Part shown: piece by piece, positions 1-64,000 of the stretch
How the letters are laid out: each line of letters starts with the position of its first letter
Position numbering within the stretch: position 1 is the stretch's first letter
Origin: Podarcis bocagei
Taxonomy: Eukaryota
Length of the DNA stretch: 64,000 nucleotides
Direction: 5' to 3' (one strand)
NCBI GenBank assembly: GCA_964188305.1
Contig: OZ076887.1
The notes under the pieces: generated by a model
What the model saw: only the letters and a program-made list of their open reading frames with translations
Database searches by the model: none
What the model was told of the DNA's origin: nothing
Position numbers and translations under genes: made by a program

Positions 1-439
1 ATATTTTTCCCTACAAGTCATCACAAGCTTCGTCAGGGGAATGGCATTGTATGTCAGTTGTCTCCTTCATATCAAAAGAAATCCTTTGCCTCTTTACAGA
101 AAATGAGGAAAGTTTGCCTTCCACAGAGCAAAGAACAAAACTGACTTGGAAAGAATTCTCTTTGCTTATGCCACATGTTCTTTACATCTTGGGAAGTTCC
201 CAGGGTATCAAGAACAAATTTAACCTAGTGTTAACTAGAACACATTTTTACCTACTCCAACATTAAAAACAGTAAAAACATAGTTTCCTGTTTATCTCTG
301 AATGTTCAGTTGCAATGTTCACATTGGTACAAGTATTTGGGGGGCGACGGGAATCATGTTGCACATGTTGACTGCATTTACAGAGTAGAAAGAAAAATTG
401 CATATTTATTTTCTCAATCATACATGCAGTCCTATACCC

Positions 440-2395
440 CAGAGGGATATATTGGAATCCTGTGGAACCACATTGTAAACTATTCATCTCCTGCATAATC
501 TTCTGAATTTGGCTATCCAGATAGGAGCAGAACCACTGCAAAGCTTCCCCAATTTAAAAAGGATTCAATGGTTGAGGATACTGAAAAGGGAAATAAACAA
601 CATCACCCACCCACTGTCTCTCTCCTAACAAAGGTGATCATACAGGGTGATCCAAGGCAGTCTCAGTGCCAAATCCAGGCCTAAACCTCAACTGAAATGG
701 ACCAGAGAATCATCCAAACCCAAAAGAGCCTGGACCTGGAGCTCTTGCCCAGGCAGGGGGCTTTTGCGGTTGGTTTATGATTATTTAGATTTTCCAGGTG
801 CAAATAAGGATTTTTCAGAAGTATCTGCACCACAACCTTTTTTAGGCAGCCTGGGACCACTTCTTCTCATAATAAGGCATTAATCACCTTGGCCCAATCC
901 GTCATCCTGCCCATCCCAGATTTCATAAGCTAGGAAAGGCAAGGATCAAACATGCAAGTGGTTTCACAGATCTGCTCAAACATCTTGTTCACATCCTCAA
1001 GCTGCATCAATTGGAACTAATCCAACAATACTGGACCAGATAGCACATTGAACACCTCAAGTCGACCTACCAAAACTCTGGAGTCCAGATCATAGTGGAT
1101 GCAAGCAAATTTATCGTGCTTTGCAAACAAAATGCAGGAGGCAATTGGTGATTCCAAAATCTTATTAGGACTAGAATGCTATAGACCACCCAGAGAAGCT
1201 TTGCTAAACAGAAGTGAAAGTATGTAATGGAGGCAGTGAGAAAACATGTGTTCATCTTTGCTGCCACAGAGTACCATTGAGAATGAGCACATACTAGTGA
1301 TCAGTTTCATATGTCAGCTTGTGTTCAAGTAATCTCTCCGCTTTCTTCATCATCCTCAACTCTAGGGTATACCATGAAGCTACCCAAGCTTTTCTAAGTG
1401 AGGGAGGACATTTGGGAGGGATCATGTCAACCATTCGGGTCATCTCTTCATTCCATAGGAGCATTATTCATTTCAGCCAGGAAATCCCCCAAAGTCCTCT
1501 GGAATCCATAAGGATTCATCAAGCTCCAGGGCTGGACCACCCTCATTGTTTTCATTCTTGCAGAGGGGAAAAGTCACTGTCATCCTCAGCAGGTCTGAGC
1601 ATGACAAAGAAACAGATGTAAGATTCCCCACTCTCAGAACACCCTCTTAACTGTTGGTCTAATCACATTTTGCGACAGCCCATGATGGTAATAAAGTCTT
1701 GACCCACCCTAGATCTCATGGCCTTGGTGTGAACATTTATTACCTCCAGGACCAACAGCCTGGAAGGCCTCACCAGAACATTCAGTACCAGCTCTGTCAG
1801 CTCACACAAGAAGGCTGCTAGGCAGTGGGATATGTGGTACGCTCACAGAATCCCTAATCTGTTCCATTCACCCAGCACAAGATTCAAACATTCCAGATTT
1901 GCAGTTAATTGTATAGGAAACCAGGACAAAGAGAGCCAGTGTGGTGTAGTGGTTAAGAGCGGTGGACTCGTAATCTGGTGAACCGGGTTTGCGTCTCCGC
2001 TCCTCCACATGCAGCTGCTGGGTGACCTTGGGCCAGTCACACTTCTTTGAAGTCTCTCAGCCCCACTCACCTCACAGAGTGTTTGTTGTGGGGGAGGAAG
2101 GGAAAGGAGATTGTGAGCCGCTTTGAGACTCCTTTGGGTAGTGATAAAGCGGGATATCAAATCCAAGCTCTTCTTCTTCTACTACTGACTTCCTGTTGAC
2201 TACACAGAAGTTCCCCTTCCCCTTTCCCCTTCTAAATCTTACCTGTTGCTAAACCAACTAGCCAGGTGGGCACAGCTAACTCTGCTTGCCCCCATTCAGG
2301 TCCTGGTTATACAGGCCAGGTCAGCCAGTAGTGAATGAGGGAGATCTTATTATAAACTGACCTTGCATTTCAAAGCAGCATCTGAAGACCTGACA
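440..2395 (-). mobile_element. Decayed L2-clade LINE ORF2 (endonuclease to N-terminal RT), interrupted by a SINE
   Basis: Minus-strand translation gives degenerate L2 motifs in the expected order: 'LL*NARSVYNKISLI..DLACIT' (~2390-2300), 'ECLNLVLGEWNRLGIL' (~1890-1845), 'RLLVLEVINVH' (~1760), 'WYTLELRMMKKAERLLE' (~1370), 'PFQLRFRPGFGTETAL' (~700), 'LQWFCSYLD..LQCG' (~540-460). Many stops and frameshifts. Boundaries approximate. Confidence 0.8.
1931..2183 (+). mobile_element. Full-length tRNA-derived SINE (Squam3/Squam3B-like) with (CTT)n tail, nested in the L2
   Basis: Head GAGAGCCAGTGTGGTGTAGTGGTTAAGAGC with A/B-box-like motifs, core GGGTGACCTTGGGCCAGTCAC, 3' end AAAGCGGGATATCAAATCCAA followed by CTTCTTCTT. 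Confidence 0.8.
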
Positions 2396-3263
2396 TCTGG
2401 CTGATAGGACAGCCAACACACCTCCAGCTGAAGGAAGGACCAGAAAATGGAGCAGCCCTTAATTGACTGAACCACATATCCCCAACCCAGCTCAACCCTG
2501 TCCCCTCAGAGGGCCCTTCTATCTCCACATGATCCAAGTAGAAGATAGGCAGGTGGCACAGCATCTGGGCAGATTGTGTGTTCTTCTTCTCCCTATCCTG
2601 CTTGGGATGGGGTGGGGTTATTGGCAGATGTAGACCACGCAAGCATTCGGTAGAAGAGCAAGGAGCGGTATTTCTGTGATTTCATCAAAGACTCCATTAA
2701 AACAATTTTGGATTAATGTGTTATAGCTCCACTCAGTTTGTGTAACTGCATCTCTTTCCATTGCTTTTTTATTTTTGTTTCATTGTCTTCATGGCTTGCT
2801 TTTGTAGTATGGTAGGCAAAGTGGAATCAAAAGAACTTTTCTTTTTAAGAGCTATCTAGCCCTGGCTTCTTCGTCTTCTTCTACGTATACCAATGGCAAG
2901 CACTTCTCTCTCTCTTTCCTGTGCTTCCATCACTTTCTACATGTCAGCAACACAATGACTTGAACCTCATATAATATTAGGCTGTGTCCATTTTAAATTA
3001 ACATGTATTTTCCATTTAAAGATCTGCATGGTACTTGATTGTAGCTTGGATTGTAGAACGAGCCCCAAAATGTTAATTACTAATTCAGTAATAAGCTCCC
3101 AACAAATCGGTCCCCTCCTCATGCAGGCAAAGACTAACTGGCTGCCTCTTCCTTAGGTGTTTGTGAATGCTAAAGTATGAATTCTGTGACTAACCAAAGT
3201 GTCCTGTGCAGTAAGAAACATAATAAGAGCTTGTGCACGTGTGTGTGCTTTCTCTTCACTCAG

Positions 3264-3409
3264 GCAAGGCAGTTTTCCTGTCATCAATCAGAGCGGCATT
3301 ATGGGATCCAGCTCTCCCTACACCCAGCCAATGAACAACAACTCAAGCCTGATGAACCCTCAAGCTCCTCCTTACAGCATGGCACCTAACATGGTGAACA
3401 GTTCCACAG
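3264..3409 (+). CDS. ARID1B: ARID1B coding exon (146 nt; [49 protein letters not shown])
   Basis: Acceptor cttcactcag (AG 3262-3263), donor CAG|gtaatg. Peptide matches recalled human ARID1[43 protein letters not shown]. Phase 2 to 1. Confidence 0.95.
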
Positions 3410-6400
3410 GTAATGGTTGGTAACTTTTCAGGAACGGCTGTTTTTTTCAAGGTAGACACCCTTAAGGCTCCTATTCCATATCCACTTACCTGGGAGTAAG
3501 CCCTATTGAACCTGGTGGGACTTACCTCTGAGTACATTAGGTTGTACTGGATGGAGCAAAGGGTTTCTCCTGTGCAGCTGGTTCTGTGTTCCTTAAAACA
3601 GGAGTTTCCTGTTATTGTATCAAATCCTGCATATGTTACAGCCTTAGGTTGTCTTCTATTTTTCCTTGAAAATGTGAACATGGCATGTTTGAAAACTGAC
3701 AGGTCTGAAAGAAGACATGTTTAAAATGTAGTAAGTTTTCTGAGGCTGGTGCAGCTGTAATTAAGCAACATAACTGACATCATCTTAGGTTAGGAACCTG
3801 ACCAACAAGGTACCAAAAGTCACTCACTGTGTTTAGAATAAAGTATAACTCTCTGGAAGTCCCAGTAATTATGTTCACAAACTGAAATAGACAAAAAAAT
3901 AGACTTAACAAATAAAATTAACAAAGGGTCTTTTTCCATTTATATTTCTTTGCAGGAATACCATGCCAGGGATCTGTTTGTTGAGGGGATTGTTCAAGTG
4001 CTCATTTGCATTTGATGTGGACTCAAACCGTTCTCCCTAGCAGTACATTATTTCTTTTCTCATTCCCATCCCCAACTATTACATTCATGAATATGTTGTA
4101 GTGTGCAATTGCATAGTAACTAGATTTCCTTTAATTACATTTAAGTCATACTCCAAATAAGCCCACTGAAATCAATGGACTTTAGTTAGTCATTACTAAC
4201 AAGACCATTGATTCCAGTGGGACTACTCCGGGTGTGACTTAGTACGATACAGCCATAGAGGGCAAGGCTATCCAACCATGTATTGCTGTGATGGATGGCA
4301 AAAAAGTATAATGTGTATGCAAGACAGAGAGAGTAACTGGGTTTAATTGCTGGGTTGCGGATGACTTCTTAACATTATGTCATGATTATTGGAGAGAGGA
4401 ACCACTGTTACTAACCTGCTTTCTGCAGCAGCACCTTTAGATTTCTTTTTCTTTTTAAGGCAAATCTAGCAATGGCTTCTTGTGCTTATCTGCTCAGGAC
4501 ACCAGTGCCAGCGAAAATGGAGTTCAGTTACCTTTTAAAACAAAACAAATCGGTTGCTGCTCCTGCTTCTTGCAACAGTTTTGGTTCCTCTCTCCTCTCC
4601 AGGAGCCCAAAGTAAGGCTAGTGAGCAATCCTTTCCTGCTGCTGCTGCTGCTGCTGCCGCCTCTACTTGGCTGCTGGAGGAAAGAAGCCTATAGTCTTCT
4701 CCTAAGTTTCAAAAGGGACAGGGGAGCACTTGAATACAATCATTTCCTCATTAAAAGAATAATGTGAGAACCAGCTGATTCTGTCTTTACTGTTTATAGT
4801 GATTCCTCCAAAGTGTTACATGCTGGTAGATATTATTATCTCTCCCCCCTGCCTTCCCACCCCCATTCTATCTTTCAGATGATTTACCTGTTGTTTAAGC
4901 AGCATGTTTATGTCGACTGTGAAATTAACTGCCTTGTAATAAAACTCAGAGGGTTTCCCCCACCCCACATACACATATTGAAAACATGTACAGCTTCTAT
5001 GATTCTGCTCCACAACGCAACCAGCCACCCAGCTCTCTTAAACATTTTAAAGTTTTTGATTACCAAACATTGGTCCCGTTTAATTCTTTTTCTGACAGCT
5101 GAAAATGCACATTGTTGTCCTAGAGTCTCATTATACCTGTTTTTCTACTCTCTAGACAACAGTTTAGCAGAGGTATTCCCACATGTCTTATTTATAATGG
5201 TTTTGTGCTGTGTCTTCAGCAAGGGTAAGAATACAGATTGTTAATCAGGGAGATTTTTTAAAAAATATAAAATAAAATTGCTTCCCTTAGTGTTAGGCAG
5301 GAGGTTGTTTGTTTGCCCATGCAGCACACTTTTACTTCAGTTGAAAAGGAAAAAATCTATTGAACAGGCCATTAGATAATAGCTTACTCCCCCCCTCCCC
5401 CGACCAGAGCTGTCCCAGGTAATACTGTGTTTGGGTTATGTAGTAATGTGTTTTGTCTGCCTGGATGAAATAAAATTACTTTTGAGCATTGAAACTGCAC
5501 TATAAATCCTGGCTTGCTGTTTAGCAGCAGTAATTTTTTGCCCCTTTTACTCTGGCCCCCAGAGCTGGAAAAATAACCAACAACAAACAGATGGCAGAGT
5601 GCCCTGCCTAAGAAGATTTATGTATTGCAAAGGAATAACCAGTTTAAAGGAAGATTCACAGAGGGGTTTTTTTGTTCAGATAATTCAGCCATTCGTTATT
5701 TCATACGGTGGAAATCTGTTCAGTGCAAAATCATTTATCCTAGCAGTCTTTTGTATGGAGTAGTCATAGTATTTTTATTGTGTTCTGCATTCCAAAATAT
5801 TGAATTTTTAAAATAATTGAACCATGTATCAGAGCTTTCTTTATTTCTTTTTTATTTTTGGTTTATGCATTTTTGAGGTTTTCACTTCCATATTTATTAA
5901 TCCATGGTGTGTCCTGTAAAAATATAGTACATGCACTGGTAGTAGTGCTTGTTGTGGTTTATTTGTTTCAGCCATTGACCCTAAAAAAAGAACAGACAAA
6001 CAATGGCTTTAACCAGCAATCATAGTCAAGATCATGCAATCAACCCAGAAAAATGTACTATGTTACAATAATTCATTCTATTTTAAATAAAACTCCACAG
6101 CCAGTTTCCAACCCTCAGTCTACTACAAGAAAATAAAATAATTTTATGTTGCTTTCCAGAAGTCCGAGCTTGTAACTTCTCTATTTTTTTTACCACAAGA
6201 AATTATTCCCCCCTTGTAGATCTAACTTATTTCATGATTTTTTAGTAACTGCTGATAAAATCTATTACATGCATGTTCAAAGATGACACAGGCATATAGT
6301 AGATGTCTTCGTTTATCTCCTTCCTAAAAAATTACTGAAGTAAGCAAAAATGTATGTTGCAATAGCGCTCATCCAGAATCACTGAGGGCATTTGAAATCT

Positions 6401-6697
6401 TAGCAGGGTCAAGGCTCAGATTGAACTTAGGCAGATCAATTAAATATTTTTTCCAAACCATGAGCACATTTTGATCACATATCAGGTTGTTGAATTGACT
6501 CTGGCCAATTGAGAAGGATCACTTTGCTCAAAAGTGTCCCTGAAGTGTAAACTTTGATTTAGCAGCTGGCAATTCTGTACCCTTGATATCATTTACAGAA
6601 AAAGGCTTCCATCATTTTAGTTGTGGAGATGGGACAAGCAATCTTGGGGTACCAAATATTTAATGGGATAGAATTAATTGAATCTGTTCATATAAAC

Positions 6698-7241
6698 CAG
6701 TGTTTCCCAACCGGTGTTCCGCGGCACACTAGTGTGCCGTGAGACATCGGCTGGTGTGCCGTGGGAGGGAGGCGGGCGAGTCGGGCGGTGAGAGGCGGCG
6801 GCGGCGAGGATCCGCGTCGAGCCGGGGGCGGCTCCGCGGTGGTGGTGCCGAGCGGCGGGGCAGCGCGTGCAAATGGAGGAGCGCGAGACAGCGGAGGAGG
6901 AGGAGGCCGGCATGTCCGGGCAGCAGCAGCAACAACAGCAGCAGCAACTCCCGCCGCCGCCCCCTCCTCCGTCCGCTATTGCCGCCACCACCACAACAGC
7001 CGCCGCCGCCTCAGCTGCCGCCGTCCCTCAGTCCCTCGCTCTGCTGCCTCCCCACCCCCACCCCCAAAGCTTGGAGGTTCCCCGGCAAGGGGGAGGGAAA
7101 AAAAGTGAAAACTTTCACTTTCGTGCGGTCCTCCCGGCGTGACGCTGCGCGCTGACGTCACGGGGCAGTAATGGTGGTGTGCCGCGAGATTTTTTTGATT
7201 AAACAGGTGTGCCGTTGCCCAAAAAAGGTGGGGAAACACTG
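6698..7241. mobile_element. Non-autonomous hAT (Charlie-like) element, 544 bp, with CpG-rich cargo
   Basis: Termini CAGTGTTTCCC...GGGAAACACTG. Perfect 8-bp TSD ATATAAAC (6690-6697 and 7242-7249). Subterminal GTGTGCCG repeats at both ends. Confidence 0.92.
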
Positions 7242-10200
7242 ATATAAACTAAGCTTCAGAAGTCTAATTTCTGGCATATGTTTTACATTTAACCAGAAGT
7301 TAAGTAAATTTAAGTAGATTTATAAATAATGTGATGTGTAGGGGCCTATGATGTGTACTCTGCAAATTGTTCTACACAGTACAGCTAGCTTAAAGACACA
7401 AATTACAGCCACAAAACGACTTAACATACTCCACTGATCAGGAAGTGTTGAGAGGAGGATATTTCATCAGCTGTGAAAGCACAGCATCACAAAACATTAC
7501 AGTTTTTTGTGCTCCAAGGAAATATACTAGCATCATTATAAGGAATGGTACTGGTGCACATAGTTTGAAAATATTTTACTGGTGAGCTATTTTACCTTAC
7601 CAAATCCATGATGAGAAACAAGGGCAGATTCAGACAAGCAGGAGCCTCATGACAGCCATTTAAGAATGTCCTATATGGCAGCTGCCTGCTGGCTTTAGTC
7701 ATTTGGTGAAGCCCAGCATTACCATCCCTGCACTTCCCATATTTCCAAGCATATATAAGGATGCTAATGCTGGCTTCAGCCATGTGTCTGAAGGCACTAG
7801 ATAACTGCCTTGGCATGTGGGTGCGGGCAACTTATATGATAAACTTTTATACCAGAGAGTAGGGGAGCTGTGGCCATCCAGTTGTTGCTGGGCTACAGTT
7901 CACCTCATTCCTGCCCATTGGCCAAGATAACTAAGGCTGATGGGAGTCCAGCAGCATAGGGAGAGCCACAAGTTGCCCACCTCTTTTATTCAGTGCTGAA
8001 TTTTAGAAAGTGGGAGGAGAGGGAGATGTTAAGCTCAAGCTTCCCTAGATAGCATGACCTGCTGCCTGGAAGCCTCAGTCCCCCAGATCTTGAGTGAAAT
8101 TATTCAGTGAAGAAGGAAGGCCACTCTATCCCTAATCTAAATTGCTCTCTTTATTTATTATTACTTATGTACTACAATTGAATTTAGCATTGAAAGCAGT
8201 TTCCAGGATTCAACCATGGTGGTGCTTGGCTGTACTTTTAAGTGGTGACTCTATGGATTCTGTATATCTGGTTTCATCTCCAGAAACTAACTTAAATATA
8301 AGTTTTGCCATCATTCATGTATATAATCAAGTCGCTTTCCATCAAGATCTGAGAAAATTGTTATCCCTATCTCCCTGTTCCCAAGCTTATTCATTCATTA
8401 AGGAGCTCAGGATGGTGTACAAGGTTCTCTCCCCCCCCATCCCCCCTTTTATTCACACAGCAATCCTGGGGGGTAGCTAGGCTGAGAGATAGTGAATGGC
8501 CCAAAGTCACCAAATATTGCATTTTGATGCGTGCACACACCCCCACAGCTTCAATACAAATTGAGAATTGCTCATCAGGTAAAGACATACTTGCCCCGTC
8601 TCAACTCAGTGGTGTGAACATTGAGCAGGCAACTGTGATACACATCAAAGTCTGCTGACATGTACAGTAATGTGCAAACACAGCAAAAAAGAACAATTTT
8701 GATCTGTTTTAAGCCAGCAATGTGTGCACAACCTGAGTCAGACCAGTTCTAGTCCAGTATATCCCCCCCCCCTTTGGGCTAATGGTCTTAACCACTATTA
8801 GCACATGCTGCACATTATAGAAAGATTCAGCTACATGTAGAAACATAGTCCTCAGGATCATGGCCAAACCTGAAACCGGCATTTGTCCTATAACCACCCA
8901 TGCCCATATGTACTATGAATGGGCACAGGAAAGATGACCAGCATTTTCAGAGAGGTCCCTATTGCCCCAAATTGTAGCTCTGGTGCAGGAAACAGAAAAA
9001 TCAAAAGATAATAGTTGCAGCTCTGCCAGTGGAATTTAAACAGTGTTGCAGACACTGATTTAGATGACTGTCATTTCAGCCATCTCCCTGTTCCGTTAAG
9101 AAAACATGGCAGATACAGAAAATGTCTCTTAACTAGTGTAGAGCCCCGATGCTCTGAAAGAAAACCTCCCTTGTGTAACAGGCTTCAGTGAGCAAATAAT
9201 TATTTAAATAGAATCAGTGTGACTATGAATATGACAACTGTTTCTTCAGTTATAATGCCAGGGGGAGGGGGTTTAGGAGAAAGCAGTGAAGGAATTTCTT
9301 CAAAAAGACAGATGAACAGAAGGCTTCCCCCTTTTTTTGTTAACAATGGTGGATATTAATTTCATTTTTGAATTTTAGTGAAAATGGTAGTGCAGTGTGT
9401 AATATTACGAAGTGTGTGTGAATATACCTGTAATGCAAGTAGGTATTTATGATCAATTTTTATTGCAGGCACAAAAAGTGTTACTCCATCTACTTTTTCT
9501 TTAAAATTATTATTATTATTATTATTTACACTTATGGTTTTCTTGCCACTCAATCCAGTTGTGTCTCAACCAAAGCACATTTGCAGTTTCTGCAGCCATT
9601 TGCCTCAAACCAAAGCTCAGTGTACCCTCGGATATACAGTGCAGAAATCCTCAGTCTTTTACGGTGGTAGGCTATCCATGCACAGAGTCACATTTGGGCA
9701 AATGAAGCTGTTCCAGACACAGGGGGGAAACTAGTGACTGCACGGTGATCCTTTGCTGTGAAAAGCTGGTTATTCTGGGCAGTCATGCAGTTTTGCATAA
9801 TCTGTCTCCTACTGATTCAGACTTCAGAATCCATTTTTTAAAGATGGCCTTACATTGCAGAAATGTTTGGGGGGGGGTATTTCTGGGCATATACTCTGAT
9901 ACGGAGCTCTGCTGCCAAGCTCATATCACTGGGCTTAAAGTGAGCCTTTGTGCAAGGACCAGATATCAGGAGCTGAAATGATATATGCACAAAACTGTCC
10001 CATACAGCTCCATTCAATATATGCCTGAACTGGAGCTCCAGCAAAGTTTTGGGTCAGGCTGTCCCTTTTAAAATAAAGGGCAGGTGTGTGTGTAACATTG
10101 TTAGATTCTGCTGCAGATACACATTTACTCTCCTCACAGCAACCTTGCTTTTTCTGTATGTTTTAGTCCACAAGACCAAATGACATGAGCTATTCCACCC

Positions 10201-12916
10201 ACCAACCCCCCTTTTTAAACAAAGCAATGAGCACTCACCTCTCTTTCTTTCCTGCCTCAAAGCCAAATCAACCCTTTACTTTTTCTAGCAGATAGGGTGT
10301 GATTTTCCACGTTTCACTTGATACAACCCAAAACACCTTGGCACAGAATCACAGTTAAAATCGAAGGCCACAAACCGTCCAAACGTTTTCTTACAAAGGC
10401 TTAAGACCACATTGGGTCGGTGGCAGCTAAAGTACTGGGCTGCTTGGAACATAGGTTTATACGAAGTCTAGCATGTAGTCTTGGGCAGATCTCTCAGCCA
10501 AACTACCTCACCAGGTTGTTGTGACTTTAAACTCATTGTGTGGTAGTGCACCCATGGTTTGCACACAGACAGTTGTACCTTCAATCCCCAGATGGAACGG
10601 TCTTGTTTAGGAGAACTGAAAGGGACTCCTTCCTCAGTCGGAGAGGACAGTGCTAGGCTGGTAGTCTGACTGCATTAGGCAGCAGCATCTGGAGGAAGAA
10701 GGGGAAGTAAATGTAATCAAATATTTTTACTGGTTCTGGTGGATTGGACCCAGAATTGTTAAGTCCCGACCTGGGCTCTTCCTGAAGAATCCAAAATTCA
10801 GCCTAATGATTTGCTGTGGGCTGTTTTCCCACAGACTGATCACCATTGCCTCTCCTATAGGACAAGCATGGCATCTAGCCCAGGAATACAGATCCCTGAC
10901 TGTAGGACAGTCTTAAGATACTCGACTGCAGTTTAACTCACATGTGAGCTAAGTTTGGTGTGGTGTATAGCTAGAACAGGACCTTGACCCATATTTTCTT
11001 TTTTAAATTATTCTGACTTTCAACTTCTTATAATAAAGCCTGGGGCTAGTTCTTGGAACCTATTCACTCTACATTGCAACTCTTTTTCAATCACAGATTT
11101 CACTGTTATCTTCTTCTTTTTAATGTTTTATATATTTGTAGTTTGTGGGCAGGATCATTAGGGTCACTGGAGAAGAGAGCGTGTGTGCGCACGCACGTGC
11201 CTTAATTTGCTGGAATTGTGACAATAGTGTTCTTTCACTGTTTGAAAAGGGGTCAAAATAATACCCTCAGTTTGTCATTGGACTAGAAAGCAAAGGGATA
11301 CCAGCCGCAAATCCCTTGGAAGCATTCTTGTAAGTCTTTACAAAGCATTTCAACAAAGGATAAAGAAATACCTATGGATGCTACACAAAAGACTATAGTA
11401 GTACTTCTTTCCCAAGATGACATGGTAACTTAGATCCAGCTGTTGTTGTGAGCAATTAGTCCTGTGCAATGCAATGCAGATGTTGATGTGCAACTGGATT
11501 TGCATCTGAATCTGCACCAGTAACGCACATGGAAGGCTTCTTATACACCCTGTTGCTTGATTGGGGCAGCTCATAAGAAGTACGTGTCAAATGCTCTATA
11601 CCCCAGCCTTTTTCTCTGGATCATAATCACTCAAAATTTTATTTACAATTTTCAGATTTTATCACCCTTGCAAAATCTTTCTTCAGGCAGCTGAACTGGC
11701 CACCTGAAGATTTCACTGCTAGCACAAACTGCTGTTCTGCACAACCTAACCACTCCAGCATCATTCAGAAAGCTTGCAATGGCATCACACAAACTTGCAG
11801 CTAGTGAATTGGCAACCAAATTCAGACTTCCCACTACTGCAGTTAAATTCAAGTAGGAAAAATGCTGGCCACAAGTAGAGTGGTCTTTTGCTTCTGCCCT
11901 AAGTCCCACAGCTGTCTCCAGAGCAAATGGGTGAGGTCAGAAATGCAACTTGGATGACCTTGTGCATTTAGTCACTCTTTGGTTGCTTTGTTATCATTTT
12001 ACTTCCATTCATAAAAAACACTGGCTGTTTCTCACTTATTGCATTGTTTGGAAATAGACATCTTGTTCCCATTTTTAAATATACAAGACTGAAACTACTT
12101 TTTTAAAGCCAAGTACTGTAGTAATTTCCACATTACAATATTTCAAATGCCTTGTTTGGCCTACAAACGCACCACAGCGACTTACAAATAAGCCTATGGC
12201 AGTTCAGAGATGAGTATTGAGTATATAGTTAGCTGTAAACTCGTGCGGCACATGGCTGGGTAGGTTTTTTGGCAGAGCCGTTCTCCCAACCTGCAGTGAT
12301 GTGATGCTAAAGATATTAGCAAATTAGCACCATGAAGCTTGCCAGCTTATTCGCCAGAGTCTTGCTTGCTCTCTCACTGCTGTAATTAAAACTAATTATT
12401 TTCTAAAACATAGTAATACATGAATATGTGCAATAATCATTTTGTAGTGGGCAATCTGTGAAGTTTTTTTAAAGCTCCCCCCTTCCCCTTTGGCTTGTTC
12501 TCCCACATGTTGGCTGCTGAGTAAAACACTGCATTATCATTTTACAGAAAAGCAAAGCAGCCCAATAATAATCAGGCTAGATTTTTATTATTCTGCAATA
12601 TCCATCATATTTTATTTAGCCTTTCCTTCCCCGTCTACTATTTTTAAACACATTTTGCATAGTTAACAAAAAGGTGTTGAGCTTAGTTAGCTATATGTTC
12701 TATACCAAATGTGGCGCTCCTTTTGCTCACATACATTTGTGACTGCATTGAGATCTGCTGGCTTCTTTTTATTTTGGAGGGTAATAACAGAAATGGAAGT
12801 TCAACTAATAATATTTACCTATTATGTAGCAGAAACTAAAAATGTTCAAAAATGCTTATACTTTAAAATTTGGTTTAGCCACTGTATATTCCATGGAGAT
12901 TGCAAATACTCTTAAG

Positions 12917-12920
<4 letters not shown>

Positions 12921-12963
<43 letters not shown>

Positions 12964-12968
12964 TCTCT
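12921..12968. repeat. (CT)n microsatellite
   Basis: Direct reading of the sequence. Confidence 0.95.
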
Positions 12969-13309
12969 CCCCCCCCCCCTTACGGTGGCAACTGTATACA
13001 TAGTACTCTGCAGAATTCTTAAGGGGGAAAGTGAAATGCCCCAAGGCTTGTATTCTAGAATAGTAGGAAATAGACCAAGTTGGGGGAGGCAGAGACAAGA
13101 ATAGGAAGGACGGAAGGAATGTAAACAGCAAATTTAAAATATTACAATTCAATCATTTACACATGTCCAGTCAAAAATGAGTCCCACTGAGTTCAGGGGA
13201 GCTTATTCCCAATTGAGCGTGTATACGGTTAGGCTGTAATCTGAACCACACTGACCAAGGAGTAAGGCCCATTGAACTCAACAGGACTTAGATCTGAATC
13301 TTAGATCTG

Positions 13310-13690
13310 CAATTGCCTTGCAGCAGTTTAAAGCAAAGGCCTCTTGGAAAAAGTGAGAGATGACACTATGCACATATTGACCAGGGACTTTGATGCATGG
13401 GGACAGCAAGGGGAAATGTGTGAAGTCAGATGAGAGAGTAAGAAACATTTGGGTAACTGACGATGGTAGAGTTGGAGGGTATAATAATTGGTAATAAAGG
13501 ACCAAAAGATTTAGGCAAGGTTTTGGAGACCTATAAAGGTAAGTCCAACCTGGATGAAGGAGGGTATGGGAAACCATGTACAGATTTGAGGAGGGGATCA
13601 AGCAGTGGGAAAGGCAAATGATTTGTGTAGTGGCATTTTAGAGAGAAGTGAAAAGGCTGAGACATGACAGGGAATGCTGAAAGGGATGTT
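13310..13690 (-). mobile_element. Ancient L2 LINE 3' fragment
   Basis: Minus strand reads 'NATTQIICLS...PLLKSVHGFP', resembling the L2 C-terminal 'NAAARII..PLLKSLHWLP'. Highly decayed. Confidence 0.5.
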
Positions 13691-14622
13691 TCTTGAATCA
13701 CATCATTAAGATGTTTTGCTCTCATTCAAACCTTTGGGATCTGGTAGGCTGAGAATTTAAGAAATTATTCCCCCCTCCCCAAATAATTTTACTGGTTTTC
13801 ATGTAAATACAAGAACAACATATAACTACAGTAACTTGTCCAGTGGCACATCCTTAGAAATTGTTGTTTTTAAAGTATTCATTCCACAGTGTGAGCTTGC
13901 ACTGTTTGTTCACACAGTTTTATACTGTACAGAGAAAACACAATATACATAATTGATCTGAATGTTTCTTTTGACTTTCGGCTTTGAAACATGAAATTCA
14001 GGAAAAATGTGACAATAGCTCAATACTGCACTTTTCCCACCTTCAAAACAATGAGAAGAAAATGAACATTTCTTTTGCACACCTCTGGAAAGTGTCTGCA
14101 TAAGTGTTATCTCTCTTCTTCTTCTTCTTCTTATCTGAACAAGAATGATCAGCATTCAGCTATGTTCCCAGCTGACTTCTTTAAGAAGGAAAATAGCTGA
14201 ATACCCACATCGGCCACAGAACAGATCTACAGAATAATTTACAAGTTGAAGAATGTAGTTGAGTAGGTTGTAGGCTTGGGAATTGGCAACTAAGAGGCTC
14301 AGAGAAATATTATGTGATATTTTATAGTGTAATCATACAGATTTTATTGTGGTACTCAGATAACATACCACAAGGGCCAATTCAGACCTTAATTTATTAG
14401 TTGGAACAGCTGATGTGAGAATCATTCGCACTTCTGTTTTTCCACTAATGAAGTCATATATGAAACATTGCCACATGAATCTGACCCATAAAGGAGTTCC
14501 ATGGGCACAAGAGTTTGGGTCAGAACACAACTCCGCCTGCAAGATCTGTTTATCAGTGATGGGGACATTAAGAGGGAAACAGAAGCAGGAGTATTTCTTG
14601 TGTTTGTCGTTCCCACTTATGA

Positions 14623-14845
14623 TAGGTTGCCTTATTTCAAAAAGTGAAAATTTGTTGAGCTTTTTTGGCAAATTTGTTGAGCTTTTTTAGACAAAAGCTG
14701 GGTTTTTTAAAATTCCAATGTGGGCCGCCATATGCCCGGATTTTCCCAGATATTTTAACAGATTTCTGAAAATTCCCCTGGACGCTATTTTCGGCAGACA
14801 ACTCCCAGATATGTCCAGGAAATTCTGGACGTATGGCAGCCCTAA
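14623..14845. mobile_element. hAT-type MITE (TAGG(G)TTGCC...GGCAGCCCTA termini)
   Basis: Imperfect TIRs flanked by the 8-bp direct repeat ACTTATGA (14615-14622, 14846-14853). CpG-containing CCGG/TCCAG subterminal motifs. Confidence 0.75.
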
Positions 14846-15521
14846 ACTTATGAAGTAAGCATCCAAATTGACCATAAGTCAACTGGTGCTTGTTCACATC
14901 TATGAAAGTACAAAGGAACCTGTTCCAGCACTGGTGGCACTGAAAATGCTCTCATGAAACCAAATCATCAGTTTCTATTATACTGCCCCTTTCCAGGTAG
15001 CTACAAACTCATCCTTGGGCCTGGATACTCTGGGGTGCTGTATTATTGCATAATAAGTATGCATTATATAGTGACTGCTAAAATGCTAGTAACCAAAGTA
15101 GCTTTTCATAATGAAAACATTTGTGCTTGAGAAAGTGACTTAAGAATCAAACATAGTTTGTTACTCCACAAATCCAAGAGGTGCCTAATGAAGTTGTCCG
15201 CAATTTTTCAGCATTACCATGGCAAGCATGTATGGTTTGGATTATATTGCTGTCAGTTATTAAAGTGAGTCACTCAATAATTAGATATTAAAATTAGACC
15301 TTAAAACTGTGTTTCAGGTTTGTAGAGTGATTATGTGGGTGTACTAATTTGGAGACATTTTCTCCTATTGCACATATAGCACTTAACTTGTGAGATCTAA
15401 AGGACTTTTCAGCCTCTGTAAAAGATGGAGTATTGATATATTCCAGTTTCTTGTATCATCAGTTTTCGACACACCGAGAAGTCAACCTTGATGCTAAATC
15501 GTACCTCCTGTTTTTGATTAG

Positions 15522-15628
15522 CCCCTATGGGTCTTGCAGATATGATGACTCCAGGCGAGTCCAAACTGCCCATCCCTCTCAAGCCAGATGGAAAAGAAGA
15601 TGGGCCTCCTCAGTTTGAGAGCAAAAAG
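15522..15628 (+). CDS. ARID1B: ARID1B coding exon (107 nt; [36 protein letters not shown])
   Basis: Acceptor tttttgattag, donor AAG|gtactt. Matches recalled human [37 protein letters not shown]. Phase 1 to 0. Missed by the ORF track in this frame. Confidence 0.93.
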
Positions 15629-16379
15629 GTACTTCCCTCACCTGCATGTGATGTTGGTTTGGCGCAGCAGAACTCTGCTATTTTGTCCTTCATTCTCTGA
15701 TTTGAGCTTGCCCTTTTCTGTTCTATCCCGCATGCTCTTTTCCATTCACATGCAATCTGGTTTTTTTATGTTGTTTTATTTTCTTCCCCTCATTGTGTGG
15801 ATCTGAAAGTTACTAGTTCTTATGGCATTGTAACTCGCGGGGGCAAGGGAACATATGGAAAACCTTGTGGGGAAATTGAGCTACGCCACTGGGTGCGCGG
15901 GGGGCGGGGATGGGTCTTACCTTGGTACTTACAGCCATTTCCTCTATCTTCGGTTATAGCTTCCTGTTTTGGCCGTTTCAGCAGCAGCATACTTTTGCTT
16001 TCCTGCCTTATTTGATAAAAATAAGGTGAACAGCTTTATTTATTTTTTTCTCTTTATTTCATAAGGGGAAACCCATGCTTGATACTCCATTTAGCTTGAG
16101 GGAAGCATGGTGGCATAGCGACTTCAGCCAAGCATCCAGCAAACTTTCCAAATTATATAATAATGTCGTTTTGATAATTTACGTATTATCTATCTATATA
16201 TTTATTTATTTACATGTATATGTGTTTTCTGTGTGTGTCTCTGTGTGTTTCTCTCTCTCTATGTTTTATATAGTTAAAAAGAAAAAAAAATGGTCAATCT
16301 GTTTAAACTGGATGTATTTTTTTCATTTTTAATAAAGTTTGCCCTGCCTTTGTCCTCTTTTTTTATTCCTCTACCACAG

Positions 16380-16538
16380 GATAGCTACATCTCTCNNNNN
16401 NNNNNNNNNNNNNNNNNNNNNNNNNNNNNNNNNNNNNNNNNNNNNNNNNNNNNNNNNNNNNNNNNNNNNNNNNNNNNNNNNNNNNNNNNNNNNNNNNNNN
16501 NNNNNNNNNNNNNNNNNNNNNNNNNNNNNNNNNNNNNN
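16380..16538 (+). CDS. ARID1B: ARID1B cassette exon (DSY.SQ...), only the first 16 nt visible; remainder in N gap, end inferred
   Basis: Long polypyrimidine tract plus ccacag acceptor, then GAT AGC TAC ATC TCT C (DSYIS). Recalled human exon DSYSSQGISQPPTPG...PKTPSSP is 53 codons (159 nt) and would end inside the 164-N gap. Confidence 0.75.
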
Positions 16539-16559
16539 NNNNNNNNNNNNNNNNNNNNN
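16396..16559. other. Assembly gap (164 N)
   Basis: Run of N. Confidence 1.
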
Positions 16560-19500
16560 TTTGGTTTTTTTGTACTTATTATATTTTAATGCTTGCTTGT
16601 TTGTTTTATAGATTCTTTCCTTCATTATTTATCCACTAAAGGATTTTCTTTCTTTGTAATGACAGAGGAGGCTAAATTCTGCCCTAAGTTATGTTCCTGC
16701 AGCTCATTGTTTGACTCGGTTCTAGGGGGGAACAGAGCTTGCTTGGCTGAGGGCAAAATTTAGTCCAGTCCTTTTATATAAAAAGAAGATTAAATTTATG
16801 TATATCACAGAAGTTGGCTTTTCTTGTAATACAGCAGATGTTGTGAAGAAAACATATTTCTCATAATGCATCAGCTTACAGAGCATGCTAACTGTGTTGG
16901 TTAAGGACATTTTGTCTCAGTTACTGGGTCCAAACTCTTTGCAAAATTGTTTCCCCCCCATTTGGGTGTTGAGTAGCATTACCATCTAAAAACAGGAATA
17001 AAACTCTCCTTTCTTGAGGAATTGGGTGATTTCTGAGTGTACATTATAGTTTGGAGCAATCATAATCTCCAAATACCCAAACCTGTTTGCTGTCATAAAA
17101 ATATTATACAGGATAAAATTGTATTTATACATTACAGGAAAGTTACTTTTTCAATTTGACAGTATCCACTTGCACTTAAAAAACACATGTAGTCTTCAGA
17201 TAGCATTGTAGTTTCAGAAGTATTTGTTCATTAAACACAAAATGATTTTGAATAGGATGATGCTGAAATAAAACTGCTAGCACATTTTTCAAACCTAAGC
17301 AGGGTCTGCTATGGATTCAAATTGCATTGCAGGAGGTTGGACTAGATTACCCTTGGGATCCCTTCCAATTCTACAGTTCTTTAATTCAACTAAACAATTG
17401 TTCTAGTGGAAGCCGGCACAAGTCCTGCTAATGCAATGGGGCTTCCACCCCATGTTCTCCTCTTGTACCCACCATGCTCCCGACCCAGATTGGCTCTGGG
17501 AGGTTGGGAGACACACACACCCCGGAACAATGCAGAGGGGAGGAGAGGGGAATTTGTTCCATCTAGCAACCCAAAGTGCTTTCGCTGACAGAACGATCAT
17601 AATGTTGAATTCCTCCTAAAATCTTAACATGTTTTATTTAACCACTGCAATTTCGTTAGACAAATAAATAACTTACTTTAAATAAATTTTGGAGTCCTGA
17701 CAGCATGAAGAATGGGATGTTCATGTCATCAGTTGCAATGATCACTAAACATACTGAAGGGTCTTCAGTTAAATCCTAATTTTCACCAGGACACCTTAAT
17801 GGAAAAGAAAATTCCAGAAGACAATAAGAGAAAATATTGTATAAAGGGTTTGGAGGGGGGAATGATCTCTAAGAAGATATTTTTGTTTAAAAATATTTTA
17901 TTAGTATCTGATTTCATCAGACAAATACTTGATCCAAACTTAGAAAAAGACATGCAGCTGACTCCCAAAACAGCAGCACTTGATCTAGTTTCCACCTCTA
18001 TGCTGTCTAATACAAGGACATACCAATTCCCCGATTTTCTAGTCTTCTGCATTTCCCTGTACCACTCCATATCACTGGTGGCCATTGGCAGAGAGACACT
18101 GAATATGATTATATTAAGGCACATGTACTAGTGGGAAGCTGCCAGCCCATGAACCAGATGAGAACTGAGGGGCTTCCGCAACCAAACCACACACACAGGC
18201 TTGAAAATAACCTTCCATTGGAGCCACAGGAAGGCTATTCTCAAGCCTAATTGCCACACCAGAAGGAACACACTACAGCTCCACTTCCCAAACTCACCAC
18301 CTTCACCTGCTGCAATTGGACTTGAAAATAGCCTCCTGCTGGTGCGGTGCCAAACAATGGCTGTGTTCAGTCTCCATCAACCCAGCTGCAATCTCCATTA
18401 AGATCACTCTCGCTGGCAATCAGGCATGTAAAAACTAGAATTCCCCTTTTAAGCCTAATTGCTTTGGGCTGGGGTGGGTGTGATATATGGTCTACATTTG
18501 GGTGCCCACTGTGACCCTTACCCACTTTTGTTTTGACAACACTCGTGACTTCCAGAAGGTTGTCTATGGGATAGCATACCCTAGGGCTGAAAAAGGTTCC
18601 CCAACTTTGTATTAGACATTATGGAAAAGGTCACGGTTGATATACATACAGCTGCTGCTTTTAATGACAGCCATGTGTTTATCTGGTTTGGTTCGTGAAG
18701 ATTAAAACAATCCGGTGTCCCAAAAATGAAAAACAATATTTCCAGGCAAACTGTTTCTCTTAACAGTAGATTGCTAAGCTTTTATCAGTGGGCAAAATGA
18801 ATACCAGCACAAAAGTCACATGCAAAAAGAAAAAGAAAGGTAACTAATATTTTAAATAAGTGCATTATGTTCTGGAGGGTTTTTGGAGATATGTGCTCGT
18901 AGCCCTTAGTGTGAAAGCATCAACAAAAGTAGAGAGGAACTAGGGAAAGAGGGCAATGACTTTGAGTCTCAGAAGGCATATGGTGGTGTGTGTTCCCTCT
19001 AATGTCAAAACTGGCCATGCCTGAATGCTTATCTAAATGGACAACTCTACAAAGAAGAAATTTATTGTATTTTCTTGAGTATTTTACTTTTTCTTAAATG
19101 GGCACAGAGAGGCATTAAGTGCATAGACAGTCTTTTTAAATATTTCTGGAAATGCAGAACATCTTTACGGTAGTAAATATGTATTCATGAGTTCTTTAAG
19201 CTGTTATTCATCCCCAGGGGAGCCTGTTAGAAATGCATGTTTTGTTTCCGCATAAATTAAAGAGAACCATTTCAGATTTTTTTTGGGATAGAGAAGGTGG
19301 GAGTAATTACCTTTCTGTTTTCAATTTAGAGTAAACACTTCAGATATAGTTCTTAGAATTTATTGTAAAACTTTTTCCGAAGACATATCTATGATTTGAT
19401 TGAGTTTAAAAGTAATAAGGAACCAGAAAAGAAATAACTTGGGTTAGGTATATATTCTTCCTTTTACCATAATCCTTTGATTTCAGTGAAAATTATTTCA

Positions 19501-22500
19501 AAGAAGCAAATTTCAGATCAGGGTGCTAAACTATATAGATATATTTGGGCTACCAAATTATCTGGTTATCAGATTTTACTAACCTTATCAATTATCAGAT
19601 CTGGGTGTTCAGGATAGCAGCTTTGTATTCTTTATATCAATTGGCTGGAAGATACCAAAAACATCTGATCAGATTCTTCACATATTTCTAGCAGAGAGTG
19701 AGTTCTAGAGCTGGCATGCTTTTCAGGAAAATATGAAGACACTGGGTTGAGTAATTATCTACTGAGAGAATTTCAAACTGGGTATCTTCAATTCTGCTGT
19801 TAATAGGATCAGTTTATGTTTACTCTGTGTACATAAATAGAATAGCAATAAATGGCATATTTGAGAGAATATGTGTGTGAGCACACAAATTCGGAACTCT
19901 TAAATTCTTCACTGTGGGTATCATCAGTATACAAAGCCAAGTATCTGTAGTACCCCGAAGGCATACCGAGAAGGGCTGCTAGTCAGTGGCACATGATTTG
20001 CATGCAAAAGGTCTCATCCCTAGTGTTTCCAGGTAGAAGTGGGAAAGACTCCCACCTGAGAGCTGCTGCTAGTCAGTGTTGACAATACTAAGCTACACCT
20101 GGTCTTAATATAAAGTATCTTCCTATATTTGAAGAGATACACATTGCTTCCCTCCAGGGGCCTCTGCCGTACACAGCCTTTCTGTGTACACAGATTCTGC
20201 CTCACACAATGAGAGTCATTTCCCCCATTAATATATAACTTAGAGTGAACATGTAAGATAGCCAGCAATCACCAAGGAATGTTAACAATACCCCATGTGT
20301 TCAATTAATGTCCAGATATACAGAGATAAGTTAGTAAATGTGGACAACACTATAATAGTTATAATAAACAATTACTAGTTTAGCTACCATTCTGGAAATT
20401 GACCAGATATATGCAAGATAGTCTATGGATTTTGGCCATGCACAATAACATATACAAATTACAGGATGGTAAATGCTCCCCCAATGAAGGCTATGCAGTC
20501 TTCAGAATTTTTCAGGCACTCAAAATTTGATGTGCACTGAACTTTGCTATAGTTCACCTGTGACTATTTATTGCTAGATGCACATGCTTGCAGAGGTGTG
20601 TTGCATGAACACATGGGAACAAATGTTCACTACAATGTAACTGTTGAGAACAGACAGGTTTGGAATAATAAATGCACAACTACTGTCCACGTACATCAGC
20701 ATACTTTTCCAGTCACAAATGTTTTAAATACTGGATAACACACATCTGATACAGAAATTATATTATTTACTCATCTTGTTTCAGAAGGCTTTCATCAAGC
20801 AATACTGTACTTTTGGTTAACTTAATACCAGCACAATGACTTTACTTACCCTGCTGTACATCAACAAAACCATTTGAGGCTACATTCATTATTTTTTACT
20901 ATTTACTCCCGCTTTAATTTTTGCACTGACTTCAGTTCATAGTTTATCGATTTTACAATGCAATAAATATTAGAATTGTGAAGTATAAAACTTTACTTGA
21001 AGGAAGTATGTTCTATAGGCAGAATCTGGCCATACAAAGCTTCTGTAATCTGTGCTTGACCAAGCAGTTGCACGTGCAAAATGTGAAATTTTTAATGTTT
21101 TTAGCTGTGGGGTGCAGACAGCAGAAATCAAGCCCTCTGTGGAAAGATTTTTTCCTTATTCTTCTGAAGTTAATATTTCATTTTAGAGGAAAATTGCACC
21201 CACTTCACTGAGCTTGACAGCCTGAAAGCTCCTGCAGTGAGAAGCCCTTCTTTCCTTCTGTAAATAGTAATGTTTTCAGATTATGTTGTCACTTTGTGGC
21301 CTGTTGCCATCTCTTTGAAAAGTGACTTTTCTTTATGTAGACAGTACAAGTGCCCAGCAAAGAAAAGACGGTAAACTACTTCCCCTTTTTTGATGATATA
21401 GCTTTATAAGAAGAAGTATTTCACTGTGTAAAATTGAAAAACCTTTGTTTGGCCATTAAGTCTGAATGTTTCTTGTAATAGGCAATTGGAATGGCAGCTG
21501 AGTGAAAAATTATTAAGGGTTATATTATTAAGGGATAACATGTGCTGCAAGTATTGAGCATGTGGAATCACAAGTAAGAAAATATAAAAAATAATTAACA
21601 ATAGTAGTGTTGGCTGCAATAATTAGTTGTTTGGGGACAATAAATCATTTCTTTGTTTGCTTCCCTGCATTCCAAATATATTGACGTATCCAAAATGATA
21701 TTGTGAATATATGTGAAATATCTATAGCCCTTTTTGCCTTTTTAAAAATTCAATAAAATAGCTTACTATGCAATTGTTTTTAAGGGCAAAGTTGATAAAG
21801 AATTAATATCCTCCTAAATTAAGCAGTAGGAAAGGCAATAAGATGTGCCACATTCTCCTGTTGCAACCCTCCATTTGCATCTAGTAAACCCCAATTCAAC
21901 CTAAGTAATTAATAAGTGTCCCTTTGGTAAATATGCTAAAAGCAAATTGATACTGTCCTTTATTTCAGAATGTGACCAACAACTTTACATAAGAAGCATC
22001 ACTGCGAATAAATGAGAATTTTGTATATAAAGCAAAAAAGTTTTATAGAGCCAAGGTGATTTGGTTAATTAAAAACAATGGACTCCATCCCAAGCAGGGA
22101 AGTCAGTGAAACAAGATGAGACCTTGGCAACTGCCCCAACATCAAGCAACTATTGCTGTCATCATTTTAAAGAGTTTTTGCCCCTTCAGCTTCACATGCA
22201 GGTGGTACAAAGGGATGTAGGGGAAGAAATGATATGTCATGTTTGAATGACTCGAGACAGTTAGGGTTTCATAAACAACACAGAATTAGAATTGAGCTCA
22301 GAAGACCATAGGAAGACCCTAGAAAACTGATAAAAGGTACTTTTGACAGCTCATGCACTGCAATTGAGTGAGAACATTTTTAATAACCGTGTTGACTTAC
22401 TTTTACCAACTTTTTAGCCAGATATAGCAAGAAACCAGATTTGGCAAAATTGATTTGACCTGTTCCATTCTACGATTATTTCTTCAGAAGTGTAGGTTTC

Positions 22501-22912
22501 CCACCCTTAGCTCTTTACTCTCATATCTGGTGGCATTCATTTTAAGGTGAATTTCCAAGCAATCTTTTTTCTTTTCCTCCTATATCATATAGCTTAATGA
22601 AAGTACGTTATGAATGACTTGAGGCATCATCAGAAACTTGCCTTCTGAGATCCAAAGTTCATGTATAAGGGCAAAACATAAAAAATAATAAAAGGGGGAG
22701 TTTGGGCCCTTTGTTTTACCAAATCAGATGAGCAAACTGCAGCATGTGGACAGAATGTATTGTATGTGCCTGAACTAGTAGCCTTCATTCCTGCCTGTTG
22801 TGTGATAGCTTTAGTTTAACATCCTCTCTTTGTCACCATTGTGAGTTTCTTACTATCTTTTCCCTTCTTGCCCCCTACCCCAATGCTTTTTTAAAAAATG
22901 CTTTTGCTTTAG

Positions 22913-23122
22913 AAATCAAATTCGTCTACCACAACTGGAGAGAAGATCACAAAAATGTATGAGCTGGGAAACGAACCAGAGCGCCGAATGTGGGTGGATC
23001 GGTATCTCAACTTCATGGAAGAGAGGGGAACGCCTGTGGCCAGTCTACCTGCTGTAGGCAAGAAGCCACTAGATCTTTTCAGGCTGTATGTCTGTGTTAA
23101 GGAGATTGGAGGTTTAGCACAG
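22913..23122 (+). CDS. ARID1B: ARID1B coding exon (210 nt), ARID domain N-half ([32 protein letters not shown]...KEIGGLAQ)
   Basis: Acceptor ttttgctttag, donor CAG|gtaaga. ARID motif [24 protein letters not shown]. Phase 0 to 0. Confidence 0.98.
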
Positions 23123-24216
23123 GTAAGAAATTCTTATGTCTTGGTGTTCGTTGGCATCCATCTGTCTGGTGAAGTCAGACCGCTGTGTTAGCAGCACCCA
23201 GGTCTAAGAACCAGGGCTATTCTGGATTTATTAAGCATATGTGCGTAAGAATTTTCTTGGCTAGCATATAGATATTAGAAACTATAAATAATAATTATGT
23301 CTTTCCACTACAGCTATAGACGATACATCTCAGTATACCATTTCTGTGAAAAATGCACAAGTGTCTGTTTTGTCATATGCACCTGTGTTTCAGAGCAGTA
23401 TTGGAATTTAGTTTGCAAGAATTCACATGGTATACACTTCTTTCTCATCACAAGCACAGAAAAATGTCATTGTGCAGCTCTAAGACTTACAGGCTTTGAT
23501 ATCGTACGGCATAAAGCAAGATTCATTCTAGTCGGCCACCATATGTAAGGCTTTCAATAAGGAAACTCACTGAATCACCTTAGTATGTTCAAAATTGGTT
23601 ATAATTCATTTTGAATCTTGTTTGACTGTATATTTTGTTCTGCAAAGAGACCACAGATCTCCATCACAAGAAGCCCTGGCATTACAGCACCTGAATTAGG
23701 AATTACTAGCTAAATGATCCTTCAACTAGTGGCTATTTTAGAAGAGACACGGCCTTTCGTTTTTATTTTTTATATCAATGTCAAAGCACTTCAGCAGTGA
23801 AAAAAGGCTTTATTATTGCCATTTTAAATTAGTTTTTAGAAACTGTTGTTTATAATTGGAGTCTGCATGCTTGTTTGAGTGCCAGAGTGAACGAATAAGT
23901 ACATATTAGTTGGAAGATAGATTGGCTAACTGCACATTACAAGCCCCAGCCCTCCCCAAAGTGTAAAGAGTAGAGAAGGGATGCCTGGCAGAAGATACTG
24001 TGTTTTGTATAGCTATCAACAGGTTCTTTAATGGTTTTATAAGTGTAAATGCTGTTTGTGTGTTACAAATGAGTGTGGGAGTAATGAGCATTAGTTAAAA
24101 GAGGCAAATAAAACAAATAAACCAAGGCATTAAGTGCTGTGTTTTTTAAAATGTCTCCTGGCTTTCATCAGTCCACTTGGTTTCAATCCACTGATTTTGC
24201 TATTTATTTATGCTAG

Positions 24217-24555
<339 letters not shown>

Positions 24556-24689
24556 TAATCTTCAGCAACCTATATAACCTATATGCTTTCATATTGACAT
24601 TTGCAGAAATATGTTGTGTGTTCACCTACACTTCATCATTTGTACAGAACATGGTGACATTTTTGGTGGTGATAGGCAACAAAGATTGC

Positions 24690-25020
24690 ACTTTAGAGGA
24701 GGGGAAGACCCTGGAACAAAAACGTACAGTAGGTTGAAGTTTGAGAGAGAAAGCAGCAGGGGAAGGCAGAGAAAGTGAATGAGAGCTGGCAGAAAAGAAG
24801 AAGAAGGAATAGAGGGCTGAGGGAAGGCGGAACAATGGTTGCTTCAATAATGAATATGTCAGAACAATGAGGAAAGGATATTGAGGGAGATGAGTTGAAA
24901 GACAGGGAGGAATCAGGAATGGGAGCAGTTAGTGGATGCAGAAGGAAGTGAGAGGGTTGTGATGGTAGAGATCACATGGGCAAGGAACAAAGAGACCAAG
25001 AGCACAGGTGGGTGGCAGAG
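24690..25020 (-). mobile_element. Ancient L2-like LINE fragment (purine-rich on + strand)
   Basis: Minus strand resembles the decayed L2 'T..LDPIPS.L...ISP..' region. Weak. Confidence 0.4.
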
Positions 25021-25712
25021 GCATCAGCCCTTGTTTTTTTTCTTTGAGGACTAGTGCTAGCTTCTGTTTGGCACTGTAGAAGTTGTTTGCTAATGTCTCA
25101 GAATATATTATTTACAGTTACAAGAAATGCAGAGGCCAGGTTTAGCAACAGATAGCTTGACACAGGAGCTCGGTCCCCAGGTTTTCCCCCCAGATGATAG
25201 TATTAAAAACAACAGCCCATATGATCAGTGGCTCTTATCTACTCCTTCTTCAGTATTATTTATATGTGAGGTGTGTGTGTCAGAAGTTCAGCCTACACTC
25301 GAGTAGGGCCCTGGCAGAGACACATGCCCAACTGGCATGTTCCCTCCCTCCTGGTCGATTGTTCTGGAGCTTCATAAGCTTTCTTCAGCCCAAACATCAC
25401 ATTGACCGATGCCAACCGACACTGGCACACTTAGGGATCCGCAGAGTTTGCGCATCGTGCGTGACAGACCTCAGCAACTCAGCATTTTGGCTAATCTACT
25501 TTATTTACATATAAACACACAGAGCACATGTCTCTCTCTCTCTCTAGCAACAGACAGCAAAGAGAAAAAGGACAAAGGACAATAGTCCCACTTCACGGAA
25601 CACAGTAACACAAACATCCTGTCTTCGTTACTTCCCACTCTGTGGAGTCAAAACATACCATGTCATGTGAAAGACAAAAATCCCATGACTGCAATTATGG
25701 AACAGGAATTCT

Positions 25713-25715
<3 letters not shown>

Positions 25716-25760
<45 letters not shown>
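25716..25760. repeat. (TG)n microsatellite
   Basis: Direct reading; it explains the spurious poly-VC/poly-HT ORFs. Confidence 0.95.
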
Positions 25761-25762
<2 letters not shown>

Positions 25763-28327
25763 ACCTGCCACAATTCCCTTTTGTGGCCTGTTTAGAACTA
25801 AGAGGTCAGTTTCTACACAAGAGAAACTGGACACAAATCTGACAACAAAAATCTCAACATTCAGAAACCAGCAGGAGAACATTTCATTTTCCCATGTCAC
25901 TACACTGCTGACCTCTCAGCATCGTCAAAGTTAACATCCTTCAACAAAAAAGACTTAACGCAGAGGCTCCAGTGTGAAACTGCTGGACCAAAATGTTATC
26001 AGTAAAGTAGATTCTATTCAATTTGGGCTTAATCAGTATTCTGGATTTCTTTCCCACTACAGTTCTTAAATTACAGTAAAAAGATAGTATTATCACAGTG
26101 GCTGCTGTTATGAATGGGGTATACTGTTCTTATCATATATACATCTGGGCTCTGTATAGGAGTGTCACAGACCTACTGCAACCCCTTATATTACATGACC
26201 ACTGCTTTAAAAAAACAATTTTTCCTCTGTGCCCATGCATGTGTGTTTGCATGTATGTGTGTCTGCCAACTGAGGGTAACGTTTCGTTCATTTATTGAAG
26301 TGGGCTGAAGCCCATAAGAGCATATGCCATAATAAAACTAAGTCTTAAGTGTCCTAAGATTTTTTGTTCCAGTGTTGTTTATTCTTTTCCTAAATTAATT
26401 AAATCACTGGCAACAAATTAACATATTTTGAACTAGAGCAATTTTGCCTTTTTTGGTATGGGATCGTATATCCATTCATAAATACCTTCAAATATACCTT
26501 CTTGTCCATTTTTTAATGTGGTGCGCATTATGGTAGGAAAATTCATTTCCAGCTATGACGAGAAGTATTATTTTTCCTTCACAAAAATTAGGAAACTTTG
26601 ATAGCAATTTAGTGTCCTTTTATTGCAACATATAAACCCTCTGGAAAGACAGAAAACCAAAGTAAAAAGATACAGTTGCATGCCATCCCTATCTCCAAGT
26701 GGTGTGAGATTCCAGGTGCCTACCCAGGGTTCTTGTTTCCTTCTGGAAATGTGGCACAGCGGAGACTGTGGTGTCTCAATGATATATGGTTTATGTACAC
26801 ATATATACAACCTGAGCCTACGATGGAGGGGTTCACAGCATCACCACACCAACAACAGTATTGTGTCTCCAATTGCCACAATCTTGGATTCAAGCAGAAA
26901 TGAGCCATGGCTTTCTCTCTGCCTTTCCAGCCTGCAGCTTTTTCCTCTTCGTCACATCACAGCAAACTGCCCTCAGACTTTTTGCTTCTCACTATCTAAA
27001 AGGTAGAGGAGGGAGCCCATCCATTTGCTGACTGGCACAGAGCCCCCTTTCCTCTGTTCTCTTTAGGGCCTATCACATTTCCTTTGTTCCAGTGGCCCAT
27101 CACCCATGTGGTTGCCTCAACACAGGAAGCTACCCTTGCTTATATTTTAACATTTGCTGCGTCCAGGGGTTAGAATGGGTCTGACACCCACAAACGTACA
27201 ACAAGAAGAATTAGTGTTAGGATTCCCCACCCCACCCCTGTGCAACTGAACCTCTCTTTACCTCTTATCACCACTCCTTACACCTCTATACCCTCTTACT
27301 GGCATGAAACTGACAGATTTCAAGTACAAAATATATCATCAACAGCACTGTACTTAGTTCAAAGAACTTGTTTTTGGTCAAAATGGAAACTTCTTCCCAC
27401 ACACCCCGAAAACCCCCAGAGCTTAGGGACTTGAAAAGGAAGGTGTGTTTTGTTTACTGTGGAAGAGGGAAATGTAAAATGGGTCTACACCAAGAAAGAC
27501 TCTTCTAGATGAAAAAACTTTAGCACATGAAATCCTGCTGAGGTATAGATTCTGCAAAATGCAATAAGGACTGGTCTCCTAATTGCCAGCATTTGTTCTT
27601 TTCAAACAGTTTATGAACCCATTGGCACTGTAAACCACACAAAAGAACTCATGTTGCAAGTTGGGCTAGATAAACTTGCTGTGGCTTCGGAGCAGAATAA
27701 TATACGACTAAAAACAGGAAACAGTCCTGTCGGTGTTTCTGCTTTCACTCCTTTGAACTACGTTTTACTAGTACAAAGTCAATTACCAAACAGATTTCTC
27801 ATCAGCATCTGCTGAAAGTAGGAAAGAGAATTTATATATGAGACTAAATTATGCTCTCCAGTTTCCTCCTAGCCACTTCACTGGCTGTATTTAAGATATA
27901 ATTAAATTTCATTTTAAATACAGTACTAGTGTTTGAAATGTCTCACTTTTGATACTGGTTTACACTGTGTTTTGAATCTTCTCCCCCCACCCCTGTTCCA
28001 CTGAAAGTGGTTTTGGGGTCTAACTTCAGCCAAATAATAGTGTCTTACAATGTACATTGTATGTTTCATTTTTACATGTTCAGTATTTAAGACTGAAATG
28101 CCAGCACACTATTTTACAGCTGTCCTGGGCTCTTTGAAAAAGGATGCTAATATTTCAACTTGAAAATTAGAAAGGTGTTCTAAATATGGATGCTAGCTTT
28201 CATATGTTTCATTATATTAAGAATATGGACAAATGAGTCTTTGCCATGAGCGTGGCAATAAATTATTTTAAAAAATAATTAGATTTATTTATTTTTCATT
28301 ACAATATTGAGTACATCACATCATATA

Positions 28328-28581
28328 CAGTGGACGCTCGGGTTGTTAACGTGATCCGTGCGGGATGCACGTTCGCAACCCACAGCGTTCACAACCCACA
28401 GAGGTGCGTTTGCGCATGCACGGGTTGCGATTCAGCGCTTCTACGCATTCGCAAAGCGTGATTTAGCACTTCTGCGCATACACAACCCCCAGAAGTAACC
28501 CGTTCCGGTACTTCTGGGTTTCGGCGGGTCCGTAACCCAAAAAAACGCAACCTGAAGTGTCTCTAACCCAAGGTATGACTG
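28328..28581. mobile_element. Tc1/mariner-pogo (Tigger-like) MITE, 254 bp
   Basis: TA|CAGTGGACGCTCGGGTT ... AACCCAAGGTATGACTG|TA. TA target-site duplication and internal AACCC/AACCTG repeats. Confidence 0.8.
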
Positions 28582-30554
28582 TATTCCCATTTTAAATGGA
28601 AATAAATTCTGATATATTTGCAGCAAACAGGTGAGGGAGTAGAACTGTGGTTCTAATTTAAAATGTAGAATGTTATCCTGAATATGTGTGCCAAATATCA
28701 TTGTAGTATCTCAGGAGTAAAGGCACGTCCTTCTCCCTCAAAAAAAGGGGGGGCGATATCATGCCACCCACAGCAAATGCAACCATGTATACATAGTACT
28801 TTCATACACGTTGCATGCTTGTGCATGCTTTACAAGTGCTTATTCTGCCACTTGACATAAAATAAGTTTCTAGCCAATGTTTTCTGGTTTTTTTTTTCTC
28901 CCTGTGGCTTTTATGTTGTTCACCAATTTGTCAGGAGGAATTGGACTGCTACACTTAGAGAGCAAGACAGAGAATCTTATTCAGTGGAGTGCAGACTTTC
29001 TCATATAGCAGCCAAGATGCCCTCATTTTAAGGGTCTGATCCTAACAATCCTAACTTGTTTGAAAGTGGTGTGCAGTGCTGTGTTAGAATATTTCTGACC
29101 CAATCATTACCATCTGAATGCATATGTGCAGCATCTGCTGCGATTCACGAAACGCCATTCACTCCTACTCAATAAATCCTATCAGAAGGGAACATGCCAA
29201 GGTGTTGCCCCAAGGTATGAGCTTTTGCACACATCCCTGCATGCTGCGGGGTTCATACGGCCCCATCCTTGGCTGATATGTGGATCTGTTGGTTGTTTTT
29301 CTGTTTCACCAGATAGTCAGAGAGAACTGAGCCAAATACTTCAAAGACTCCTGCCTCTGTGATGTTAGCAGAGGGCTCATTATAGCAAATCCGTAAAAGT
29401 TTGAGACTCTGCTACAACCGGGAGCACTGAGGAGCTGCTCCCTGGGTTTCCTTGGCAGCTGAGATGCAACACAAGGAGGAGGGAGGAGAGGGGAGGCGGG
29501 TGTAAGCCAGTCATTTAATTAGTAAGTCTGTAACCAAAAACCCATCTATCTTTGCTGGCAGGTGGCTGACTGAATTTCTATTATTAGCTGACAGGTGATG
29601 TCACAAAATCTGTCATGCAGCCAACCAGGGAATCCCCAGCGGAAGATAAACGAGAGAGGGGTCTGGGTTATAAACAAAGGTGCCCTTTGATTGACCTCCA
29701 TTCACTGTGGACATGTGATGCATCCTGCGAAACCTCCCACCGCTTCCCCCACCCTTGTCAGAATTAGGGCACTGAGTTCATGCTGTGTAAATTATGTTCC
29801 CAGCGTGGCGTCTGGCTGTTAAGACTGAAGTATGTGAATGTACTTAACCTTCAGTAACCTTTCCATTGTTTACTTTAGAGTATACATTTGTAGCTTCTGG
29901 CAAAAGGTAGGGATATCCTAGAGAGCATGTTAGGCCTCTTATTAATGAAGTTCCAAGAGGTTATAGTCATTTCCCCCCCATTTCCAGCCTGAATTTTTTT
30001 TTGGGGGGGGGGGAGGGGGAATAGCCAGGAGACTGCTGGCAAGTAGAAGAGGTTTCATTCTCTCCCTCCCCTCTCCTTTTTATTATTAACTGGATAGTAT
30101 GATTAGGTGCGAATGGCAAATGAAAAAGATGTCTGAAACTATTCTAGCAACTCACCAAGTGCTGCTGTGGTGCATCTGCTACTCATTGCACGGTGACGGT
30201 CCTTTCCACATTGCACTCCTAGCCATAAAGAGTTGATCCCAAGCTTTTGACGTATTACAGGATCCACATTCAGAATTTGTTACTCGCTTTTCGGCCTGCT
30301 CCTGTCCTTTGGGTGATGTAGCTAAGTTTGATTCAGGTCACCTTCTGTCTGATTTTTATTACTTAAAAAGAATTGCTTGCTTTTTTAAAAAAAGACAGAT
30401 TCAGCACAGTCTTTTCTTCCTTTTCAGCCCTTAATTCCTTGTCACATCTTTTCCCCCCCACCTGCACATGTTTATGGGTATCCAGTCAGGCCTAGATCTT
30501 ACAGGTAGTCATGTATGATGAGCAGCAACATGTTAAACAATGACATCCACAGCC

Positions 30555-30826
30555 CCACAAAGATGTAACTGCCACCAACTTGTTGACTTTGAAAGGGGAT
30601 TAGACAAAACCATAAAGGATAAGCCTATCAGTGGGTACTAGCCATGGTGGCTGGGTATTACCTCCAGTATTGGGGACAGTGTGTCTCTACAAGTTGCTGG
30701 GAAGCACAAGTGGAAAACATTGTTTTGTACTCCTCCTGCACGCAAGTTTGCCATAGGAATCTGGGTGGCCACTGGGTGAGATCAGAGCCATTGTTTAGAT
30801 GCAGCAGGGCTTTCCTAAAGTTCTTA
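30555..30826 (+). mobile_element. Decayed CR1 LINE 3' end
   Basis: Contains 'TTTGAAAGGGGATTAGACAAA..GGATAAG.CTATCA' (CR1 ORF2 end FK.GLDK) and a 3' terminus like CAGCAGGGCT...GTTCTTA. Confidence 0.6.
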
Positions 30827-33132
30827 GCCTGCTTTGTCTTGAAGGGATAGACATTAGGAGCACAATATTCAATTAGCTTTGCTTGTTCCTGACAAACAGA
30901 ACCCAGAGTGTGGTGCAGGGACTTCTTCTCTTCCCCTTGGTTCTGAGATTCCACAGGGCTCCAATTGCCCAACCGGGGTGGGGGTGGGGATTTTTTTTTT
31001 TTTAAGCATTTGGAAAGATCCTAGTGTGTTGAGAGCAGCTAGGTGCATTTGTGCATGCACATCCATGCATGCACAGACAGCAGGAGGGGACGCATGAATG
31101 CTATATCCTGTAGAAATCAACTTGAGTTACACCAGATACTCCATTAATTGGGTTTGAAGGCCCTAGCCCCTCTCTGAGAGGGAAGTATGGGATTGCAGTA
31201 AGGGTACATTTTGGATGTGAGGTGGACGTCCTTTTCTGGAGTGTCACTATGGATTTTCCTGTCATTTCTGCATCGGCATTACTTCTGGTAGAGCCGGGGT
31301 TGAGAATGTTCCTCTGACTACCCATCCCTTTAAAAGCACTTGGTTCTGGTTATGGACTCTGTATCTTAATGGTTTAGAGTGGATAGGTGGGAAGTTGGGA
31401 GAAGGAAAGGCAGGGAGTTTAACAATTTGTAATTAAAACTGCCCCCCAGTGCTACTTTAAAAGTAATTTTTGGTTTTAAAAGTGTTGATTACATATTTTA
31501 ATGTCACAAAAAGTGGTAGTGGCGTATAGAGTAAGTTGCTTCGGATCAATGTGAGACAACCGACTTAACAAATATTAATACTAATACACCGATGACTTCC
31601 CTCAGTCTGCCTTAGCAATAATTCAGGGGTCATTGACTAACAAAGCTGTAGACCTGTTGTGCACCTGAGTTCCACCATGACCTCCAAGATCACTCTTTGA
31701 TGTATTAGTTCTGTGCAACAAATTAGAAACATAATGGGGGGAGCTCTAGTCCTCCTGATGCTCATCAAAACTTCTTCCACAGACCCTGTTGGACCTTGTT
31801 TATTTGGATAAGTCCCCACCCACCCACCCAAAAGAACCCCATCATCATCATCATCATCATCACAGTAAAGTTGTTGCCTGACCTGAACCTCTCCAGACTA
31901 GACATATTATCAGTAAAAAAATTAAGTATTGGAAAGCAATACTTCAAAATCCTTTGAAATACACTCAGGCCCTTAGAACTGGCTCTTCTGTTTCACAGTT
32001 GAGGCTCAAGCCTATGGCTTCCACTGCATGCCACATTTTGCAGCTGTTTATTATAGCTAGTAGTTTCAAAAACAACAACCAGCAGGTAGAAACCTAGCCT
32101 ACAAATTCACAGTTGGGTATCTTGTTTTCCTTTCTCTTTTTATGTCAGACATATTTATATGACTAGACACTGTGAGAGAGATCATTATTTTGCCCCCAAA
32201 ACAGAGTATATTCATGCCTCCTGTAAATGTTACAAGTATGTTCCACAAACAATTAGCTTTTGTTTCTTAGACTGAATTTAGTTAGAATTAAGGTACGGCT
32301 AAGCAAAATTGATGCTTAATGAGCTGAGGAAAGGTTGAAATATAGTGTGAGATGAGTATTTGATATTTTCTAGTCAATAGTTTATGAATTCTCAGCTTTT
32401 TTTTTTTTGGTTTTGCATTTGTTGAATCAGAAATAGCCATTGCTAATGGTTCCAGAATTTCAGGAAGCAGTAAATGGACAGGACAAACCCCAAAGATTCA
32501 AATAGCACCTATTTATAGAACTGATTTAGACACTATTATATTCATCTAAGGATAATTCTATAATCTCAAGATACCAGGAATCTGTCAGTTCCCATATTTA
32601 TAGGCTACTATAAAAGTAATTTGGGGTTCTACACATAATGAGGCATTAGGATCACTAGCTTTGCAGAAGGCATCTCATGTCTAAGCTTTATTAAAATGGG
32701 AACTTTTCTTCCACATGCGTCACTTGAGATGACATGGTCCTTGGAACAGTCATCTAATCAGAAGATTAGTTCTGCCTTTTTTGTTGGTGTCTGGGGTAGG
32801 ATGAGGGAGGATCAGCATTCTCTCAATTTAATTGTTTCTTGTGAGGCATCTAGTGATCCAGTGAGAGGATTAGACATAGGGAATGTGACCTATTATTTAG
32901 AGGTGTGTTCAACCACCATCCTGAATCCCAACCATCTTGGCTTAAGCAGTAGACTCATCTCTTAGATACACAAAAGACAGGAATTTAGTAACATAAAACA
33001 TCTCAGGCACCAGGTATATTCAGAGAAAACAAAATATTGATGGGCACTTGCTCTCTGTCTCCCCCTCTTGGTTTCATAGTTACTTATTTAACCAAATACC
33101 TAATATTTATTCTCCTGGTTTGAATCTTCCAG

Positions 33133-33271
33133 CAAATTCGGGTTCCCTTCAAGGTCCACAGACACCTCAGTCAACTGGTAGCAATTCCATGACTGAAGTA
33201 CCAGGTGACCTCAAGCCTCCAACACCAGCATCTACACCTCATGGACAAATGACACCACTGCAGGGCAACAG
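33133..33271 (+). CDS. ARID1B: ARID1B coding exon (139 nt; [47 protein letters not shown])
   Basis: Acceptor tcttccag, donor CAG|gtagta. Phase 1 to 2. Confidence 0.97.
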
Positions 33272-33323
33272 GTAGTATATTTTCTTTCCCCTTTCTTAGA
33301 GCCTGTCTGGACTTTGTGCTGTA

Positions 33324-33565
33324 CAGTGGTACCTTGGGTTAAGTACTTAATTCGTTCCGGAGGTCTGTTCTTAACCTGAAACTGTTCTTAACCTGAAGCA
33401 CCACTTTAGCTAATGGGGCCTCCTGCTGCTGCCGCGCCGCCGGAGCACGATTTCTGTTCTCATCCTGAAGCAAAGTTCTTAACCCGAGGTACTATTTTTG
33501 GGTTAGCGGAGTCTGTAACCTGAAGCGTATGTAACCTGAAGCATATGTAACCCGAGTTACCACTG
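33324..33565. mobile_element. Tigger-like MITE, 242 bp (same family as 57290-57531, opposite orientation)
   Basis: TA|CAGTGGTACCTTGGGTT ... AACCCGAGTTACCACTG. Internal AACCTGAAGC repeats. Confidence 0.88.
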
Positions 33566-33790
33566 TGTCATTCTTTCAGGAATGCTTTCTTGTGGCTCAA
33601 AATTCAATGTATTGTTGTTGTGGAAATCTCATTGGTATCTATGACATGATTGCATGCCATGGGAATCTAAACTCCATAATCCCTTGCCCCACCATGTTTG
33701 ATCCTGACCCCAGTGCCCAGCCATGAAAGAGGGTGCTATCATGAATTGCATGGACTCAGTGCAAAGTGGGAGGAAGCTTCTTATAATGGT

Positions 33791-33821
<31 letters not shown>

Positions 33822-34302
33822 ATTGAGTGTTCAGGCTTTGTCTTGAGATTTGCACTCATTGCTGAAGTCAAAATACAGAAGGTTTCTCCAGGCTCTGTCT
33901 TGAGACTAGCTAGTTTCATCTTACATGTGAGTTTGCAGGCTGAGTCTTTTACTCTGGAACTCATATCACTTGCATTGCTTCAGGACACTTATGAAAAGGT
34001 GTGTGTGTGTGTGTGTGTGTGTCCCGCTGCCACATTATTATTATTCTTGTTAAATTTCTGTAGCACCCATCATCTGAGGATCACAGGGCAGTTTACTATA
34101 TGAAAACACAAATGCCTAGAATGTTTTTGAAACTGGGTTTTGAAAGTGGGCTGTCAAAGTAAAATGGTAAAAGTGTAAAACCGATGGAGTTTTTTAGAGC
34201 AATTTAACTCACTGAACTACATGGCTCACCATCTAATAAGGTATCACAATGTGTGTTTCTGTTTCCATGACATTAATGCTTTCTTTTCCTCTGTCTCTTT
34301 AG

Positions 34303-34475
34303 AAATAGTTCCATTAGTGTGCATGATCCCTTTTCAGATGTAAGTGATTCGACATTCCCAAAGCGAAACTCCATGACCCCAAATGCACCTTATCAGCAGT
34401 CTATGAATATGCCAGATATGATGGGAAGAATGCCCTATGAACCGAATAAGGACCCTTTTGGTGGGATGAGAAAAG
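34303..34475 (+). CDS. ARID1B: ARID1B coding exon (173 nt; [57 protein letters not shown])
   Basis: Acceptor ctgtctctttag, donor AAG|gtatat. Phase 2 to 1. Confidence 0.97.
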
Positions 34476-34796
34476 GTATATTCTGTTTCCTAGCTACCTT
34501 ATGTGTACGTGTGTGTGAATTTAGGTGATTTGTTACCTTTGCATCCCAGAGATGTGAAGGGGGAAACCCTGTATGATACTGTTCTCACTGATCTCTGCTT
34601 TTTATTACATTTCATAAGCTATAGGTGCTCTTTCAGGGTTTGGTGTGGTTTAGACGGAAGGATATTTCTATAAAAGGGGAAAGGATTGTCAGCAAAGTTT
34701 TAAAAACGCACTGCTAGGTTACAGTCTACGCACATCTATTTGGGAGTAAACACCAATTAATTTCAGGTGCACACCTGTTTTCTTCTCTGCTTGCAG

Positions 34797-34947
34797 TGCC
34801 TGGAAACAGTGAACCCTTCATGACCCCTGGACAGATGCCCAACAGTGGAATGCAAGAAATGTACAACCAGACTTCCTCAGGGGCAATGTCCAATATGGGC
34901 ATGGGCCAGCGCCAGCAGTTTGCCTATGGAAGTGGTTATGACCGGAG
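34797..34947 (+). CDS. ARID1B: ARID1B coding exon (151 nt; [51 protein letters not shown])
   Basis: Acceptor ttctctgcttgcag, donor GAG|gtgagt. Phase 1 to 2. Matches recalled human [25 protein letters not shown]. Confidence 0.96.
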
Positions 34948-36219
34948 GTGAGTGACTCTGTCTTTTTTTATCCTCCCTTACAATGGCGTTCTATACTGAT
35001 GACTTCACACCATCTAGGCCAGGGATGGGAAACCCATGGACCTCCAGGTAATGTTGGACTATACCCAGTTGCAGCCCAAAAAACTTTTACAGGGCCACAA
35101 GCTCCCCATCTGTAATGTAGCAATCTCCTGAATCAATTAGAGTAAAATCATTAGTAAAAACTGAGTCTGTCCTCTCCCCCCCCCCCCCCCCCCTACAAGG
35201 AATCAGTAAGTGAGGGGTGTGGCTGCATAAGGAAATTTAGGTATGTTGTTGGGTATATTTGAATTCTTATTTGGAGTGGCGTTATCATAACTGAGCTGAA
35301 GTGTGTTTGCTCTTAATGAACATTTTAGCCCTGACAAACTGCACTCTACTCTTTTGGGTGATTTTGCAGACTCCTTTGCAAAAAGGTGTAAAAATGTTCA
35401 TGAGGAGGTGGGTGTCAGAAAGAGGGAGCAGGTCTCCATTGCCAAAGCATAGTTGACTAATGGGGCAAAAGGCCTGACTACATGTCCCGTTGAAAGTAAT
35501 CCAGTGTATATCCAAACTTCGATCTCTGCCATGTACACAGCACTACTTTCAGTAGGATGCATATCCTCATCTACATTCTGACCCAACAAGCTCAACTACA
35601 TGTAATTGGAATAAAAGTCTTACCTTGGCAGCCAGAGAAATGAACAGCAGAGCAAGACAGAGAGTGTCAGCATGGTTACTTGTGCAATCCCCTCCAGCTA
35701 TTTAGAGTCAGGTCAGTTGGAGAGCTTTCTTTGCCCTAAGTGATATCACCACGTAGCCAGGTCTGATTGTCTATATGATGGTGATTGCTTGGGATCAAGC
35801 ACAAAAGTCTTTTTAGGTAAAATCATCATCATCATCATCATAATTGCACTCAAATAGTTTGGGGAGGGGAACAATGGCTCGGCACAAATATGGCAAAATG
35901 CATGAAAGAATGGAAGGTACAGGGGTTTTTGCAAACCTTTTTTCTCTCTCTTCAAAATAGTGACATTTGCAGTGAATTTGGCACAGCACTAGTAAAACAA
36001 AAAACAAAGAAGCCCCTTTTTCTTCTTTTCAATAAAAACAAAGCATGCAGACTATGTTTTGCTCCATGTCCCAGTAATTTAGCTTCCTGCCGCTGTCTTT
36101 GAGAGGCACTGCTCCTGTAATGTGGTTATAACTATAATCCCATTGTCAATGGTTCAGTAGCTAGAATGGATTATTTCTTAATTATATTAATAAAGACTTT
36201 TGAAAAAGCTAGTAGTGGA

Positions 36220-36293
36220 GATTCCTTCATTGGATGGGGTTGGATTAGATGACCTTCAGGATCCCTCCCGATTCTATGATCTATGATTCTATT
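36220..36293 (+). mobile_element. CR1 LINE extreme 3' end with (ATTCTATG)-type tail
   Basis: GGGGTTGGATTAGATGACCTTCAGGATCCCTCCCGATTCTATGATCTATGATTCTA. A similar remnant lies at ~17325-17385. Confidence 0.75.
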
Positions 36294-36828
36294 ATAAGCT
36301 CTGGATACCAACAGAAAGGATCAGTGCAGAGGAAAATATATTTTACCGGTTAGAAGTGTTTTGTCCCACAACTTCACTAAAGAGCTAAATAACAAATTTG
36401 CCTATACACACACACACAATATTTAAAAAAAAACCAATGTGAATCTGCAACATGAAACTCTAATTACTAGAAATAATCTCTACCAAATATTCTCAAAACA
36501 TCCAGTGTTTGATGGCCAAACTAAAATTAAGCTAATTTCAGAACATCTTGAATTTTTTCAAACTAAGTTGTTTTGTGATTTTTTTTTACTGTTAGGAATA
36601 GAAGTCACAGAACTGTAAGTGGCATGTCATTTGTCCCTCCCCCTCCCAGTTATGTGTAGCTGTTTCCATGTTTCAGGTTTCAGTGGGCTGAATTTCATAA
36701 TCAAGAGCATCATAAAATAGGTGCCATACATTTATTCCTTGAAGAAATAAACTGCAGTGGTCCCAATGACACTTTGAGTCCCTGAGAGGTCTGGAGCCCA
36801 AACCGGCTATGCCTTAATTTTTTAATTA

Positions 36829-37087
36829 CTGTATTTTTTGCTCTATAAGACTCACTTTTTCCCTCCTAAAAAGTAAGGGGAAATGTGTGTGCGTCTTATG
36901 GAGCGAATGCAGGCTGCGCAGCTATCCCAGAAGCCAGAACAGCAAGAGGGATTGCTGCTTTCACTGCGCAGCGATCCCTCTTGCTGTTCTGGCTTCGGAG
37001 ATTCAGAATATTTTTTTTCTTGTTTTCCTCCTCCAAAAACTAGGTGCATCTTGTGGTCTGGTGCGTCTTATAGAGCGAAAAATACGG
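36829..37087 (+). mobile_element. CCGTA-ended Tc1/mariner-type MITE, 259 bp, with internal 29-bp hairpin
   Basis: TA|CTGTATTTTTTGCTCTATAAGAC ... GTCTTATAGAGCGAAAAATACGG|TA. TA TSD. Confidence 0.88.
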
Positions 37088-37156
37088 TATTTTTTTTTTA
37101 GCAGATTGAGAGAATAAGTGCTTTTTACAGCATGAGGTTTCCTTTGTCATTTTTAG

Positions 37157-37273
37157 GTCGGATCATGGGCTGGGTCCTGAAGGCAGTATGGGAGCACCTG
37201 GTCAAAGCAACATGGTGCCTTCAAACAGTGACCCAAGCATGTACTCTCCTAACCGTTACCCTGGGCAGCAAAG
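37157..37273 (+). CDS. ARID1B: Extra in-frame ARID1B exon (117 nt; [39 protein letters not shown]), ARID1A-like
   Basis: Acceptor ttcctttgtcatttttag, donor AAG|gtgaac. Symmetric phase 2 to 2, no stop. Resembles recalled ARID1A [40 protein letters not shown]. Confidence 0.88.
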
Positions 37274-40059
37274 GTGAACAACAATTTAATTTGTTTCAAA
37301 TGCCTGTGTTAATCAGATAATTTTAAATCTTGAGAGCCACTGGGCAGAAGGTGCAATTTACCAAGCATTGTTGCTGTGTAGCCTTTTTTCTTTTAATGGG
37401 ACTTCTGCTGTTCCCTGGCATCATCGACTCCTTTGAGAACAGTAGCAGTGGCTCAGCAGCCATGTCGATGGAGTGTTTCCAGAACTTACAGGAGCTTGAT
37501 GTCTGGCTTTTCATTATTTCAGTTTTGGATTATAACAGTATGTTCATTTTGAACTTCTAGAGAACATGGGATTGCAAAAGCCCTTCTACTTCCATAAATC
37601 AAAATAAAACTGTTATTTTGCTCATATATACACATGAAGTACTGTTCTTAACCTTTTACTTTAAATTTAGTCATTAAATGTTGAGGCTCCCATGTCTTTC
37701 TTTGGTTGCAACATTTTGTAAACAAATTAATTGAGATTCCTTGAAATATGGCTTATGTTTTTAAGTGGAACCCTCTAGGAGCTAGAATTCCAGCATATAT
37801 ATGCACAGACTTCTCTCACTTGCAGACATCAGCATGAACTGGGTCTACTCTCTAGGGTGAAAGCAGACCTTTGACTTTTCCCTTAAACCTCATTCTGTCA
37901 GACATTTTTAAAATCAAATTTTACAACTGTAACTCACTAAGAACATTTAAGAAGTGCTGCAGAGATATAAAAAACCATCATATATTTGTATAGCCAGTGG
38001 ATCCTCTATGAATATGACATCTATACATGCATCCAGTGCCATCACCATACATGGCACCTTACAGTTACATGGGCAAAATAGGCAAATCCCTACCTTCAAG
38101 GAGCTTAAAATAGACAATGGGAGGGAAGACCATAGAGGGGAGGGAGGAAAGACAAAGGGAGGGAGAAAATGATGCAAGCAAATGCAGTTCCATGTGCTTA
38201 AAGGTTGGGAATGAGGACTGAGGTTTGAGAAGGGATTTGAAAGAAGGGACAGAGGTAGCCCAGTGCAGTATACCTTGAACATAAAAGAAATATGTCACAG
38301 TAAGAGCACACAAGGTGGCTTATTCCAGCCTTACCAAGGAGGCATCCTTGGTTTATCAGGTAAAGAAGCTTATTTTTCTTAGGTCTGAGTATTAATATTC
38401 TAGTTGCTAATTATTGCCTATTTTAGATTTGTGTCTGTATGGTTATGCCACTGTAAGGGGCTCCATAGCAAATTAAATACCTTAGGTCATATTGTTTGTT
38501 TATATTAATACATTTCGAGGACAATTTACAAATTTTAAATAGCAAAATAACAAGTTGTCACCTGGCATGGGATTGATATCAAATTTGGTGCTGTGTGAGC
38601 TAACTTAGAAAAAGTATTCCACAGGCAGGGTCCCCTGGGAAGTATTCCATGAAGTATTTCCATCAATTCAAAGACTCGCTGCCCTGTTCCCCCCCCACAC
38701 ACCCTAAATCTGTTTTGGGAGTTCCTCCAATTCTCTGTAGCAGATTTGGGAAGGGCATAGGGGGGTCCATGGCATCACTGCACTAACTGACCAATTGCAA
38801 GAGCAATCCTAGATGTTTATTTGCTGGATAAATGAGTCTTAAGGTTGTGCTTTTAATCTGAGACGAGATGGTTTGGATGTTATATTATAGCAAATTACGT
38901 TATATCCAGTTTGGGGTCTCCCGTCAAAATTAGATACAGTACTCTGCACTGTTACCAAGTTGCAAAGGTAAGTTTCCAGGTGTGCCTACAGCTCTTGAGT
39001 TCTCAACATAATATGTAATAAACATAATCATGCTTACATGAAGTTCTCACAATGCATGCATTCACATGTAACTCTAACCCAGGGTAGTTCAAGTCCCACC
39101 AGCCTCAGCAAGCATAGCCAATGATCAGGGATGATGGGAGTTGTAATCCATAACATCTGGGGTACATCATGCTGGCTACTCCTGTACTAAACCATAATTT
39201 AGTGCTAAGTTGATGAACCTCATGAAGCTCAAGCAAAGCATCAGGCTTACACACTCCCCAATCTTCCTGTGCAACAAGGAGGACTTTTGCCAAGCTTAAT
39301 TTCACTTCCAAAGAAAATTGGTTTAACTTTATGTATTCCAGTTCAATTATAAATTTTCCTTAAACTTCTGAATAAAATATTTCTCCTGTTTACATAAATA
39401 ATTTTATAAAAGTGTAATATTCTAACATTATTGGCTAACCATAGATTTCATCATCACTGTGTGACTCAACGCAGAATCAACTTCAGCCTCTTAGTTGGAT
39501 TTGTTTTCACTGTAGGATGGGCACATAATTTTGACTTCAAAGCTTTCAGCTCATTCAGATATTTGCAAGTGAGGTGAAGTGGAAGCTTGGATATTGGAAT
39601 TATATGTCCCCAGCACTCTAAACAGGAAGTTGCACATGACCCTGGGATACCAGTAATTCACTCAGTTGCTACAGTACTTCCATCTCTCATAAGAGATTAA
39701 AGGAAAGCAGAAAACTTGTGAATCAGGCATACATCCATGTCATATGTTGCCTCCTACCTGCAGCAGTAGGTATGTTCAATTCTCAGATCCAAGCCTACAC
39801 AACTACTTCTACATTTTTTATAAGACTGAAATAAATGTACTCTGATACAGTGCCACTGAACCAAACTGAACTGCAGCCCAAGCACACACCCCCATGAACA
39901 AAACTTCTGTTTTAACAAATAACATTTTGTTGTTGACAGGCGGTATGATGGAACAGAAGGGAGGTTCTGTGGAGAGCTTCAGGACTTCTTATAAACAGCT
40001 CTCCGTTTATAATTGGGAAATTGTCTGTACTAATTAGTAGCTCACATTCCTCATTGCAG

Positions 40060-40156
40060 GCATGAACAATATGGGCCGCAATATCCAGTGCAAGTACCTC
40101 CTTCAGGACAGCCACCCTATGGGGGACACCAACCTGGAATGTTTCCACAACAGCAG
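40060..40156 (+). CDS. ARID1B: ARID1B coding exon (97 nt; [32 protein letters not shown])
   Basis: Acceptor ttcctcattgcag, donor CAG|gtaaac. Phase 2 to 0. Matches recalled human [31 protein letters not shown]. Confidence 0.96.
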
Positions 40157-40502
40157 GTAAACATTTGTGGTTGTCATTTTCCCTCCGCAAAGTTCATTCT
40201 AGAAATCCATGCATACGGACATTGAAAAACAGAATGCAACATTAGGATGAATTCCACAGAAAAGACATTGCCAGGCCTATGACTGCATGTGTGTGGATCC
40301 TTTTGTATGAAATGTTTCATAGTTGTGAATAGCTGATTCAGTGACACACGGGACAAGGTGGGTTTGGTGTTGTTGTTTTTTACTGAGGGAGATTTGATGC
40401 CAGTGCATAGACAATGTACAAAGACAAAGGACATATCCCCAATAATGTTGGTAGGGGGAGGAGGGCTGTTTCTATGTTATCTTCATGCACTTCAGATAGC
40501 TA

Positions 40503-41398
40503 CCGTATTTTCCCCTCTATAACACGCAGATTTTTTCTCCTAAAAAGGAAGGGGAAATGTCTGTGCGTGTTATTGAGCGAATGTGTGGTCCCTGGAGCCG
40601 AAAAATCAGGCAAAAATAAAATTGCGCGTCACGGAGAAGGGAAACCTGAAAAGAGGAAGTTGCTGCTTTCCTGCATTCTTCCTCAGGGTCTTACTGCCCA
40701 CCCCCTTGTGTTTCGTTGCTGTGTTTACTCAAACGGAACAAAGAGCAGGCAAATCCCCTCCCCTCCAGGCAAGCAGAGGGGAAAGCAGAGCGTCCTTCCT
40801 TCTAATTCCTCTCCGTGCTCCGGTGCTGCTGCTGCTGCTGCTGCTCGCAGGCAGCCAGAAAACATGCAGATGGGAGAGAGAGGGGGGGCTGGCTTGGGGG
40901 GGGAAACTTTTGCCTTTCTTTCCTCCCTCCCGTTAAATCCCTCTCCTGCATTCTTAGCCAGCTGCTTCTCTGCACACCCCTCTCGTGCTCCTTGTCCCTT
41001 CTGTGTTTTTCCTTACCTCCCCACTTAAAATGTAGTTACAAAGCATGGATCCACATGGATCTTCAGGATCTTTGCATTGGGTCACCCCAAATTCACCATC
41101 AGATCACATAGTATGTCCATGGCTACAGCCTGCACCAAAAAAATCACGCACCCACTGTTGCCTGGGGCCGCAATGGTGCAAAAACGTGGTTACAAAGCAC
41201 AGATCCACAGGGATTCTCAGGATGTTTGCATTGGGTCACCCCAAATTCACCATCAGATCACATGTCTGTGGCCACAGCATGAAGCACAAAAATGATACAT
41301 CCACTGTTTCATTCAGAATTCCCCCCCCCCTTATTTTCCTCCTCTAAAAACGATGTGCGTGTTATGGTCAGGTGCGTGTTATAGAGCGAAAAATACGG
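40503..41398 (+). mobile_element. CCGTA-ended Tc1/mariner-type non-autonomous element, 896 bp
   Basis: TA|CCGTATTTTCCCCTCTATAACACGCA ... TGCGTGTTATAGAGCGAAAAATACGG|TA. Arms shared with 36829-37087. The interior has a (CTG)n tract and a ~154-bp-period internal duplication. Confidence 0.88.
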
Positions 41399-42662
41399 TA
41401 AATCCAGTGGGAAAGGAGGCAAGAAGAAAAACCCCACCTCTGTTGAAACATGAAGGCTAGCAAGAGAATGAAGGGGCCAAGTGAATATTTACAAATTGCA
41501 AAGTTGTTTGTCTTAAAACTATCCAAAAGATAGGGCAGAAAAGTTATAGCTGAGGCTGCCATTGCCACACAACAGCCAAGTTCCAAGTTAATTTGTTGGA
41601 TAATGTTTATATCCCATTTCCCAGTAAAACTCTCAAAGCAGCTTTCTAGTGGGAACTGCAGCTGTAGCATTCCTTTATCCAGGGCCGCAGCAGCCAGCCA
41701 ACCTTTATTTCATTCTGTTCTTCCTCTCTCCCAGTTAACAATGTCCCCGCCCCCCTCCACACACAGAAAAAAATGGATTCTTAAGTCCTACTGATTCTTT
41801 TGTCTTGTACACAGATGATACTCTTTTGGCTACATAAGGACTGTCACCCAGAGATTGGCTTGCTCTGAGCATACAAACATCATACCTATATATATATCTT
41901 TCTGAAAATATCCTTAAATATATCTCAATACAAAACAGTAACCAAGAATCATAGGATTTAATCCAATGCTGCTGTTCCAAAAGTGGAAATGTATTCCAGA
42001 AGGTTAGGGGACTCTCAGGGCAGTTTTGGGGGTGTCTGGGGAATGCAGGGGGAGGAGAGGAGGGGGAAGTTAGACTGTGCTCGATACAACCCATAGCCAA
42101 CACAACACAGAGCATCCAATTACTCCCTTACTCCCTTCACTTAGAGGCAAAAGTCTCCTAAAAAGCTTAGTCTGCTGTTTTCCTATATGAGAAAATCGGG
42201 ATGGTTCTAACCACCTCCCCCTGAACATCTGGTGGTGGTAGCACCTTCAAGAGGGCCTCTGACATTCTAAAAGCATGTGGGGAAAGTTCTCTCTGTTTTA
42301 TTTTAGTGTTTGTTGAAGACATCTTGCATCCCAGGTGCTTTTACTCATGTGATACATTCATACCATTTTATATGCTTTATTGTGTCTCGTTTTCTGAAAA
42401 GAAAGTTATAGCGAGCTTCAAAATTATAGAGACTATCAGTTTTATGTATCTTAAACAAAAGTCTTAAAAATGACCTTACTAATAAAGAAACATTGTTTTT
42501 TCAAACTTGGATATGTCAAAAAATAACCAATAACTTTTTTACCACGCTTCACTGGAATGAGAACTAACATGAGTTGTATTAGCCTTAGGCTAACTATCTT
42601 TTAAACATAAAGTTATAAACACATCAGAACTACCTCCGAAAATGAAAGGGCTGTCTCATATA

Positions 42663-42797
42663 TCACGCCGGGATCCGGAGGGTGGCGCAGAGCTGCAGGA
42701 AGCCCGGGAAAGCCTGCATTCGCCCCATAGGACACACACACATTTCCCCTTCATTTTTGGAGGGGAAAAAGTGCGTCCTATAGGGCGGAAAATACGG
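42663..42797 (-). mobile_element. Truncated CCGTA-ended MITE (single arm, inverted orientation)
   Basis: Reverse complement of 42711-42797 aligns ungapped to 36829-36915 (73/87 identical by manual count). Ends AATACGG|TA. Confidence 0.8.
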
Positions 42798-42887
42798 TAA
42801 AAAGGCATTATATGTTAATGAAAACACTAATCAAAGTATGTTATATTTTTACCAAAATCTGTATAATGTAGCCTCAAATGCTTCTGC

Positions 42888-43180
42888 CATAAGAAATTAA
42901 TAAGAGCCCTGCTGGTTCAGACCAAAGGTCTAGCTATCTGTTCTCACACTTCTCAAAGAGATGCTTATGGGAAGCTCACACACAGGACATGAGTGCAATA
43001 GCACTATTCCATTCATAATCCCCCAACAATTGGTACTCAGGGGCATGCTGGAGATAATACATAGTCATCAGGACTCGGTAGCCTTTGATAGCCTTATCCT
43101 CCATGAATCTGTCTAACCCCTTTTAAAAGAATCAAGTTGGTAGCCATTACTATGTCTTGTGGTAGCAAATCTCATTGGTT
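42888..43180 (-). mobile_element. Decayed CR1 LINE 3' end
   Basis: Begins CATAAGAA...AGAGCCCTGCTGG.TCAGACCAAAGGTC and contains GATAGCCTTATCCTCCATGAATCTGTCTAACCCCTTTTAAA (reverse complement of the CR1 ORF2 end). Confidence 0.7.
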
Positions 43181-43262
43181 GGCTGTGGAATATGAATCTT
43201 CCTATGAAAAATAATATTTTCATTGTATTTTAAAGCTTATTCATGTTGTTCCTCCTTTTCAG

Positions 43263-44049
43263 AACTACAAACGGCATATGGATGGCATGTATGGGCCCCC
43301 AGCAAAACGCCATGAAGGAGATATGTTTAATATGCAGTATAGTGGCCAGCAGCAAGATATGTTTAACCAGTACAGTGCTTACTCTGGACCAGACCGAAGG
43401 CCCATACAGGGACAGTATCCATATCCTTATAGCCGAGAGAGAATGCAGGCACCGGGACAAATGCAGCAACATGGAATACCTCCTCAGATGATTGGTGGTC
43501 CTATGCAGTCATCAGCCTCCAGTGAAGGCCCCCAACAGAACATGTGGCCCACAAGAAATGATATGTCTTACCCATATCAAAATAGGCAAGGCCCTGGAGG
43601 CCCTGCACAGGCCCCACCTTATCCAGGGATGAACCGCACTGAAGATATGATGGTCCCTGACCAGAGGATAAACCATGAAAGCCAGTGGCCTTCTCATGTC
43701 AACCAACGTCAGCCTTCTTACATGTCATCTTCTGCCTCCATGCAGCCTGTCACTCGACCTCCTCAGTCATCTTACCAGACGACGCCGTCGATGCCAAACC
43801 ACATCTCTCGAGCGCCTAGTCCTGCATCCTTCCCACGCTCCCATGAAAACCGTATGTCTCCAAGTAAATCCCCTTTCCTGCCCTCCATGAAGATGCCGAA
43901 AGTTATGCCCACTGTTCCAGTCTCACAGGTCGCAGGTCCTCCAACCCAGCCACCACCAATTAGGAGGGAAATAACTTTTCCTCCAGGCTCTGTAGAAGCA
44001 TCCCAGCCAGTCTTGAAACCAAGACGAAAGATTACCTCAAAAGATATAG
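43263..44049 (+). CDS. ARID1B: ARID1B large coding exon (787 nt; [20 protein letters not shown]...[28 protein letters not shown])
   Basis: Acceptor cctccttttcag, donor TAG|gtaagt. ORF 43278-44060. Phase 0 to 1. Confidence 0.98.
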
Positions 44050-45192
44050 GTAAGTGCTAGACAATGAAAAGGAGTCTCTTTTTAATTACAATATTTTAAA
44101 GGCTGCAGTTTTGTAAACTTACGTTGAGAAATTACCTTTGTTAAATTGCAACTATGCCCAAATTTCATAGCAGGAGTGACCATTTTCACCCCACCACTTA
44201 ATCTACTTATATGAAGAAGGGCACTGCATACTTAGGCAAGAAGTTACTGTAACTGTGTGTTTTATTAAAGTTTTCATATTAGGTGTTGTCCTCCTGCTGT
44301 TTCTGACATTTGGTTTCTTCCTGAAATAAGCAGGATTTATGTGATTTCATTTTGGCACGGGGGAGCTAGAATCCAACGACTAATGAAGGGGACACCGTTT
44401 TGGTTACTTCTGGATCATTTGGTTACTTCTATGGCCATTTTTCACCCCCTCTTCCCCAAGAGGAAATTCAAAGTATACTTTGGAGAACCAAAGTATACTT
44501 TGCTTACTTACAAGAATGCATTTTGAGTAGACATTATGAGGGCTCAGAAGATAACATATGATTATGCAGAAAAAAGTATCAGTAGAGCACTCAAAAAATC
44601 CAAGCTGGGTCTGAGAACTGCAAGATTAAATCTGATTTTCCTCAAATCCTAACAGTTCTTCAAAAGTGGTTTCAATCTGCACCCAGAACTGGGTGTGACA
44701 TACACAAACACGCACCCTTGTGTACATTCCTTAGTTAGCTTGAAAGAAAGGATAGCCAAAAGCCTTATTAATCAAACATATTTTGTTCCTCTCAACTCCT
44801 AATGCTTAAGAGTGGCTCATCTCTTCAATTTGCATAACGGAGCATGATAGCTAACGACCATGTTTGTTAGCCACAGATTAACCTTCTGTGCTGTTTTATT
44901 CAGCCAGTTCTCAAAATAGCAACATGGCTTTTTTCATCTTAAATAGGCAGTTTTTCCTGCTGTATTTAATATAATTCAGTGTTGTGTTCAGTGGAAGACA
45001 TGCTAGTGAATTCTGCATATGAGAGTTGCCATTCCTGAACCTAACAAAGGAACTGTGACTATTCATACCATAATCTGGAATAAAAGCATCCCTTCTTCTC
45101 ACTGATCCAAAATCTGTATGCCATTTGAAATCTAGCTTCTGGATCTCCTTTAGACAGAATGCTTATTAATGCTTTGTGTTCTTATTTTCCAG

Positions 45193-45323
45193 TGACTCCT
45201 GAGGCTTGGAGGGTGATGATGTCACTTAAATCAGGCCTTCTTGCTGAAAGTACCTGGGCTTTAGATACTATTAATATCCTTCTGTATGATGACAGTACTG
45301 TTGCTACTTTCAATCTCTCTCAG
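45193..45323 (+). CDS. ARID1B: ARID1B coding exon (131 nt; [44 protein letters not shown])
   Basis: Acceptor ttattttccag, donor CAG|gtaggt. Phase 1 to 0. Identical to the recalled human peptide. Confidence 0.98.
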
Positions 45324-45376
45324 GTAGGTTTGATATTTCTCCAGAAGTCTGTTTATCTGAAACCTCCTAATGCCAT

Positions 45377-45377
<1 letters not shown>

Positions 45378-45419
<42 letters not shown>
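45378..45419. repeat. (TAGA)n tetranucleotide microsatellite
   Basis: Direct reading. Confidence 0.95.
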
Positions 45420-45515
45420 TTTTCCTTCATCTAAAACAGTCATAGGGCAGTTGACAACAAAATAAGGCAGTACAAAACATGTTGCATATGAAGAAAAAGC
45501 ATTAGCAATTCATGG

Positions 45516-45708
45516 TGGGCCATAGCTCAGTGGCAGAGTATATGCTTCTTCTGCAGAAGGCCGTAGCTTTCTGTAGAAGAAAGCTTTTCCATGTTGGACA
45601 GGGAGTATCCCCATCTGAAACCCTGGGAGAGCTGCTGCCATTCAGTGTAGGCAATAGCTGGGCTAGATGGACCAGTGGTCTCACCTGATATAAGGCTGGT
45701 CCCCATGG
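45516..45708 (+). mobile_element. Decayed tRNA-derived SINE (Squam2-like)
   Basis: Head GGGCCATAGCTCAGTGGCAGAG, body GAAACCCTGGGAGAGCTGCTGCCA.TCAGTGTAG..AATA.CTGGGCTAGATGGACCA. More decayed relatives at ~10525-10690 and ~19975-20130. Confidence 0.65.
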
Positions 45709-47031
45709 AGTTCAATGGTATGCTCTTCCTTACAAGATTAGCAATTCACATAAAATACGTGTCACATCATTAGCAGCACCATAACTTTAAAGTGATTTTA
45801 CCCCAACCTCTAAAGCTTAACAAACAGTTGAATTTACCTGCCATTTAATAAATACAAAGTGAGGCTGAAACATAGAATCACCACTGGAAACACCACTCAA
45901 ATGTCCTAGTCATTCAGTGTTCCAAAGACTGACCCTTCAAAATTAAATCAGTATTTTTTTTATCAAAGCTCTCTTACAGCAGCTTGGTTCCTAAGATGTG
46001 AGAACAGACCCTTTCTCACAGCAGGGTTTTCCAGTTCCCTCTTTCCCTCAGCTCCTCAGCCAAAAGACACTGTTGGGAATCAAGGGGCCTTCTCGAACAG
46101 AACAGGGTACAGGAAGCTGCACTCAGATGGAAGAATCAGTAAAAAGTGCTTTGTACAAGAGCATCTTTAAATCCAAGCCAATATTTTTTTTCCTGGTTGA
46201 ACATTTATGCTGCATATAGCTTTCACTAACAGCAGGAGGAACTCAAGAGTGCCTTGGATGGAGCACATCAGTTGGTAATAAAAGCCTTCAAGAGCTTATC
46301 ACAGTCATGAAAACTATATTGGCTACTACTGATATATTGTCAGCTCTTCCTTAACTTGAAGACTAAAGTGCATCACAGAATTAGGAAAGGTGTGGGAGAT
46401 GGGAGAGGAAAAAATATTTAAATAATTATTTGCATATGACATAAAAGATCACTATTTGTGGGGCCATACTTTCAAAAGACTTCACCTCTTCCAGAACCAA
46501 GCCTCTTACATTCACCTTCTTTTTGCAATTTAATGTTATATTTCAAGTGAAAGTAAATTTCTACTAGATTCCACTAAAGAAAGTTTCTACTAAATATCAC
46601 AAGATATCACTAGAGAAGACTGATTTCTTTGATGCAAAAGACTTGCACTATAGGGATTAAGAAGCAGTATGAAAACCCTTTTGTGATCTGCCACTGCTGC
46701 TAGATTCCTTGCAGGGTGAGAATTGCAAGTGTGGCAATTATTCTGGCTTGGTTTTTTATTCACAAGTAGTTATGAGTGCATCATTTCATGCAATATGGAA
46801 CAATGAACAGGTTTGTAAATAGCCACTTGCTTGATCACCTGAAATGAGTAGTAATCATTTCCAGGACACCAGACAGGAAAGCTTTTGTAAATTAGAAAAG
46901 AATTGTTTTTACTTTTTTTGCTTTTAGAACACTGAAGTGCTATAAATCACGCTATAGATATGTATGTTGAAGGGCTACTACCAACATTTATGAGCTGGAA
47001 AATAGGGATTATGAGCCAGCTCAAATACATA

Positions 47032-47363
47032 CAGTGGTGCCCCGCAAGACGAATGCCTCGCAAGATGGAAAACCCGCTAGACGAAAGGGTTTTTGCGTTT
47101 TTGAGCTGCTTCGCAAGACGAATTTCCCTATGGGCTTGCTTCGCAAGACGAAAACGTATTGCGAGTGTTCCAATTTTTTTTCCGCTTTCCCCCCCTTTTT
47201 CTAAGCCGCTAAGCCGCTAATAGCCTTTTAGCCGCTAAGCCTTTAATAGCCGCTAAACCGCTAATAGCGCTAATCCGCTAATAGGGTTGCTTCGCAAGAC
47301 GAAAAAACCGCTAGACGAAGAGACTCACGGAACGGATTATTTTCGTCTTGCGAGGCACCACTG
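47032..47363. mobile_element. Tigger-like MITE, 332 bp, young (CpG intact)
   Basis: 22-bp TIRs CAGTGGTGCCCCGCAAGACGAA / TTCGTCTTGCGAGGCACCACTG (1 mismatch), TA TSD. Repeated GCAAGACGAA and AAGCCGCT motifs inside. Confidence 0.92.
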
Positions 47364-48129
47364 TATTCAGTATCTATTTCTCCATCTAAGTTCCTTCACA
47401 TGGTTAGTGTGTGGATAAATTTAGATGGGGACATGCTGTAGCCTGTCCAGAGACTTTGTGGGATAACGTGGGTGGGGGAGAGTGGGAGGTCTGGTTTCAA
47501 TAAATGCATGTCTTTGCAATAATTTCAGCAAAATAGAAATTCATGAATTTTAAGAAGCAAATGGCCATGGCAAAGTGGCCTCACTCACCCTGACTTCAAA
47601 TGTACTCTCCTTGTACTCCTGTATTTAGCACCATTCCAGTAAGAAAACATTACAAGGACACAGTGTAAGTGGAGTTGTATCTATAGGTTCTCTTCCTCTG
47701 AGGGCAGAGGGAAGACCCTTTATTCCAGAGGAACACTCAGTTTGTGTGCCTGTGTGTGTTTAAATAATTGTGACTATTTTGTAAGATCCAAAAAGTTCAA
47801 TTGTGGGATAAAATAAAAAATAAAACAATAAGTAATAAAAACTTTTAATATTAAATTAAATATTAAATACAGTTTGGGGATTTCCTTTAAAATGTGCGAA
47901 CTACAAGGGTTATAAATACTTTATATTTTTATTACTCCATTAAATCTTTTTAGTATTCCCAGATCACTAAATGCCTACATTTAGAGAATGCCCCAACAAG
48001 GTTTGTTTTATGTGTAAAATGAAGAGTAAATTAACATCTTTCTGAAAGTATGCCTACTGCTGCCAACACAATTCTGTTTCACCTGAAATGTTCCTCTTAA
48101 CGTTCTTATGTTATTTTTTGTTTCTTCAG

Positions 48130-49854
48130 TTATCTGGTTTTCTTGAGCTTTTGGTGGAATACTTTAGAAAATGCCTGATAGATATATTTGGAATCCTCAT
48201 GGAATATGAAGTCGGACATCCAGGACCAAAAATACTTGACCATAATTCAGCCCAGAAAGAGGATGCCCAGTCTGCAACGCAAGAAGCCAGCAAAGAAGAA
48301 AACAATGATGAATGTATTGATTATTTTGGTGAATTTGAGGATGAGGAAGAGGAAGAAGAGGAAAATGAGAACCCTGAAGAAGAGAAGAGCACTGTTCTTG
48401 CTCCCCCTGGTGCCATTGCTGATCCAAGTGAGAGGCCAAAACAAGCCAGTAAGTTTGACAAGCTGCCAATAAAAATCGTAAAGAAAAACAACTTATTTGT
48501 TGTCGACCGATCTGACCAGCTGGGGCGTGTTCAGGAATTCAACAGTGGACTCCTCCATTGGCAGCTGGGTGGGGGTGATACAACCGAACACATCCAGACC
48601 CACTTTGAGAGTAAGATGGAGATTCCTCCTCGCAGGAAACCGCCTCTTCCATCCAACTCTTCAAGTAAAAAGAGAAATGTGGAGGGGAAAAGAGAACCTG
48701 AGGAACAGCAAGACAAAAGCATATCAGCCACCATTGATGATGTCTTGTCAGCTCGTCCAGGAGCACTGTCTGAAGACTCAGACTCTAGTTCTCAGACAGA
48801 TAGCAGTAAATTTCCATTTGGGATCCACCAAGCCAAAAGTCATCGGAATATCAAGTTGCTAGAGGATGAGCCACGGAGTCGAGATGAGACTCCTCTATGC
48901 ACCATAACTCACTGGCAGGACTCTCTGGCCAAACGTTGCATCTGTGTGTCAAACATTGTCCGCAGCTTGTCTTTTGTGCCTGGCAATGATGCTGAAATGT
49001 CAAAACATCCGGGCTTGGTGCTAATCTTAGGAAAGTTGATACTTCTCCATCATGAACACCCAGAAAGAAAGCGTGCACCACAGACATATGAAAAAGAGGA
49101 AGAGGCGGACAAAGGGGTGGCCTGCAGCAAGGATGAGTGGTGGTGGGACTGCCTTGAGGTCTTGAGGGATAATACATTGGTCACATTAGCCAACATTTCT
49201 GGGCAGCTAGACTTATCTGCTTACACGGAAAGCATCTGTTTGCCAATTTTGGATGGCTTACTGCACTGGATGGTGTGCCCATCTGCAGAGGCACAGGATC
49301 CTTTTCCAACTGTGGGGCCCAACTCAGTCCTGTCGCCTCAGAGACTTGTACTGGAAACCCTGTGTAAACTCAGTATCCAAGACAATAATGTGGACCTTAT
49401 CTTGGCCACTCCCCCATTCAGTCGTCAGGAGAAACTCTATGCTACTTTAGTTAGGTACGTTGGGGACCGCAAAAATCCAGTCTGCCGAGAAATGTCCATG
49501 GCACTCTTATCGAACCTTGCCCAGGGGGACACATTAGCAGCAAGGGCGATTGCTGTGCAGAAGGGAAGCATCGGAAACTTGATAAGCTTCCTTGAGGATG
49601 GGGTCACTATGGCCCAGTACCAGCAGAGCCAGCATAACCTCATGCACATGCAGCCCCCGCCTCTGGAGCCACCTAGCGTAGACATGATGTGCAGGGCAGC
49701 CAAGGCTTTGCTGGCCATGGCCCGGGTGGAGGAGAATCGCTCAGAGTTCCTATTGCACGAAGGACGTTTGCTGGATATCTCAATATCTGCTGTCCTGAAC
49801 TCTCTGGTTGCATCTGTCATCTGTGATGTACTTTTTCAGATTGGGCAGTTATGA
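48130..49854 (+). CDS. ARID1B: ARID1B terminal coding exon (1725 nt incl. TGA); BAF250_C / armadillo-like core-binding region ending ...[12 protein letters not shown]
   Basis: Acceptor ttttgtttcttcag in frame with ORF 48088-49854. Sequence and C-terminus (FQIGQL) match ARID1B rather than ARID1A. Confidence 0.99.
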
Positions 49855-51106
49855 CATAAGTGAGAAGCCAAGCATGTGTGAGTGGAGATTAGAGGGTCAC
49901 ATATAACTGGCTGTTTTCTGTACTTGTTTATCCAGTGTAGGAAGAAGGAAAAAAAGAATCTTTGCTCCTCTGCCCCATTCACTATTTACCAATTGGGAAT
50001 TAAAAAAATATATTAATTTGAACAGTTATGGAATTAATATTTGCTGTCTATGTGTATAAGTACATCTTTTTATTTTATTTTTTTAACCAAAGTCTGTCTA
50101 GTACATTCAAAGGTCACACTTCTTTTCCATAGATATCATTTTCAAAAAAACCTATTTTTTATTTTTTTGCATGTTTGTATCACATATTTTTTGGGAGGGG
50201 AAGCAAACTAGGGATACTGAGGGTTGAAATGTTGCAAAACATGATTTGAGAGGCGGGGGGAAGGCTCACCACTCTGAAGCGCAAAAGTGGGGGAAATATA
50301 CTAAGTTACTGTGTGTTTTATTTTTGAAGAATGAAAGAAAACCCAACCACCCTTTATGCCGTTGCCCAAAGCACTCTGTGCAATAGAAGAAAGTTAGTGA
50401 TGTAGGTGTAGCGGATCAAGGAAGGGGGTCGGTCCATAGTCTGCATATGAAATTATCTTGGTTTCTCTGCAGGAGAATGGTTACATTAGGCTAGGAGCAA
50501 AACAAATTCTTTAGGAAAGTTAAAACACAAACCTGAAGACGATCAACATGAATTGCTTCCTCACCAGAACTGTCACATCAGTATCTATTGTTTGACCTTC
50601 CACAGTGACAGTTCTTCACAATTCCTTTTAATCATTTTAAATATTTTTTTATTGCCTAAGGGCCGTGATGTATATAGAAGTTGTACATTAAACATACCCT
50701 CATCTCTCTTTTTTTAAATACGTACAAGGATTTTTTTTTTCATGATGTGGTAACTACAAAGTGATGGTAGACTTAATTTTATTATTATTATTATAATTAT
50801 TATTATTATTATTATTATTATTTTGTTCGGGCCATGTCTCTAAAAAACAGTAACAGAAAAACACCACCACGAGGGTAATGTACAAGTTTCTGTATGTATA
50901 AAGTCATGCTCTATTTCGGGAGAGCAGTTGCTCACAACTTGCTTTATAAATCAAGATGTGGAAATGGTTACTTATGGATTGATTTAAGAAATTGGTTACC
51001 AGTCTACAGGAAAAATAATACTTATACAGGAAAAAAGGAAGAAAAACAACTTCAAAGATTTTTCAGTGAGAAGAATCCGCATTTGTATTTCAAAATAATG
51101 TAGTTT
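49855..51106 (+). other. ARID1B: ARID1B 3'UTR (minimum extent; probably continues past the gap)
   Basis: AU-rich sequence after the stop, resembling the recalled mammalian ARID1B 3'UTR. Candidate poly(A) signals ATTAAA 50687-50692 (with upstream UGUA motifs) and AATAAA 51525-51530 and 52521-52526. Confidence 0.75.
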
Positions 51107-51272
51107 NNNNNNNNNNNNNNNNNNNNNNNNNNNNNNNNNNNNNNNNNNNNNNNNNNNNNNNNNNNNNNNNNNNNNNNNNNNNNNNNNNNNNNNNNNNNNN
51201 NNNNNNNNNNNNNNNNNNNNNNNNNNNNNNNNNNNNNNNNNNNNNNNNNNNNNNNNNNNNNNNNNNNNNNNN
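51107..51272. other. Assembly gap (166 N)
   Basis: Run of N. Confidence 1.
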
Positions 51273-54200
51273 CCATAAGGTCAAACCAGTTCAGTTGGTA
51301 AGAGGGAAGCTTACTATTTTCCTCTTAGCCGTGATGGTTGAGCATGAAGTATTTTCATCTGATGTTGCAACAAGCACAGAAATAATGGCTGCTAGTATTT
51401 GCAAAAAGCAGACCAAAATGGTGGAATTTTTTGACTTACAAAAAGCAAATGAGAGTTACCTGCTGATCATTTCCACTGTTTGTCCATAGAGGATGCTACA
51501 TTCAAGGATGGAAGTAAGTTTTTGAATAAATAACCATTGGTAAAATATATTTATATCTGGCAGTAATTAGTAGGAAAGAGCCAGCTTATACTCTGATTAT
51601 AGCCTTTATAGACATCCAGAAGCTTGATCCAGTGTTGTTTTTTTGTTTATTTGGTCAAAGGAGCTTCAGTAATAATTCACTCACAACAACTGCCACATGC
51701 ATCTTAATGGAGGAAGCACATTTGCAAGCATATTTCTTTGAATGTACAAATTTGGTCCTCATGGAAATGAATGAGGCAGCAGCAAAGGATACACTTTGCA
51801 ATGTACGGTATTCTTTCCCTACTGCTCCAGAAACATTGGATGAATACAGATACCATCTCAACAGAAAGTCCATTCTGTACGGTGTTGGAATCAAGCCTTC
51901 AGCACTTACCCTTTGGAATTTCCTCAAATTCGGCGGGCACCTATTGAAGACCTTCCTTTTCCCAGAACACATTCTAAGTGAAGATTTTTGTCCCATTTTT
52001 GTATCTGTATTGAACCTGAATTTGTTTTATATATGTCTTAATGTTGATGCTTTTATTGTTAAATGACTTCAGATTATTTTATGGGAAGCAATTCAGAAAC
52101 CATTGGTGGCAAAGCCAATGGCATAGTTCCTTCCCACACTAACATCACCTTTTGTAAGAATGGCATTCATCTGGGAAGGAAGTAAATCACTGGTGGTTAT
52201 TCATCTCTTTCCAGAGTTGTAGCAACAGAGAAGTGACTTTCACATTGCTGTGGCAAAGAATGAATTGCTGCTCAGAACTCTCACCAAAAGTGTTAAGGGG
52301 TCTTACAGAACAGGGCCCTAAGGGGCATATCTCAAGAATTACTCCTTTCCTATAAAAAGACACTCTGATTGCTGTTTCATCTTAAATGCTGACTTGGTTA
52401 GGAGTTCCTGCATATTTCTCAATTTTTTCTCCATTTTTAGTCACTATGGGACTCCTGGAAAATATGTTATCCCAGTAGGCATCCTGATAATCTTGTTCGT
52501 ATAACTTGCTCTAACACATTAATAAAGGAGATAATTTAATGGACAGGCAAAGTACATACTATTATCATCCAGGTTTGAAACGTGACTCCCTTGTGTCACA
52601 AAAAGTAATTTTTCCTTCTTCTGCTGTAATCTATTCACTCTTATATCGCCCATAGTAACAGTCTCTCCTCTTTGTCTCTTGCATAACAATGCATTCAGAA
52701 ATATATGTTAAATTATAGCCCACTTGTAACTGCACAGAAGCAGATTTAGGCAGCTATTTTTAAAAACCACTCAATGGTGGGGAGCTCTATCTAATGCTCT
52801 TCTGACTTCTTAGCTAGGTTATACAAAGAAGTTTTGCATAACTTCAGCCTGTTTTCAGAACCTCCACTCTTTCTGTCTTTGTTATGTCTGTTTGTACTGC
52901 ACTGATTAAGTAGTTAAGATATGACCGGGGTAAAAAAAAACCCTCAATGTGCCATTTAAACATGGCTAAAAACATTTGAATGGTGCTGACTATGAAGAAA
53001 GAACCATATCAATTTCATCAGGGTTGCTGGTCCATGGAGTAGACTTGACCTGCTCCACCACTCTATCATTGTGGTCAAAATGGTTTTAACAGATTAGCCA
53101 TCAAAAAGTGAAATTGTGAAATGGCACCAACTGGAAAGAAAAACATTGTGCAGTGTGTGCTCTAAATAAAGGGGCTTTTGGGGGGATGCTGTAATCGACT
53201 AAACATGTTCTGTAAGCTGCTGGTGTGTGAACTTGCCTTCCCCAACTTGGTGCCCTGGAGAAGTATTGGACAACTGTCCCTGACCATTGGCCATTCTAGT
53301 TTGGGCTGATGGGAGTTGTAGTCCAAAACATTTGGAGAGCCCCAGTTGGGAAAGTCTTATGTATCACCAACAGTGGATTGGAAAGAATAATTATAGGATG
53401 GTTTCTGCTTATTAATTGCTCTTTCAGCTCATCTGAGCAAGTTTGTATAGATGATCTAAAATGCTGTATAGGGCTGCCAGATAAATTGTTAAAAACTAAG
53501 GTAAGTGTTTTTTAATATGTGTTAGGATCAGGAAGTTAATTCTTTTAAGAAAAGGAGCATTCCTTCAGGACAAACAAGATATGAAGGAATTGATACATGA
53601 GCAAATTCACTGTTTAACTGTACAATAATTGTGTTGGCTTTGAGCCAGATCGTTTCCTACTCATTCACAGAAAAGAAGATAATTTTGCACACCAAGACAT
53701 CACTGACCAGCAGGAAGTCCGGAGGTGAAATGATTTTCATTCGCTGCTATTGTAACCTGCTTACATTCTCTTTATGACATTTGACTTTCATGTGTTAAGA
53801 GCAAAGGAATCTACCTCTGTATGCATGCGTCCTTCTTTTTCAAGTGCCCAAAGAAGAAAGGGAAGACAACAAAGAAACAGCAGAGAGATACCTCTGAAAT
53901 AATCCAATACCAACAACACTTACACTTGAGTCTTCTTGGGCTGTGCCCTGAAGCCCTTTTTTGCCACTTTGACAAAGCAGGATCTCTCAATAGCAAACAC
54001 ACGTCTCTTCCTATATCCATTTTTCAAATAAAAATAGAGCATTCTATGGCAGTCACTGAGAATATGTTGTATTGAAGGAAAGTGGGTGAGGGATTAGAAC
54101 AGGAGACAACTGGAGAGATGATCAAAGCTTTACTTTTTGAACTTTGGTCTTAGGATCAGGCTGTATGTTCTATCAGTCCACATAGAGGCCGACTGCCAGT

Positions 54201-57175
54201 ACTTTCTTATGAGATCACCTCCAAACAGAAAGTTGACATGTAAAATGTTTCTAGTCATGTCATTCACCATGCTGTTTAGAGCTGCCCATGCCACCGCCAA
54301 TGTTAACTGGTTGTGGTATGAATATACTCCACATGAATTAGCCTGATCCAATGGTGAGGGTTGCTGGTCAGTAGCGTTATGAAGAATATACTTATTCAAT
54401 TGCTTTAGCTTGGTCATTTCTCAAAATTGCATTTTGTTTTCCAAGACATTAGCAGATTCTGAATATTTTGTTTAATTGAGAGTTTTGTTGCTTTGTTGAA
54501 GGGACCTATGGGTGAACTCCCTTAAGTTTTGGTGATGAGTTGTAGTGCTACACTATAATGGACACAATAGGTCATCTAGCCCAGGACAGCCAACATGGCA
54601 CCTTCCAGTCTCTGTTGGACTCCATTTGCATCTGCCTCAGCCAGCATTGCTAATGGTCAGAGATAATGGCTACCCCGATCTAGTCTAACCCTTTCCCTAA
54701 TATAAGGTATCCTCTATCCTGTAATTCATTGCTTTGCTCTTTTGTACTTGAGTTTTCAGACTTCTGTAAAATTGCTTATTTATCCTTATAATTGGCCGTG
54801 GCATCATTAGATTTCATTCTGTTAAATCATAAATCATTTTAATCTATCACAGGGAAACTCCAGGAGTTTCTCTTTATGTGTATATACACTTAACATCCTG
54901 TTCTATGAATCTTTGAGGCAATATTCCTGTCTGTGTTGCCACATTTACTCTGCAGCAACCATATATTTTCACTTTTTAGATAAGGGATTAATCCCACTGA
55001 CTAGGTTTCTTAGAGACAAAATTTCATCTCCGGATTGCATTTCCAAAAAAGCTTAGAAAGCACTGAATTAGATATATATTGGATTGTATGTTTTCTAAAG
55101 CCTAAAAGACAATTCCTACTAGTCCCAGTGTGAGCTAGCTCCCTTAGTACTTGCTGACCAAAATGACGACTTTGGCTCCAGTATGGATCCTGAGTTGAGC
55201 TGCTCCGCCCACTGAATAGGCACTGAATCTTGCTTTAGTATTGCAACATTACGCTTTACAATACTTTTTTCTTCTTCCTACGGAGTTGATTGTGGGGCAA
55301 AAGACATGGCAGCTGAGGAAGGTCTGGTTTGGAACAATTCCCCCTGGGATAATAAGGATGAAGGTGATCAAATTGTGGTGATTTAAATAGGGGAAGAGTA
55401 AAACTAGACTTTCAGAGTGCAGGGGCACATGATATTCAGAGAGCCAAAGCACTGTAGCCTAAAACACAAGTGCAAAAGACACTCAGAGGGACTCAAAAAA
55501 TGAGTCCCTCTAAGTGTCTTTTGCACTTATATAGCTTATATGGTAGGCTAGAAGCCTCTAGGCCAAGATGAGTGAACTTGGTCTTAGAGCACAGCACTGA
55601 TATAGCAAGCATAATGCAATCCTGATGGGATGCAGGTAACCAATGAAATACATTTATCTCAACAAAAATTCTATAGGAAGGAGAAAGAGGAGCATTGTGG
55701 GCATGGTGTTGCCCTATATGTATGTCAATGAGGGCATTGAGTCTGACAAGCTAGAATTTGTAAAAGGGGCAGACTCCTCCACAGACCGAACATCACTGGT
55801 ATCTCTGCCATGAGCCTTTTAGTGCTGCTCTATTAAATGTGTGTTAAGCCTCACAATTGTTGTTTCAGAACGTTTGTTTGTTTGCTTTTACCAATTTCCA
55901 TACTTTTGTCTTTAGCACATCTATTTGAATGTAACATTACAATTAGCCCTTAGTTGCTTAGCTGACAGGCCTACCCACCTCAGAAACACTGTATACTAAC
56001 TAACATAATTTAAAGCAGACAGCCCAAAGATGTGAGGAAGGGAGACCTTTTGAAACAAAAGTCTAATTTTGGCAGTATTATTCTGGGCAGAGCCTACCTC
56101 GTGCAACCCTACTTTATGCAGTTTAAAAAAAATTATGGCTGTATAAAATCTGATTAATTATCATAGTTAAGTCCTGAAATGCATGGCATTATCTTTTTTG
56201 ATATTACCCATTATGAAATAAAAGCCTGCATCTCCCTTGTTATGCTCCAGATGTCTCACTTTTAAAATCAGTGGCCTCACCTCATGTTCCATCTCCACTT
56301 TACATATAATTAAGCACATTGTCCTAGCATATTAGCATGCCTCTTACCACAGAATTTGAAAGGGAAGATTTGCTTCTCTCTTTTTTTGTCTTTTCCTCGC
56401 ACCTGTTAAAGAAAGCCTCGCTCCCCTCTGAGTCATCTTGCAGCAAAGCAGCTTTCTGATATTTCGGAATACTGTACCTAACTATATTCATTTATTAATC
56501 CATGGATAATTACTAACTCTGTGGCCTCTATAATTTAGCACTTGCCTCTGGCCTCCACGCCTCTTGGCACATCCCCACTGCTGCTGTTCCACTCTGACAG
56601 CGGAGCCACACGGCAGCCATCTTTAGTGGTTTGGAAGCTGTAAGTACACCCACATCGTTCTTCCTTTTACCCCAGTGACATATCCAGCCTTAAAATGCCT
56701 GAAGGAGGAGAATATGCAACTGTTAAAAGTCCAGTGCAAATATCTCTTCTCTCAAAAACCCCAATTCTTTGTACGAAGCATTGCCTGACAGAGCCCACTA
56801 AGCTACAGAGGGGAGGCACAAAACAGGAGTAGGCCGAAGTGCAGGATGAACCCTGTGCCAAAGCCAGGCGTGTTTAGCCTCTCCAGCACCATTGCAGGGT
56901 GGGGTCCACTTTGTAGCCCTGGAGAATTGCTGTCTCCTTAAGACTAAAAGGAAAATGGAAATCAATGTTGGATGGTATGGTTTGGTTATGAACAAATATA
57001 GGAAGGCTTCAGCGGCTGACTTGGCATTCTCAGAAAGGAGGGAACGGAGGAGAGGAGGAGGAGCTTCTGCTCCTTGCCTCCTTCAGTTGCTTTTGCCCTC
57101 AGGAGCTGTGGCTATATATAGTACAAAAAACGTGGTCCAACTCCTGAACCTAAGGAGAAAAAGGTTACCCTTGTT

Positions 57176-57565
57176 CAGTGCTTTTTTTCTGGGGGTACGC
57201 AGGAGTACGCATACCCCTAAACATGTTGTGAATCTAAGTTTGGCCTCCTTGAGGGGCAGTATTTCAATACGAGTAGGAAAATGAGAGTACAGTGGTACCT
57301 CGGGTTACAAACGCTTCAGGTTACATACGCTTCAGGTTACAGACTCCGCTAACCCAGAAATAGTACCTCGGGTTAAGAACTTTGCTTCAGGATGAGAACA
57401 GAAATCGGGCTGCAGCGGCGCAGCAGCAGTGGGAGGCCCCATTAGCTAAAGTGGTGGTTCAGGTTAAGAACAGTTTCGGGTTAAGAACGGACCTCCGGAA
57501 CGAATTAAGTACTTAACCCGAGGTACCGCTGTACCCCTAAACATTTTTTAGGGGGGAAAACACTG
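57176..57565. mobile_element. hAT-type MITE (CAGTGCTTTT...AAAACACTG) carrying a nested Tigger-like MITE
   Basis: Short TIRs, partial 8-bp TSD CCCTTGTT/CCCTTTTC. Internal TACCCCTAAACAT repeated on both sides of the nested insertion. Confidence 0.7.
57290..57531. mobile_element. Tigger-like MITE, 242 bp, nested
   Basis: TA|CAGTGGTACCTCGGGTT ... AACCCGAGGTACCGCTG|TA. Reverse-complement homolog of 33324-33565. Confidence 0.92.
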
Positions 57566-57687
57566 CCCTTTTCCTCTTCTGAAACTTTCCCATAGAGCAT
57601 AGGAACCACAAACCCGATGGCATGCATCTGCCTGACCCTAAGCACCACCTCCCTGCTCTTCAATTATTTAGAGACTTGAACAGACCA

Positions 57688-57789
57688 GAAGAGAAGAGAA
57701 GAGAAGAGTTTTGGATTTGATATCTCGCCTTTCACTCCCTTTAAGGAGTCTCAAAGCGGCTAACATTCTCCTTTCCCTTCCTCCCTCAC
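57688..57789 (-). mobile_element. Squam3-like SINE 3' fragment
   Basis: Reverse complement of the 3' part of the 1931-2183 SINE (TTGGATTTGATATC...GGAGTCTCAAAGCGGCT..CTCCTTTCCCTTCCTCC) with a GAAGA tail. Confidence 0.85.
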
Positions 57790-57964
57790 TCTTCTTCTTC
57801 TTCTTTTTCTTTAAACTCATCTACTTCTGTGTATCTTAGGAGTCCCCTCAGTATGCCGTGTCCCTGATCTATTCTTGGATTATCCTGTTTGGCTTCCTAA
57901 CCAGATAGGTACAGAATCACTCAAGTTTAATATTAAGAGGGAGCAAGTATAGCCCTCAACAAAA

Positions 57965-57965
<1 letters not shown>

Positions 57966-58027
<62 letters not shown>

Positions 58028-58432
58028 TGTTGTGTAGCACCCTATACCCACAGGTCTCAGGGCAGTTCACAGGATAAAATAAGAACATAAAACCACAAAA
58101 TATATAATAAAAATAACCCAATAACTCCTCCCAACACATTTTAAAAGGGCAGAGGATGTCAGTTAACGTTAAAGAGGAACGTTTTTGCCTGGCACCTAAG
58201 GTGTATAACAAAGGCACCAGGCAAACCTCCCTCGGGAGAGCATTCCACAAATGGGGAGCCACTGCAGAAAAGGCCCGTTCTCGTGTTGCCACCCTCTGGA
58301 CCTCTTGTGGAAGAAGCCCAGGAAGAAGGGCTTCAGAAGATGATCTCAGAGTCCAAGTGGGTTCACATGGAAAGAGGCGGTCCTGAGCCATTTAAGGCTT
58401 TATAGGTCAAAACCAGCACTTGGAATTGGCCC
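57966..58432 (-). mobile_element. L2 LINE 3' fragment with (TTA)n tail
   Basis: Minus-strand ORF has LRSSSEALL...RERAFSAVAPHLWNALP (L2 ORF2 C-terminal motif). The (AAT)n at 57966-58020 is the tail. Confidence 0.85.
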
Positions 58433-58920
58433 ACCCAGAAACGAAAATGCTGCACTGTATTCCCAACCCCTAACAGAAGCTTCCGCGTTCAGGATTTCAA
58501 CCTGGAAAAACTGTCCTTTAAACTTCCATTTCTTATAAAACATTGCCATATAATGTGTGGAGGTGAGGTTTTAAACTCATCCTGTGCATCTACCGATCCT
58601 TAATCACCCATCCAGGAAATAAGTAATAAAAACTGAGGACTCAACGCATCCAGTTCCCCCATCATTTTCTCCTGCACCCCATCCAACTGACACCCCCAGC
58701 TGTCTGTTGCTCAACTGCCCCCAAGCTTTCTATAGATCTTGGATTCTCACTGGGCCTCTGGGCATAAGGTCCTTCCTGGGTTTTTTTAAATTGGATTTTT
58801 AATTTACAGACTAGTTTATTTCTGCACACCTACAGCTATGCAAAAGCAGTTTTACCTTATATTCTGCTTCCAGATTAATAGGCATAGAACCACTCACCTA
58901 GCAAAGGAATAAAAAAATTA

Positions 58921-59101
58921 CCACATTTACTCAAATCTAATGCACCATTGAATCTAATGCACACCTCAATTTTCAGAACCTTTAAACCAAAAAAAGTATT
59001 TGCTGGTGAATGAAAATGTGCTATCGAATCTAATATGCACCTTAATTTTTGCAATGAAATTTGACCCAAAAAAGGTGAGCATTAGATTCGAGTAAATACA
59101 G
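58921..59101. mobile_element. Older CCGTA-type Tc1/mariner MITE, ~181 bp
   Basis: TA|CCACATTTACTCAAATCTAATGC ... GCATTAGATTCGAGTAAATACAG. TIRs degraded by CpG decay. Confidence 0.7.
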
Positions 59102-59237
59102 TGTATATTCAAACACCAAAATCCAGAAAACCATAAGCAAATTTCAGGTCAGTGTATCCACTGATGGCTTCACAGTGTCCAACCCATCTAAGCTGTGGCT
59201 AGCATTATTCAAAGTAGCATCGTTGGTCATCTGTAAG

Positions 59238-59801
59238 TAGGGATGGGGGGAAATTCAGTTCAATTCAATTTGTATTTAAAGATGAACTGAACTTTCCCAA
59301 ACAATGTGCATTCTAAAACACAGCCATCTTTCCAAATTCATGCTTCTCTGATTTTTTGCAGTGCAGCTCCAGCCAAGTAATGTGTAGAAAAATGCCTATA
59401 CTAGGGTAAAATGTCCCTTAAAATGTATATATTGGTGCAAAGAACTTACAAAAATGCATTTTATTGGGGGAAATTGTTTTGCAAAAATGCATTTTATTGG
59501 GGGAAATTGTTTTGCAAAAATGCATTTTATTGGGGGAAATTGTTTTGCAAAAATGATTGTATTGGGCAAAATTGAATAAGGGAGAAAAGTATTTCATAAA
59601 ATTTATACACCACCTTATTGCTTTTTTAAAAAAACCCCTCAAAGTGGTTTACAATTCACACTAAAATGCTGGTGATTTTTTTTAGAGCTCTTTAAAAAGA
59701 AAGAAAGATCAAACTGGTTTGGAAATGTGGATCTGCACTTAAGATTTGGGGGGAAAAGAGAAACTGAGAGAAGTCAAAATTGACAAACTCATCCCTCCCT
59801 C
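59238..59801. mobile_element. hAT-like non-autonomous element with internal 33-bp minisatellite
   Basis: TAGGGATG...CATCCCT termini. Flanking TCTGTAAG / CCTGTAAG (7/8 TSD). Confidence 0.65.
59449..59555. repeat. 33-bp tandem repeat x3.2 (CAAAAATGCATTTTATTGGGGGAAATTGTTTTG)
   Basis: Three perfect copies starting at 59449, 59482 and 59515, plus a partial copy. Confidence 0.95.
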
Positions 59802-62136
59802 CCTGTAAGGAAAGTAGGTGGTTAAGAGCTAATGTTTATGCTAGGGCCATTATTTGCTTTCATCTTGCCCTATCAGAAGTTACTTGAAGCTATCAACATT
59901 ACTTGAAGCTAAGACACATTGACAGTGTCTTAATCAGGGCACACAGTGTGCATGCTCCATGTGCCGCCACCATGTGCTGGATGCAGCCTGGCCCCCTGTA
60001 GAATCACATATTCCTTTGGTTACAGATCACCTGAGCCATGCAGTGAAACCTGTTTCTACACACAGGTTGGCTTATCCAGAGCAGGCTGATATTCTCCACA
60101 ATCATGAATGCTTTCACATTGTAAACTGGCCTGAGATCTGTAGATGAAGGGTGGTAGCAAAACCTCCCTCTCCTAGCTAGGCAGCAGAGCCCACTTACCA
60201 CCACTGAGATATGGGAGCACAAGAATTGCCCTTCAACAGGACAAACCAGCAGGCATCCCAAATGTTCCGAGCTACGAGATAAAGGAAATGGTTCTGCATG
60301 CAATAAAACAAAACCAATGAAAAAAGTTCTTCTTTTCAGTAAATTATGGTTCTAGGGATCTCCCCACCTCCTCGACTGCTCGGTGCTTGGAGTTACATTA
60401 TGTCTCAAGTAACTCTCCTGATGACAGTAGCTATCATCGGATCATTAAGAATTTGCCATTGCCTGACCTTACATGGAAGGATATAGATGAAGATGCCACG
60501 TAAAAAACCAGCCCATTTTCATTTCTTCACCCTCACAAATCACTGTTAATTTAAAGCTCTGCTACCTTTATTCAGAACCAGGAGACCTGTCATAAGGCTA
60601 TCAGCTACCCTTTGAGAAGTGCATAGGTAGTTTCTCTACTAAAATATATTTAGATCTGCCAACTGGTCTTTCTTTCCCCTTTCTGCCTATCCTCAGTTCC
60701 TAGCTTTCCAATTATAGCTCACAACTAACCTGCTAGTGACCTGCACTCCATGCTCTAGCACACACTTTGCTTCCTGCAAAATCAATTTCCCCAACTAATT
60801 ATAGCCACTGGCACCTCCCGTAATGGGCCCATAATAATAGAAGAACCATAGCTGCAACTGGTATTCTGTGTTTCAGAGGAGAAAAATGGGCACATCTTTA
60901 TAACCATTGCCAATAAAAAACCAAATTTGTCATCTAGAGAACCTGAGTTCTGTGCCAAGAAAAGCCCACTTACGTGATTTGAGTAAATTTTACAAATCTC
61001 ACAAAGCTGCATCTATTTGTTTATTTTGCAGGCTTTATTCTGCTTCTCATGTTATTGAGGATGGGATTAGAAACTCCACCCCATGACAACTAGAACTCAT
61101 TTTCTGCCTTACCATCTGAGATTTCATCAAACAATGCCCACAGGTTTTTCGAGCTTGTCTCCACTAATAACTAGAATGCTGCTTTTTTTAAAAGAATAAG
61201 ACTGTCAGTTGAGATTCATTATCTGCACAAAGCAATCTACAAAAGAAACATGGAGTTCTGTCTCCATGTCCAAACACTGGATAATCTCTGGATGGACTCG
61301 GCTACGATGCCAGACAAGCACCTGGTAGACCAACTCCCAAATTCAATGCCCTACTCAGGAAGGATAGAACTCTAGCTAACTAACTAACAACTATTGGTGG
61401 GACCCAATAGCTTACCACGGGCCCTTTAGATCTGCAGGTGCAAAACTATCAGTGCAGTGTCATCCCAACCAGAAGCCATAGTGGCTTCTCCACATTCAGA
61501 TGGACTTGTGTTGATGAGTTTGAACTAGAAATAGCTCAGAGGCAGGGTACAAATGATCTCTTACTAGAGGTGAAAACACATGTCCTTCTGCAGTCTGTGG
61601 TACACATTATTTCTTATTTTCTGTATCATCCCTGTGGTGATCAAACCACATCTTTGTTGTTTCATAGTGGATATCTGCTAAAATGTGTAACAAAGTTAAG
61701 CCGAGCCAGCATTGTTAAGTTGATGTCGTTGTACCTCTGCTGGATAGTGCCTGAGACGTTCCCAGTGATGAATGAAACACTCCCCATTTCAATAGAATTT
61801 ATACTTTAAAAATCCATCTTGGAAATTGAACTTGCCCCTGCTAGAGGAATCCTATTTGGAGGGTCACCTGGAGCTCCCAAAGGCAATGATGAGCAGTCCA
61901 TGTTAAGGAATTGTGAGGCAGAGCAGGAGGCAGATATGCTACCTTGTGTAGACTGCCTTCCATTTGTCTCCTCCTCTGCTCAATATTTGTTGCTGCTTCC
62001 ACTTGTAAGAAAAAATATTACAAATATACCATAGATCTCCTTGTCCAAAGGGAAAAAAGAATCTCGGGAATGTCTGGGAATGGTTGGGAAGTGGGAGCTT
62101 ATAACATTTTAAGTCCTACGATACAAAAGTGGCATA

Positions 62137-62224
62137 AAAAGGTAAAGGTAAAGGACCCCTGACAGTTAAATCCAGTCGCAGACGACTCTGGGGTTGCGGT
62201 GTTCATCTCGCTTTACAGGCCAAG
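62137..62224 (-). mobile_element. Sauria SINE (Squam1) 3' fragment with (ACCTTT)n tail
   Basis: AAAGGTAAAGGTAAAGGACCCCTGAC..CCAGTCG..GACTCTGGGGTTGCGG..CATCTCGCTTTA is the reverse complement of the Sauria SINE 3' end. Confidence 0.85.
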
Positions 62225-62421
62225 TGAGCAGTTGTAGGTGGGAAGGGCAGAGCCAGGGTACAATTAAGCCATACCTTTGAATGGCCTGTTTGTGTCCACA
62301 CAGGAGCAGAATCTAGGATCAGTATAATCTTCCCCTACCATCCTGGGAACACTAGTTCCTTCCTCAAAGAACTATAATTCTCAACACTCTTAACAATGTG
62401 CTTTAAATGTATGGTCTAGAT

Positions 62422-62598
62422 CAGTGGTTCCCAATTGGTGGTCCACAGATCTCAAGGGGTCTGCGTAGCCCACCGAGGGAGTCTATGTCACTATTTACAT
62501 AGCAAAAACGTACCACTGAGATATCAACATTTTCAAAATTTTGGCTTGGCTTTTGAAAAACAGGGGGTCCACAGTACTTAGCTAATTGGGAACCACTG
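62422..62598. mobile_element. hAT-Charlie-type MITE, 177 bp
   Basis: Perfect 15-bp TIR CAGTGGTTCCCAATT/AATTGGGAACCACTG. TSD GTCTAGAT / GTATAGAT with the TCTAGA-type target typical of Charlie elements. Confidence 0.88.
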
Positions 62599-64000
62599 GT
62601 ATAGATCCTTTAATAGAAGACTGGCTGAGGTTAATCATTTTGTATTTGATCTTTAGCTATTCTGGGTAATGCCCAAGTAAGTCAGAGAAGACCAACTTAA
62701 ATCAATGGACTTCGATATTGCTTCCAATGGGTCTACTATGAGTATAACTAAAGTTAGATAAGAATAACATTATTCTTATATATGGTTTATTATATACCGC
62801 TGCTAAATTAATTCCATAAAAAGACACTATCAACCCCATAGCTGTCTATCCACGTGTATGCTCTCATGAGGCAAGGAGTCTCTCTCTCTCTCCTCTCATT
62901 CACCCCAGGTATGGTTTCACAGAGGCTTCAAACGAACTTGAGGCTAAAGGAACTAAACCATAATTGATATCTTCAGAAATATAGTCCTCAGAATATTATT
63001 GATGGCAAACATCTTGCTAGGGTTGGTCAATATTCTAAACAGAATGCAGAGGGAGGCAAATACTTTGCAAGATGCAAAGATGTCAGAAGCTAGTTTGTTT
63101 TTTAGAAGAATTGTATGCTGTGCCAATTCATTTCTCTATGGCAACCTTTTATGGAACTTTTCTTAATACACACAGTGAATTTAATCTGCTGAGATCTGAG
63201 ACATGTAACTCCTCCAGGAAAATTATAGATTGCAATTTTAATTGAAAAAGACTGGCTATAAACTGATCTCTAGCATTATGATGACTAATTACATTTCTCC
63301 TTTCATAATTAACAAACTTTGAAGTAGTTTATATATTAGGTGCTTGCCCCCAGCCCTTGTAGGAAAAAGTGTTTTCTATGCTGGGAAAGGGAGAAAAAAC
63401 TGTTCTCTTAAAAAAACACAACCCAGTCCTATGCAGTGTTGGATATACCGCAGTTACCGGTAGGTTGCAGTCCTGAACACAATTACTGGGATTAATTCAC
63501 ACTGAACGTGGTGCATTGGATTCGAGTTAATTACACAAGGGTTTAAGCATAACTAATTCTTCCTGGGATCGCAGTCCTAATCTTTTTACCTTGTACTAAA
63601 TTACCTGGGATGCTATGAAAAACTGCTTTTGGGCAAACAATGCTGAAACAATGTGGCGATGCCATTACTAGGCCATCTAACTGTCAGCATACTGGAAGAG
63701 AAGTTTCCATATTATATAAAGCAGGGGTGGAGCACATGTGGCTCTTCAGATGACAGCAGACTCAAACTCCATTCCACCCCAGCCAGCAGGGCCAACGATG
63801 ACTTATTTATTTATTCAAATGTGTATATGCCATCTTCTACATTAGATCTTGAGGCTGCACAGAAACAGAAGCTGGGAATCCAGCAACGCCTGGAGGGACC
63901 AGGCTTCCTATCCTTGCTATAGCATAATAACATTTATACCAATATAATACAGATGACCTGTAAAATTAAAACAACAAAGAGTCTTCTAGCTCCTTAAAGA

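What the first reader, a model, noticed from the sequence alone, without database searches (positions are those of the whole stretch)
37157..37273. ARID1B retains a 117-nt 'ARID1A-type' exon apparently missing from human ARID1B
Seen in sequence: between the exons ending ...YDRR (34947) and starting HEQYG (40060) lies a stop-free, frame-preserving (phase 2 to 2, 39 codons) exon with good acceptor and donor, encoding [39 protein letters not shown]. Recalled knowledge: human ARID1B reads ...GASYDRR|HEPYGQ... with no such insert, while human ARID1A has [40 protein letters not shown]..R at the same position. Inference: the exon predates the ARID1A/ARID1B duplication, is kept in this reptile (possibly as a skippable cassette) and was lost or silenced in mammalian ARID1B. 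That would change the Tyr/Pro/Gln-rich disordered region of the BAF scaffold in a lineage-specific way.
Basis: partly seen in the sequence, partly recalled or inferred. Interest (0 to 1): 0.72.

Follow-up and report, generated by a model that had tools for sequence, protein, structure and literature searches.

The report
Old ARID1B optional exon, already annotated
The flagged 117-base stretch is a real, optional coding exon of the lizard chromatin-remodelling gene ARID1B. It is ordinary: nearly all jawed vertebrates and the egg-laying echidna carry it in public gene models, and only marsupial and placental models lack it.

Summary
Observation confirmed. Window 37157-37273 (+) is a stop-free 117-nt exon (AG before, GT after, phase 2 to 2). 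It lies between the ARID1B exons 34797-34947 and 40060-40158.

The window is a lacertid ARID1B locus, 99-100% identical to Podarcis raffonei isoform X1. RefSeq models of Zootoca, Podarcis and Varanus already contain this exact exon, paired with isoforms that differ only by these 39 residues. It is therefore an annotated cassette exon, not a reptile peculiarity.

ARID1B models of sharks, a chimaera, gar, bowfin, coelacanth, lungfish, amphibians, turtles, squamates, birds and the echidna also carry it. An mRNA-type salamander contig contains it.

In ARID1A the matching segment directly follows the match to the upstream exon, so an origin before the ARID1A/ARID1B duplication is supported.

None of 43 labelled non-human marsupial or placental ARID1B sequences has it, and a paper comparing three human reference transcripts reports no such exon. 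The absence is therefore therian, not mammalian. I could not test whether therian genomes keep a relic.

About 60-70 nt of upstream intron and the synonymous sites are unusually conserved, and the donor site is weak. This fits a regulated exon. Its function, lengthening the disordered linker after the ARID domain, is inferred.

The parts
37157..37273 (+). 117-nt in-frame cassette exon of ARID1B (39 codons counting the two split Arg codons)
   Evidence: open frame with AG/GT borders; 100% identical to residues 1490-1529 of Zootoca X1 (P0201) and 1499-1538 of Podarcis raffonei X1 (P0209); isoform pairs in seven species differ only by this exon.
37087..37156 (+). Conserved upstream intronic block (about 60-70 nt) holding the pyrimidine tract and a likely branch point; probable splicing control region
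   Evidence: (alignment A1): the 60 nt before the exon are 83-89% identical between the lacertid, a rattlesnake and a song sparrow, against about 38% for the next 60 nt; blastn against the avian contig L005 runs from 37087 to 37280 at 90.8%.
37274..37280 (+). 5' splice site gtgaac, suboptimal at positions +5 and +6, kept as gtgaa(c/t) in the four sauropsid sequences printed (window, L001, L002, L004)
34797..34947 (+). Upstream constitutive ARID1B exon, ending in the YDRR motif
   Evidence: It matches ARID1A chain 6ltj_L residues 252-297, directly before the ARID1A match of the cassette.
40060..40158 (+). Downstream constitutive ARID1B exon, starting with the HEQYG motif
22913..23134 (+). ARID-domain exon (approximate borders from tblastn); shows the cassette lies C-terminal to the DNA-binding domain
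   Evidence: Pfam PF01388 ARID, E = 6e-12.
48115..49851 (+). Last coding exon, holding the BAF250_C core-binding domain
   Evidence: 99.3% identical to P0209 over 579 residues. PF12031 BAF250_C, E = 2e-130.

Best explanation
The stretch is a genuine, evolutionarily old alternative (cassette) exon of ARID1B, the large scaffold subunit of the canonical BAF chromatin remodeller. Included, it adds 39 residues to the disordered linker between the ARID DNA-binding domain and the C-terminal BAF250_C core-binding domain. These residues are rich in Ser, Gly and Pro and include two Tyr, three Met and one Ser-Pro site. Skipped, the reading frame is unchanged. Inclusion is probably regulated through a weak, conserved donor site, a conserved block of about 60-70 nt in the upstream intron, and constrained synonymous sites inside the exon. 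The exon existed before ARID1A and ARID1B separated. ARID1B models of all sampled jawed-vertebrate groups outside Theria, and of the echidna, contain it, but no marsupial or placental ARID1B model examined does. Shown here: the anatomy, the homology, the annotated plus/minus isoforms, the presence in one mRNA-type contig, and the conservation pattern. Inferred: that it is regulated, and that its role is to tune the length and the sticky-residue or phosphorylation content of the linker, making it more like that of ARID1A.
For: Anatomy. Gene identity: tblastn of Podarcis and Zootoca ARID1B gives 98-100% identity on the major exons, and the window's own exons hit Pfam ARID and BAF250_C. Cassette status: removing the 39 residues makes the long isoform identical to a shorter annotated one in Zootoca, Podarcis raffonei, Varanus, Liasis, Struthio, Athene and Tachyglossus. 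Transcript evidence: contig L008 carries an uninterrupted 1655-codon ORF that includes the exon, and L009 is an avian-type uninterrupted ORF without it. Breadth: 69 of 69 hits to the exon region are ARID1B of birds, turtles, squamates, amphibians, coelacanth, lungfish, gar and arowana. Sharks, rays, a chimaera, bowfin and echidna are added. Paralogy: ARID1A chain 6ltj_L matches the upstream exon at 252-297 and the cassette at 301-338. Regulation signature: upstream intron 83-89% identical across squamates and birds. Synonymous changes are rarer than in the two flanking exons: 2/37 against 14/67 codons, and 3/32 against 18/67, one-sided Fisher p = 0.03 and 0.04. The donor gtgaa(c/t) is conserved.
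Against: I had no RNA-seq from this lizard, so inclusion and skipping in this species rest on RefSeq models of close relatives, whose read support I could not see. The Fisher tests use few codons and the species pairs are not independent. No splicing-factor motif is conserved in the upstream block; the GCATG in the window is absent from the other species. The functional reading is an analogy with published work on ARID1A disordered regions (PMC12476982, PMC12819386), not a test. The downstream exon gave no ARID1A match, so colinearity is shown on one side only.
Confidence: 0.9

Rival explanations
1. The exon is constitutive in lizards, and the exon-less isoforms in public annotation are model artefacts, so it is not a regulated cassette.
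For: I saw no read-level support for the skipped isoforms in squamates. All lacertid evidence comes from predicted XP_ or CAI models.
Against: Plus/minus pairs occur in seven species, named in several different styles (XP_ 'isoform X' and 'isoform N-T'). An avian-type intron-less contig lacks the exon (L009), while many bird models include it. The weak conserved donor and the conserved intron block are typical of alternative exons.
Confidence: 0.07
2. Marsupials and placentals did not lose the exon. It persists in the orthologous intron and is used rarely or in few tissues, so gene models miss it.
For: Absence was tested only in annotated proteins, not in therian genomic DNA. The exon is optional elsewhere, so low inclusion could hide it.
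Against: 0 of 43 labelled non-human therian sequences from 24 species carry it, whereas models of birds, turtles, squamates and amphibians often do. In echidna the exon has changed more than its flanks (7/39 against 9/83 residues versus the turtle form). In squamates the reverse holds (1/39 against 14/83). This suggests relaxed constraint on at least the monotreme lineage.
Confidence: 0.1
3. It is a chance open frame or a pseudo-exon with no coding role.
For: None beyond its short length and low-complexity composition.
Against: It is 100% identical to annotated exons of three lizard genera. It is kept at 39-40 codons, and at the same position in the protein, in models from sharks to birds. AG/GT borders were checked in the DNA of five species, from bowfin to birds. 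It is present in an mRNA-type contig.
Confidence: 0.01

Closest known systems
RefSeq ARID1B isoform X1 of Podarcis raffonei (XP_053238215.1) and Zootoca vivipara (XP_034964550.2), with their exon-less partners X4 (XP_053238219.1) and X3 (XP_034964552.2)
   Same: The same gene and the same exon, with identical 39 residues and identical flanking residues. The partners differ only by the exon.
   Different: Nothing of substance. The window is the genomic locus of this already modelled exon, in the same lizard family.
ARID1A linker segment (PDB 6ltj chain L, residues 301-338)
   Same: A paralogous segment in the same position, directly after the match to the upstream exon (252-297) and sharing the MYSP..RYP core.
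   Different: It belongs to a different gene and is one to two residues longer. From my own knowledge, not tested here, it is present in the main ARID1A isoforms rather than optional.
Known human ARID1B in-frame alternative exons: the 39-bp exon 3 of NM_020732.3 and the 159-bp exon 11 of MANE NM_001374828.1 (PMC8393241)
   Same: The same kind of feature: small in-frame exons included in some ARID1B reference transcripts and not in others.
   Different: They differ in position and sequence. The paper compares three reference transcripts (NM_020732.3, NM_017519.2, NM_001374828.1) and reports no 117-nt exon between the YDRR and HEPYG exons. The 53 residues of the lizard protein whose length equals the 159-bp exon have no match in the window and may lie under the N run 16396-16559, which I left alone.

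Membership tests
ARID1B (BAF250b) gene | Encodes an ARID DNA-binding domain | tested here: met
   window:22913-23134:+ hits Pfam PF01388, E = 6e-12.
ARID1B (BAF250b) gene | Encodes the C-terminal BAF250_C core-binding domain | tested here: met
   window:48115-49851:+ hits PF12031 over the full profile, E = 2e-130.
ARID1B (BAF250b) gene | Orthology to ARID1B rather than ARID1A | tested here: met
   The major exons are 98-100% identical to Podarcis and Zootoca ARID1B. All 69 named hits to the exon region are ARID1B. ARID1A matches only at E = 7e-5 to 7e-6.
Conserved alternative cassette exon | Length a multiple of three, no stop, canonical AG/GT, frame kept on inclusion and on skipping | tested here: met
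Conserved alternative cassette exon | Both inclusion and skipping isoforms exist | tested here: met
   Annotated pairs are identical after removal of the 39 residues in seven species, including two lacertids. Intron-less contigs exist with the exon (L008) and without it (L009), in other taxa.
Conserved alternative cassette exon | Both junction types seen in RNA of this species, with tissue pattern | not testable with these tools
   No RNA-seq of the window's species was available.
Conserved alternative cassette exon | Raised conservation of flanking intron and of synonymous sites relative to neighbouring constitutive exons | tested here: met
   Upstream 60 nt are 83-89% identical against about 38% further out. 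Third-position identity is 92-95% against 69-78% in the flanking exons. Fisher p = 0.03 and 0.04, on small samples.
Exon shared by the ARID1A/ARID1B paralogue pair (older than the duplication) | Homologous segment at the colinear position in ARID1A | tested here: met
   6ltj_L residues 252-297 match the upstream exon and 301-338 match the cassette. The downstream exon gave no match.
Exon shared by the ARID1A/ARID1B paralogue pair (older than the duplication) | Same exon borders in the ARID1A gene | tested here: inconclusive
   Unlabelled fish ORF fragments with ARID1A-type residues begin and end at the same positions (P0010-P0014).

The most novel reading that the evidence does not exclude
Marsupial and placental genomes, human included, still hold a functional copy of this exon in the orthologous ARID1B intron. 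It would be used rarely or in few cell types and is missing from gene models, so variants in it are invisible to Coffin-Siris and intellectual-disability diagnostics.
Probability: 0.08. Interest if true: 0.55.

Novelty: already known. Interest (0 to 1): 0.2.

Why it matters
For this lizard it matters little. The exon and its optional use are already in public gene models of the same family.

The residual point of interest is comparative. A cassette exon that has been kept nearly unchanged since before sharks and bony vertebrates split, and that makes the ARID1B linker resemble ARID1A, is absent from every marsupial and placental ARID1B model I could examine. It is present but faster-evolving in a monotreme. 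If this is a true loss, the disordered linker of the BAF scaffold differs systematically between therians and other vertebrates. That would bear on transferring results about ARID1A/ARID1B disordered regions and condensates from mouse and human to chicken, frog or fish models. I found no paper describing this.

Tried and rejected
1. Literature. Four searches found nothing on a 117-nt ARID1B exon (ARID1B with alternative exon; RefSeq accession numbers; cassette exon or 117 bp; pseudoexon or intron 16). Only PMC8393241 was useful for the human transcript differences. PMC13542418 and PMC12909702 did not bear on the exon.

2. First protein search. It used only the 46-residue exon region of a newt protein and missed echidna and sharks, because too few exact words were shared. 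A 191-residue region including the flanks found them.

3. Therian genomic DNA. One look-up of a marsupial isoform found no record. I judged the other therian gene models too long to return DNA (over 100 kb) and did not try them. The orthologous therian intron therefore remains unexamined.

4. P0155 (stork) was not on record.

5. Splicing-factor motifs. I looked for a conserved motif in the upstream block. The GCATG in the window is not conserved.

6. Other features at the site. There is no Rfam family in 34000-41000, no competing ORF of note on either strand, and no Pfam family for the exon peptide.

I repeated the step using stored protein ids only. A Pfam call failed because a tblastn-derived interval ran into an intron, and I dropped that interval.

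8. Steps left out. I built no joined, spliced model; all window searches were exon by exon, by reference.

9. Possible human material. P0323, labelled Homo sapiens, was left out of the junction scan. The unlabelled transcript-type proteins P0268, P0276 and P0297 carry the therian flank signature and could be human, so their contigs were not fetched. No contig I took for human was fetched.

10. P0001. This unlabelled ORF fragment, seen on 98 contigs, was fetched only after the evidence made a therian origin unlikely. Its contig L005 aligns to the song-sparrow locus over 6086 of 6350 nt, so it is avian.

Full report
**What is at the coordinates.**
- An AG at 37155-37156 follows a long pyrimidine tract.
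- The open 117-nt stretch 37157-37273 begins with the base that completes an Arg codon started at 34946-34947.
- It ends with two bases that are completed to Arg by the first base of the exon at 40060.
- The donor is AAG|gtgaac.
- Inclusion and skipping both keep the frame.
- The 38 whole codons are window:37158-37271:+.

**What gene and which animal.** I ran tblastn of annotated lizard ARID1B proteins against the window. It lays out twelve exons: about 3265-3408, 15521-15628, 22913-23134, 24196-24420, 33099-33272, 34301-34474, 34797-34947, 37157-37273, 40060-40158, 43251-44048, 45192-45326 and 48115-49851.
- The major exons are 98-100% identical to Podarcis raffonei isoform X1 (P0209) and slightly less to Zootoca vivipara X1 (P0201).
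- The residues flanking the exon are identical to those of lacertids and differ from Varanus, snakes, Rhineura and Salvator.
- The window is therefore the 3' two-thirds of ARID1B of a lacertid lizard.
- The window's own exons hit Pfam ARID (E = 6e-12) and BAF250_C (E = 2e-130).
- The 117-nt exon lies between the two, in the disordered linker.

**It is already annotated, and as an optional exon.**
- The 39 residues are identical in RefSeq models of Zootoca (X1, X4, X5), Podarcis raffonei X1, Podarcis lilfordi X5 and Varanus komodoensis.
- Removing the 39 residues from the long isoform gives exactly a shorter annotated isoform in Zootoca, Podarcis raffonei, Varanus, Liasis, Struthio, Athene and Tachyglossus.
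- An intron-less 6.7-kb contig (L008) has an uninterrupted 1655-codon ORF that clusters with newt ARID1B and contains the exon, so the exon is spliced into mRNA in a salamander-type animal.
- An intron-less avian-type contig (L009) lacks it.
- I had no RNA data for the lizard itself.

**How old and how widespread.**
- A search with the exon region of a newt ARID1B returned 69 proteins. All were ARID1B of birds, turtles, squamates, frogs, salamanders, caecilians, coelacanth, lungfish, gar or arowana.
- A second search used a 191-residue region spanning the flanks. It added sharks, rays, a chimaera record, bowfin and the echidna.
- The exon is 39 codons nearly everywhere and 40 in sharks, gar and bowfin.
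- In PDB chain 6ltj_L (ARID1A) the upstream exon matches residues 252-297 (E = 7e-6) and the cassette matches 301-338 (E = 7e-5).
- The segment therefore sits at the same place in the paralogue, which supports an origin before the ARID1A/ARID1B duplication.
- The downstream exon has no detectable ARID1A match.

**Mammals.**
- Echidna isoforms X1 and X2 include the exon, and X3-X5 skip it.
- Every labelled non-human marsupial or placental sequence I could examine joins YDRR directly to HEPYG or HEAYG: 0 of 43 sequences from 4 marsupial and 20 placental species.
- In the flank-inclusive search, any therian protein bearing the exon would have ranked among the listed rows. About 94 exon-bearing proteins were listed, and none was therian.
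- The 40 sampled members of the largest exon-bearing cluster (725 members) were birds and turtles only.
- For human I used only the literature. PMC8393241 states that NM_020732.3, NM_017519.2 and the MANE transcript NM_001374828.1 differ by an N-terminal extension, a 39-bp exon 3 and a 159-bp exon 11. No 117-nt exon is mentioned.
- The absence is thus therian rather than mammalian, and it is shown for gene models, not for genomes.
- In echidna the exon has diverged more than its flanks (7/39 against 9/83 residues relative to the turtle form). In lacertids and Varanus it has diverged much less than the flanks (1/39 against 14/83). This fits relaxed constraint on at least the monotreme lineage. 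A song sparrow shows a similar relaxation (5/39 against 4/83).

**Signs of regulation.** I fetched genomic loci of a rattlesnake (L001), a song sparrow (L002), a bowfin (L003), an unlabelled sauropsid (L004) and an unlabelled bird (L005).
- In alignment A1 the 60 nt upstream of the exon are 83-89% identical between the lacertid and the snake or sparrow. The next 60 nt are about 38% identical.
- Against L005 the match runs from 37087 to 37280 at 90.8%. The flanking exons match at 83-86%, with only 9-27 nt of upstream intron included.
- Third-codon positions are 92-95% identical in the cassette against 69-78% in the two neighbouring exons.
- Codons with a synonymous change are fewer: 2/37 against 14/67, and 3/32 against 18/67, one-sided Fisher p = 0.03 and 0.04.
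- The donor gtgaa(c/t) departs from the consensus at +5 and +6 and is kept in the four sauropsid sequences printed.
- Together these are the usual marks of a regulated alternative exon.
- No known splicing-factor motif is conserved in the block.

**Likely function (inferred).** The exon adds 39 residues: 7 Ser, 6 Gly, 6 Pro, 3 Asn, 3 Met, 3 Gln, 2 Tyr and one Ser-Pro site.
- It has no Pfam family.
- It lies in the region that corresponds to ARID1A IDR2, the disordered stretch between the ARID domain and the core-binding region (PMC12476982).
- The abstract of PMC12819386 attributes ARID1A condensate formation to evenly spaced tyrosines in its disordered core.
- The most economical reading is that inclusion lengthens the linker and adds sticky and phosphorylatable residues, making ARID1B more ARID1A-like. 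Nothing here tests that.

**Handling notes.**
- P0323, labelled Homo sapiens, was left out of the scan. Three unlabelled transcript-type proteins with the therian signature (P0268, P0276, P0297) could be human, and their contigs were not fetched.
- The N runs at 16396-16559 and 51107-51272 were left alone.
- P0001 is an unlabelled ORF fragment seen on 98 contigs. Its contig L005 aligns to the sparrow locus over 6086 of 6350 nt, so it is avian.

**Verdict.** The exon is a real, ancient, optional ARID1B exon. It is already in public models for this lizard family and for most vertebrates, so it is not a reptile-specific retention. The only modestly new point is its apparent absence from therian ARID1B, which still needs a genome-level check.

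Noticed in passing
window 16396-16559 (N run): Residues 1145-1197 of Zootoca ARID1B X1 (P0201) have no match anywhere in the window, between the exons at 15521-15628 and 22913-23134. These 53 residues are the same length as the 159-bp in-frame exon 11 of the human MANE transcript. The 164-base N run is the only obvious place for them. I did not try to fill it.
   Followed up: no
window 36824-37092: A 269-bp palindromic element lies just upstream of the conserved intron block. It has 32-nt terminal inverted repeats (88% complementary) and an inner 35-nt hairpin. Partial copies lie at 40501-40583, 41330-41400 and 42711-42800. It looks like a MITE- or SINE-type repeat family.
   Followed up: partly
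proteins P0058, P0061, P0070, P0073, P0074, P0079, P0080, P0100 (bird ARID1B, partial models): Older bird gene models carry 10-17 extra residues between the cassette exon and the next exon. These are probably donor-site or mini-exon mispredictions rather than biology.
   Followed up: no
protein P0163 (Nothoprocta pentlandii, tinamou): At the cassette position this model has a strongly diverged 30-residue segment instead of the conserved 39. It could be a decaying exon in tinamous or a model error.
   Followed up: no
proteins P0118, P0119 (Pristiophorus japonicus isoforms X5, X3): These sawshark isoforms have about a dozen extra residues between the YDRR motif and the cassette exon. This suggests a further alternative splice site or micro-exon in that lineage.
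   Followed up: no
locus L005 (unlabelled avian contig, 6350 nt): Five ARID1B exons that span about 7 kb in the lizard (33120-40159) fit within about 5.7 kb in this bird. The introns align to the song sparrow at 70-79% identity along nearly the whole contig.
   Followed up: partly
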